This document shows, piece after piece, positions 1-64,000 of a stretch of DNA of 64,000 bases. Both the position numbers and the translations under genes were made by a program. A model generated the notes under the pieces. It saw only the letters and a list, made by a program, of their open reading frames with translations, was not told the DNA's origin and ran no database searches. This DNA is from Dimorphilus gyrociliatus (Eukaryota > Animalia > Annelida): contig CAJFCJ010000012.1 of the NCBI GenBank assembly GCA_904063045.1, forward strand, positions 1,674,001-1,738,000, read 5' to 3'. The stretch's first letter is position 1, and each line of letters opens with the position of its first letter.

Positions 1-1262
1 AAAAAGAAAATGAGAACGATAAAGAAAGAGAGATTGAGAGAGAAAAAGAAAAACTAGTCTCTGTAAATTCACTCAAAATTTACATATTTACCTTATATTT
101 TATATAAAAAATTCATGAAGCTAATTATAAATCAAGGAAATTTTTAGCGCCCCTGGAATTTTTTTTCAAATTATTGTTATTATTAATAACTCCACCATTT
201 CTTGTTTTTTAAGATACTTTTACAGTTTTTTTCACTTAAACGATTACAATAAAAGTAAAAGGAAAAGTCTCTTTTCTTTTCTATTTGATACTTTTATGGT
301 ATTAATAATTTTGTAGAGAAAATTACCCTGCTTTGACTTAAATATCATTAATTATCTTTACAGCTTTTATATGTACTTTGCTACAAGATATTCTTGATTC
401 TTCCTCCCTTTTTTTGCCCTATTCGCCCTCTCCACTATTTGTATCTAAAATGTAACAATGACTACTATCATAACTAGATATAAAACTATTATATGAATGA
501 TACTTTGCTTTGGCAAAGGATTAGGCGAATGAAAATATTTAATTATAAAAACCCTTGTTTGTCACAAACTGTGTACTCAATTGAAGGTATTTTTTGGTTT
601 GACTTTGTAGAAAAAACCCCTAACAGAGAGCTCCTAAATTTGAAATGACTGTCTCTCTAGAACAGAGTCCTCTCCAAGGTTGAAGCTTGTATGGAGATAA
701 ATGATCTTAAAGCTAAGTAAACGGGTAACTATATATTTTCCTTTGAGGTACGAAACTAATATCAATAATACTCTTTTATATATCAGAATATATAAAATTT
801 CCATTTCTCATGCTTAAAAGTTAATATTTCACTTCAAGAACATAGCAAGGTTATATGTTTGTCATCTTTCCTTCGTAAAAAACATAGTATTTAAGCATGC
901 AAAATTCTATTCACTCCTTTCATCTATACTTTTCTTATTTTCTAATGTAGCAATTGTATTGTCTATTCTTCTCATTTTTAATAATATATTACCTAATTTA
1001 ATTATAATTTCCTTCACACTTGGCTGTTTTGTGTGACTTTCCTACATGTGCCTTTGAAACACCGCAGAAAGAAGATTCTTAAACCTACTGTGCAATTTTC
1101 ATAATAATAATTTCAAAAGACCTATCAAAATCAAGGTGTTTTTTACCAGTTGAAATATCAAACTACCAAAGAAAGAGTTGCTTGGAAACATCAATTTGCT
1201 TGAAATACGTCGTAGAGTAAAAAAAGGTTCACTTTTCACTTTCTAAATGTGACTAAACACCA

Positions 1263-1829
1263 TTAAGGGGAGTTCACTTGATTATTTAAGATCATTTTTC
1301 TCGTTAGGTTACATTTTTTATGCGTTGAGAGGTTTTTATTCCTAAGAAATTGTAATGTATTCTTCTATTAGATATATTATCAAGTTTCTCAGCATATAAA
1401 TCCAAAAGAAAATGTCTTATACAAAAAAAAAACAATTTTTAATTTTTTCTCTTCAACAGAGATAATTTGATCAAAGAAATTAAAATTAACTTAGATTCAC
1501 CATTTCCTATCTTTTGATAATTTTTCAATATTTTCTCTAGCTTTTAACCGGGCATCAATAATTTTTTTTCTATCTTGTATTCTATTATCGAATTCTTGTA
1601 ATTTTTTTGAAATATAGGAATTTTGCAGTCTGTCACTTTTTCTGAAAAGAAAAATTGAATAAATAATTAATTTACAGAATAAGTTAATAACTTACGAGGA
1701 GAAATAAAACGCTGCGGCCGTAATTGACAGAATGCCAAATATAAATACATTCTTTATTCGGTTAAACTTCGTACCAGTGTAATAACCAGTTCGCCTAGTT
1801 CGTTTTATATCTTTACCGAGCATGTCCAT
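1263..1829 (-). CDS. Putative small (~115-120 aa) single-pass membrane protein of unknown function, 3 exons
   Basis: Minus-strand ATG at 1829 reads MDMLGKDIKRTRRTGYYTGTKFNRIKNVFIFGILSITAAAFYFS, then a GTAAGT donor. Exon 2 (KSDRLQNSYISKKLQEFDNRIQDRKKIIDARLKARENIEKLSKDRKW) is helical and charged. The last exon is uncertain. Head-to-head with CAND1. No family recognised. Confidence 0.45.
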
Positions 1830-2101
1830 TTTTCAATTTTTTTTATAACTTTTTAAAATGACCAAAACAGCCTCTAGTTCTTTTTTGAGAAGTTTAAGTA
1901 TTATATTATAAAGACTTAGCGATTCAAAGCGATTGAAAACTCCTCGCCCTACAGATGCACTTGAGACGCAAAACACTCAAAAAACATGGTATTACCGGTT
2001 TTCACGACAGGAAGCGGCTTAAACCGGAAATACATTTCAGGAAAACCTTTCCTTACTTTTTCTTCATTCAAGTATTCCTGTAGAATACAGTTATCGCAAA
2101 T

Positions 2102-5100
2102 ATGTCGAATATTTCCTATCAGATCGGAAACTTATTAGAGAAGGTGAGTGTCTTGCCTCGTATCTATCGAAGCTGTTTGAAAAAATCGAACCGTTTTTCT
2201 TGAACTTTTTTTAAGAAAGCTTTTCTTCTTACAAAAATGATTTTTAGATGATGTCCTCGGACAAGGACTATAGATTTATGGCAACGAATGACCTTATATC
2301 CGAACTGCAAAAAGATTCTATTAAACTAGATGACGACAGCGAAAGAAAAGTCGTTAAAATGGTGCTCAGATTACTCGAAGACAAAAATGGTGAAGTGCAG
2401 AACTTAGCCGTCAAATGGTATGTTTCAAATTTCATCAGCATAAAATAAAATGATTTGCTTTTTCAGTCTAGGGCCTTTGGTGAACAAAGTAAAAGACAAC
2501 CAAGTCGAAGTAATTGTAGATACACTATGCACTAATATGGTTTCCGACAAAGAACAATTGCGAGACATCTCAACCATAGGTAATAAATTTTAAATAAGAG
2601 AGTTCATATTCAAGATTATTAATTGTTTAGGAATGAAAACTGTGATAAGCGATATGCCTATCGGCTCATCCACTTTTGCAGCCACTATTTCTAGAAAAAT
2701 AACCGGAAAATTAACAACCGCTATATCTGTAAGGCGCAAATTTTTATAATATTTGATTGCAGCATAATAATTTACACTAAAATTTTATAGAAAGAAGACA
2801 TCTCTGTACAATTGGAAGCTCTTGATATTTTACATGATCTGCTCCATAAATTCGGTGGATTACTAACATCTTTCCATTCATCTATTCAACAAACTCTTGT
2901 CAATCAGTTAGATTCAAGCAGACTTGCAGTAAGAAAACGATCTATTAGCGCTCTAGGCAAGAAATTTTATTCTTGAAATAATTACTTAATATTTATGTTT
3001 ATAATTTACAGGACAACTTGTATTATGTTCTAGTTCAGCGCTGTTCAGTGAACTGATGGAATTCTTACTACAAAAGTTATGCAATGATACTCCAACAACT
3101 CGTACCTACATTCAGTGTGTTGGGGCAATAGCTAGACACGCAGGACATAAAGTCGGCAAGGTAAAATTGCTTAAAATTTATAATTCACGATAATCATTCT
3201 ATATTTTTAATATTATTATCACTATTAGTATTTGGATAAAATTATGCCTGCTGTTGTAAATTACTGTAAACAAGATGATGATGAAGTTCGCGAATTTTGT
3301 CTCCAAGCTTTTGAATCTTTTGTTATCCGTTGTCCTAAGGAAGTTACCCCACACATAAACCAAATTATTGACCTCTGTCTTAAATATATAACCTACGATC
3401 CAAATTATAATTATGATGACGATGATGAAAATGAAGACGAACACATGATGGACACTGACGAAGATATAGAAGAAGATGATGATGACTATAGTGATGACGA
3501 TGATATGAGCTGGAAAGTTAGGAGAGCTTCTGCTAAGTGTTTAGAAGCTGTTATCCGAACCAGACATGAAATGCTCGGACAACTGCATACAACTGTGTCT
3601 CCTGCTTTAATAGGAAGATTTAAAGGTTTAATTTTTTATCTTTTTGTTTGTCAATAATTTATATCTATCATATGAATTTTACAAACAGAGAGGGAAGATA
3701 ATGTTAAGGCGGACGTTTTTCATGCTTATATGTGCTTATTGAAACAAACTCGCCCAGCGACTGTTTCAGACCCAGATGCCATGGATCAAGACGGAAAGTA
3801 GGTATTTCACTTTAAGCTTATAAGTGTTTTTAATACCTCTTATTTCTTTTAAGCCCAATAAATGAACTTCAAGACCATCTTCCAAATCTCGTAAAGGCTG
3901 TTTATCGGCAATTTCGTCAAAAATCTATTAAGACAAGGCAATGTTGCTTCGCTTTGCTAACTGAATTGGTAACAGTTCTACCTGGCTGTTTGTCACCATA
4001 TATTCAAATGCTTATTCCTGGAATTCAATTTTCTCTTGGGTAAATTTTTTAATTACAAGTTTCATAAGTTCCACTATATACCGCTGCTTTACAGTGATAA
4101 GAACACGAGCTCGAATATGAAAATTGATACTCTCTCTTTTCTAAATTGCTTACTAGTCAATCATCAACCTTCTGACTTTCATCCACATATTGAAGTACTT
4201 GTTCCGGTTAGTTCATATTAAAAATATCTCTTATTCACCAAATAAATAATGCTAACATCTGTTCTCTAGTTGGTTATCGGATCCGTAGATGATGCATTTT
4301 ATAAAATAATATCAGAAGCATTGTTGGTTACACAACAACTGGTTAAAGTGATAAGACCACTTGGTGAACCAGTAAAATTCGATTATAAACCATACGTGGA
4401 CACTCTGTACAAGAGCACTTTAGCTCGTTTGGTTGCTGCTGATATAGATCAAGAGGTAAAGGAACGAGCTATTTCATGTATGGCACAGATAGTACATAGT
4501 CTTGGTGATGCTCTTGGAGCGCACTTCAAGCAATGCTTACCTATTTTCGTAGAACGCCTAAGAAATGAAATTACTAGACTAACAACTGTAAAAGGAGTAA
4601 CCCTTATTGCATCGTAAGAAATTTTGCTTTAAAAAGTTTAGCTCAGATTGAATACATAGAATACATAATATTTCTTCACAGATCTCCTTTGAAAATCGAC
4701 TTGAGCAAAGTTTTGGTTGGTATATCTAAGTGAAGCTATCTTTCATATATTCTTCATATTCATTTTAAACAAACAGAACGACATTTTACCTATCTTGGCA
4801 ACCTTTCTTAGAAAACATCACAGGGCTCTGAGACTGAGCACTCAACAATGTCTAGAAACAATTGTACGAAATTATGGGCATCTGTTTTCTGCCAATTTGC
4901 TTAACGACGTATTAAATGAACTACCGCCTTTAATTAGTGAAAGCGATTTACATATGTCCCAAATGACAATGACGTTACTAACAACAGTTAGTGAAATTAA
5001 CAAAACATTTTTAGATAAAATGGCAGCGAATATTTTGCCTCAAGTAATGCTCCTTATTAGATCTCCGTTACTGCAAGGTTCGAAATTTTTAACATTTTAC

Positions 5101-6851
5101 ATATTATAAACAATGTAATATTAATCTGTTTTATACTTGCAGGAGCTGCCCTTTATTCAGTATTGTCATTCTTACAAGGAATAGTTAAGGCTGAAGTCCA
5201 TAATTGTTCTTATAAAGAACTATTCACGGTTCGTTAAAATAATAATAATTCTCATTAGTCAACTAAATAACAACAAATTTAGCTTCTAATAAAACCGGTG
5301 GATGAAGCATCTGAAAAAGCTCGTGCACCAACCATATTACACAAACAAGCCCACCAATCCATATCCAAAGCAGTAGCAGCAATAACAGCTGCTTCACCAA
5401 AGAATATTTCACATACAGTTGATTATTGTATCGCTGAAATAAAAGTAACTTTATAGTTTTTTACCATTTTCCCTTGTTTTAAATTACGTTTTTTCTTTTT
5501 CAGTCGAGCAAAAGTGATATCAAAAAGCTTATAGTACTGCTTTCTCTTGGTGAATTGGGACGTTTGATTGATTTAAGCGGCGTTAAGGGCGTTCAAGATT
5601 TGATACTTGAATGCTTTTCTATAGGACACAGCGATGATATTAAGACGGCTGCAGCCTATTCATTAGGCTCAATGTGCGTTGGAAACTTACCAAAATTATT
5701 ACCTGGTGTCATTGAACTTATTGAAAAGCAACCCAAACGTCAATATTTACTGCTGCACTCCTTGAAAGAAATAATATCATTTCAGAGCGTTAATCCCGAA
5801 GCTGTTGATGCTCTAAGACCATTTGTCAAGTCTATCTGGCAAATGTTAATGAATCACGCTGAATGTGAAGAGGAAGGGACGAGAAATGTAGTTGCAGAGT
5901 GTTTGGGAAAATTAACTCTCATCGATCCATTGAATCTACTACCAGAACTAGAAAAATATTTAAAATCTAGCTCAGGATTAGTAAGAGCAACAGTTGTGAC
6001 AGCTATAAAGTTCACAATAACTGATCACGCTCAAAAAATTGATGGTCTGTTAAAAAAAAGCATCGGCGCCTTCCTGAATAGTTTATGCGATAAGGACTTG
6101 AATGTAAGAAGAGTAGCACTAGTTACCTTCAATTCTGCTGCTCATAACAAACCTGCTCTTATACGTGATCTCTTACCAAAAGTACTGTCCAGTTTGTATG
6201 ACGAGACAGTTGTTAAGAAGGAACTAATTAGAGAAGTTGAAATGGGACCCTTCAAACATACAGTTGATGATGGACTTGATGTTCGAAAAGCAGCTTTTGA
6301 ATGCATGTATACCCTACTAGATTCATGTTTGGATAGACTGGATATTTTTGAATTTCTGAAACATTTGGAAGATGGCTTAAATGATCATTATGATATTAAA
6401 ATGCTCAGCTATCTTATGCTTGTTCGGCTCTCGGTGTTATCACCTTCAGCGTTATTACAACGTGAGACTAATTTAGCAACATAGTTATATGAATAATTCA
6501 AATTTTCTATTTTATTTTAGATTTGGATCGTATTATTGAACCTCTAAAATCCACTTGTACTTTAAAGTTAAAACAAAATGCTGTGAAACAGGAACACGAG
6601 AAACAGGATGAATTGAGAAGATCAGCATTAAGAGCTGTTGCAGCAATACTGAAAATTCCAGATGCCGGTAACAATACTAAAAACATTAAATATCTATTAA
6701 AAACGCTGTAAAATTTTCAGATAAAAGTCAACAAATGACTGAATTTATGAATCAAATCAAAGCCAGTACTGAGCTTTTACAAATGTTTGAATTTGTCCAA
6801 AAAGATAGCACTCCTCCCGGTCAAGACCATACGTCAATGGATATTTACTAG
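2102..6851 (+). CDS. CAND1: Cullin-associated NEDD8-dissociated protein 1 (multi-exon, HEAT repeats)
   Basis: Exon 1 [14 protein letters not shown] (2102-2143) splices to [16 protein letters not shown]...[31 protein letters not shown]. Later exons include [16 protein letters not shown] and [31 protein letters not shown]. Stop TAG at 6849-6851 after ...SMDIY. Confidence 0.98.
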
Positions 6852-7002
6852 CATGAAAAATTTTGGTGTTTGTTTGTCTATATAAGACAATATTTAACTT
6901 TGAAATGTGTGTATCAGAACAAAATGCTTGTTTTAAGAAAAAAGCTAAAATATTTCTTTTCAAATATCCTCATTTTCAAGTCTTAAAAGCATTTATATAA
7001 CT

Positions 7003-7010
7003 GTATAATG

Positions 7011-7047
<37 letters not shown>

Positions 7048-7095
7048 TATATATATATATGTATATATATATTATATATATATAGCTATATATAC
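7003..7095. repeat. (TA)n microsatellite, imperfect
   Basis: Direct reading: tatatatata... with a few interruptions, lying between the CAND1 and SQSTM1 3' ends. Confidence 0.95.
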
Positions 7096-7215
7096 ATTTA
7101 TACATGTACTTATAACTGAAGTTTAAAATCAGTTCCGAATTCAAGGACACATGATATGCGTTTAAATAAACTCCACTGAACGAAACAATAAATGTCTAAA
7201 TCAAAACACAACAAC

Positions 7216-7277
7216 CAAGTCATTAAACTTTACAACTTGTCGTATCGAGTACGACATTCATAAAGACTTTCTTCTAC
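7216..7277 (-). pseudogene. Decayed duplicate of the SQSTM1 terminal (UBA) exon end
   Basis: Ungapped hand alignment to 7789-7850 gives 46/62 identities. It translates KKVFMNVVLDTTSCKV* versus KKADMNAVLDAIHFKV*, with in-frame stops just upstream. Confidence 0.65.
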
Positions 7278-7795
7278 TTCATTTTTCATTGTCTAGTCAA
7301 AACTTTAATTGATATTATCAGGGCTATTATAAAATATTGTAATGGGCAACACAATATCGAATCCGAATTTAGCCTACAACTTTTCAAATCTCTTGTTATT
7401 TATAATCATTAATTTTAACATATTGTCAAGGTTTAATTAACCACTCGAAGTCCTATAATGAAAAGGATATTTAATGTCACACTTTCGAAAATATAAAAAT
7501 TTGAAATGGAATCACAAAAGAAGGGTAATGATGACGATGCCTTTACAGAAAATTTTATTACTCAGACAATCGATGATTCATTCTTATACGTTTACTAAAA
7601 TATGATCTAATCAAAAGAATATTTCCCAATGCGAACAAACGAAGATATTTAATGCGAATAACACATTTTATTCAATAATATTAATTAGACGTTAAATAAG
7701 CACAAAATTCATAAACTTATTAATAGATAGATGTGATAATTCCAACGAAATTCCACTAAATACAAAATGCATAATAAACGAAAGAAATCAAGTTA

Positions 7796-8895
7796 TTAAA
7801 CTTTAAAGTGTATCGCATCAAGTACGGCGTTCATATCGGCTTTCTTTTCTTTGACAAGATTGGTCAACCATTGATCATCATTTACAAATCCCATATTTTG
7901 AAGTTTCGAAACTATTTCGTTAACGCGTTTTTCTATTTATAAATAAAATAATAAAATTTAATAGTAAATTATTATTTTAATGACTTACCTTCTAAGGATT
8001 TCGACACAGCCTCTTGTATGTCATCATCAACCATGCACCAGTCTGCTGGATTCTTTTCTTCGGGTTTCTTTGTTTCTTGTTCTTTTGATTCTGATGCTGC
8101 TTCGGGGCAAGATGCAGTCTTCTCGCCAGAAACAGTTTCTCTTTTTCCATTATGATCAATATGGACTGCAACATCCACACCAAATGGATCTAGCATGGCG
8201 GAAACAGTCTCTCCAATAGTTTTTAAGTATATTTCCTCCTGTTTTCTTTCATCTTCAGTTGGGGCTTCATTTGAATTAGTAGCCCCCTCAGTTTTGGGGC
8301 CGCAATTTTCGGGACGTTGCTGACCAAATCGATTGAACCATCCATCCCACCATCCTCTTGGGCCACCTCTACCCTTGTGGCAACCGCGAGGTCCCCAACC
8401 GTGACGCTGAAATCCACCAGCAAAAGGAAACATACGTGGGAAACGGGTATGACTCGGATCGGTGATCCTGGCCATTACATGGTTAACATGAATATTCTTT
8501 TTTTCACACTTCCAACAAAGATCATAATCAGGACATTGTAGGCACTTATATCTGTACCCTACTACATCACCATCGCAACCATCACAAATAACACCTGGAT
8601 GTTTTTGTCCAGAAGGCTCTGAATTACTAGCTACATCTAACGAATCGGTAAGATATATCTTCAGTAAGTTTTTCGAGCCAGAAATAGCTTGACAGAGTTC
8701 TTCGCTGGTTGAGAAATTAATCACATCTCCTTCTTCGTCTTTCCAAGAGAAAATAATGGCGTCTTGGTTCAAACCTGGAAATATTGAAAATGCTTTTTTC
8801 TGTAAAATTCCAAACCCTCCAGCGGGATCAATTTCAAATCGACGAATTTCTTGACGATCTTTCAAAGTCAGGTAGGCTTTTACAGCAAGTGTCAT
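7796..8895 (-). CDS. SQSTM1: Sequestosome-1 / p62 (PB1-ZZ-LIR-UBA), 2 coding exons
   Basis: PB1 (LAVKAYL...EIRRF; WKDEEGD), ZZ finger (HPGVICDGCDGDVVGYRYKCLQCPDYDLC) and LIR-like DWCMV. A GTAAGT intron leads to the UBA exon EKRVNEIVSKLQNMGFVNDDQWLTNLVKEKKADMNAVLDAIHFKV*. Confidence 0.96.
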
Positions 8896-9060
8896 ATTTA
8901 CTAGAATGAAAATAATGAACGAATGATTAGATGATCATAAACAAGGACAAAATAGACCAACTTACCTTATTGCGAAATACAATATTTACGATTTCAGAGT
9001 AGAACGAAAATGTCAGTTGGAGCTTTCACAGCGATCTGATTCTTCGATGTTCTATCCCCC

Positions 9061-9213
9061 TTTTATATAGTATAGGAAGAATATTCTGGAGAGTGACTTG
9101 CAATCCGAACCAATTTTGCAAGTCACCGGCTGTTGTTTTGTTTATAATATTTGGTTGCGCATGCGCTCTCAATGTGATGCACGATCACGTGAAGAGAGAG
9201 GAGCGCCATCTTC
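9061..9213 (-). promoter_or_regulatory. SQSTM1 promoter: TATA box, HSE-like element, dyad repeat, NRF1, CLEAR/E-box and YY1 motifs
   Basis: CTATATAAAA on the minus strand (9061-9070); AGAAT-ATTCT-GGAGA (9078-9092); GTGACTTGCAA inverted repeat (9093-9126); TGCGCATGCGC (9156-9166); TCACGTGA (9185-9192); GCGCCATCTT (~9204-9213). Confidence 0.6.
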
Positions 9214-9888
9214 AGATATTTACTAGGACTAAATTTACCGGGAAATTTTCTTGAAACATCAAAAAGTAATTTTGGATCATTTATAAGACACAAGAGTATG
9301 GTTACCAATAGGATGAGACACTAAGATGACATACTGACCACAGACAAGTAAAAAAAATCGAAAAAAAATATGAGTGTTAAGGAGGGAACGGAATCTGGTT
9401 GAGACAATGTCAAATCGGGCAAGCTGTGAAATAAAAACTGAAACAAATAAGTTACCAAAAAAAACAATTAAAAATAGAAATTTTGATAATTTTTAAGCAA
9501 GTTTTAAATAAATTCATTAAAAGTTAACAAACCAATAAAAAAGGACTCAAATAAAGAAACAAATTAACAAACAAAAGTTGAAAGTCCTATATGGCTGATG
9601 TGTTCAATTGCCAGCGAGTCTTTTGAAAGTTTCTTGCCAAGAGACTATGCCAGTTTCTACTCAAACTGCTCCCATTTTTGCTTGTTTTGATTGTCGTTTC
9701 TTGAAGTTGAATCAAAACACCAAACAAGATTCAGCCAATATTACTTAAACGATGCTCACGATCAAGGAGGTCGATTAGACGGACGAATCGGCGCGGACTT
9801 GTGGGCGGAGCATATATTTAATTGCCAATCACTAATTAGTCGATTCGACGGCGTAAACGGTCAGTCTTCTTGACGATACGTCAGAAAG

Positions 9889-11578
9889 ATGGTTCCCTAT
9901 AATCGTCTACTTCTACTTTTATTCCTCGAAACTTTTAGAACGGCTCCCGTTCATAACAACGCTCAAGAAAATGTTGAAATTCTAATAAGCAAATTCGGTA
10001 TGAATATGGACGTCGCCAACAAATTTGTTTTAAACTTTTACAAGAGGTTAGAAAGTGGAAAATCTTTATCGAAGGCTTCAGGTCATCCAAGAATGGACAG
10101 ATCAATAAGCGGTGCTGATACTTTTCGGACGCTTCCCGTTGAAGGTAAAAAAAATTAACTAATTAGAATATTTAGACGTCTGTCAAGTTATTACTCATCT
10201 TTAAAATTAACGGATAATATTAAGCAGATATCGTCAATTAGCCACTCAGACTAATTTAGATTGGCCACTTTTTTTAAAAATCCTGATACAACAGTCTGCG
10301 TTGAGTAATTAGTACAAACATGATTTATCGGTGAGAGTAAAGTCTGAGTCGGCATATTCTATAATTCGTTAGTCTGGAGCAATTTCCCATTTGTTTTTCT
10401 CGCTTTTTTTCGACAAGCGATTGTAAAGGTCGGAAGTTTTAAATGACGTCGCATGCTGAGAAACATTTCCTCTTTTACGGTGTCGCGTGTAAATACACCA
10501 TTCGGTCTTTCATCTTACCTGTTTCTTCACACCTTTTTCTTTATTTCCGCTTATTAATGTCGTTTTTCATTTTAAACAGCTAAAGAATTAACAAGGAATT
10601 CCTTGAAGATAAGATTCAAAACGAATCTTGTACCCGGTGAGAAACTCATCTCAGCCGAATTAAGAATGAAGATCAAGGCTAATCCCGTTAAGTGGAGCGT
10701 TTATAGGGTTCAAGGAAATCTAGAGAGCAAATCGGATGGGGCAAAAGCAGTTTATGATTTGAAAACAAAACCTCTCTCATCCGACGGCAATGTTCTTTTA
10801 GACTTTACAAATATTCTAAATGGATTATTCGATACGTGGATATTTAAAGGAAATTCATCGAATGATCAACTTGTAAGCCTACTTGTTTATGGCTTTAAAA
10901 TTAAGATAAACAATATTTTTTCCCTTTATTTTCAGACTGTTAACTTCAATATTACAAATCGATTTAGTTCTCCAAAGAAAGTTGTTCAGAATGTATTTGA
11001 TATGGATAGTTTTATTTTAGTTATCTACACAAAAAGACCAAGTTTCGTAGACGAAATAAACAAGAATTTTCTATCAGTTTTACCAACTAAAAATCGACAA
11101 AAAAGAAGAGTTCGATCGAAAGATGTAATGAGTACTATTTAATATATTTTACTGTTTAAACTAATTCATACTCTCCTCTATCCACTTTTTCTTAGAAATC
11201 GCCTTGTAGTCTTAGAGATTTTGTTATCAAATATGAAGATTTAGGACCTCAGTTGGCGGATATTGTTTTTCCATATACGCATAATATTCGTATGTGCAGC
11301 GGCCATTGCCAAATTAAGTTTGTTGCTGGAGAAGAAGCAGAAGTTATGACTCCTAGAGCAAGATTACAAGTATGTTACATTTTTTTCTTCTACCTTGACC
11401 TTTCTTATTTTTTTTTGTCTTTTAGTTTCTTGCTTGGAAATTAGGAGTTTATAGAGGTCGCAAACCATGTTGCTCGCCTACCAAGTTGAAAAAAGCAGCT
11501 GTTATTAGGGCTGATTTTTCTCGAATGTGGTTACAAACTATTCCTGATTATGTTGCTACGGAATGCGGTTGTTCATAG
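9889..11578 (+). CDS. Divergent TGF-beta superfamily ligand, probably Nodal-like (5 exons)
   Basis: Signal peptide MVPYNRLLLLLFLETF, prodomain with LISAELR and a furin site RQKRRVR. The mature domain is KSPCSLRDFVIKYEDLGPQLADIVFPYTHNIRMCSGHCQIKFVAGEEAEVMTPRARLQ|FLAWKLGVYRGRKPCCSPTKLKKAAVIRADFSRMWLQTIPDYVATECGCS*, with the 7-Cys knot pattern (C, CxxxC, CC, CxC). TGF-beta membership is solid; the Nodal assignment is an inference. Confidence 0.9.
10174..10376. promoter_or_regulatory. Cluster of five CAGAC/GTCTG Smad-binding-element-like motifs in intron 1 of the TGF-beta ligand
   Basis: GTCTG at 10178, 10294, 10342 and 10372; CAGAC at 10247. The intron spans ~10145-10578 and is about 8 times longer than typical introns here. 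Confidence 0.45.
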
Positions 11579-11689
11579 CAGTTGATAAAATTAGAATCTT
11601 ATGAACAATAGAGGAGTGTGCTTATTTCTTATTGTCTATAAAGATGTTTGTTATTTATTTTTCAAATACAATTGGCGGGTTTGTTTACT

Positions 11690-11740
11690 ATACCGGAAGT
11701 AGTATATTGCTGATCACATGACTGGAATATGGCCGCCCCC
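11690..11740 (+). promoter_or_regulatory. AMDHD2 proximal promoter motifs (ETS, M-box/CLEAR-like, YY1-like)
   Basis: ACCGGAAGT (~11692), ATCACATGAC (~11713) and ATATGGCCGCC (~11727) lie 60-110 bp upstream of the ATG. Confidence 0.5.
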
Positions 11741-11800
11741 TAATTGAACAAAACGTAGAAAATTTTTAAGCTTTAAGGAAAATATACCAATTTAGACGAT

Positions 11801-13361
11801 ATGGCATTGGTTAAATTCACTAATTGTCGCCTTATTAGAAATGGTCAAATCGAATGCGATGACTTGTGGGTACGAAATGGAAAAATCATGAATCCAGAGA
11901 AGATTTTCTTTGAAGAAAAAGTAAAAGCTGATGTTTATATCGATTGTCATAACGTAATTATAGCACCTGGTTACATAGATGTCCAAATAAACGGTTCGTC
12001 CTCGCTTTTGGATGTAAATACGGTTATATAATAGTTGTATGCGCTCGTGTAGGGGCGTTCGGTATTGACTTTTCAACGGACGTTGACAGAGTTAACGAAG
12101 GCGTAATTAAAGTGGCTGGCGGAGTTTTAAGACACGGTGTAACTTCTTTTTGTCCAACAATAGTCACATCTCCCTCAGAAAGTTACAAAAAGGTGAAAGT
12201 AATCTGATTGTTTTTCATAATACCACTATAAACGTTCGACCAACATTCTAACAGATTATACCGAATATACGCCGCAAGGGAGGCTCAAAGTACGGAGCAG
12301 CTGTCTTGGGTATTCATATCGAGGGTCCTTTTATTAATAAAGAAAAGAAAGGTGCTCACTCCGAAGAATTAATAAGGAGTGACTTAAGCGGAGGATGGAG
12401 TTTACTAGAAGATATGTATGGGAGTCTAGAAAATGTCTCAATCTTCACTATAGCCCCTGAACTACCAGGTGCCCTCAACATTATAAAAGAGTTAAGAAAG
12501 AGAAATATTCGAGTATCGTTAGGTAAAAAAGAAGACTTAATATTTGCACATATTTCAAATGATATTCTCAAGTTTTTAATTAAAACAGGACATTCTATGG
12601 CTGATTTAAATAAAGGCATAGAGGCTATCGAACATGGTGCTAACTTTATTACTCACTTGTTCAACGCTATGCTACCAGTTCGTTAGCTTTATCTGTATCA
12701 GCCTTTGAAATAATTGTTTTTTTCTTAATCCTTAATTTTAGTTCCATCATCGTGATCCTCATCTTGTCGGTCTCCTGGCAACTGATCTTCCTCACACTGT
12801 CTATTACGGAATGATTACAGATGGAATCCATACTCACTCTTCTGCTATTAGAATTGCTCAAAAAACTCATCCTAAGGGACTTGTTATAGTTACTGATGCT
12901 ACTCCAGCTATGGGACTAGAGTGTGGCAAACATCATATTGGAACTTTAGAGGTTTGCACGCCTATTCTCGAAAAGAAGAAATTTCGAATAAATATTATTT
13001 TCCAGGTAGAAGTCAAGAAGGATGGAAGAGCTGTCATAGCGGGAACCCAGACTTTAGCAGGAAGGTAAAAACAACAAATTAATTTGAATAACATTTACTA
13101 GGATAACAGTGTCGTTTTTCTTTTATTAGTATAGCAACAATGGATGAATGCGTAAGACACTTAAGAAAAGCAACAAATTGCTCAATAGTAGAAGCAATTG
13201 AGTCGGCTAGTTTGCATCCTGCTCAGCTCTTGGGGATTGAAACTAAAGGCAGATTGAACGCCGGTTGCGATGCGGATTTCGTCTTTTTGGACGATAATTT
13301 ATTCCCGTTAAGCACGTGGATAGCGGGCGAGAAAGTATTTGATACTTCTACAGTTGAATAA
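11801..13361 (+). CDS. AMDHD2: N-acetylglucosamine-6-phosphate deacetylase (multi-exon)
   Basis: [63 protein letters not shown] and [10 protein letters not shown] motifs of the NagA amidohydrolase family. Confidence 0.97.
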
Positions 13362-13483
13362 TAAGTTTTTAGAATAAGGTGAACTGTGTTACTTAAGGAA
13401 ATTATAATACACAAAAAAATTTCATTTCATTTGGAAAAACTCGTGTATTTTGCTACACAAACGCAAAATTCAACGAATGAAGT

Positions 13484-14023
13484 TTACATTCCTTTAATTT
13501 TAATCTTCTTTTCATGGATAACTTTGTTGGGCTTCCTCTTCTTAATTGGGACTCTGGGAGTCTTCTTTTTAAGATTTCCAAATTCGGTGTTTATTAACCT
13601 ATTTCGGGCTTGTTTCATTTTCATAAGCTTGAACCTGTCGAAGTCTGACAAATTCTCTCTAAGCTTTTTAGAGGCTATTTTTTTAGCCCAGACGGTCTTA
13701 GCCCATTTCTTCTCAATTTCTTCCTTTTCCCAAATTTTCTTGATGAGTCCTGTTCTCAAACCATACGGCATTTTAATGACAAACTTGGTTAAATGGAGTT
13801 GCTTGATGTTAACAGCTTGTCTTTTGACCTAGATATGAAAGTAAATAAACTTAACACGTGAAATTTACATGACGGTAATATCATGCCATACCGCTGTGCA
13901 TGGGCCATCTACAAGAACTCTATTTTGATCAATGACGTCAACGATCACTATCAACTTGCCCTTAGATGGTCCATAAGCAATGTAGGCCACTCTACCGATC
14001 TCAATGAAGCGTTTGAATTGCAT
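13484..14023 (-). CDS. RPL14: 60S ribosomal protein L14 (2 exons)
   Basis: [44 protein letters not shown]|[16 protein letters not shown]...[11 protein letters not shown]...[11 protein letters not shown]. Confidence 0.98.
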
Positions 14024-14982
14024 CTCGACGTGTTATTCGCGATTTTTTCACGTCAATCCGAACGTCTTTACACGCTGCTGAAAAAAGGAAGTACTCCTAC
14101 GCCATTTTTCGGTTTTCGGATTTTTTCAAAAAGTAAAATAACCCATATTCGTATATATAAAAATTAACTGTATATAATATTATTTTTTTGTCAAATACAT
14201 TACGAAAATGAAAAAAAATTTACTATAAAGTTATCTATTTATTTACAGTGTCCCGAGCGATAATTAGGAAGAAACAAAGATTACAAACTCAGAAAGTAAA
14301 CAATTGCTAATTTTTCAAATATCTGAGAAAGTTAATTTTTCAATATTAGAAATTTAGAAAAAATATTATTGGGTCTGTTTTTACGACTGAAAGTCACAGT
14401 CAAATATATTTTTCTAATCTTAAAGCGCAAAATAGATGTAGCATAATTAGTCATTTTAAAAAGTAGCAAAGTTTGTGCCTTATAATTAAGGTATATTATC
14501 TTGTATTTAACGTATTGTTAATACAATAATAAATATTTGATTTATAAATAAATCAAAATGTTTCAAGTTATGTATCCATTATCATACAAATGTAATGTGA
14601 TTTTTATTTAAAAAGTGACATATTTTTTTCTAAAATTTATTATCTGAAAATTTAATATTTATAAAAATAAATTTAAAACATTTCATTGATGAATATTTTA
14701 TAATCGTGATTTTAGAAAATCGCTGAAATTTTTCTTGAAATATTGGATTTTATGATGTGGTGAGTAATAGTTTTTGAAAGTAAGTGAAATCTATATTATA
14801 AATAGTTACAGAATACAAGCCTTTTTGATAACCCAATCGAATATATGAAACTTGAGCCACTATAAAGAATAATGGGTAAGTAATATATAGTATTTAAAAA
14901 ATATAGGGACATCAAATGATAGGCTACTTTTCCCATGTGGCCATTTATCTGCATAAAATAGTATCTAAACTTATAAAATAAA

Positions 14983-17900
14983 ATGCATACGGTAAATTCA
15001 AGTTCTTCCGTTTTTATAGCAGGTGAAGAGGTAATTGTTAATAGACGATTGAGGAGAAATATTACAATCGATGGTGACAATACATCAGAGTTGGGTTTCG
15101 TATTCGTAGACAGACCTGAAAATGATTTTGAAACTCACCGAGTTCTCAATAATTACCTGGTAATGATTCTTTTATTGAAATTTACTGTATAAGATAATAA
15201 AATAACAAATTTTGCTTTTAGTTTGGATTTAAAAAATGGAAAAGTCATGTGACTGAAAGACCGCTTGCCCACAGATCAGATATCGTTAGAAAATTATATA
15301 ACGAAGGCTACGCAATCGCCGACGGTTAGACAATATAACAATGTTACGAGTTTGTGTTTTAAAGTTTTCTTTTAAATAAATTTTAGCTCAAATTAGTACT
15401 ATACGACCAGGCAATATTTTATATACAATATTATTTGGTTGGTGGTTAGCCTTACTTTATCTCATATTGGGTTGTTTAGTGGGAATCAGTATTGTTGGAA
15501 TTCCATACAGTTTGTACACAATATTCATGAATTATTGTATTTTAATGTATACCTCTTTAACCTTTGTCAGCAAAATTCTGTTTTAAGTTAGGCTATTACT
15601 TCCTATGGCCTTTTGGGTATTTTGTTCATAAGGTAAAGGTTTAAAATTATCTATAATTAGGTCATTAAAATTTCTTTCATTTCATTTTCCAAAAACAGGA
15701 TACAAGCATACTTACGTCGGACGGTTATACTCCGTTACAAAGAGCTAGCAATTCAAGTAGCGTTTTACGTCTTATTCATATTTAATACAACAATGAAAAT
15801 TGCTACACTTTAAGATTCAAATACCTTCGAAGAAGAAACTGATGAACGAACCTCTTTGCTAACTGATTCTATTGAACTGAATAATCAACAATATCAAAAT
15901 CATAGCCCAAAAGCATGGAACTTTTTCCAGTGCTGTAGATCAATTCCTTGGGTAAATTTCTTCTTATGACAACTAACCCAAATATGATACAAAATGCATC
16001 TATACATATAATTTGTCTTTTATAGAATAGACCATCGACATATTTTTGGTTGATAATACCTGTACCAATCCTAATAATTGTCCACTCTTTAGTATTTCTT
16101 GTTAGTTGGACTTCAGTCATATTTATTCCAATAGCAAAATTGAATCTCAAAACTATTCAGCAAATTCTTTTTGCTGAACCTGAGAGACTAAAAATTGAAC
16201 ATTCTAGTATCGTATGTGACTTTACTATAGACAATATTTATAATATAATTAAAGTTTTCTTTTTTACAGAGTGAAACACCTGAAACTGATATAATTGTAT
16301 ACATTCATCATGCTGTTAACATTTATTACTACAAGTATACTATAGACGGAGTGAACGTTATCGTTGCTAGTATCCTAGTTTTTTTAAAAAAGATAAAAGA
16401 ATATAGCACATGTCTTATAAAAAATATTATCCTTAACTTATTAAAGATCTTTGTATATTCGTCGTTATAGCTCTAGCACTTGGATATCTCGACAAGCACA
16501 ATAAGTATAGTAGCGAATTAACTGTAAGTTTCTTTATTAATAGTGTTTGAACTATGTAATGAATTAATTGATTGAAATTGCCAATCAGAAATTGATTCTA
16601 GCAATGTTAGCTATTATACCATTGGCTCATTACATTGGAATGGCTATTACATGGTAAATAATTGTTTATATCTTTAATAATAATATTATATTCTTTTTTA
16701 TAATTATAGCATATCGGCTCAATCGCATCCTGCTGTTGGTGCAGTTTTGAATGCAACTTTTGGATCAGTAGTTGAGATTTCTCTATACGTTATCAGTCTG
16801 GTCAAAGGAGCAAAATTAAAAACTAAATGTTATGTTGCTTTGGTCAATTCTGCCTTAACAGGAACTTTATTGGCTACGATGATGCTATTTCCGGTTGATA
16901 AAATGATCTATTTTTTAAGTAAATTAATGTACAATTTTGATTTTCAGGGTCTATTTATGGTAATAGGGGGATTGAAACATAGTACACAAAGATTTAATCC
17001 AAGAGCAGCTGCTGTTAGCTCAACTCTGTTATTTGTATCAGTTGCAGGTATAACATTTAGTATTAATTTCTTCCTTTTAACTTTATGCTTACGAAACAAC
17101 TATTTTTTTAAAGGTGTCTTTGCCCCAACTATCTTTTCTAAGGCCTATGGAACGCTACGGTGTGAACATTGTGTGAATAGTAATAGAACACTTGGTAACG
17201 ATTCCAAATCATGGCCCCTTAGTTGTTCAGAGTGCGGATATAGCATAGTTTGTTTTCAATTTAAGCGTATCAACTCAAGAGAAAAATAATCGTTCTCTTC
17301 TCTTTTTACAGTTTGGTTTGAATGGAAACAATCAATTTTATTATGATCATGTAGCTCCCTTGGTTTATTCTTGCGCTTTAATTTTACCATTTGCATATTT
17401 TGTGGGTTTGACTTATTCTCTTAAAACTCATAGAGTTCATGTCTATGATACATTTTACGCTCAAAATGAAGTCCCGGAGAATAATCATTCAAACGTTCAC
17501 TGGGGTAGATTAAAAAGCCTTGCAGTCCTTTTAATTGCTACTGTGGTAACATCTCTTTGCGCAGATATAGTTGCTGAAAATATTCAGATGATTCTGAGCA
17601 ATTCCGGAATATCTGTGGTACGTTCCTAATAATCCTATTGAATCGTCTATATGTAATAAAAAGTAAATTTTACAGTATTTCATTGGAGTAACACTTCTAG
17701 CTTTGGTTCCTGACCTTCCTGAAATTGTAAATGGCGTACAGTTTGCCTTACAGAACAACATATCATTAAGGTTCTTTATTATATTATATACAGTCATTCA
17801 AAGAAATTTCAATTTAAATTATATTTATATTAGTATTGAAGTTGCCAGTTGCATTGCTGTACAAGTTTGTTTGATTCAAATTCCTATCTTAGTCCTTGTC

Positions 17901-18215
17901 AATGTTATATACGTAAGTAACAACCACATTTTAATGGTAGTTTTGCAATTATTTATTTAAAAAATATACATAGGATGTTGGATTTTATATGATATTTCCT
18001 GATGTTCATTTATGGACTGTTATATTCGCTCTCTTAATGATGAATTACGTCTTTCAAGACGGAAAATCAGATTATTTTCAAGGTTTGATGAATATATTCA
18101 CAAGGGTTGAAAATTAACATACGTCTTTTTTTCAGGAAGTGCCATGTGTCTTGTGTATGTAGCTCTTATTTTGATGTATTTTTTCGCTCCGACTCCAAAA
18201 GACACGGTTTGCTAA
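14983..18215 (+). CDS. CAX: Type II cation/H+ exchanger (CAX, Vnx1-like), multi-exon; start codon provisional
   Basis: N-terminal YccF/DUF307-like region, YKYTIDGVN, alpha-1 repeat (GAVLNATFGSVVEISLY) and alpha-2 repeat (GVTLLALVPDLPEIVNGVQFALQNNISLSIEVASCIAVQVCLIQIP). Stop TAA at 18213-18215. Confidence 0.93.
16370..16446 (+). other. U12-type (minor spliceosome) GT-AG intron in CAX
   Basis: 5' end GTATCCTA, branch point TCCTTAAC at 16430-16437 and AG 9 nt downstream. Splicing restores VNVIVANLCIFVVIAL. Confidence 0.8.
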
Positions 18216-18436
18216 AGACCATCTTTACAGCTATTTTTCTTTTCCATCCCTCCAATGTTTGGTATTGATTATTTGTATAATTAATTATTAAAAATAAGAT
18301 TAACTTTAGTAATTAAAGGATGTTGGAAATTCAATGTCTTTGTTGTCAAAGTATACCGGAAATTGAGTCACCTACTTGCTATAAAATAAAACAACGTACT
18401 TTTTTTATAAGACCTTGTACAAACCAGGATCCATTT

Positions 18437-18931
18437 TCATTTCGGTAACTTTTGTGTTCCTATCCAATCAAGTACGCTGGATAGGACATTTGCGAAAGTT
18501 TTTGCAAAGTAATAAGATAACATTGTTCAGTTGAAAATATTACCAACAATCTCTCTGCTTTTGTACGCGCCTTGTAGTAAGATCTTCTAACCATTCGAAA
18601 CTGTTCAGCTTATCTTTTGTGGTATATTCTCTAAAATCCTCTAATATTATAACCATTTCAGGAGACTCATTGTCAACTAAATCTGTGATAAGTTTTTCAA
18701 TCAAAAGTTCCTCTTCTCCCACTTTAGTATATTTGGCATTTTTATGACCAAGGATCGTTAAAACACACTGTTTCTCCACAGCTCTTTTGACATTTTTTGC
18801 GATCTTATTGAATGCTTTCCTCTAGATATTGTGAAATTTGTTTATTATGAACATAAAAGCCAAGATAAAAACTAGTTAAGTTCATAGATATTCAATACAG
18901 TGCGAGTCATTCTATATATCCGTACTTTCAT
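18437..18931 (-). CDS. Putative small orphan protein (~115 aa, 3 exons)
   Basis: MKVRIYRMTRT|RKAFNKIAKNVKRAVEKQCVLTILGHK...RVQKQRDC|CVLDWIGTQKLPK*, with GT-AG introns of typical size. No family recognised and the true 5' end is uncertain. Confidence 0.45.
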
Positions 18932-19191
18932 TTTTATGTCTCATGCCTGAAAGGGCTATAAAACATACAAACTATAAAAGGATTCTTTTAATTAAACGCC
19001 ATACTTTAAAAGCTTTAGATGAATCTTCAAAACATTCTTTAGTCCTCTTCTCATTTTCCAGTAACAAATTAATAATTAATATTTACTTTTAAAAATATCT
19101 CGCGCCTTCGACGAACACAACTCTGGGCATTTTTTAACGTCAGCTACCAGTTTTGCGTAAGCACATACACCCGCAGTCTCAATAACTAATA

Positions 19192-21768
19192 ATGAACGGA
19201 GAAATTGATGACAAACAGTGTAGTATTGATATACTTACTAACGATGGTAACTATTAGTTTCAAAGAGAAAATCAGACTTGAATAAGTCTACACTCGGCTG
19301 ATTTATACTTACATTTAGGGTAAAAGAGCGATAATATGTGATTTTCAATACAGATGATTATAAGAAGTTTTTCGAATCAAATTTCGATGCGAAAATATAT
19401 ACTACAAGCATTATGCAGGGAATGTCAATTGCTAATCAACTGAAAAAGATCAGTGACGGTTTAGATTTATTAGATAAAGAATTACATAACCAGGTGAGGA
19501 TTGTATTTAAAAGTACACAAGAACTCAGTGAATTTTATTCCTATATTAAACTTCAATAGATTGTAACACACCACGAAGATCTTCTATCCCAAGCAACAGG
19601 AGTTGAAACGCTGGAAGGAGTTTTGCAAATTATGCAAAATAGAATAGAATCATTGATGACTTCTTTAGAAAGGTATTTCCCCCTTTTGTTTTTTTGCCAA
19701 CCAGCTATATTTAATTATTGTTATTCTATTATTTAGAATAAAGGCACGCGTTACCGAACCTTATGAGAAAATTGTAAAAAGAACTAAACAATTAAAAAGA
19801 TTACAGGAGGCATGCGACCTATTACGTCGAATAATTCGTCTCCTATATCTATCAAAACGCTTAAAAATTCAATTGGAAGGCGGAGCTCGAGAAATAGCAA
19901 AATCTGCGCAGTCTTTAGCCGAATTAGATTATTTAATGGAGGGTCAAGACCTGAGTGGAATCGATATCATTGAACAAGATCGTAGGTTTATTAGACAGGC
20001 AAGAAAGGAGGTTGAAACGCATGCTCAATCGATGCTTGCCCAAGGAATAGAGAATAAGAATCAGAGTTCCGTATCTACAGCCTTACAAGTGTTCTATCAC
20101 TTAGATATGCTAAAAACTATCGTCAATCAGTCTGTTTTAAATTGTATAAAATGCTTAAAAGATCATATTGGACAATGTGTCAATGTTCAACATTTAATGT
20201 CTAGTATGAAACAAACAGCTCCAGCTGCCCCAGGAAGAAGTGCTCTACCAACAAACACTGCAGCCTTTCGTGCTGCATTATGGACAAATATGGAGAAAGT
20301 AATGGATTCTATTTACAATTCTTGCGCCCAAATGCAGCATCTTAATAAAGTTATAGCTAAAAAGAAAGATCCTGTTTCTCATACAAAATTCTCTGATATA
20401 CTTGAAAATGACATTTTGGATGAGTTTTGGTCTAGTACTTCGTATTCCCTAACTACAGTCTTTTCAGCAGCTGTTGAAGAAAATACATATGTTAAACAAG
20501 CTTTGGAGGGAGAATATCCAAAGTTAATAAGGCTCTTTAATGATTTATGGAGACGATTAGGACATTTATTTGAAGACGAAACGGTTGAAGATACACAAAG
20601 GTACGAAAACCAGTTAAGGAACAGCATATCTCTACTGGAGGAAGCCTATTTATCGAAATCTTTATCACGTTTATTTGATGTTGTTAATATGGCTTTGAGT
20701 TCTGGAAATTCTAATCCTCCATCTATAAATGATATAGAAGCTATACTAAAAGTTTTTGTTAGCGAGTTAAATTTTGCTAAAGTCGATAGCGATTTGATGT
20801 ACTCAGTGGCTTCAAATGTATCTAAGACTTTGAATCTCTTTGCCGTCAAATGTGAGCAAATATCGTCGACTGACGGCGAAGCTTCTCAAGTTATATCTCC
20901 ACCCACGCAAGGCCAAACTAGAAATGCCCAAATAGTCAATGTACTTTATAGGTTATTCGATGGAGGCTCCAAAATTATTGATTCATTAGAAAATGTTGAA
21001 GATAGAGTTGTCAATAATCTAAAATCTAGTTTAAACTCCTTAACGAATTGCATGAAACAAACGATATGTCCACTATTCACTTCAATTTCCGAAGCTCTCG
21101 AAGCAATCATTGCAACTCTCCATAATGAAGACTTTTCATCTTCGGATCATTCTGACGGTTCTAATTGTTCTTTATATATGAAGGAGTTAGGAGATTTCAT
21201 TCAAAGAGTTGACCAGTCATATCTGGTACAGTTTGATTGTCGTTCAGACTGGCTTGATGAAGAATGCGTCCTACCGTTAGCCTCTCGATGCATTCAATTA
21301 TTTATTCGACACGTCTGCCTAACAAGACCAGTTGGTGAAGGAGGTCGTCTTCGTTTGGCTGCTGATTGCGCTGAGCTTGAAAGAGCTGTTCAACCTTTGT
21401 GCAAGCCCTCATTTCTTGGTTCTACGTATAAAAGCCTCAGAGCCTTGCGCCCTCTGCTATTTATGACTCCTGAAAATCTCATTACTGCACCATCTCTAGG
21501 AGAAGCAATTCCGTACTCTTTCGCTATTCATCTCCTATTGGCCAGGGCTCCATCATCAATACCAAGCCCATATAGTCTAAACAATTGGTCAATGAACAAA
21601 TATAGTGATTGGTTAAATAAACATTCCGAAAAGGAAAGGCTGGCTCTGTTACAAGTAGCTCTGCAAACATATGTCAGCAACGTTCAAAAAAGGGGTGAAA
21701 AGGAATACGACGTCATATATCCATTCCTGTTTCAACTATTACAAGACGCTCAAGCCAGTCTAAACTAA
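19192..21768 (+). CDS. COG5: Conserved oligomeric Golgi complex subunit 5
   Basis: [86 protein letters not shown] and [12 protein letters not shown]. Confidence 0.96.
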
Positions 21769-21933
21769 GCACGAACAATAATAATAATAATAATAGACTT
21801 ACTACATTTGTAATGTGAAACATCCAAAAATAAAGCAATATAGTTTAATTATGCAGTACATTGATTTAAAAATCTACATAACTATTGACTATTGTTATGT
21901 AAACAATTGTTTATATGTTTGACAAGATAAACT

Positions 21934-23082
21934 ATGAATAGGTTTTCTTTATTTATTATTAAATTTTCATGCGTTTTCTCAATTGCGTTTGCTATCTATT
22001 TACTATTAGCCTTCTGTTCCAACAATGGTAGAGAAAATTCCATTTTGGCAAAGATAAAGTTTGATGCCGTTAATAGTGAAGGAATAAAATTTACCTATTC
22101 CGCTTTAAGTCCTATTATCTTTATTGGGGGGGTACCGAGGTCTGGAACAACCTTAATGAGAGTAATACTAGACGCCCATCCTAATATACGATGCGGTGAA
22201 GAAACTCGAATAATACCACGTATATTAAATATATTTGGACCTTTAAAAACATTTTCTTTCGAGGATTTAAAAAATGTCTATAACATCGGATTAACGGGGA
22301 ATATACTCGAAAGAGCTGTGACAACTTTTATATTAGAAATAATTGTTAGACACGGCGAACCATCAGCGAATCTTTGCAACAAAGATCCTTTTACTTTAAA
22401 ATCTTCAGTTTATTTATCAAATTTATTTCCAAACTCTAAATTTATCCTTATGGTAAGGGATGGAAGAGCAGTTGTTCATTCTTTAATTAATAGGTATATT
22501 ACAGTATCCGGATTTAATTTAAGCGATTATAGTCAGTGTTTATCGGCATGGAATTCTATTATAAAATCTATGATTACGCAATGTGAAGATATTGGATCTG
22601 GTAGATGTTTAATAGTTCGTTACGAAAATTTAATTCTACAACAGGAAAGTACTTTACGAAAGGTTATGGAATTCTTACAAGTGGAATGGAGTGAAAATAC
22701 GCTAAATCACGAAAAGTTTGTTGGAAAGAAAAGAGGTATATCTCTGTCAAAGTACGGTTATTTCTTCATTTTTTCCTTTAACCTCTCGTAAAAGAAATAG
22801 GTTTTCTCTATCTATATAAACATTTACAGAGTGGAACGTTCATCGTCACAAGTAATTCAACCAGTAAATTTAAACGCTCTTTATAATTGGACAAAAGATT
22901 TTCCGAAGGATTTACAAAAGAGGGGAAAATTAATTGCGCCAATGCTTCAGACATTAGGTTATAAACCTGATCACTTTCCACCGTTTTATGGAAAACCGAA
23001 TGATAATGTTATTGTAAAGACCAGAGAAATTCATCTGGAAGCAAATTACTGGAAAAAACTGGCGGATTCTTACATAAAATGA
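21934..23082 (+). CDS. TPST: Protein-tyrosine sulfotransferase (2 exons)
   Basis: N-terminal TM anchor, PAPS motif IFIGGVPRSGTTLMRVILDAHPNIRCGEETRIIP, LCNKDPF, MVRDGRAVVHS and ERSSSQVIQPVN. Confidence 0.96.
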
Positions 23083-23138
23083 GCATTTTTTATTGTTTAA
23101 AACTTACACTTCAAATACTTTAGGAAAATATTTTATAT

Positions 23139-25424
23139 TCATTTACTGCTATCTTTTTTATTCTTCTTCTTCTTCTTTCTTTTTTTCTTCTTCAAAGTTT
23201 TTCTTTCTTGTCGATCGCGTTCCTTGCTTATATAATGATTATCGTCATCTTCATTATCATCCTCAATATCGTCTAACATTTGTAGAAATCCAAGTTCATC
23301 TTTTCCAACTGCTATACTTACTCTAAATCTATTTTGACTTAGTACTTCTAGGCCTAGTAGAGAATCTGGAGGAGGAGATTCGCAAATAGTTACAGTCCTT
23401 TGTCTAGCTTTTAATTTACCTTTTCCCGACGTTAAATAAAAGATAAAGAATATAACAATAAATATAAAAAAGATAACAACACTAGAACAAATAATAACAA
23501 TCACTTTAAACGAAGAAACAACTATTGATGTAGGTAGAGGAGTTGTTGTTATGAACTTTTCACGGACAGTGGGAACCTGTGTTTCACTTGGAGATAATCT
23601 CGGTACGCTAACTTCCAAGCAGGAGTCTTTCTTACAACTTTGACACAACAACAGAAAATCATCTGGTTCAAAAGATTTTGGGCAACTAACCCAAACTTCA
23701 GTCTGAAAATTTTCTTCTTCTGCAATTGTCGATAAAGCCTTTTGAATTTGTTTATCAGATTTTAATGTTACTCCTATTTTTTCCGCAAGAGAATATTGTA
23801 ATTTTGATAAACAATAGCGTTCAACAAAATCCGATGTTACGTCTTCAGGATAGTCTATTTTTGGTTTAAAAAGTATCGTTGAATGCTTGTATCTCTTGTA
23901 TAATTTATTAAACCTATTTCGAATATTATCCTTGGTGACCATTTTAGAGTGTGATAGAGTACTGCAATGTTCGACGTATTTATATTCTTGTACTGGATCC
24001 ATTTGTAAAGTTATACGTATTTGTTCATAATCGGCAGGATTAGGAGCATTAATCTTCCCATATCTTTTATGGGCAAATGGAAAGTATTTGGCGAGTAAGT
24101 TTCTCTTTTTGATAAAGGGAACGGCCCTTTCAAATCTCTTGCACAAAGCGCTTATCTTAAACTGACGAATTATACCATTATCCAATAATCGTTTTCCTAT
24201 CTCTTCGCTTATCCGATAAGCTTCGACTAAAGCATATTCAACATCCTTGCTCATACATTTTGTACCTGGTTTTAATTTCATTATGTAATCAGTCCTACTA
24301 AAAGCTTTAAATCCATAAATTTCAATTGATTTTGGCCAATAAAGAGTTTTTTCTTCAAATTTATAATCCATTATACAATTAATATCTTGTAAGTTGTTTG
24401 CTAAACGGTAAGACGGAGATTTCAAGTGCAGACTACCATCTTTTGAAACAAACATACCCATAAATTCTTTCGAATCTGCAGTTAAATACGTCTCCTTAAA
24501 TGGAACAGTCCATTTTATGTTTACTCTATTTCTAACTACTCTTTCAAAGTCGATAGATGGAATACAAGGCAAGGTTATTGAACCACCTAAAAGTAGGAAC
24601 CAAGTTGGTTTTGCGTCTATACAGTCATCTACTGTTTTCGATGCGTAGAAAGTTGAAAATTTATACTGAGGGCATTTGTTACATTTTGGTAGACCTTCCA
24701 TGGAAGAATAACGACCAGGAGGACAAGGTTGACATTCTTTATAAGATCTTCTAGAGTTTCTATAAGAACCTATTCGACATGGTCTGCATAAATTACTATT
24801 GTACGGATCTTCTTCGTAACCGGAAACGCACTGAAATTCATGAGTATCTTTCCTAGCCCAACCTAGAACTTCCGATCCATAATATCTAGACTCAAGAACA
24901 ATCTCCTCAATCCTATCGTAAGTTTTATTCATTACATCTTGAAATTCGTCATAGAATTTGCAAGTATCAGCTTTTCCTACTTCACTTTTACAACTAAGGT
25001 CATAATTATAGGGTGATGTATAGCTTATATTAACAATAGTTATTGAATCTTCGGGACGAAAGTCAAGAATAACATTCCTAGTCAAAGCACCAATCATTGG
25101 AGATATTCTATACGGATTACAAAACGAGAAAAATTGAAATGTACACGAAAACTCTGGATAAATTGACGAAATATTCAAATCATTATAAATACTATTTTGA
25201 AATTCATAAGGACAAAATTCTTTTAAAATTTCTTGTTCAAGACTAGAAACGTGTCTAGCTTGACAAATTCCATGATGACCAAAGCCAAATTGACCATAAT
25301 AAGTGAACCATTTTCCACGATTTTTCTTACAATTAACAATAAATGTGTATACGATAATGAAATAAAACCTATAAATATCTAAAATCATAATATTTGTTGT
25401 TATTTTTTCCAAAAAAACAAACAA
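23139..25424 (-). CDS. Intronless 761-aa type I membrane protein with ephrin-receptor-like/TNFR-like Cys repeats and an Ig-like domain; orphan
   Basis: Hydrophobic N-terminus; CRPCRIGSY...CQPCPPGRYSSMEGLPKCNKCP repeats; GGSITLPC...W...DGSLHL...INC Ig pattern; TM VIVIICSSVVIFFIFIVIFFIFY; acidic then poly-Lys tail. Confidence 0.85.
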   Translation of the reverse strand: MFVFLEKITTNIMILDIYRFYFIIVYTFIVNCKKNRGKWFTYYGQFGFGHHGICQARHVSSLEQEILKEFCPYEFQNSIYNDLNISSIYPEFSCTFQFFSFCNPYRISPMIGALTRNVILDFRPEDSITIVNISYTSPYNYDLSCKSEVGKADTCKFYDEFQDVMNKTYDRIEEIVLESRYYGSEVLGWARKDTHEFQCVSGYEEDPYNSNLCRPCRIGSYRNSRRSYKECQPCPPGRYSSMEGLPKCNKCPQYKFSTFYASKTVDDCIDAKPTWFLLLGGSITLPCIPSIDFERVVRNRVNIKWTVPFKETYLTADSKEFMGMFVSKDGSLHLKSPSYRLANNLQDINCIMDYKFEEKTLYWPKSIEIYGFKAFSRTDYIMKLKPGTKCMSKDVEYALVEAYRISEEIGKRLLDNGIIRQFKISALCKRFERAVPFIKKRNLLAKYFPFAHKRYGKINAPNPADYEQIRITLQMDPVQEYKYVEHCSTLSHSKMVTKDNIRNRFNKLYKRYKHSTILFKPKIDYPEDVTSDFVERYCLSKLQYSLAEKIGVTLKSDKQIQKALSTIAEEENFQTEVWVSCPKSFEPDDFLLLCQSCKKDSCLEVSVPRLSPSETQVPTVREKFITTTPLPTSIVVSSFKVIVIICSSVVIFFIFIVIFFIFYLTSGKGKLKARQRTVTICESPPPDSLLGLEVLSQNRFRVSIAVGKDELGFLQMLDDIEDDNEDDDNHYISKERDRQERKTLKKKKRKKKKKNKKDSSK

Positions 25425-25558
25425 AGATGCCTTTTTTCGTTACGTTTTTTATTTTTATAAAAGAAAATAATAATAGAATATAAAGAACGAAATATTGTCA
25501 TTTCAATTATTAAATTATTTACAGTTTTCTTTGATACAGTATATATGAAATCTGTGAA

Positions 25559-28500
25559 CTAAAGTCCGTCGTCAGAGTCCTCCTCTAGAAGAGGTACAAT
25601 ATCAAAACTTCCAAATTTTCTTTTGGTTTGTTGGGCTTTCGTGTCTTTACGAAAGCAAAACATTAGTGTAAAGATGATGACTATTGAGATAACAATAAAA
25701 GCGTCTGTGAAAGATATAAATAAATAGGTTAATTTTTATTTATTTAATATATAAAGTTAAGCATCTTACTCATAATCCAAAGAAATGTAAATAATAAACT
25801 CTGATTTTTCATTGGTATTAAATTTATAGTTAATTCTTTATCATTCAAAGGTAATACTATTTTAATTGACGTTTCTTGATATCCTTCAGCCGAGATCCTA
25901 ATATTATATAAACCTTTCTTAATGAATAGCGATAGCATCCCTTTCTTTGAGAGGAATTCTTCGTTATTAATATAAATTTTACAATTTTTAATTGATGTAG
26001 TTGATTTAGAATTACGAACAATAACTGTATAAAATGATAAAGAAGAAGAAAGAGTATATTATTAAATTTATAATAATATAGTTAAAATCTCTATTATATT
26101 TCATTACTTACGTTTAAGAGCATTACTCGTCTGTGATATAACTTCTTTTAATTTCCAATTTAGTTCTGAACTTTGATGAACTACTTCTCTATCGTTAAAA
26201 GATTCACAACAGTAAATTGGCGCGCTAATTATCATAGTTTTTGTTTCTTTTGAAATTTCATCCTTTTTAAAGGAAAAAAACAGCAATAAAAATTAATAAA
26301 CAAGATTAATAAAGTATTAGGAAAGGAAAGATTAAATACGAACTAAGAATAATTTCATTTGAGATTCTTTCTTCTTTTCTTTACAATCAGGAAATAGAGA
26401 TTTTATTTTTTCAATTGCATGACTACGTAATCCTTTTGCTGTTGAGTGTTGAAAACTACCAAAACTATTTACCAATAGTACCAAGTCATATGAATCTTTC
26501 TTCATAAAATATAATAAACGATTTTTAACCTCTTCTTTGATGAAAGTGTTTGTTTGGCACGAATTATTAGCTTCCCATGCATAGGGACTACTAATTAACG
26601 GCATTACTGATACATCTACGGATAAGAGATTTTTCGTTAATTCCGAATTTTTTCTATTGATGAATAAGTCTTGAAGAAAAGCAGTCAATAACTCGGCCGA
26701 GTAACGATCGGTAGTTGTAAAGCCTCCTACGATGGCTATTTTAGAGCGGACCTTGAATGAATTTATTGGAGGTTTTATATGGACAATACAAGCAGTTGGA
26801 CCATTATTACATTCTGTATTACCATGATTTGGTAGAGATTCAACGATTTGATAAGGCGTATCGTAATGGCGAAAAGATGAAGAATATTCAAGGGTAATAG
26901 TCTTAAACACCCTTTCCTTTTTAAGATTAATGCTTAAGATTTTTAGTTTATATCCTTTAGCTTCAATTCGGATAGTATATACTCCTTGATCGAGTAGAAA
27001 GAGGAAACGAGATCCGACTACTTCATATTTCGTTTCGTAGATATACGCTGTTGCGTTACTAATCTCTTTTTCGTATTTATCTTGAATTATTCCACTTATA
27101 TACATTGTCATACATTTTAAAACGTTCATTAAAGATTGTACTTGCTCATTAAAAATGAGTGGAATTTGTTTTGAATCTGGATATTTACAACACGATATAC
27201 CTATGTTCAAGCGTGGGAAATCTTTAAAAATCCCATCCTCAATTTGTCTTAAATCTTCGCTGAAGTTAGTTACCGAGGAATAATCACAATCTTCATTCCA
27301 ATTTAACTTGGATGCTTTCATAAAAGATTTTGAAAGTCGTTTTAAAAGTGCATTATTTTTATTCTGTTGTAGTTTTATTCCACCTGCTGTTAAAGTTAAT
27401 ATAACGTCAATATTTTTACGTTTCTCAAGAATTAGACTAAGAGCTTGAGATGCAATTGTTCCGGAATATGGAAAAGAATTCGCTTTATCCTTATAACTTT
27501 CGCCGCTGCAATCTCCTTTAACCAAGCTTTGAGATGACTTTATATAAAGGCTAGGTAAAATGATTACTCGAATGTCTTTCATTAGGTATTCAATATCTCC
27601 ACTCGACATAATAGAACCTAAATGTCTTGCAAATCGTAGGGCAACTTCACTTCCAATAGGTTCGTCCGCTTTATAACTTCCAATGATAAGAATGGTACTC
27701 TTTTCAATGCGGTTAGGTTTAGAAAATTCTAACATTGGTAGATCAAATATTCTGCTAATTGAGACATTCTTATCGAATCTATTAGCTATATCTTGCATAT
27801 GTTTTGTTAAGTTTGAAATTGAATAAGTTGCCTTAACGTTCTCTTCAACTGTGTAAGTATCCTTGTCAGATAATATAAGTTGGCTATCCTTTCTTAGTAA
27901 ATCAAAATCAACAAATGTTGCTTGATTGTTAGTAACGGTAACAGCCTTCTTTTGAGATAGATATCTATAAATTGATTTGTTAAATACTTTTTAATTAAAT
28001 ATAATATAATAGAATAAAATTATTTCAACCCTACCCAATAGTAGATACTTCTACTTCGTAATTTCCGGGAGCCAATAGACGCCAATAATCTCCACCTTCG
28101 GCTGATTTAATGATATGACGAATCGATGTAACATTTATCGTAGCACCTCCTATACCTTTAGATGTTGAGCCATCTCTGATAAATCCTCTTATACCTTTAT
28201 GAACCTGAGACATATATGTAATAAGTGAATATTTATTATCATTCCAAATTTCTTTAAGAGCCTTTGCTGGAGGATATTTCACACATCCAAGTTCCATTGT
28301 TAATTCAAAACAATTACTCTGAAAATAGTTATAATCTTGCATTCCACCGGCCACTGAGTACCATGCTGCTCCGTTAGTTATACCATCTGTTATTTTGTAA
28401 ATAAAAAGAGTAAATAAATGTAAAGTACTATATGATTTTCGCCTGTTTCTGCTTGTTTCTACCTTTAAATTTTTCTGAACAGGCATCACCTTTATACATT

Positions 28501-30695
28501 TTTGAATGACTAAAAGAGTAAGATTTAGCCAATCTGCGAAAAATATCATCATCTGGACTTTTACTATAAGATGATTTTCTTTCTTTGTTATCATCCAAAG
28601 GATAATTTGCAACTAATGAACCACCGTGCAAATTTGCGGATAATACGAAAGGATAACTGTGTATCCATTCAATAACAATTTTTGTTTCCTTTTGCATCTC
28701 TTTTCTCGTTGGGAAAAAAGCATCCGGAAAATTTCGATTTAAATCAACATGATGGCTATTTGGTCTTCCTTCAATTCTTGAATTTATATAAGCTTTCGCA
28801 TAACCATCAGGATTCATTGTTGGCATAAGATGTATTCTAGTATTATCAACAAGTTTTGTAATTAGTCTATCCTTTCCATAGTTAAAGCATATTAATTGTA
28901 TTAAATTAACTAATAAGACACGACCAACAACTTCATTTCCATGCATGGTTGATAAATATTTAAATTCGGGTTTACCTATATTATAATTGATTATTAATAT
29001 TGTAATTGTTCTAATTTAGTATAAAACAAATAAACCTAATTGATGAAATCCAGGTTTATCACTTATTTCAACAACCCATAACTGTCTACCTTGAACCGAT
29101 TTACCAACTGAATAAAGTCTTGTAATTTTTGAACAGTTTGTCATTGACGTTAAACTTATTAGAGTTTTTTCCAATTGTTTGTCATCAAGATGGCGCATTA
29201 TTGTAGGCTCAATCCAATTTGATTCTTTTCTAAATAAAAATATTCAATTACAAGAAAATGCGCACGTTTCTATTTGAAACAAACTTTGATTTATAATCCA
29301 TGAATTTATTTGTGCAGTTTATAATATATGCCAATTCTTTATTAACTTTTGTACGTATCGATTGATGAGAATAAGAAGACTTATCCCTAATCCTTTAAAA
29401 GTGAAATTTTATGAATTAATCATATATAGGAGCAAAATCAATACTAACTCTTCCTTTATCTTTTCCAAATTATATATATATTCGTAAGATCTTGTTGCTA
29501 TGGTTACAGGTTTCCACTGAGTATGGTAGCCTGTTGCATAGACTCCTACTTTATATGATCCCGGTAGTAATAAACGCCAGAAGTAACCGTCGCTGGACGT
29601 TCTGACATTTTTACCGGCTGATGTACCATTTATATATTTAACGGTTACTATTGAATTTTGAAGAGGTTGACCCGCTTTACTTCTAACTAGACCTTTCATA
29701 CCGATATGAGCTTTTCCAATGAAATTAACAAGAGCCATTGTGGTTTTTGACACTTGTTTTTTAAGTACGGAGTCACTTGGAAAGTTACAACAAGAAACAC
29801 CTAAAGAAAGTTCCAAGCAGTTTGTATGACTGTATATATAATCTTGTAAACTTCCATTGTCATGGTTTACATTAGCACCAACAGTATATCCATTTGCATA
29901 TTGAAGTTCTTTAGGCAAATTGCATTTATCATTTTTATAATTTGGAAATTTTGATATAAATGAATTAGCCAATTCCTGAAATAAAAGATCGTCTTTTGTT
30001 GCTGAATTATTAAGGGAATCTTTTCCATTGAATGGATATGTAACAAGTAAATTTCCAGCTCTAATATTAGCTGAAAGAACAAACATTTTGCTATTTAACC
30101 AATCCATCATTTTTTTAGCTTCTGGATCTATTGGTGCTTTAGGTAAATTTCTCCATCTGTCTGGATAATTTCCATTCAAGTCGTAATTGTTGGAATTATA
30201 TCGTCCCGTTGTACCATTACAACTTCCTTTTATGGCTTTATTTAATCCATCCGGATTCAAACTAAGAATTAAATATATATCCGTCTTGTCTACAAGTTGA
30301 CGAACAGTAGGATTATTAGTATAATTATTTAATAAGAAATGTGCAAGATTCAATATTGTTTGGCTAGTAATAGCTTCATTTCCATGTATACTACCAGTAA
30401 TTTTAACCATTGGCTCATCAAATTCTCTTAGCAATGGATTATCAGTTATTCGTATTCCTATAACACTTTGACCACTCTTAGTGTTCCATAATAAAACTTT
30501 TTGAGCGATATTCAAGTGAGTTGCAACAAGATTGTCTATCACCTTTGAGCATTGAGTAAAATTAAGATAATGGTCATTATCATATAAATGATCGTTGATT
30601 ATTTGTTCAGTTGTTGAATAGCTTAAAAACAGAAAAAAAAGAAACAAAAAAATAGGTGATTTCATTCTTCCACGTTGAGACGGAAATGAAAACAT
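25559..30695 (-). CDS. CPD: Carboxypeptidase D with four M14 carboxypeptidase-like domains, TM anchor and acidic/dileucine tail
   Basis: Domain 2 has intact STMHGNEVVG, DLNRNFPD, ANLHGG and TMELGCVKYP. Domain 1 (29449-30695) and domains 3-4 are degenerate. The last exon is AFIVISIVIIFTLMFCFRK...DIVPLLEEDSDDGL*. Joining domain 1 to the rest needs a 38-nt exon at 29355-29392, which is inferred. Confidence 0.9.
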
Positions 30696-31193
30696 CACAT
30701 GATAATAAACTCTGCCACCTAGCGTAAAAATTTTTTAATAATACTTTAATTTTTAATTCAGTAAAAAGTTATTATTGATTTCAATTGAAATATAAAAAGA
30801 ATCAATGAAATAGATAAGCTACATACATTTTTTAACTTTTCATTGAAATTTTAGAAGTAGTCTTTCATTGTCTTTATGACAAGCTATTTTGAATTGTAAT
30901 AGTTTATTTATAATCATAAAATCATGTATTTAGAAACTCTAATCAATTAATCATAGATAACTACCATCACAAGCTACTAATCTTCATTTTAAATAGTGAG
31001 AAAAAAAGCAAAAGTTTCACAGTTTAACAAAAAAAAAAGAACAACAAGGCAGACAAAAGAGAATTATTAGCACCATAAATTTAAAAAAGTAACCAAAAAA
31101 TTGCACAGATTACAGATTCGAATAATACTAGAAATACTTTCTTTCTTTGTAAAATATAAACTGGCGGCAAAGCAGAAGAAAAAAGACATGTTA

Positions 31194-34149
31194 TTATGAT
31201 GCATTTCTCATTTTCTCCAAGATTTCTGTAATCATATCGAATCTGGGTCTTTTTCCAGGGTCTTCGTTCATACAGATTTTAATCATTTTTGTAGTGGACG
31301 TAGAGGTTCCTGGCGGTATTGTGACTCTAGCATTCTCTAATGCAATCTAATAGAATAAAAAGAATAAACAATAAAATGTTTAAATATCCAATTAATTAAC
31401 TGTTTAAATATTTAATTAATAAATATACCTTAACACCAACTTCCATTGGAGTAATATTGGCGAAAGGAACTTGTCTTGTAGCTAATTCCCATAGAACAAT
31501 AGCAAAACTCCACATATGTGCAGCTCTAATATTAATATCTACAGATTTCTTTGTTAAAGCTATAAAATTATTGAATAGATATATTAATAAACTTTTGAAA
31601 CGTATAACGTATATAGATGATACCTTCAGGAGATAGCCAAGCAGGATTATACTCTTTCTCTTGTTCGTGAAAAGAGAATTTACAGTCAGCCATATTAATT
31701 TTAGCAGTTCGATTTTCATCCAGCTGAGGAGAAGAGAAAGTTTGATTTTAATTAAATATTTAATAATAACTTTTCTGATTGTTATTTCATATTAATAATA
31801 ATAAAAAAATTAATAAAAAAATCAATCTGAAAGGAGAATACGTAAGTGGTAAGTATAAATAGAATAAAAGAATAATATAGTAACAGATAGCATCATTCTC
31901 AGCCATAATAAATGCTCTTCAGACAAAATAAAAATGATACTAATTGAATGAACAAATGATGAATAAATAAGAAACACTTGCTATTTCTAATAAAAAAGGC
32001 ATGATAAAAAAAATAAGAGAGTAATAGTATAACAATAATAGAAGAAAATATTAGTGAGATTAATAAAGAGACTATAAATAAATTAGTAAAAGTATTGTCT
32101 GATAAAACAACAGAAACCATTCCAATTTACATATATATATATTAGTATATATATATATATATATATACAGCATATTAAAAGTATATGCATACATCAATAT
32201 ACTAATATACTAATATATATATATAAATACATCTTTTATTTTTACCCCAAGTGATAGGTTCCTAGAATCATTTGCTGACAAAGTAGCAAATTCGAGGTTT
32301 AACTTGGCTAAGTTTTCATCAATCTGCCAGACGTATAAAATATTGCAACATTTACTTATCATATTATGAGTATAATATATTATATAAGCATTGTTTTAAA
32401 ATTAGAAATAATATAGAGCAATTTATACAAAAAGTATATTCAAACAATATTAAAGTCGTATCGACTATCTCACTTGGATACATTAAGTAGTAAATATAAT
32501 ATTAATATTAAAATCTTACCATAACGTGTTTGCTAGTTAGATTGAAGTTTATAATTGGAGGATCTAAATTATGCAAATAGTGCATTCCTTTAGCAATATC
32601 TAATTCGAATTTAATTGCTTGATTATTATCAATAACGAGTCCAGATTCTCCATGAATAACATTATACAACGAACCAAAAGGCATATGAGGACTGAGTATA
32701 ATGAACTTTTGTGCGTCAGTAGTACCGCCAAGTACAGGTAGGACGTTGGCGTGATTGAAGATCCTTATATTTTTTAATGAAATATAAAAAAATATAAACA
32801 AAAACTTAAATAAGCAAACTATTTAACTAATTAATGAAATTGCCTTTACTTTAATTTAGGTAGTTCTTCTTTAAACATCCTTGCATAGCGTAAACTATTA
32901 TCACAATTTAGATATTTCACAATGACTTCAGCCTCATTCCACTTTCCAAAGTGTACTCTACCAGAATGAGTTTCGCATAACATCCTCCCAACCTTAAGAT
33001 CTCGAATGTTAACAAACTTGGTTGAATCTTTACCTCGTACGGTCGTTGAAAAAGATCTCATTTCGTCGTAATGATAGACAAGTGACAAATCTTGTCCTAA
33101 GGTTTGTGCGCGATCTAGTAGTTAATAGTAAAATTCAGAGTTTTTATTGAGTATAATGACCTAATCTTTAAACTAACCAATAAGAAGCCTTCTTAAATTT
33201 GGTCTGGCTAGGTCTATAGGAGTTTGATTAAATCTGTTTGCGTGTCTTACGTGTGCACCTTTATCAACCAACGTCTTTAAAATAAAAATAAAAAGAGATT
33301 TACAATATTAATATAGTCTTTAAAGTTTTTCAATACTTACTATCGCTACATCTTCAAAATTCCAGAAAGCAGCATAATGTAACGGTGTATTACCATGAAT
33401 ATTTGTCCAATTCATCTCATTTGAATAATCAGCCAACTATTTAAAAACAACAATTATTAAATATATATATATATATATATATATATAGTATATAAAGAAT
33501 ATTTCTAAGAGCACAACATCTGATAGATGTCATTTAAAATCATTAGACCAGTGACATCTGCTTGTTTTATTCGAAAACAATTATATAAAAAAAACTGATA
33601 AAATTCATAAATTAGCTCTCTTACACCATTCATTGAAAAAGTATACTGTATACTACCAATATTTGTAGTAAGAGAGCAAAAACAAATAAGCGATTGTCCA
33701 ATGATAAGACGAATTTATGCTCCTTTGATTTAGTATTGTTTTTTTTTAATGTAAAAGAGAGATTAATTAAATTGATCAGTTAATAAATTTTCAATACTGA
33801 TATTAGTTTGCTTGAATTATTTTTTTTATAAGAAATAGGAAGCTGATTTTACCAAAAGGATTACTTCTAAATGCCCAAAACTGGCTGCCAGATGGATTGG
33901 TCGATCTCCACTTGCATTCACCGCTACAGGATTCGCACCACGTTGTAGCAGCATATCCACAATTTGTTTATTTCCTCGCATAGCTGCCCAGTGCAGAAGT
34001 GAAAATTTATGCTCATCTCCTTGATGCAGATCATTTTCAGCGTTATCCAACCATAACTTGGTTTCCAAAACTCTTCCATCTTTAACAATTGCAAATATGT
34101 CTTGCTCTGGAGTGTCCATCAGTATATAGCTATCTGTCTCAAGCACCAT
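31194..34149 (-). CDS. ILK: Integrin-linked kinase (ankyrin repeats + pseudokinase), multi-exon
   Basis: DIFAIVKDG...[81 protein letters not shown] and [14 protein letters not shown]. The start could be at 34119 or 34149. Confidence 0.95.
32130..32226. repeat. TA-rich simple repeat in an ILK intron
   Basis: Direct reading of imperfect (TA)n / ATATACTA units. Confidence 0.85.
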
Positions 34150-34615
34150 TTAACAGATTTTTTCTTCTAAATGAGTCTTTTATAAATGTAGAAGTGTTGG
34201 GTGTTGCCGTCTGCTTAATCAAATAATCGGTTATGCCAGATATAGAGACAGCTAACATTCAGTAGTTCGTATATATATATTTACTATTAGTGTAATATTG
34301 GCTACCTACTAGCCTTTTTTGTCTTGCACTTACTAATTAAGCTGATAACGCGCGAAATAATGGTAAACAAATGTTGAGCTTAGGAAAACGTTTAAACAAA
34401 CTTTGATGGAGTTATTACGATTTTATCGAAATATCCGATTACTGTAAGAAAAAGCAAGAAATCGATAATTAATCGAGAAATCGATTACTCCAAACATTTC
34501 CGTTCGTTTCACAATGTTTATCCTGTAGATGTCGCTTAAACACACGTGCTAAAAACGTATCAATTCTGTTATGAATTTCTATTAAAATACCCTGTTAGCT
34601 TAATAAAACTTGAAG

Positions 34616-36013
34616 ATGTTCGACGAAGAAGACTGGGATGCGTCGAAAAACGATGCAAAAACAGAAAAATTATCTAAAATACTATTTTCAGACAAAATTT
34701 CAGATAATTTGGTAATGATAAATACTAAACTCCACTCGAAATATAGATCATATTTGTATTCTTAGAAAAAGAAAGGGAATAAAAGGAAGAGAAAGCAGGA
34801 AGGAAAACCCAAACAACAGACATCTGTTAAGAAACCGAGAAACAGAAAGAAAAATCGAAAGGAGAGTGATGTTACTAAAAACCGGAATCTTGCAAAGGAA
34901 GCTGATAAAGAAGAACTGGCAAGCGAGATAAACGAATTTCAGAAGAAAATCAATCGAAAGAGAAAGGTGGCGGAAATTAAGGAAGAACAACCCAATAAAC
35001 CAAATAAAGTAGCAAAGACGAGCCCCAAAACGACGACTCTAAAAAGTAGAATGACCAACAGATTGAACGCCGCCAGATTCCGATTCATTAACGAGCAGCT
35101 TTATACTCAAACTGGAGAAGATTCTATGAAAATGTTCCAAGAAGATGATGAAGCGTTTCACGTCTATCATACTGGGTTTGCATCACAAGTTGAAAAATGG
35201 CCTGTAAATCCAGTGGATTTAGCGATAGAATACATAAAAAAGGGGTAAATAATTATATTTATTAGAAATATGCACTCCCTAATGTAAGTTATTTAACGTA
35301 GCAAACCGAATCAAATTGTTGCCGATTTCGGATGCGGTGATGCAAAGATAGCAAGAAGTGTTAAAAATAAGATATATTCTTTTGACCTTATTGCCCTAAA
35401 CGACAAAATAACTGTCTGCGATATGACTAAGGTAATAGTTTCAAATTTTATTTAACGCTAAGGCTTAAATTTATCAATGCTTATATGCACCAAGGTTCCA
35501 TTGGCAGATAATTCTATTAATATAGCCGTATTCTGTCTCTCTCTTATGGGTACAAACTTGTCATCTTACATTCTAGAAGCTAATAGAGTCCTAGCAAACA
35601 GGTATTTGTTTGTGTATTAGCTTAGAGTTTTGTTTTCTTTTTCATAAAACTACTTTTTATAGGGGAACTCTATTAATAGCTGAAGTTGTTAGTCGATTCA
35701 ACAATATTGATGCTTTCAAACGAAAATTAGAGAAATATGGATTCGATTTAATCAATAAGGTAACTTTTACTATGAAATAATACATGTATTTTATTTTTAT
35801 GTAGATAGTTATTCTCTGGCTAATTAAATGTACGAATTAAAACAAAAGATTTTAACATATATCATGTTAAACAACGAGAACTCAATCTTTACTTGATTGC
35901 AGAAAACGTACAAAATGTTCGTTTGGATGGAACTTAAAAAAACGAAAAGAGTTAATCCAGGTAAAAGCTTGCCGGATATTAAATTGTCACCATGCTTGTA
36001 CAAAAAACGATGA
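34616..36013 (+). CDS. RRP8: Ribosomal RNA-processing protein 8 (nucleomethylin, rRNA methyltransferase)
   Basis: MFDEEDW start, [56 protein letters not shown] and PCLYKKR* (TGA at 36011-36013). Confidence 0.97.
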
Positions 36014-36021
36014 AATCAAGT

Positions 36022-38259
36022 TTATAGAGAGTGCATTCTAATATCAACATGATCCAGCATAAATTGGACAGTATCTATGCGACGTAGTACTCGTGGTGTC
36101 TGTACAAAGTAGATAAGAACTGATATTTATAACTTGACTAATAATTAGTGATTTACCTTATAAAGATTCAAAGAAATATCTGCAGTATCTCTTAAAAATT
36201 GTCTAAATTCGGAAAAAGTTCCGGGCTTAACTATGAATACTTTCATTGGAGCAATATTATTCTTCTTTCGAAATGTTTCGTATACGAAAAACTCTTTGCA
36301 TAACGTTTTATCAATCTATTTGGTAAGAAAAATTACTTTAAAACTGAGTAAAAGAGAAGATAAATTGAGGAAACAAACCTCATCCAATTGTGATGCGCAT
36401 ATTAAATGTCCGTTTTCTAATTCTAAGAAAACTGTATAATATGGCAGATCGATAAGATCACTTTTATTTGATACTTGTTCCAGAACAGCGCTTTCAACGC
36501 AACAATAATCAATTATTTTAATGCCGTGCCAATTTCTAGCGGAATGAATTAAAGCTGAATAGAACGCTTTTTCACTAGTTTTCTCTCCTCTAACGTTCAA
36601 GAATTGTCCTTGTCTAAGTGTTAGGAAAATAGAAGATAACTTTATAAAACTAAGCAATTTTGTCTCTTTACCTATAAAGAAATTCAATTAAGGGACAATG
36701 ATTATGGAAACCAACAACTCTAACTACGTCTCCGAATCGGTATCTGTAAAGAAACGTATTTATTATACTATTTTTGATATAATGAATGGTGTTATACCAA
36801 CCTATAAAGTCCACTTTGATTTGATACAACTAGCTCATAATCTTTTCCATCTTCAACTTCATCTAATAGTAGAGTGGAAGGTTGTTCTTCGTCACTTTGT
36901 TCCAATGGAATGAATTCATAAAATACGGTTCTAGGGATTAATAAATAATGTCTATTGTGACTTAAAGGATCTAAATTGATTCCTAGAAGGCCTTCGGTTG
37001 CTGAATAGAGAGCTGAATAGAAGATAATTCCTTGAAATTCATGTTGCTTCAAAATCCGTCCATATATATCATTAGAACCCGAATCAACAGTTAATACACA
37101 TTGTAGATCAGGCCAAATTCTTGATACAATACCATCGAAACCTCTATCAAACTCTTCACGAAGAAAAGATGCTCTATTAAGATCCGGAAAAAGTAATGAT
37201 TCTAAATGTTTTCTGAGATTCGTATCTAATTTGATATCGCAATTTATTGTTCCAGTTTCTATATCGTGTACTAAATCGTGCCAATGGTTCCTTAGAGCTC
37301 TCATAGCTGTGTAGAGAACAGAGGCAAAGCCACTCTCAATTAAACCAATATTAGGATCTCTTAAGCCAAATAGCAGATGAATGTATAAAAGGGAATAGTC
37401 ATCTGTAATTTTGAATGCTTTTGTGGGTGTACTTAACATTTGCAAAGTATATTCAACATTCGGTTGTTGTTGTCCAACCGGTATACCGCAAGCGATTGTT
37501 TTAGTTCTTGGTACGTAGGCAAATCTAAGAATTTTTCTTAATCGTTTCAATTCGCTAAAGTTATCATGTAGAATGCGCCAAACAATTGCATAACCAAATC
37601 TATAATGTAAAGTCCTTTCGTGCGACAAAACGGGCAACATGTTGCTATGTCCAGATGCTCCTGATGTTATAGCTAACAGAACTGTACTATCAACATTAAG
37701 AACGTTTTCTTGACCTTCAACAATCTGCTCTAAGTACGATTGATAATGACTATATCTCGTTAGAGGATGTTGTTTTGTAAAGTCTTCAACCGTTTTCATT
37801 ATTTTAAAATTATAATCACGACCATAAATTGTGCTTTGATTTCTTCGAAGCCTTTGTAAAATAAGTCTACTTTGAACCTCACGAAGTTCAATGGTATCTG
37901 ATTCAAGTTTATTCCTCATTCGTCTACCGGTAAATTGCAATCTGATTAAGCATATATAATGACTAGCCATGTGTCCAAATGTGTATTGGGTAACGCCAGA
38001 AATCCTTCTACGGAAATAATCAACTCCGGCAAAGGATAATATAACAAGAATTAGGCATCCAATTCCTGATTAGATAAAAAATTTATTATTGTGTCTGTAT
38101 TACATTTCAAAATAATAATTTACCAGCTAGAGCGCTTTTAGTAACCGACAAAGCCTTAGGATGCTCCATAACTTCATGATAAATGGCGTATACAGAGAAT
38201 GCAACTACAAAAGGTAGGAATATAACTATCATTACAAGTGGAGCCGCTTGAGCACCCAT
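36022..38259 (-). CDS. GHDC: GH3 domain-containing protein (multi-exon)
   Basis: HPLTRYSHYQSY, LAITSGASGHSNMLP, FYSALYSATEGLLGINL, YEFIP...YELVVSNQSGLYR, LNVRGEKTSE and a final exon TPRVLRR...HSL*. Confidence 0.93.
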
Positions 38260-38699
38260 TTTTGAAGGTTATCAATCCAAAGCCAACCTCCTTTAACTTA
38301 ACAGCGATAATCAGTATGTTTACATATTCGAGATCTCGTTCCTGAACTTCCGCTGAGGCTTTCGCGCCAAATTTCGGTTTTTTGCCTCATTGATAGATAT
38401 ATTTTCTGAATTATACACTGGCATCCACTTCATTACTTATATGATTTTATAAATCATATACGAAAACGACATTTACAATAACAGATTTCAAATGGGTTAT
38501 TAAATGTCTTAAGTATAAGGCATAATATTACTGCTAAATATATCAAGTCCTCTTTAACAAATAAGTAAAATAGTTTTCTTGAAAAAAATTGGTCAATTTA
38601 CACTTTTTAAGCTTTTCCCCTTTGTAAAGAAGAGCACGTGTATAAATTACCGATAATTTTCAATCATATGACTACCAACGTGATATATTTTCACTTCAC

Positions 38700-38702
<3 letters not shown>

Positions 38703-38738
<36 letters not shown>
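38703..38738. repeat. (TC)n/(GA)n microsatellite between GHDC and the multicopper oxidase
   Basis: About 18 perfect TC units, 70 bp upstream of the oxidase ATG. Confidence 0.95.
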
Positions 38739-38741
<3 letters not shown>

Positions 38742-38806
38742 ATTTTTCTATTTATCTTTTTCTCTATTTCTCTCACTTTTGTCAAAATCATATCTCCTGT
38801 GGAAGA

Positions 38807-41092
38807 ATGAAATATACTTATCTATTAATAGCATTGCTTTCAGGAGTAGTCTTCAGTAATGAAGAATGCTCCGAAAGTGCGCTTGAATGCGAATACTACT
38901 TTGATATTGAATACGCAAAGAGTATGACTTTTCAGGGTTCTAAGGTATATATGGCTAATAATTCTTTCATGATATATGAGAAGGAAACTGGTAATCTTAA
39001 AATACTTACAAATGAAGGTTAAGAATCATGCTTTTTTTCAAATTGTTCCAATCATAAGTCCTTTACAAACGTTTTAATTGTGATAATAGAGGCAGAACAA
39101 GTTATTACGGCGGATGGAAGGCAGAAGAGTCTAATAACTATCAATGGTCGCTTTCCGGGACCACCAATAATAGTCTATGAAGGTCAAATAGTGACAGTGA
39201 AACTAAAAAATTCTTTGGACAGTCAAGGAACTTCTCTTCATTTTCATGGAATAAAACAGCTAAACACTGCTTGGATGGATGGAGTCGGTGGAGTAACTCA
39301 GTGTCCTATAAGTCCAGGACAAAGTTTTACTTATAAATTTTTAGCCTCTCCGGTAGGAACACATTGGTATCATTCACATTACGGTATTCAAAGAAGTACT
39401 GGCTTATTCGGTCCGTTAGTAATTAAGAGAAAGAGCGATAAGGACGAAAAAAAGTACAACAAAGAGTTTATCATTTCTGTGCATGAATGGCTATGGAATG
39501 ATACTTCTGATATCTATGATATGGCTTCGAAAGAAGCAGTTAGTTTTGCATTCGGATATGGAGATTTTAATTCTCCTTGCTTTTTTTCCTCAAAAGAGTC
39601 AGATGGCATAGATACTGTGGTAACCCCGATTTATTCGGCTCTACTTAATAGTAGAGGTCGACACTACGGACGTTTTAATAGAACATATCCCGGTCCAAAG
39701 CTTCCTCTTGAAGAATTTCATGTGGAAAGCGGCGGGGTATATTTATTTCGTATTATAAATACTGGAATGGCCGTTTCCTTTGAAATAAGCATTGATGATC
39801 ACGATCTAATGGTTGTAGCGACTGATGGGTGTGATGTAAGACCAAAGCAATTCGATTCTTTGATCATCCATCCCGGAGAAAGATATGATTTTTATCTTGA
39901 AGCCATTAGGGAACCTGGAATATATTTCTTAAGGGCTAGAACACTTGAAAGATTCTCTAACAATAAGGTTATTAAACATTCTATTTGATGTACCAAATAA
40001 GATTTATTACTGAGTGTAATTTTAATCTTTTTTTCATAGCCAGTGATTCCTGTTCATATTGAAGGTTTAATAAAGTATAAAGGAAGCGCAAAGTCATTTT
40101 CAAAGAGGAAAAAATGCTCGCGGGTTTATCCTTGCAAAGTTTTAAATTGTCCATTTGCGACTTCCATCATTGATAATTGGATTTGTACCTCCATTGCAAA
40201 TTTGGAAGCTTTAAATGAACGTCACATTCCACATCCTACGGTTGAGCACTTTCTAAATTATCATTTTAATTGGCTTAAGGATGAGAGGGTTTGGAAACCG
40301 ACAATAAATGGATTAAGACATGAGAACCCATCGGCCCCCCTTCAATTATTTCCACCGGCGGAACTACAGAGTATGCGCGAGTGTGGTAAAGAAAATTGCA
40401 ATAATTCTTGTAAATGTACAAATATACTGCATTTACCATTCAATAAAAGCGTCCAATTAGTTCTCGCAACAACCATTCACAATCCTAAAAATGTTCTCAA
40501 TGGGAATCCACATCCAATACACTTACACGGTCATCACTTCCAAGTTTTGTCTATTGGCTATCCTAAATATAATGAACAAGGAGTATATTTCAAACAGAAT
40601 CCATCCCTTAAATGCTCAGATATGCAATGTAATCGGCTTCTTTGGTCCTTCAATAAAACTATTATTAGTAATCCGAGAGCTGTTGAAAAAGATACAGTTA
40701 TAGTTCCTGCTGGGGGATACGTTGTTATTAGATTCTTGACGGATAATCCTGGATTTTGGTATATGCATTGTCACATGGAATTTCATAATGAAGAAGGAAT
40801 GGCAATGATACTTCAAGTTGGAGAAATGAGCGATATGACAGAACCTCCTATAGATATGAATAATTGCGGAAATTTTGAATGGAATGATGAAAGCTTTTCC
40901 AATTACATTAAAAATCCTCCCACATTAAATTCACTTTTGCAGAAAGAAGAGAAGACTGACAAAAGGAAATTAATTGCAGTCTATGTAGCTGCAGCTTTAG
41001 CTACGTTTAGTTCGTTTTTAGCACTGTTTGCACTTTGTCACAAAAGAATTAACAAACAATATGATGGATATCAGATTATTCCTATGCAATAG
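38807..41092 (+). CDS. Laccase-like multicopper oxidase with signal peptide and C-terminal TM helix (3 exons)
   Basis: All four Cu-binding motifs are present: SLHFHG, THWYHSH, HPIHLHGHHF and WYMHCHMEFHNEEGM. TM LIAVYVAAALATFSSFLALFAL; tail motif YQII. Confidence 0.95.
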
Positions 41093-41381
41093 CAGGAATA
41101 TTGAAAGTTTAACAATATTTAAATTGATAGAACTATAAACGATAGAAAATTGATGATCCTTTGTAGAATCTTAAAAAATTACTTAAATGCGGCTTGTATT
41201 CAAATATTATTAAAAATTTTTTCATCTAACAAAACATTGTGATAGGCTCTTCTGTGATCTAGCTCAATTTAATACTAATATAAACATACTGTTATCTCAG
41301 CGATAAGAGTAGCTTTAGTATTTAACAGAATAAAGGCATCATACCTTCAGGTTAAAGACTAGAATACTAAGCTTTCCTGGT

Positions 41382-42182
41382 ATGGGAACATTTCTCGGTC
41401 ACATTCTCCCAGGTTCCTTCTTCATAATTTTTTCTCTTTGGTCAACTTTCAATGTTGCCAAAAAGCGAATACTGGATCACAGAAAAAGATTAGAATATAA
41501 AAGTACTGCAACTCATGATTGCAATTGCTTTGGTCGTTTCTCTAGAGCTCCGATAGAATCGATCATAAAATTTGTTTGCTGTATTTGTGGAATTATTTTA
41601 GAATTAGTGATGTGGTACAAAGGTGGGTTTGGCCTTCCAGTTTTGGCTGCCAATTTGCAACATTCGTCTATGTATGCTGGTTTTGCTGTATCTGGATTAG
41701 CCGAAGCTTGTCTTCACTACAAAAAGGGAATAGATGGTATTGATTACATAATGGGTGCTTTCGCCTTTGCAGTTGAAGGATTCCTATTTCAATTTCATCT
41801 TCTCACAAAATCAGATATTGAGTCTAAACTTCATCTTCTTCTCGTGTTGATAGCATATGCATCCTCTGTAGCATATCTATTAGAGTGGCGCTTTCTTAAA
41901 AGCCAATTGGCTGCTTTCTTCAGATGTCAAGCTACGCTTTTAAATGGCCTGTGGTTTTGGTGTGTGGCGTTTATGCTGTTTCCTCCTGCTCCTTCGTTAC
42001 CTCGGTGGAAAGATAACTCTGGATTAACTATGCTAGCTGCCGGCCTGTTTGTCTGGATGGCACTAATATCTATAGGAATTGTTACACTCATTAATTACTT
42101 AACATACACAGCGTATAGTCGCTACTGGACTATTGATTATACAGTCGTAACTAGTTCGGATTGCGATGAAGATGATTCATAG
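41382..42182 (+). CDS. TMEM45B: TMEM45 family (DUF716) multi-pass membrane protein, intronless
   Basis: MGTFLGHILPGSFFIIFSLW, NLQHSSMY, AFAVEGFLFQFH and LLNGLWFW. Confidence 0.92.
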   Translation: MGTFLGHILPGSFFIIFSLWSTFNVAKKRILDHRKRLEYKSTATHDCNCFGRFSRAPIESIIKFVCCICGIILELVMWYKGGFGLPVLAANLQHSSMYAGFAVSGLAEACLHYKKGIDGIDYIMGAFAFAVEGFLFQFHLLTKSDIESKLHLLLVLIAYASSVAYLLEWRFLKSQLAAFFRCQATLLNGLWFWCVAFMLFPPAPSLPRWKDNSGLTMLAAGLFVWMALISIGIVTLINYLTYTAYSRYWTIDYTVVTSSDCDEDDS

Positions 42183-42341
42183 CATATTCCTATTGAATTA
42201 ACAAAAAAATGAATATAATGTTGTATAGTATTTACATAAGCACTTTTTCTACACAAAAACAACAAAGACCTAAATTAAAAAATTTTTGACTATACAAAAA
42301 TTAGAACGAACCACAGTTAAAGAGAAAGTACAAAATTCAAT

Positions 42342-45300
42342 CTATTTTCTTGCCAGAGCAGCCTGTTGACTCATAACTTGTTGCCATCTCAATATTTGTT
42401 GCTGATATTGTTCAATGTACTGCTGTTGTATAAGAAGCCGGAGCTGCTTTTGAAGCTCCTCTTGAGTAATATTTGGAGATTTTGCAACAATATTTCTGGC
42501 CAATTCTTGCATTTGAAATGTTGTTGGAGCGGACATTTGCTGTTGCTGTAAGAAAAGTTGTTGCTGGGCTAATGACATTCCCATACCAGGAGCACCCATT
42601 CCAAATCCCATTGTGTTACCAGCGGCCAGCACGGCTGATCTAACACCTTCTTTCTCTTGCTCATATTCGTCCCAAGCTGCCTTTCTTTCTTCCTCTGTTA
42701 GGCTCTCTTCAGGTCTTTCTTCAAGTAATGAGTCGTGTTCTTTTACATCAATTACATGAACTTTTAATTCTGATATTAGTTCTGCCAGTAAACGATCTTT
42801 TGGAACAGGAGGCGTTGGTTCAACCTCCGGTATTGGCCGGAAATTGTACAATTCCTGTAAATCGGCAGCAGTGAAATGCCTATCGATTTGTTGTTCGTCA
42901 ACAACACGGTGGGACAAAGACAGTTTTGTCACTTGACGTTCGTATATCTTCTGTTCCATAGTACCGTACGCTAACAAACGATAAACATAACAAGGTTTAG
43001 TTTGCCCGAACCTATATACTCTAAATATAGATTGAACATCATGGCTCGGATTCCACGAAGCATCTAAAATTACAACCCGATTAGCTCCAATTAAATTAAT
43101 ACCTAAGCCACCGGCTTTAGTTGATATTAAGAACAAACGAGCTCTAATATTTTCCGGATTATTGAAAATTGTAGCCCATCGTTTTCTTAGATGGGCTGGT
43201 GTTGAGCCGTCAAATCGAAAGTAATCAGTATTTGGTACCCATTTTGATTTAACACCATCTGTTGTTCTTTTCAAAAATTCTTTGCTTAACTCAATCTCTT
43301 CCTCAGTTTTATTCTCATCAATACTTGCCTCTTGCCAGAGTTTAAGTATGTGCTCGATAAAATTTAATGTAAGTATACTTTGAGAAAATACTATGAGTTT
43401 ATCTCCAATCGATTCACATAGAACCAGTAGGCGGACAAGAATCATTAGTTTTCCAGAAGCTTCCACACAGCTTTTCATCTGTTCATCCATATGATCAGCC
43501 CACCATTCATTACTTACAGGTCCCTTTACTTCTTCATCTTCTACAATATCTTCCTTTTGGCCATCCGATTGATTACGTCTTGTCCGCTTGGTGGAAAATT
43601 TATTAACATAAGTATTTTCATCAGATTTATCAGTATCAGAATCGGCTTTCGGATTTTTCTTCATAGATCTTGTCTTTCGTTTTCCATTATCAGAATCACT
43701 CAGAACTAAGCAGTCATCATCATTGTTGCTATCAGTTGACTGCGAAGCCTCACTGGTCCCTACGGAATTATCGTCAATAAACTCTTCCATGGAATCATCG
43801 TTAAACATGCGCTTAGCTTCTTGTCTTATTTCATTCATTTTCAATTGCCAAGGATGCGACCAAATTCTCATTAAAAATTGATAGTCTGAGAATAAAGATG
43901 CTCCTCTATTCCGAATTTCTCCTAAACCTACTTTCCTTTTTAAATACTCTTCATAAAGTTTAATTTGAATCTCTCCCAATTGAGTATAAACAACGTATTC
44001 ATATTTAGGTGGTAAGAAAGATGTCAGAGCTCTATAATCTCGTCTTTGTACACAACCGGCTAATGTTTCGTGGAGGACGTGAGCACGTCTTTTCATTAGT
44101 TTTACATCTCTCTGGGTAGAATCAGCACACTGACCATTTGTTATGGGATTAACAAAGCGATTGCAAAATTCTTTTTTCGTACCCAGTAATCTTTTCTTCA
44201 CAAGATCAACCATACAGTGATATTCCAACAGATTATTTTGTAGAGGTGTACCTGTTAAAACTATCTTCCGCTTGGTTCTCACCCCTGCAATACATTGTGA
44301 TAGAGCAGATGAGGCATTTTTTAAGACGTGACCTTCGTCCGCAACGAACAAGTCTGGACCAGGATCGATTAAACATCTAGTTAACATATCTTTCTGACTC
44401 TTTTTTTTAATCCATTTATGTTGGGCTAAGTTTCTAAACATTTCATAACCAATTATTAATATTCCCCCTGTTTTCCACCATGTTTCAATTTCAATTACTC
44501 GATTTGCACTATTCTTTAAACTTGACAATTCAACAACATTCAATTCAAGCTTCTTATCATTCAAATGCCCCTGCCATGTATCCCATTCATCTTTCCAATT
44601 AAGGACGGTATTCAACGGACAAACTACTAAACAACGAGTAAATTTTAGTAATTTTTCCGTCATTATAGTGTGCACAAAGGCTATAATTGATAAAGTTTTT
44701 CCTAAACCCATGCAATGAGCAAGAATAGCACCAGAACCAGAATCATTGTCTCTGACTCGATCAACCGATTCGCAGACACATTCCCACAAAAATTTCACTG
44801 CTTCAACCTGATGGGGCTTCAATAAACGGATAATATTTGGATGAACTTCGACGTGAGGTGGATCCAATTCTAATTTTGTCGTAATAGGACACTTCTGCCC
44901 GGTATCCTCCACAACAGTATTATATAAACGTTGGCGTTCCTTGACACGATTCCGTCTTTCTTCTTCTTCTCGACCAGCAGCTTTGGTATCGCTGTCCAGT
45001 TTTTTATCTTTTATTATCTTTTTTATATCCTTACGTTTACCAGGCGTTCCCTTTACGTCAACTTCCTCGATGTCACTGTCATTTGACGAAGCGCCAGAAA
45101 CTCGTCTCTTCTTTTTTGTAAAGTTTTCCTCTTTATCCATGTCTTCATCAGAAGATGATATTGTGATAATAGTTCTTTTCCTTCTTCTTTTTTTCTTTTT
45201 GACATCATTTCCTGGCTCCGATTCATCTGAAAGTTTATTTGGGTCATCTCCGCTCGAATCGTCTCTTTTTTTGTTCTTTTTTTCTCTCTTTTTCTTTTTT

Positions 45301-47852
45301 TCCTTAGCTTGGGCAGTTTTCTTGTCAGACAACTCATCAGGTTCACCTTTTTTATCACGTTTAATTGTAATTTTTAATTTTCTATCACTTTTATCAGGAT
45401 TTACATCTGAATTTTGACTACTATCTGTGTTTATGTGATATTTACGCTTCCGATTATCAGTATCAAAGCATTCATCCTCAGAATCATTTATCCTTGCATC
45501 TAACAATTTGTCATAAGGACGTCTGCTAGACTTTGAGGTGGTTGACTCGCTATTTTCTTTCGAAGAAGTCGAGTCATTATCATCTTTCGAAGATGTTAAA
45601 CTCTTTTTATTTTCCGATGGAACTTTATTCTTGCAAGCTTTCTTTAATTTATTTAACCCGAGATCTTCCAAATCTGAGTCATGCGATTGATTATCTGAAT
45701 TTGAACTGGAGCTATCAAATATATAAGATTTATCCTTATGTGGATTGATAGCGTGACTTTGGTATTCATCTTCACTAAATTGGTCACTAATCTGATGAGT
45801 GTCCAGCTCGGAATCATCGTCGCTTGAGTTCATAATTCTATCGACGAGTGAACTATTCCCAGGATTTGAGGCAGATCCCAAGCCTTCTTCAGCTTGTGTT
45901 CGCTTTTTGAGATTCAGCTTGGCACTTTCACTTCCCTGAACTCTCCCTAGTGGCAGGTGTAACACTACTACAGATGCGCACAAAATAAAATGGAAGGAAT
46001 ACCTTACCTATGGCAGCTCGGAGATTTCTCATTGTGGACGAAACAGCCTCTTCTTCGTTAACAAATTCACTAGAATCAATAGTGCTATTTACCAAGGCAT
46101 CATTGTTAGTAGTATCGAGAGGATCATTTGTACCATCTTGTGACGGAAGTATTAAATTGTGATCGCTTTCTAAGTTACTTTCTTCCATGTCTATTTTCTC
46201 TCTTTGACGCCTTCTATTTTCTCTAATCAAGCGTCTCTTTTTCAGTTTTTGACGAATTTTTCGTAATTTAGCTTTTGAGGATTCTTTGTCTTTAAATAAT
46301 ATTTAGATAAGAAAGTTGAATAAGTTTAAATAAGTCATTGTAAAATTTTATAACTACCTGGTTCATCACTTGATATTAGATCACTAGTGTCAAATGTACT
46401 GGTAGATGACTTTTGTTTATCATCGCAACTGTCATTAGCACTATTTCTCCTTTTTTTACCCTTATTTTTTGAAATCTATAGATTCATAAAACAATACATA
46501 AATTAAATATTTTACTTTTCTAAAATAAATATACATATATATATATATATATATATATGTATAGATACTTGTTAATAATGAGTGGTATTACCTGAATATT
46601 TTTGCGTTCATCCTCCGAGCTGTCTATGATAATGACTTCTTGAGGGCCAACTTGATTTGTGATATTGATCCGGCGAATTCTCGGCCTATCACTGTACTCA
46701 GACGTTCTTCGTCGAGCCAATAATGTACACTGATTCGCTGCTTTTTTGAAAATAGCCAACATTCGATCGGTGTCTCTTGCTACATCTGTTCGTAGCCTAC
46801 TTTGCAGCTCCATAGATTGTTCTCTAGTTGCTGCTCTGTTTCTTTTTCTTAAATCCTTCACGTGGTTTCGTAATTTATCTAATACAGTCAGCGTTCTTAA
46901 GAGAACTTCCGACACAGCTTCAGGGCAAGTTTGAAAATAATCACCGTTGTAGGTTGGTACGTCTCTTAGAAATCTTCGTTGAGAGCCTCGATAATTACCG
47001 CCTATTAACGACTTTGATGTTGGTTTTTCAGGTGTTATTTCCCCCAGTGCTCTTTGGCACTCAATTACTAATGGTTTTATAGGATTAGAATTGCAAACAA
47101 GGCACGACCATTTAGTTTTTGGATCCTTAATTCGTTGAAGCTGAGATCTACCAAGATTTCTTCGTATACATTCACTACAGAATGCATGAGGACAATTATC
47201 ACAACAAAGTAATGAGCCCCCCTCACCACACCAGAGACACTGATTATCTGTCCCATTATCGTCTCTTTCGATAGGAACACATTGATAATAATAATAACAA
47301 GTTTTGCAAACAAGAACTCGGAGATGAGGATGACTTCTTGCATATCCGCCGCTAGTTCTTCGAATTTCAGATCCACAAACTGTACATGAGGGGCCGATCT
47401 TTGTCATCGGTACAATTTTTCTTTTTGTATCATCAACAGATTCCGGTTCTAAGTACAATGTTCCATCAGGCAGGCCAACAGGTCTTCCACGAGAGTCAAA
47501 TTCCATATCATGATCATCCCTATTTGTACCATCTGATTCATCATCGGCGTCATCTGAGTCGTAGCATAATACTTTTCTTGTTATTGCAGGCTTTCGCCTC
47601 CTTGTTTTGAGATTTTCTCCATCTAATTTGGTGGTTGGAGAAGATTGGGGTTCTTTTTCTTGATCTTTTGGTAAGTTAGCATAGTCTTTTAAATCATCAA
47701 CTTCGGTTCTTAAAAGGAAAAAATGCAAATATAAAATTATAAAAATTTCATGATATAACTAACATGTCATTATTGTTTGTAGTCTTCTCAGCGTGCTTTT
47801 CACCGCTTGTTTGATCATTTTGAATTATTTCTGTGTCTTTAGCATCATCCAT
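42342..47852 (-). CDS. ATRX: ATRX chromatin remodeller (ADD domain + SNF2 ATPase/helicase C)
   Basis: ADD finger CTVCG...HPHLRVLVCKTC...CLWCGEGGSLLCCDNCPHAFCSECIRRNLG; ILAHCMGLGKT, VADEGH, TGTPLQNNL, FLISTKAGGLGINL and WNPSHDVQSIFRVYRFGQ; Gln-rich C-terminus. Start provisional. Confidence 0.97.
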
Positions 47853-47974
47853 AGCAGATGGTTCGGATTTCCTAACTTCTGATTCAAAGCTGGATCAAAA
47901 ACATTGATTGTTATATTTATATGCTCCGTAAAACCAACTTTAAAAGAAACCGCTCGAAAATGATGATTTTTAAG

Positions 47975-48002
47975 CAAAATGGCGGATACAAAACCGGAAG
48001 TG
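47975..48002 (+). promoter_or_regulatory. Bidirectional ATRX/NUFIP1 promoter with YY1 and ETS motifs
   Basis: AAAATGGCGG followed by ACCGGAAGTG, lying between divergent start codons 47852 and 48185. Confidence 0.55.
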
Positions 48003-48184
48003 ATAAAAACAACAATAGACTGGTGAGACTTCCTCCATCAAAATGTGTATAATATTACAGACAACGTCTAAAGTGCCAGGGTAAATTCTCACGTGGGAGA
48101 AAAAATTTCATAATACTATATTACACTTCGAAACTAGTTAGAGTTTAAAATTTAGTTTGAAAATAAAAAGAAAATTGCACGAAA

Positions 48185-49696
48185 ATGAGCCACGATTCTG
48201 AGGATGAGTCGTCTTATCCTGCATATTCCAATCCTTTATGGAAGTTTTCTAAAAACACTCAACATCGCTCGCAAGATATTCCAAACAACTGCTGGAAAGG
48301 TTTTTCCGTAAAGAATAACTTACCCCAAAGCAAAGAGTATAATAAAAACTATACACCCTGGTCGGGACATTTCCGATCAAAGGTACTGTAAAAAATTTCC
48401 TGTAATTTTAATTTGTGAATTTGAAAGAATACAGTTGTTTAATCTAAAATATCCTTTTCCAATTAAACAGCAAAGATATACATATGGTTCAAAAGAAAAT
48501 CATAAGAAATTTACTCATAGATGTGAAAGCTGCGATCGGGGATTTCCATCAGAAGAAATATTACAAAAACATTTATCTGAACACGAAAAAGTTTGTACAT
48601 AAAATTTATGATAATAAACCAACATACTTTAGACGTTTGGCGTGCATTTTAGTGTCCGGAATGCAACTATAGCGCTTCATCTGGTCTCATAAATTTGCAT
48701 TATAAACATGTAAGTTTATCTCTTCCAAGTTAACGAAGGTTCTTTAATTATTTAACTTTTTTTTAAAGCATCATATGACAGGACTGGCTAATAAAATTTG
48801 GAAAAAAGAATCAAAAGAAGACATTGAAAAATGGATAATGGAGAGAAAAAAGTATATTTAATTGATGCCTTTTCTGTAAAAAATTCATCAAATCTCTTTT
48901 TCCAGGAAATATCCGACTATTAAGAAAATAGAAGAGCAAAAAAGCACCAAACCAGCTAAGAATGTATTAGAAAAGTAATTTTTAAGTTTAAATATCTAGA
49001 CTTTCTTTAAAATCAAACTGTAAAAATATTATTTTTAATTTCAGATCCCAAATAGGCTTTAAAAAGACTAATAAGAAAAGAAAAAGAAAACCTAGAAAAC
49101 AAAAAGAGAAAAATGATTTAGAGAAAAAAGAAATCATAAAATCAGATGATCCTTTGTCTAAACTTCAAATTAGTGAATCAGGTAATAAAATATAGTTTTT
49201 GCCAACGAAACTCATAACTAAACTAATTTTTATTATCTTATAGAAGATGGTGAGCAAGTAGAGAAAATTGAAACAGATAGATCTGCCTCTGTAAATACAT
49301 CAAGTGCACTATCAGCGTTGCAGTCAATGTATTCGTCGGGTTAGTTTGACCTAAATGCTTTTTCTGTTTTTAGTAATCTTTCTTTTTAGACGATGAAGAA
49401 GAAGTAAATAAAGATAAGGATACAGACTGTCCAGCAAAGAAATCGCGTGTGTTCACTAAACCTAAAAATATTAAAAAGAAACTTACCAAACCAAAAAAGA
49501 ATTTAACCGCACCAAAGACAAGGATGTTAAGGAAACGTCTTACACCTGCACAGACTTCTTTAAGAATGAAACGACCTAGTTTACTTACAATGGTAGCGTT
49601 TTTTTGATTCATAAATCATTTAACGGTCCCAATCTCATTTTAAAACGTCCCTACTTGCAGCTACTGGAAAGCGATCGTCAACGTGAAGAAGCCTAA
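48185..49696 (+). CDS. NUFIP1: Nuclear FMR1-interacting protein 1 / Rsa1-like (multi-exon)
   Basis: C2H2 finger CESCDRGFPSEEILQKHLSEHEKC, EDIEKWIMERKKKYPT and the C-terminal PEP-like RPSLLTMLLESDRQRE. Confidence 0.85.
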
Positions 49697-50049
49697 ATTT
49701 GTTACATTTGGTTGTTTAGTCACTAAATCATAATATTTTATCATCAAGACAGTATGAACACAGATCGAACTTTTAGCTCCAGTTAAGAAAAAAACCTAAT
49801 GAATGAAGGAAGCTGTTTCTGGAGATTTAAAACAATTTCCCTAATTATGGATTTCAAAGTTTGTTTGTAATAATGATTGCTCTAGGAATTATAACTAAAC
49901 AAGATCTTGAATGGTTAGCATTTTTTTAAAAGAAATACCAAAACAAATTTTTTAACATAGAGGAATACAGTATTTTATCAGAACTTAAAAATTCTTATTT
50001 GGATTCGAAACCATCCTTAAATAAAACAATATTTATAAAAACAAAAGCA

Positions 50050-51519
50050 TTATGTTGGAACATTATAAATATGAATATTTCTATCATCCGAAACGGAAAC
50101 AATTTTAGAGCCACTTTGATTATATTTTCCACACCAAACTTGATCTGTATGTTCATAAAATGTATGAACACATTGCCTTGAGCTCAAATCCCAAACTCTA
50201 ACAGTCTTATCAGAGGAACTACAAAAAATTTAAAATAAGTTTCATAAAAAAAATAAAAAACATTTCTAACCATGATACAAAATGCTGATTATCTGGGGAG
50301 AAATCTACATTCAAGACGTAGGAGCCATGACCAGAGAGAGTTCCGGCCAAATTGGCATTTTGTCTGTTAAAATTAACATTTTTTAAAATTCTGACAAGAA
50401 TTATACAGAAATATCTCTTACACATCATAAATTTTAATATGTGAATCATCACTGCCAGTTAATAATAATTGCGAATCGCTTGAAAATGTTAAACCACGAA
50501 TGGGCATAGCATGTCCTTCTAAGGTATGCAATATTTTACCGGCTGTCATATCGAAGATATTCACAATTCCGTCAATAGCCCCACAAGCTATGTATTTACC
50601 ATCAGGACTCTGAAAATTAAAGTTCCATGTATTATTTCCTTTTCAGTCGCATAGTATGAATCTTTTCTTACAAAAGCTAAACTTAAGATGAATTTTCCTC
50701 TGGTCTCTAAGCTAGTCTCTTTATTTCCAGACTCAGCTGACATAATATTAACTTTTCCAGAATAAGTTCCTGACGCAATAAACCGAGAATCCGGGGAATA
50801 GCACACTGACCAAGCGTCAACAGGTCCTGCATCAATTACACGAATTTGTTTACCACTATCGATATCCCACAGTCGAATATGACAATCTAAACTGTTAGAT
50901 ACAGCCCCTAATGAAAAAAGAATTATTTTTTGAAAAAGATTTTTGATAATTTTACTATTTAAGTAAAAACTAATATTACTTGTTCCTAAGGCGTTGATAT
51001 CCACTGATACAACTCCCAATTGATGTCCTTCGCAAACGTGCCTTTGTTCCAACTTATTTTCAGACCTATAAACGTTTAATGTAAAATAGCAAGTGCTTAT
51101 TATAACTTCTATTCACCATCTCCAAATTCGGACGGTATCATCAACAGATCCTGTAACTAAATATTCGTTGCCATCATTTTCACTTTTAGACCATGCACAG
51201 CTCCAAATTCCATCGTCATGAGCTGTTTACAATATTGTATTTGGTATATTTGAGTATAAAATTAAATTATTGTATACAAACCACTTTCTTGTTTGGCATA
51301 TAACGCGTACTATAGAGAAAAAAAATATATAAGATTAATCGAAATAAAGGTTCTTCGCGAAAATTAGATGCTTAAGAGTATAAAGCTTGGCTGAGGTTAA
51401 ACCTCGTATGGAAACAAAGACCTTTAAACGTACTGGAACTAAATATGTTATATGTCACATTCATATAGATATTCTCGAAATTATTCTACAAAATGTACTA
51501 ATATTGCTTAGCTTACCAT
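50050..51519 (-). CDS. WDR61: WD repeat protein 61 / Ski8 (multi-exon; first coding exon is the ATG only)
   Basis: [71 protein letters not shown] and [10 protein letters not shown]...HTDQVW. Confidence 0.96.
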
Positions 51520-51612
51520 ACTTAGAATCGATTAGCCGCTCTTAACCTGGTAGAAAATACTTAGGTAAAAAATCGAATACAAAAAAATTGTTTTTGTTTC
51601 CTGGAAACAAGA

Positions 51613-54056
51613 ATGTCCGGTGGTAAAGAAGAATACGAGGATGATTCCTTCTTTTCTGATGAGAGTGACGATGTAGCACCTATTCGTGTCAGTCCTGAGA
51701 GGTCTTCACTACGAGGTTGGTTTTAAATAGAAAGCAATTTACTACTTTCTTTAACACAAATTCTTCAATTTTCTCACACAGCCTCCTATACAGGGCCATT
51801 ATCAGAGTTAAAAACTATAGAAGAAAATAGCGAGTGTAATACGGAAAGAACAGTTGAATCTTCAAGAAGTTCAGTTCAAGGAGGGTAAGGAAATTTGAAT
51901 AAAGAATGCTAAGATACTTTACAGTTGATTAACTATATAAAGGGATAAATCAACAAGAGGGAGAGAATTAAGATCTCCAGAGGATTTGCTGCCAATATGC
52001 AAGATAAAGGCAGATAATTACTCTGTGGATAAAAAGGTATCTCTCTAACACCTTTTAGAATATTACGATTTATGGCTATTTGAATAATTTTAGACTGATA
52101 AAGCTATAAAAGAATTTATCAAATGTGTCGCCTATTCCCGAATTGTTTACGGTTCCGAAAACTGGAACTACGGAAAGGCTGTCTGTGATTTGGGTGTAGC
52201 ATATTTAGAATTGAAAAGTAAGTAAAGTATTCTTTAGAATCAGAATTGGAATGTATTTTTTTGTAACAAATAACTATTTCTCTTTGTCAGATTGGCCAGT
52301 TCAAGCTCATTATCATTGTAATATTGCTCAAAATATTTTAAAATCGGATGTTCAAGGTCAGGCAACAACAAATTCTTCAGAAATTCTAAAAATATTTCTT
52401 CAAAGCTACTTGACTTGCGGTCGAGCTTTGACCTTAATGAAAAAATATCCTCTTTTTTAAAGAAATTATACAACATTTTAATTAGTTGAAGTGTTTACTT
52501 TTAAAAAATTCAAACTGTTCCTTAACAAATTTGTTTTTAAATTTAACGATGCTGAATCTGCGTTAGAACAAGCTGATAGAGTAGCGGATAAGCGTAGTCA
52601 AATACCTACTGTCCCCGAAGAAGAAATCGACGATTGGAACATTAAAATATACACGGCAGTTGCTAAGTATAAATATTTATTTAGACTTTTTCACCAAATT
52701 ATTTATCTTCTTGTTTATAAATTTAGATTGGCAGCTAAACAGAAGAAGCACGCCAAAGCGTTAACTTATTTTGAAAAAGTTCTAAATATCATTGAAGATA
52801 CCTCAGGTAGAGAAAGTAGCGAGTTAGTTGGAGGTAACATTCACCTATATTTACTTATTCTATTAAAAAGTATATGTATACATGTATAAATACTGTATTT
52901 TCCAAACAGTTTATCAATATATGGGTTCAATTAAATTATGTAACGATAGTCCAACTGACATTGAGAAGGGCATTGAATATTATCACAAGGCGCACAGCAT
53001 CAGTATGACAATGTATGTATAAAAAAATATTAAGATATATCGACCTAATTTATAGAATGATACTTTACAATTTAGTTACAAGGATGGTAGTCTGGAAAGC
53101 GCTGATAGTGCGCGTAAATTAGCAGCTGCCTACGCTTGTTTAGGAACCGAAGATGCTGAAAGTGAATATATTTTAATCAATGTTTATAGGAAAAGAATTT
53201 AGATATTTGTGCGTAATTTTTTCTTTTTCCTTAAATTTGATTCAGTATCTTCGGAGAGTTATCTAAACGAGTGTTTACTAACATATCAAACAAACCTCGG
53301 AGATATTCACGAGAAAACAATTCAAGTACAAGACGATCTGGTTAAACTCATGCTAAGAACCGACAGGAAAGAGGTGATACTCTTAGGGCATATTCTCTTT
53401 TCTCTTATTTTATAAATAATACCAATTATTCTTTTAAATGCTTTTATTTTATTCATTTTAATCAATCTTCGTTTTCTCGTTCTTTGTGATTAGGATGCTC
53501 TTATCTTACTGAGAAAACTGATAGAGCCCAAGTGCGTTGTACACGGTGAATTTTCTGAAGAAGTATCAGAGAGTTACAAGTTAATTGGTTCTGTTTTATT
53601 ATCAAACGGAGAAGATGAAAAAGCGCTTAAAGCTCTAAATAAGGTAATATAAATCTTAATCTTTCGCTAATTGTCAATATGTTTATTATTATTTTTACTA
53701 TTATTAATATTAAATAGTTATTAAATACACCACTCAATTATTCCTCCTTATCCCCGTTTAAATGAAAAAAATTGTCTTTGACAGTGTTATACGATACAAT
53801 GCTTCTCCCATGGCGAAAACGCAAGAAGAACAAAGGATACGAAGAAGACTATTGACATGCTTATCTCGTACGAGTTTCTCATATTACTATATTCTCTTTC
53901 CTATTTTTTATTCTTTTTTATTATATTTAAAGGAACCCCAACTTGGCTGCTGTACACAAGAAGCTCTCAAATAATTTGCAAGATAGGCCTAACTTTAATA
54001 GCGTTGTTTGTCGGAGCAGTAGATTAGGTGGATTTAAGACTGATGCCACCTACTGA
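51613..54056 (+). CDS. TTC23: Tetratricopeptide repeat protein 23-like (multi-exon)
   Basis: IKCVAYSRIVYGSENW, DWPVQAHYHC, GRALTLMKK|FNDAESALEQA, FSEEVSESYKLIGSVLLS and TIDMLISNPN...LQDRP. Confidence 0.85.
52445..52540 (+). other. U12-type intron with AT-AA termini in TTC23
   Basis: 5' end ATATCCTC; perfect branch point TTCCTTAAC at 52518-52526; the intron ends TTTAA at 52540. It has an in-frame stop, and its removal gives MKKFNDAE. Confidence 0.75.
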
Positions 54057-55139
54057 TCTTTAGTGTCTCATAAACTTCTATTACAGAGTGTAATATAAAT
54101 GATATAATATAGCAAATATGTAATAAATTATTTAATATTTATAAAAAAAAAATATTTTAAATCTAAAGTTAATATGAGATTCTTTCTGATAAGTGCAAAT
54201 TATAAACCGACATTGACAGAGAAATGCGCGATAAGCAAATGTTTGTTTATAAAAGTGCAGGAAGCATGCTAATCTGGAAGATTATCTTTTAATCAACCGA
54301 TTATCCTTGGTCTTAATCCCTCAAGACAACCAGATTCTTTGATGGGTCTAGTTTTGTGAAACATTAGGCGATTAAGCTGTTTAACCTTCATTTCCGATAT
54401 CTAACTTATATCTTTGTAAGTGTATGTCTGGTGGCTTTGATGACTGTTACGCAATACTTAAAGGGGTATGGAATAGTTGGTTCTTAATATGTATAAATGT
54501 AGCGGTATGAAAGTTAACGGGAAATTTAAAGAACACCTGCGAAAGATTGTTTACACTACGGAGCCATCTGCATTGGGAAGAGTAACTACGTTTGTTTTAG
54601 TGTTGATTTTTCCCTTCTCTTAAATGCTAGTTACACGCTTTTATGATGTAAACGTTTTCTTTTGGGAGCCTTTTACAATCCGTTGTATGATTTTTTAATG
54701 AGATATCTCCTATTTAAAAGGTTTAACCTCTTTAGTCTCGAATCCTTTTTTTCCCCCTTTTACCACCCTGCCCTCTCTTTCCTCCCATATTTTGTTACAA
54801 TAGGCCTACTTTTCTTAAAATAGCTGATTTCTTAAGATTCACTATTGTTCGATGAAGATAAATGCATTTAATGAAGATAAACAAGAATAGTGGCAAGCCT
54901 GATTTGCGCCTTAATTTGTCAGCAAACTCTGTTTGTAGGCTGCTGTTTGGTGCAGACGAAGTCCAGAAACTGCCAAATCTTGACCTATTGGCCTCGTTTT
55001 TGCAGATTTCCACCCTTATCTTTTCCTATTATCACCCGATTTAGTCATTTATTTCATTATGTCGAGATATAAAAGAGAAATCCATATAACAAATTCAGAG
55101 TTATTTATTATCAAGAACGAATAACTATTCTATATAGAT

Positions 55140-55305
55140 GTTACATAAATATTATTCATATGCATACATACATACATACATTCAGTATAAATATACTGTC
55201 TATGTATATATCCTTCTTTTCTTTTACAACAACTTTTCAAAGCATAAATATACATATATATATCCAGTATATACAGTATATATATACATATATATATATA
55301 TATGT
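55140..55305. repeat. TA/CATA-rich simple repeats in the Hand 3' region
   Basis: Direct reading of catacata and tatata units. Confidence 0.8.
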
Positions 55306-55433
55306 ATTCCTTGAAATTTATACACAAATACAATTTTATCATCGAAAGCATAACCACAAGGAAGAAAAATAAAACAACCGAAGAAAATGTTGAGAAATTT
55401 TTATGTACATATAGGCCTACCAATTAATACAGT

Positions 55434-58400
55434 CTAATTTTTGGAATCTTGACGTAATTCTTTTGCCCAAACTGCTTGCGGCCAGCCGGTTCGCCCTTTG
55501 GACTTTTTCCTTGCACAACTTTGATCCGAACCCTATGGGGAATAAAAAATAAAGTTGAATTAATCATATAAGAAAAATTTCATAATTAATTTAATAAAAA
55601 CATAACAAAATAAGATCAATAATGACAATGGGATAAACGCTTTACAAGAGGGAACAATTAAAAGAAGCGGCAGCTTGTAATCAAGTGACGCCCATCTGCT
55701 AGAGGAGACGCGTATGTAAATAATACTAAAAACAAAGTCACTAATATCATATAACTGATTCAACTTCAAACAGAGAACTATTATAGATAAACATAAAAAA
55801 CAAGTCTGGCGAACGATTAATTTTAAAAAATAACGGTAATTTATATAGTTGTATGAAAAATTGCGTAAATTGTTAATAGTTTATTCTATTAAGATAAATA
55901 TATGCATGTATCCATACACAATATATAGTGTACTGTACTTTGCCAGCTTTTCAAAGATACATATAAAGTATATAAAAAGAAAACAAAAGACCATACTCTG
56001 CGCAATATAATCCGATAGCCTGAAGCGCTGCTGGCGCAAATTTTATTCGATTTAGTTTTCCCGCGTGACGAGCTTGTCAACTCGAATTTATCTTAATGAC
56101 CGAAGCAGAGGCTTATCGCTGCTGAATTTATTTTAATTTTCCATTAAATACCCTTGAAATTAGATTTATATGAAAATCCTATAAAGATGGCTATAAAAAT
56201 GTCTTTTTTTATTCTTTTCTAATAAGTAAAAACTATTGGATTTGCCTTACTCCTTTCATTTGGGTCTCATGTTTACCCCTACTATGTCTTCTTAAACTCT
56301 GACTAGATTCCTAAATTATAAACATTCTTTCCTTATTGTTAGTTTCTTATAGATACATTGAATGGATATTATGTTATTCGTTTAACAAACAGAAATGCAA
56401 ATGATTGTTGAAAGTAATAAGAAACACATTGGGAAACAGATGCGTAAAATGAGGGGATAATTCGACATGTTTTTATAGTTTAGATACGTAAACATATCAG
56501 TAAGAATATGTTTATTTAAATCTATAATAGTTTGAAATCTGGCCCTTTTTCAGACTACTATCTTTTTTATAGCATATTGTAGACGGGGACTAAAGGCTAT
56601 AATAGCATTTTGTATATAGTGTCAAGACCAGGTTAAAGGTATGGAAACGACGAAACACAGAAAACGCGGTTTGTCATCACTGTTTATTTAACTACCCCTT
56701 TCAGTTTGTTCTCGTATGTCCGATTTATATAATGCATTGGTCCGATTGTATACAATAAGTCATTGTATTTATTAAGACAAACAATAATGTTCTTGTTTAT
56801 TTTTTCGTTGATACGAAGGTAAAGTGGTGCTCAGGTTTGTCAGATAACTTTTACATTTATCATCTATTTTCAGTATGTTCCTTAAGTCGGATAATTTTGG
56901 AAGACATACGGAGCATTTCAAATTAAAGTTTTTTTTTCTACTTGAAAACATTGGGAATAGGCCAATGTGTAGTTTGGCATTAAGGCTTAACTGATTCTCA
57001 ATTTTCTCACTAAATTTTTTTTATGTAAGATAAAGCTCTCCCTAATAAGATGTTTTAAAGTACTGTCTCCAACTGGAGAGGGGTTTGATAGGTATGATGC
57101 ATCTGGTTCGCGTGATTTATATGCGCATTTAGCGGACACCCGTTGGCGAACAGTTGCTGCGATATATTTTCTGTTGCTGCGGTATTGAGTTACATTTGGG
57201 ATTTTATTTCAGAGAGGGATAAATGCTCGGACACCCAGTTATATATATATATATATATTCATTTTGTCTCTATCCACTACTTTACATTCTAGTACTTATC
57301 CCCCATCAATATACTACCTATCAAATTTATTTATACGAACTGTTTGAATTTTCAACACTTAAGATCTTCATCATAAAACTTTTAAATTGGACTGAAATTA
57401 TTCCTATATATATCGATAGTCACCGCCTTATTTGCATATATGGCTACTATATTTTACGCGGCTTTCTTAAAGACAAATTCAGCAGATAATGAATCTGAAT
57501 CGGCATTCAAATTTCTATAAGTCACTTTTGTACGCGGAAAGTACAATGGCGCCAAGTCTGTCTTTGATGGCGCCATGAAAGATCTTTCTCTCTCCCCCCC
57601 CCACCCCTGCTTTTCGACTGAATAATTAGGCCTATACAAAGATAGAAGATTTTAACAACCACCTTTCGTAAAAGACTCTTAGAATTATAATAAAAGATAA
57701 ATTAAACGGAGTTTGTAATGCTTTCCTTATCGTTTCTATTTCATAAATTAGTATAGGCAATAACAAAATAACTTTCCATATAAAGAACTTTATAAGGTAA
57801 GACAGAAAGAATTAGCCTATTAGAGAGTGAATTTTAGTTAACCCTGATTCTTTTTTGTAAGAGAGAATTCGTATTCATCTTCTTTTTCTTAAGTCTTTCT
57901 CCCTGTCTATCTATCTCTATATCTGTCTATCTTTCTTGATATCTTTCAGAATATTTTTAAATTGTTTCTCCTTTTATTTATTTTAATTTCGAAAAATTCC
58001 ATTGTGATTTACTTGAAAAAAAAATGAACTATAAACTTCAAAGATGAACATTAACTAAAATGATAAAAAGAGATTACTCATCGTCTACGTTACTTCGTTG
58101 ACGTTAGTTAATAAAATTGTTTCTTAGAGGTATAAATAGGCAAATTAATGTTCTAAATGACCTTTAAATTGAAGGCGAATGATTATGCCTTAAGGGACCG
58201 GCGTTATTCTTTTTAAAATGGACGTGTTTTATGGTAATTTCTTTCGTGACACCGCCTTATTACATAAGAGAATTTTTCAACAATTACTTAACGGTTTAAA
58301 TGAATCGAGACGAAGTTTTTCTACTTTGATGGTAGAAACGATAAGCAAGTGTATCTTTCTACTTCTTACGAAAGATTCAAGCTTAAAACAACAAACTAAA

Positions 58401-59000
58401 TTTAAAATATACAAACCCCCTACAAGGGTAATTTAACTGCGGTAGATACTAAAGCTTATCGTTTCAACGTGGCAAGAGTTTGCATGCATTCACAGCTGTC
58501 TTATTTCCATAATATTTTTTATGTGTAAACTATACCTCTGATTCTTCACTCCCGCTTGCTTCGTCATTCTGTCCTTCTGTTTCATCAACTTGTTCCACTC
58601 GACGTTTTCGACGATGAGAACTATTAACTAGGTCATAAGCTCTAAACGTCTTTTCCGTATCACCACCTAACACGGCCATCAAATGCCCGATATAACTTGT
58701 TGCTAGTCTTAAAGTTTTTATCTTTGATAATTTCGTATCAGCTGGAACATTCGGAATACAACCACGTAGTGCTGCAAAGGCTGTGTTTATGCTGTGAGTT
58801 CTCCTCCTTTCTTTTTTATTTGCTGTATTTCGTTTCCTGGGTGGACGTTCCATTGGGCGGTTATAAATTGGTGTTTGGTGTATGTATTCCATACACGGCT
58901 GCTGCATGACAGGCCAATACTGTCCGTGAACTTCTTCATGACCGGGGCCATAAGTTGGATAAAATTCGCTGTAGGCTGGATATCCCCCGATTACACTCAT
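55434..59000 (-). CDS. HAND: Hand bHLH transcription factor (2 exons, 3003-nt intron)
   Basis: Exon 1 (58536-59000) has [50 protein letters not shown]. Exon 2 (55434-55532) is [32 protein letters not shown], the Hand-specific C-terminal motif. Confidence 0.97.
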
Positions 59001-61256
59001 TCTCAAGTCTCTACTATCTCTTGAAACCTTCTGAACGAACAAACTCGCTGCTTTTAAAGACTAGCAAACGACCTAATTACGCTCATCGCTCATTGGTTGC
59101 TGTTAGTCATACTTGTTTCTGATTGGCTGTTTGAGCTTGGTGTAAAACGAGCGCCATTTGACGGCTTTATTTCGATAGATTGAATAGTTAAATATTGTTT
59201 TTCATTGTACTCATCGACGATTTATCTTTTCTTTTTAAAAAATACTTATAGCACACCTGTTATCGAGATTTTTGTTAAAGATTTGTGCATGCTTTATGCT
59301 TTACCAGCTTCGGGGCATGGGAGGTTCGTCTACCACTAAAAAGTCTTAGTATAAAACCGCAATAATTTAAGCAAGTAATTCCGAAAAGCATGCCTTATCT
59401 GATTAGAGGAAAACGTAAACTGTTTATTCTATGTAAGTATACCAGAACGAACATGGTATTTTTTCCCTATATAAAAAGCCAAAGACACCTGACAAGATAC
59501 CGAACAAATAAACAGACTAAGAAAAACGAAGGAATTGAAAGACGGACAGATAACGACAGTTTTCTAGGCGTCGTGCGGCGTTTAATTCGGAATTAGCAAA
59601 AGTGTCACGATTGTAAAAACGATTCAAAACAGTTAGAAAAAGATAAGGGTTAAAATGGCGGGAAAATTGATTGTAGCAGATAAAAAAAATACGAGCTTTA
59701 ATGACTCTCTTTTTAAAACAAACTCTTCTAAATCAACTTAACTATGGCTTGTGTAGAAGCCAAATAAACATGAGATTTATCCGGGGGCGACAAACTGAAA
59801 GAAAATGCTTAAGTTACCGGCGACCAGCAGCCAAGCAGATCGTCTTATCAACGGTAGATAAGCCGAGTAAATGGGCGGTATTATGAAGCTTCTTATCGTG
59901 TCGCGTTTTACAAACGCCCCATTCCTTCGGTTAGAGACTTTTTAAATGCGTTCATCAGCTCAGTAGTGGTCTTCTATGATTGATGACCATATTCCCAAAC
60001 GCCAATAGACTGAGTCGGGATAAAAGAGACGCTACGAATTCCAAAGTGCGTCTGTTTTTTTCAGAAACTCAAACTCCATATAACGGACATTGGCGGCGCA
60101 ATTCCCTTTGTAGTCGACTCTTTTTATTTTACCCTTGGTCTCTAAGCGAGTACTACATCATTTCTTAATTTTACAACTGTGGTAAATTGACAGTGTGCAG
60201 CGTATTTTTTTTGTACGTTAAAGAAATAATTGTCCACTGCATTTAATTGTCAACTTGGAAAGAAACTTAAATCACAATTGCTTTTATTTGGTTTTAATAG
60301 TTATTGAAACTGTTTAGTTAAAGAATGCGTTGAATATACATAAATTTAATAAATTTCACGGAAAACTAGGTGGCAGATTGATAAGAGACTATAAATTAAT
60401 TTCAATTAATGACCTAAAAATGTTATCCTATCTATCAAAATTATTTCATTAAAAATCTCATTATTCTTATCAAATTTCGATAGAAAAAATTTTAATTTAT
60501 TTCTTAGTTCAATTCGAAAATAATCTTTGTTCCTTTGGAAAGCTGCAGCGTATTGCCATCTTGCGGAGAAATGCAATTTTAAAAGATAACATATATCTGA
60601 TTCATTTACCCCCCTCTTTAATTGTATGTCTACTTAGGACTAGTTGACATTGATGAAGAGATAGCAAAACTCTTTCTAATTACCTCTAAACAGAAACTAC
60701 AAGAAAAACCATAGAAATGACGAGTTTAATAATATGAAAGAGTTAAATTACTAAAAGAATTATTAATAATTCATAATGATGTATGTGAATAATCCTCTGA
60801 TTAATAGAACATAAATATCTTCAAAGAGTGTCCTTTTCCCGTTTCCATGGCATAAACTGTACACTGTAAGATCAATTGAATTTGTCTTTTTTTTATCCAT
60901 TACTAGTGTCTTTTAACTTTTAAGACAAAGGACTTTTCTTACGTATTGCTCTTAATAAGAGAAGATCTACTCACTTTAATTACTTTTTACTGAAGAGAGC
61001 TTTTTTAAACAAATATCTGAGAGATAACTGACATTGAGCAAAAGAAAACGCTAAATATAGATAATCGAAAGGTATTTTGTCTATATTTCTAATACAAACA
61101 TTTAATAATCTTAAGAGTGATTGAATATCTCTTTTAGAAATATTACAAAAAAAGAAATAGGATCTACTTTTATTCTGGAGAGTCAATGTCATTTCGGAAA
61201 ATGATTCCCGCCACAGATATCTTGAGCGATAATTGACATTATTAGAAGTTTGCAAG

Positions 61257-61822
61257 ATGGAATCAAGACCTCTTGTCGCAGCTGGATTTATAATTTATCG
61301 AATTATACAAAACACTCGTCAGTATTTATTATTACAAACATCGTATGGAAAACATCACTGGACACCTCCAAAAGGTTTCTATGAAAGATATATTTAATCA
61401 TTAACCTACTTTTGGTTAAAACCTTTTAAACGTCATCTCAATCTAGGACATGTGGATCCTGGTGAAAGTGAAATGCAAACTGCAATTCGAGAGACAGAAG
61501 AGGAAACTGGTTTGAAAGAGGAAGATTATAACTTAGTTGAAGGTCTCAAAAGAGAGCTGCACTATGAAGTGAATGGTCGATCTAAACGAGTTGTCTATTG
61601 GTACGACGAATATATTTTATATAGTTATTATAGGTAATCTGTTGTAAAAATATATTCCTATTCTTTTACAGGATAGCTCAAATAAAGGAAGGAAAAGAGA
61701 TAAAACTATCCGATGAGCACATTGACTATAAATGGTTGAATATTAAAGATGCTGAAACTTTTGCGAATTACTCAGATATGATTGACGCTTTACGATTTGT
61801 TGATGAGTTTCTTAGCAAATGA
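61257..61822 (+). CDS. NUDT2: Bis(5'-nucleosyl)-tetraphosphatase (Ap4A hydrolase, Nudix), 3 exons
   Basis: LVAAGFIIYR...YLLLQTSYGKHHWTPPKG|HVDPGESEMQTAIRETEEETG (Nudix box)...LSDEHIDYKWL. Confidence 0.96.
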
Positions 61823-61938
61823 AACATTGTCATTTCTTTTATAATTAACCTTCTTGAGGTAATAAATATTATATAACTAGATACAAATTTACCTAAAATC
61901 TATACGAAAGGTTTTTATTTACATCTTTAATATGACAT

Positions 61939-62324
61939 TTAATATCCCTTTCGTCCTCTAAATCTCGTCCTCATATCAAGCTGTAGATAGTATATTTTCA
62001 ATTAAATTAATTTCAAGTAAAATTAATATGTAAAACTACTCACAATCGATCTTTTGCATTCGAAGAAGGCTTGCCTTAAAGCCAAACAGTCATCCGGTAC
62101 AGATTCATGCTTTCCTAACATCAAACATTCTTTGGGAGTGTTTTTGTCCTTTACGAAAAAAATATATTTTTAAACCATAATCAATCATTTTTATGGAAAA
62201 TGCCTACTCTTCTGACACAGGGGCTTTTTAAAAGACACGCCTTTAAATCTTCTCTCAATCCAGAGCATGCTCTGGCCCTATTCTTCTTTTCCTCTTCAGT
62301 TTCTTCTTCGTAATAAGTAGGCAT
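61939..62324 (-). CDS. COA5: Cytochrome c oxidase assembly factor 5 (Pet191 family), 3 exons; missed by the ORF track
   Basis: MPTYYEEE...ACSGLREDLKACLLKSPCVRR|DKNTPKECL...CLALRQAFFECKRSI|LDMRTRFRGRKGY*, with twin CX9C spacing and the family C-terminus. Confidence 0.95.
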
Positions 62325-64000
62325 ACTGATCTGTTATTGACGATAGTAGATTGCTAGGATGCTCAAGTGTATGCAATTAATTATTAAACATTATCATTTA
62401 TTATTTACACAGGAATTGGTAGTTGATTGAATTACACTATCACTTTTAATTTCGGATTTTAGAAAAAAAGAGGCATCAACGAAATAAAGTACTCGTTGAA
62501 TACTACAACAGCAGAATCGCAGTAAAAATAAAGTAATAAAATCGGAAAAAAATATTAGAAATATTAGTGCGAAACTATTAAACTAATATTTAACAAACAG
62601 TCCAGAAAAAGCAATATTGATTAATTATTTAATAAAGTAATAAGATATTATGATTTCAAAAATATAGCGGAAGTATTTATGAATAATCTGTCGTCTCTTA
62701 TGTCAGAAATCGTTACTTAAGAAGTCCTTTCAACTAGCTGAGCACCCATGCTGTCCTTTACAGAAAGTTGTGTTTAGCGTTCTCTTTAATCCATTACGTA
62801 ACACGCAAATTAACAAAAGTTAGTTTCGTGACAAGACTTAAAGGCGAATGATATTCAATGCATATTATTGCTTAATAGAATATATAGCTTGTCAAAAATT
62901 TAGAATAAATAGCAAAGGACGTAGTATATATTTTAAATATTTAAATAATCATCTAGTATAAACAGTAGAAACGTGATAACGGCCGTAAGATTCTTTTTGT
63001 AATAAATGACTCAATTATGATAGTGAAATATTATATTATGAAAATAAAAAAGAAAGACTGTTTTATGCGAAGAAAAAGCGTGTCTTCAGTAAAAAATATA
63101 GATAAAAAACTTGTATTGTGGATTGGTTGACTGATTAAGAACTCTGTTGAAATGCTTTCTGCAAAAGGAAGTAGGCTAATTAATTATCGTACATAAAATG
63201 TAAACGAGTCAAGGTAATTCAAACGTTCAATAACGTTCAATCTAGGGATCGTTTGTTTGTAAATAATATTTCGTTGCTATTGGAGACAGTGAGCGAGGTT
63301 ATAATAGTTGAAGTTACTAAATATAGATAGCGTCGATTGCAAAAATACTTGTTGAATGCTTTATTAGATGAAATTGCAACTTAGTAACTAAAATTCCCAG
63401 CGTTTCCATTTAATCACGATGTTTACATGTGTAGCCATAGTAATAGTAATTTGTACTCTTTATTTTCCTCTTCTGGCGATCATCAAACGATCTACCTGGC
63501 ACGTTAGTAAAGATAACAAAAATTGCGAGTAGAAGAGTTCCTTTTTAGTTGTCATTCAATATTTGTCATGAACATGTCATCAACAGCATGACACAATTTT
63601 CAACACGTGTCTAGAAAACATGTGATCTTGTATTAAATCATTAAATATCTGGTAGAATATAATAGTAAAAAATACGGTTTACGTTGCGTTACTTCGGTTA
63701 CTAGTAAACAAGAGTAGTATTTTGACGTTGCATTATAGAGATATACGCTTTGTGAAATGTATGATTAAAATTTATTAAAATGGAAAGACAAAATAAAAGA
63801 TTACACCCAAACACGTTAAAATTTAAAAAACAGTGAAAGAAAGGGGGAATAGAATTTATAGAAATACTGTCAAAAATATCTATATTTAGACTAATTATAT
63901 AGATGTTAAGACTGTCTACATAAGCACCGGTGATAAATTAACAAAACAAGCAAAAAACAAGAAAAAAAAACCAAATCAAAATAAACAAAAAACATATAAG

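What the first reader, a model, noticed from the sequence alone, without database searches (positions are those of the whole stretch)
9889..11578. Cryptic, highly divergent TGF-beta ligand whose exon structure points to Nodal
Seen: five small exons assemble into signal peptide + prodomain + RQKRRVR + a 7-Cys knot. The ORF track shows only unrecognisable fragments. The ligand lacks the family-typical GWxxWI motif (it has LGPQLADIVFP) and the NHA helix (TPRARLQ). A phase-0 intron (11370-11425) falls right after ...GEEAEVMTPRARLQ, and the last exon is exactly 50 aa + stop with CC at positions 15-16. From recalled knowledge, human NODAL has an intron after ...GEEFHPTNHAYIQ and a 50-aa last exon with CC at 15-16. 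Inference: a fast-evolving Nodal orthologue that similarity searches could miss, relevant to left-right and axis patterning in spiralians. The altered finger/wrist surfaces may imply changed receptor or co-receptor usage.
Basis: partly seen in the sequence, partly recalled or inferred. Interest (0 to 1): 0.8.

Follow-up and report, generated by a model that had tools for sequence, protein, structure and literature searches.

The report
Divergent, probably Nodal-type worm growth factor
The tiny marine worm Dimorphilus gyrociliatus makes and conserves a very unusual TGF-beta signalling protein that is most likely its Nodal gene, but the intron match with human Nodal that prompted this idea is not good evidence for it.

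Summary
The five-exon gene is real. A 100%-identical spliced contig uses all four predicted GT..AG introns. A roughly 94%-identical relative uses the same four, with no indels and mostly synonymous changes. The 354-codon frame has a hydrophobic N-terminus, a prodomain, an RQKRRVR cleavage site and seven knot cysteines. Both finger-1 tryptophans and the NHA motif are missing.

The exon-structure argument fails. A teleost Nodal does have the phase-0 intron after NHAxxQ and a 50-aa last exon. Amphioxus, Ridgeia, Aplysia and about ten other spiralian Nodal genes do not. One BMP-like gene has that exact intron.

Other evidence still points to Nodal. The top 13 hits of exon 4 are all spiralian Nodals. 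A spiralian-Nodal profile scores 25.3 bits against 12.8 or less for non-Nodal groups, and 0 of 2000 shuffles reach this. Exon 1 best matches annelid Nodal exon 1. Finger-2 length, an aromatic residue before the conserved Pro, and MCS are Nodal states. However, ML trees and AU tests resolve nothing. Activin, AMH-like and named ADMP references could not be fetched.

Verdict: a real, divergent TGF-beta ligand, and probably (about 0.6) a fast-evolving Nodal orthologue.

The parts
9889..10144 (+). Exon 1. It holds the start codon, a hydrophobic N-terminus (probable signal peptide), the prodomain alpha-1 helix and the ADTFRTL motif. It ends in phase 1.
   Evidence: The joint 10144|10580 is seen in spliced contigs. 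The best local hits are exon 1 of the annelid-type Nodal L045 (19.7 bits, E 2.4e-4) and Ridgeia Nodal (17.7 bits).
10145..10579 (+). Intron 1, 435 nt, phase 1. It is much longer than the other three introns.
   Evidence: GT..AG, and skipped in the contigs of X4 and X1/X2. A low-depth contig (7.5 against 176) covers it, probably from unspliced RNA or DNA. The same position, phase and split-codon base G occur in L045, Ridgeia and amphioxus Nodal and in the BMP2/4-like L006. It holds 7 GTCT/AGAC sites against 2.75 expected, and no FoxH1 motif.
10580..10872 (+). Exon 2, prodomain arm (…KLISAELRMKIK…LLDFTNIL…).
   Evidence: Weak Pfam TGFb_propeptide match (12 bits, profile positions 111-147). Joints confirmed. 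Against the relative, the listed changed codons are 13 synonymous and 3 non-synonymous.
10873..10935 (+). Intron 2, 63 nt, phase 0. It is open in frame, which is why the ORF list reads straight through it.
   Evidence: Skipped in all spliced contigs. ORF 10603-11142 reads through it.
10936..11124 (+). Exon 3: the end of the prodomain (…ILVIYT…) and the dibasic cleavage site NRQKRRVR|SKD.
   Evidence: Read from the sequence. Joints confirmed. The site resembles SRQKRSSKKSLC of the annelid-type Nodal L045.
11125..11195 (+). Intron 3, 71 nt, phase 0. It lies between the cleavage site and the first knot cysteine.
   Evidence: GT..AG, skipped in the contigs.
11196..11369 (+). Exon 4: finger 1, the CSGHC knot motif and the pre-helix loop, ending in …TPRARLQ. 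It holds three of the seven cysteines. Both conserved Trp residues and NHA are missing.
   Evidence: Pfam TGF_beta 23.3 bits. The top 13 local phmmer hits are all spiralian Nodals. The spiralian-Nodal HMM scores 25.3 bits against 12.8 or less for non-Nodal groups. 0 of 2000 shuffles reach this.
11370..11425 (+). Intron 4, 56 nt, phase 0, directly after the Q that aligns with the Q of NHAxxQ.
   Evidence: The joint 11369|11426 is seen in the contigs. The alignment column is shown. The same position occurs in teleost Nodal L085 and in the BMP-like L102. It is absent from invertebrate Nodals.
11426..11578 (+). Exon 5: 50 codons plus stop. It holds the rest of the wrist, CC at positions 15-16, finger 2 and the C-terminal ECGCS.
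   Evidence: Pfam TGF_beta 30.2 bits. Best PDB match is AMH at 26.5 bits, then BMP6 at 21.3. Best local match is the last exon of teleost Nodal at 25.6 bits. Finger-2 length is 30, as in 32 of 32 Nodals and 1 of 51 non-Nodal rows.

Best explanation
This is an expressed, selectively maintained gene for a secreted TGF-beta-superfamily pro-protein of Dimorphilus gyrociliatus. It is most likely the worm's strongly diverged Nodal orthologue.

Shown here: the five-exon mRNA; the open 354-codon frame; the TGF-beta cystine-knot domain split over the last two exons; conservation of the frame and of all splice sites in a related organism; and a specific resemblance of exon 1 and exon 4 to annelid Nodals.

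Inferred from what is established for the family: the precursor enters the secretory pathway. It is cut by a furin-type convertase at RQKR/RRVR, leaving a mature peptide of about 108-111 aa. That peptide folds as a cystine knot and dimerises through the fourth cysteine. If it is Nodal, it signals through activin-type II and ALK4/7-type I receptors to Smad2/3.

Finger 1 has lost both tryptophans, and the pre-helix NHA is replaced by PRA. These conserved residues sit in the wrist and core region, so contact with the type I receptor or co-receptor is probably altered or weakened. This last point is inference only.
For: - **Transcription and splicing:**
- **Domain:**
- **Purifying selection:** 26 synonymous against 11 non-synonymous changed codons among those listed, no indels, and the non-synonymous changes lie mostly in exon 1.
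- **Exon 4 hits:** the top 13 of 4536 local sequences are all members of the spiralian Nodal family. That family is defined by its named members: Aplysia 'nodal homolog', amphioxus Nodal and vertebrate NODAL.
- **Per-exon subfamily HMMs:** exon 4 scores 25.3 (spiralian Nodal), 14.7 (deuterostome Nodal) and 12.8 or less (seven non-Nodal groups). The two-exon sum is 47.5 against 35.4 for the best non-Nodal group.
- **Shuffle control:** shuffles that keep composition and the invariant residues give 0 of 2000 at the real score or the real margin.
- **PDB:** no chain of any human subfamily reaches E 10 with exon 4.
- **Exon 1:** it best matches exon 1 of the annelid-type Nodal L045 and of Ridgeia Nodal, including ASGH and ADT(F/V)RT(L/F).
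- **Discrete states:** finger-2 length is 30 (32/32 Nodals, 1/51 others). The residue before the conserved Pro is F (aromatic or His in 30/32 Nodals; A, S or T in 51/51 others). MC[ASTV] occurs only in spiralian Nodals (8/19), and the worm has MCS.
- **ESM Atlas:** the nearest cluster to exon 5 is 'Squint (Fragment)', 50 aa (a lead only).
Against: - **ML trees give no supported placement.** The end branches are saturated (10 and 3.75-5.7 changes per column). With two Trp-less arthropod ligands in the set, both pieces join them. Without those, exon 4 sits by annelid Nodals while exon 5 sits with a BMP3-like group at 10/67 support.
- **AU tests reject neither side:** p 0.42 for the Nodal side and p 0.48 for the BMP side.
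- **Exon 5 carries no subfamily signal.** Its best single match is human AMH.
- **The reference panel is incomplete.** It holds only ligands that keep the WIxxP…CxGxC…NHA motifs, plus Nodals. No invertebrate activin, myostatin, AMH-like, maverick or named ADMP sequence could be fetched.
- **Gene structure differs.** Spiralian Nodals examined have two exons where the whole gene is in hand (Ridgeia), and none of them has an intron in the mature domain, against five exons here.
- **The rest of the genome could not be searched** for a canonical Nodal.
Confidence: 0.6

Rival explanations
1. It is an orphan, lineage-specific TGF-beta ligand of Dinophilidae. It descends from a BMP-type or unresolved ancestor by duplication and rapid divergence, and the Nodal-like states are convergent or chance.
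For: Trees and AU tests do not prefer Nodal. The exon 5 profile scores are flat, with BMP5-8 highest at 26.3 bits. The five-exon structure is unlike the spiralian Nodals examined. The genome paper reports a reduced TGF-beta ligand set in Dinophilidae, but its text names no ligand, so the published assignment of this gene is unknown to me.
Against: Exon 4 and exon 1 independently pick annelid Nodals. Three discrete characters have the Nodal state, and those states are rare or absent in 51 BMP-side rows.
Confidence: 0.2
2. It is an AMH-like ligand. Invertebrate AMH-like genes are reported in scallops.
For: The best PDB match of exon 5 is human AMH: 26.5 bits, with VATECGC identical and no gap across finger 2. 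From my recall of the human sequence, AMH also lacks the two finger-1 tryptophans and the NHA motif. The scallop survey reports AMH-like genes in lophotrochozoans.
Against: Exon 4 does not reach E 10 against AMH or any other PDB chain, whereas annelid Nodals score 15-22 bits. No Pfam AMH_N hit appears in the prodomain exons. Exon 1 matches Nodal exon 1. The teleost Nodal last exon scores about the same as AMH (25.6 bits).
Confidence: 0.08
3. It belongs, with the arthropod ligands P0151 (Folsomia) and P0152 (Nilaparvata), to a separate and old group of TGF-beta ligands that lack the finger-1 tryptophans.
For: Both exon pieces independently join these two proteins in a set of four with 99/98 support. 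All of them lack the two Trp residues.
Against: All four are the longest branches of the tree, which is the classic setting for long-branch attraction, and the tool itself warns about such joins. The arthropod proteins start the knot with CC (an activin/TGF-beta-type extra cysteine) and have a much longer finger 2. Their HMM preferences are for BMP-side groups, not Nodal. Their pairwise scores with the worm exons (11.5 and 18.1 bits) are below those of Nodals.
Confidence: 0.05
4. It is an ADMP orthologue. ADMP-like genes have five exons in scallops.
For: The scallop paper reports five exons for ADMP-like genes and two or three for NODAL-like genes. The worm gene has five.
Against: No named ADMP could be fetched. 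The unnamed sister cluster of BMP2/4-like loci, which might be ADMP, scores lowest but one with exon 4 (6.3 bits). Its first intron lies two codons away from the worm's, and it has no intron after NHAxxQ.
Confidence: 0.04

Closest known systems
Spiralian (annelid and mollusc) Nodal: Ridgeia piscesae NP493_35g04047 (P0138), Aplysia 'nodal homolog' (P0140), metagenomic annelid-type Nodal L045/P0123
   Same: - Seven-cysteine knot and a short N-terminal extension after an RQKR-type site.
- IV(Y/F)P in finger 1 and MC(S/A)GxC.
- Finger 2 of 30 residues.
- A prodomain alpha-1 helix with the ASGH and ADT(V/F)R(T/S)(F/L) motifs.
- A phase-1 first intron at the identical codon.
- They are the best pairwise and profile matches of exons 1 and 4.
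   Different: - The worm protein lacks GWGxW and PTNHA.
- It has one extra residue in finger 1 and three in the pre-helix loop.
- It is only about 33% identical in finger 1.
- It carries three extra introns, two in the prodomain and one in the mature domain.
Vertebrate Nodal (teleost nodal-related 2 / squint, L085 and P0004)
   Same: - A phase-0 intron directly after the Q of NHAxxQ.
- A last exon of exactly 50 codons with CC at positions 15-16.
- The same finger-2 length.
- The last exon is the best local match of exon 5 (25.6 bits).
   Different: Amphioxus and spiralian Nodals lack this intron, so the shared position is more likely parallel gain, or retention with repeated loss, than a family mark. 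Finger 1 is far less similar than to annelid Nodals (14.7 against 25.3 bits).
Anti-Muellerian hormone (PDB 7l0j)
   Same: It is the best solved-structure match of exon 5, with an identical VATECGC and a gap-free finger 2. By my recall, human AMH also lacks the finger-1 tryptophans.
   Different: Exon 4 shows no detectable similarity to it. There is no AMH_N prodomain. By my recall, human AMH encodes its mature domain in one exon.
BMP5-8 / BMP2/4-type ligands
   Same: The overall fold signature is shared. The first intron is shared with the BMP2/4-like locus L006. Exon 5 scores 21-26 bits against their profiles.
   Different: They have WI(I/V)AP with Ala before Pro, a finger 2 of 31 residues and YCxGEC. 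Their exon 4 profile scores are only 6-9 bits.

Membership tests
TGF-beta superfamily ligand (Pfam PF00019) | Cystine-knot growth-factor domain that matches the family profile | tested here: met
   Exon 4 scores 23.3 bits on profile positions 2-38, and exon 5 scores 30.2 bits on positions 66-104. Each half alone is near the cut-off of 27, and their sum is about 53. The middle of the profile (the wrist helix) is not matched.
TGF-beta superfamily ligand (Pfam PF00019) | Seven cysteines with C-x-G-x-C and C-x-C at the C-terminus | tested here: met
   Read from the sequence: C…CSGHC…CC…CGCS. The alignment columns coincide with the cysteines of 85 reference ligands.
TGF-beta superfamily ligand (Pfam PF00019) | Precursor with a signal peptide, a prodomain and a dibasic convertase site before the mature domain | tested here: met
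   There is a hydrophobic N-terminus and a weak TGFb_propeptide hit. Exon 1 has prodomain helix and ADTFRTL motifs like those of Nodals. RQKRRVR lies 6-9 residues before the first knot cysteine. Actual cleavage was not tested.
TGF-beta superfamily ligand (Pfam PF00019) | The two finger-1 tryptophans (GWxxW), conserved in nearly all members | tested here: not met
   The worm has LGPQLAD in place of GWxxW. Of the 85 reference rows, all but three have Trp in both columns: L007 keeps one, and P0151 and P0152 have none.
Nodal subfamily | Groups with named Nodals in a phylogeny, with support | tested here: inconclusive
   The ML trees have saturated branches. AU gives p 0.42 when both pieces are held with Nodals and p 0.48 when both are held with the BMP side. 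The two exons were placed as separate rows, and the panel lacks several subfamilies.
Nodal subfamily | Closer to Nodal profiles than to profiles of other subfamilies | tested here: met
   Exon 4 scores 25.3 bits (spiralian Nodal) against 12.8 or less for non-Nodal groups. The two-exon sum is 47.5 against 35.4. 0 of 2000 shuffles reach the margin. This holds only for the subfamilies in the panel plus the PDB.
Nodal subfamily | Nodal-type finger 2, one residue shorter than in BMPs, and a non-small residue before the conserved Pro of finger 1 | tested here: met
   Finger-2 length is 30 in 32/32 Nodals and 1/51 others, and the worm has 30. The residue before Pro is Y, F or H in 30/32 Nodals and A, S or T in 51/51 others, and the worm has F.
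Nodal subfamily | Conserved motifs GWGxWI(I/V)(Y/F)PK(R)(F/Y)NA and PTNHA(x)(M/I)Q | tested here: not met
   Only IVFP, N, T..A..Q and the cysteines remain. GWGxW and NHA are gone.
   It is present in the worm gene and in teleost Nodal L085. It is absent in amphioxus, Ridgeia, Aplysia and L045, and in the contiguous ORFs of about ten spiralian Nodals. It is present in the BMP-like L102. It therefore does not define the family.
Nodal subfamily | Signals through activin-type receptors to Smad2/3; right- or left-sided or organiser expression together with Pitx | not testable with these tools
   No expression map or signalling assay is available.
Nodal subfamily | It is the only Nodal-like gene of the genome (one-to-one orthology) | not tested
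   Only this 64-kb window could be read.
AMH | AMH_N prodomain and similarity across the whole mature domain | tested here: not met
   No AMH_N hit. Exon 5 matches AMH at 26.5 bits, but exon 4 gives no match at E 10 or better.

The most novel reading that the evidence does not exclude
The Nodal of a miniaturised annelid has lost both finger-1 tryptophans and the NHA motif, residues that are almost invariant across the superfamily, yet it stays expressed and under purifying selection. It therefore signals through an altered receptor or co-receptor interface, or acts as a non-canonical partner or antagonist. Its mature-domain intron is an ancestral bilaterian Nodal intron that is otherwise kept only in vertebrates.
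Probability: 0.2. Interest if true: 0.6.

Novelty: new member of a known kind. Interest (0 to 1): 0.42.

Why it matters
[quoted passage not shown] The Dimorphilus genome paper reports a reduced TGF-beta ligand set but names no ligands in its text (PMC7854359). If this gene is the worm's Nodal, it is a natural experiment. It would be a ligand that has replaced residues thought essential for the fold and the type I receptor site, while still being kept by selection. That makes receptor use, and the role of Nodal in a tiny, outwardly symmetric spiralian, directly testable. The work also gives a caution of wider use. The vertebrate Nodal intron in the mature domain is not shared by amphioxus, annelid or mollusc Nodals, so it cannot be used to recognise Nodal genes.

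Tried and rejected
**Searches that started from the gene itself found nothing**
- phmmer of exon 5 against 1.84 billion representatives gave only two spurious repeat proteins.
- The word-indexed search with exon 5 found no candidate.
- The ESM Atlas had nothing for exon 4.
- So neither the worm protein nor close orthologues could be obtained by reference.

**Length limits.** The longest stop-free reference in the gene is 188 aa. That is too short for the length window needed to reach the 354-aa product or the roughly 340-aa partial product of the relative.

**Reference panel.** I fetched it indirectly, with a degenerate DNA pattern on metagenome contigs. That pattern cannot return ligands lacking WIxxP or NHA, so activin, TGF-beta, AMH-like and similar groups are missing. 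Cluster names other than Nodal are my own labels.

**Trees.** Trees with the two exons as separate rows, and three AU tests, were uninformative. In one search the quick search was poor: the constrained tree scored higher than the free one.

**Microsynteny.** None was found between the window's neighbours (CAND1-like, sequestosome-like, AMDHD2-like) and the short Nodal loci of L045, Ridgeia, Aplysia and amphioxus. These loci are too short for this to count as evidence.

**Annotation check.** Looking up the upstream ORF, to see whether the gene is annotated in public records, found nothing.

**Prodomain and literature**
- PDB searches with exon 1 and with exons 2-3 gave nothing relevant.
- Literature searches found no statement on Nodal in Dimorphilus.

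**Rejected points**
- My own recollection that BMP5-8 share the exact intron. In the vertebrate-type locus L068 it lies two codons further on.

**Left out under the operators' rule.** I did not build, search or fold the joined protein.
Full report
**1. What is in the sequence**

The stretch 9889-11578 holds five exons: 9889-10144, 10580-10872, 10936-11124, 11196-11369 and 11426-11578. They add up to 1065 nt, or 354 codons plus a stop. The introns are 435, 63, 71 and 56 nt, all GT..AG, in phases 1, 0, 0, 0. The mechanical ORF list shows only fragments. One of them (10603-11142) reads through the in-frame intron 2.

Pfam finds the TGF_beta domain twice and independently. Exon 4 scores 23.3 bits (E 1.2e-4, profile positions 2-38). 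Exon 5 scores 30.2 bits (E 7.9e-7, positions 66-104). There is also a faint TGFb_propeptide match in exon 2.

Read directly, the product has:
- a hydrophobic N-terminus;
- a prodomain;
- the site NRQKRRVR|SKD;
- a seven-cysteine domain, C-x29-CSGHC-x34-CC-x30-CGCS.

LGPQLADIVFP stands where other ligands have GWxxWI(I/V)xP. TPRARLQ stands where they have TNHAxxQ.

**2. Is it a real, working gene?**

Earlier notes of this scan name the genome as Dimorphilus gyrociliatus.

Laying public runs on 9700-11700 gave the following:
- Run X4 has a 1906-nt contig, identical to the window, that skips exactly the four predicted introns.
- Runs X1 and X2, from another coded organism, have a 1132-nt contig that skips the same four. 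It differs at 72 letters (about 94% identity) and has no insertion or deletion.
- A coral metatranscriptome (X3) holds a 167-nt piece of exon 2.

The kinds of X1, X2 and X4 are guesses or not on record, but contigs that lack all the introns are spliced RNA.

Of the 37 changed codons that the table lists, 26 are synonymous and 11 are not. Six of the 11 lie in exon 1, and the five listed for exon 4 are all synonymous.

**3. The exon-structure argument**

A degenerate DNA pattern (W-I-[IV]-x-P … CxGxC … NHA) fetched 118 TGF-beta ligand loci from metagenome contigs.

One of them, L085, is a teleost nodal-related 2 gene: its relatives in the protein collection carry that name. It has GTGAGT directly after NHAYMQ. 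After 713 nt comes a last exon of exactly 50 codons with CC at positions 15-16.

It is not a Nodal mark, for two reasons. First, invertebrate Nodals lack the intron:
- Amphioxus Nodal (P0142, locus L121) has four exons, and its last exon covers residues 211-462.
- Ridgeia Nodal (P0138, L119) has two exons.
- Aplysia nodal (P0140, L120) has residues 35-343 in one exon.
- The annelid-type locus L045 is uninterrupted through the mature domain.
- About ten further spiralian Nodal proteins, called as single ORFs on assembled DNA, are uninterrupted too.

Second, the position is not unique to Nodal. L102 scores as BMP-like (48 bits against 38 for Nodal), yet it has a donor directly after NHAYLQ. A vertebrate BMP5-8-type gene (L068) has a phase-0 intron two codons later, and L016 has one two codons earlier.

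The region is thus either an old, sliding intron site or a hot spot. For the worm, the simplest readings are parallel gain, or retention with several losses elsewhere. I cannot tell which.

The first intron is phase 1, three residues after A-D/N-T-V/F-R-S/T-F/L, with G as the split base. It is identical in the worm gene, L045, Ridgeia and amphioxus Nodal, but also in the BMP2/4-like L006. It is old and does not discriminate between subfamilies.

**4. What the sequence itself says**

Searches from the gene found no close relative anywhere. The worm's own product does not appear to be in the protein collections.

I compared each exon, by reference and separately, with two local sets:
- a small set of 56 mature domains: 53 non-redundant domains from the loci plus three fish Nodals;
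- a large set of 4536 sequences: all six-frame ORFs of the loci plus every protein fetched.

For the alignments, trees and subfamily profiles, the reference rows were the 53 locus domains plus 32 fetched proteins, most of them members of the Nodal family found. Named members of that family are Aplysia 'nodal homolog', amphioxus Nodal and vertebrate NODAL. The nearest named annelid member is a Ridgeia protein.

*Exon 4.*
- In the large set, the 13 best hits are all spiralian Nodals, at 20.4 down to 11.8 bits.
- In the small set, L045 leads with 22.2 bits and the best non-Nodal reaches 12.2.
- No PDB chain of any human subfamily reaches E 10.
- Subfamily profiles give 25.3 bits for spiralian Nodal, 14.7 for deuterostome Nodal and 6.3-12.8 for seven other groups.
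- I then shuffled the 51 residues that are not family-wide invariants. None of 2000 shuffles reached the real score (their maximum was 19.9) or the real margin of 12.5 bits (their maximum was 9.2).

*Exon 1.* It best matches exon 1 of L045 (19.7 bits, E 2.4e-4) and Ridgeia Nodal (17.7 bits), sharing F(L/V)L.(L/F)Y..L..G.SL..ASGH…ADT(V/F)RT(F/L). The local set holds few BMP first exons, so this comparison is weaker than it looks.

*Exon 5.* It carries only family-wide signal. Profile scores run from 16 to 26 bits, with BMP5-8 highest. The best single matches are human AMH (26.5 bits) and the teleost Nodal last exon (25.6 bits).

*Three discrete characters have the Nodal state*:

| Character | Nodals | Non-Nodal rows | Worm |
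|---|---|---|---|
| Finger 2 of 30 residues | 32 of 32 | 1 of 51 | 30 |
| Residue before the conserved Pro | Y, F or H in 30 of 32 | A, S or T in 51 of 51 | F |
| MC[ASTV] at the second knot cysteine | 8 of 19 spiralian Nodals | none | MCS |

**5. What the trees say**

Nothing useful. The two exon pieces were entered as separate rows.
- With two Trp-less arthropod ligands (P0151, P0152) in the set, both pieces join them, on branches of 10 and 3.75 changes per column. This has the look of long-branch attraction. Those proteins begin the knot with CC, have a longer finger 2, and prefer BMP-side profiles.
- Without them, exon 4 attaches to annelid Nodals and exon 5 attaches to a BMP3-like group at 10/67 support.
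- AU tests reject neither holding both pieces with the Nodals (p 0.42) nor holding them with the BMP side (p 0.48). The test on exon 4 alone was equally powerless.

**6. Verdict**

The gene is a real TGF-beta-superfamily ligand. I put a divergent Nodal orthologue at about 0.6. The rivals are:
- a lineage-specific ligand of other origin, 0.2;
- AMH-like, 0.08;
- a Trp-less group shared with arthropods, 0.05;
- ADMP, 0.04.

The main gaps are a reference panel without activin, AMH-like or named ADMP sequences, no access to the rest of the genome, and no dinophilid orthologues to break the long branch.

The mechanism (secretion, furin cleavage, disulphide-linked dimer, Smad2/3 signalling) is inferred from the family and was not tested. 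Loss of both tryptophans and of NHA suggests a changed type I receptor or co-receptor surface.

**7. What is already known**

The genome paper states that Dinophilidae have a limited TGF-beta ligand repertoire, and it shows a ligand tree (PMC7854359, Extended Data Fig. 5i and Supplementary Fig. 6). The held text names no ligand. The authors may therefore already have this gene under some name. The scallop survey gives two or three exons for NODAL-like genes and five for ADMP-like genes (PMC10763453).

Noticed in passing
window 10145-10579: Intron 1 is 435 nt, against 56-71 nt for the other three introns. It holds 7 GTCT/AGAC sites against 2.75 expected from shuffles (p about 0.02), at 16 per kb against 6 per kb in the whole window. 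It holds no FoxH1-type motif and no palindromic Smad element. This is weak support at best for the separate 'Smad-element cluster' note.
   Followed up: partly
window 9533-9888 and 11579-12063: The X4 contig extends about 356 nt upstream of the ATG, across short upstream ORFs, and about 480 nt past the stop into the start of the next gene (an AMDHD2-like ORF from 11801). This could reflect long UTRs, read-through, or two transcripts joined in assembly.
   Followed up: no
window 3232-6484 (+), 7972-8895 (-), 11801-13361 (+): By eye, the neighbours look like CAND1 (HEAT repeats), a sequestosome/p62-like protein (PB1 plus ZZ zinc finger) and N-acetylglucosamine-6-phosphate deacetylase. None of them has a counterpart in the short Nodal loci of other animals.
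   Followed up: partly
L102:504-698 (-): This is an unidentified BMP-like ligand gene on a metagenome contig. It has a donor directly after NHAYLQ, the same intron position as vertebrate Nodal and the worm gene, and another intron inside finger 1.
   Followed up: partly
P0151 (Folsomia candida), P0152 (Nilaparvata lugens): These are arthropod TGF-beta ligands that public records name 'bone morphogenetic protein 2' and 'protein DVR-1'. Both lack the two finger-1 tryptophans, start the knot with CC and have a long finger 2. The automatic names look unreliable.
   Followed up: no
L009, L011, L020, L026, L027, L035, L036, L082, L093: This is a tight group of ligands from metagenome contigs whose host animal I did not identify. 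They have SC or AC in place of CC (no inter-chain cysteine, as in Lefty, GDF9 and BMP15), a long wrist insert and a CGCL end. They sit on a 2.55-long branch in the tree.
   Followed up: no
L005, L052, L055, L066, L072, L075, L081, L099, L101, L113: In many invertebrate BMP5-8-like loci the reading frame opens exactly one codon before WIIAP. This suggests a conserved intron just before that motif and a last exon of about 86 codons.
   Followed up: no
run X3, window 10667-10833: A coral metatranscriptome holds a 167-nt contig identical to exon 2. The worm, or a near-identical strain, was probably present in that coral sample, and the gene was expressed there.
   Followed up: no
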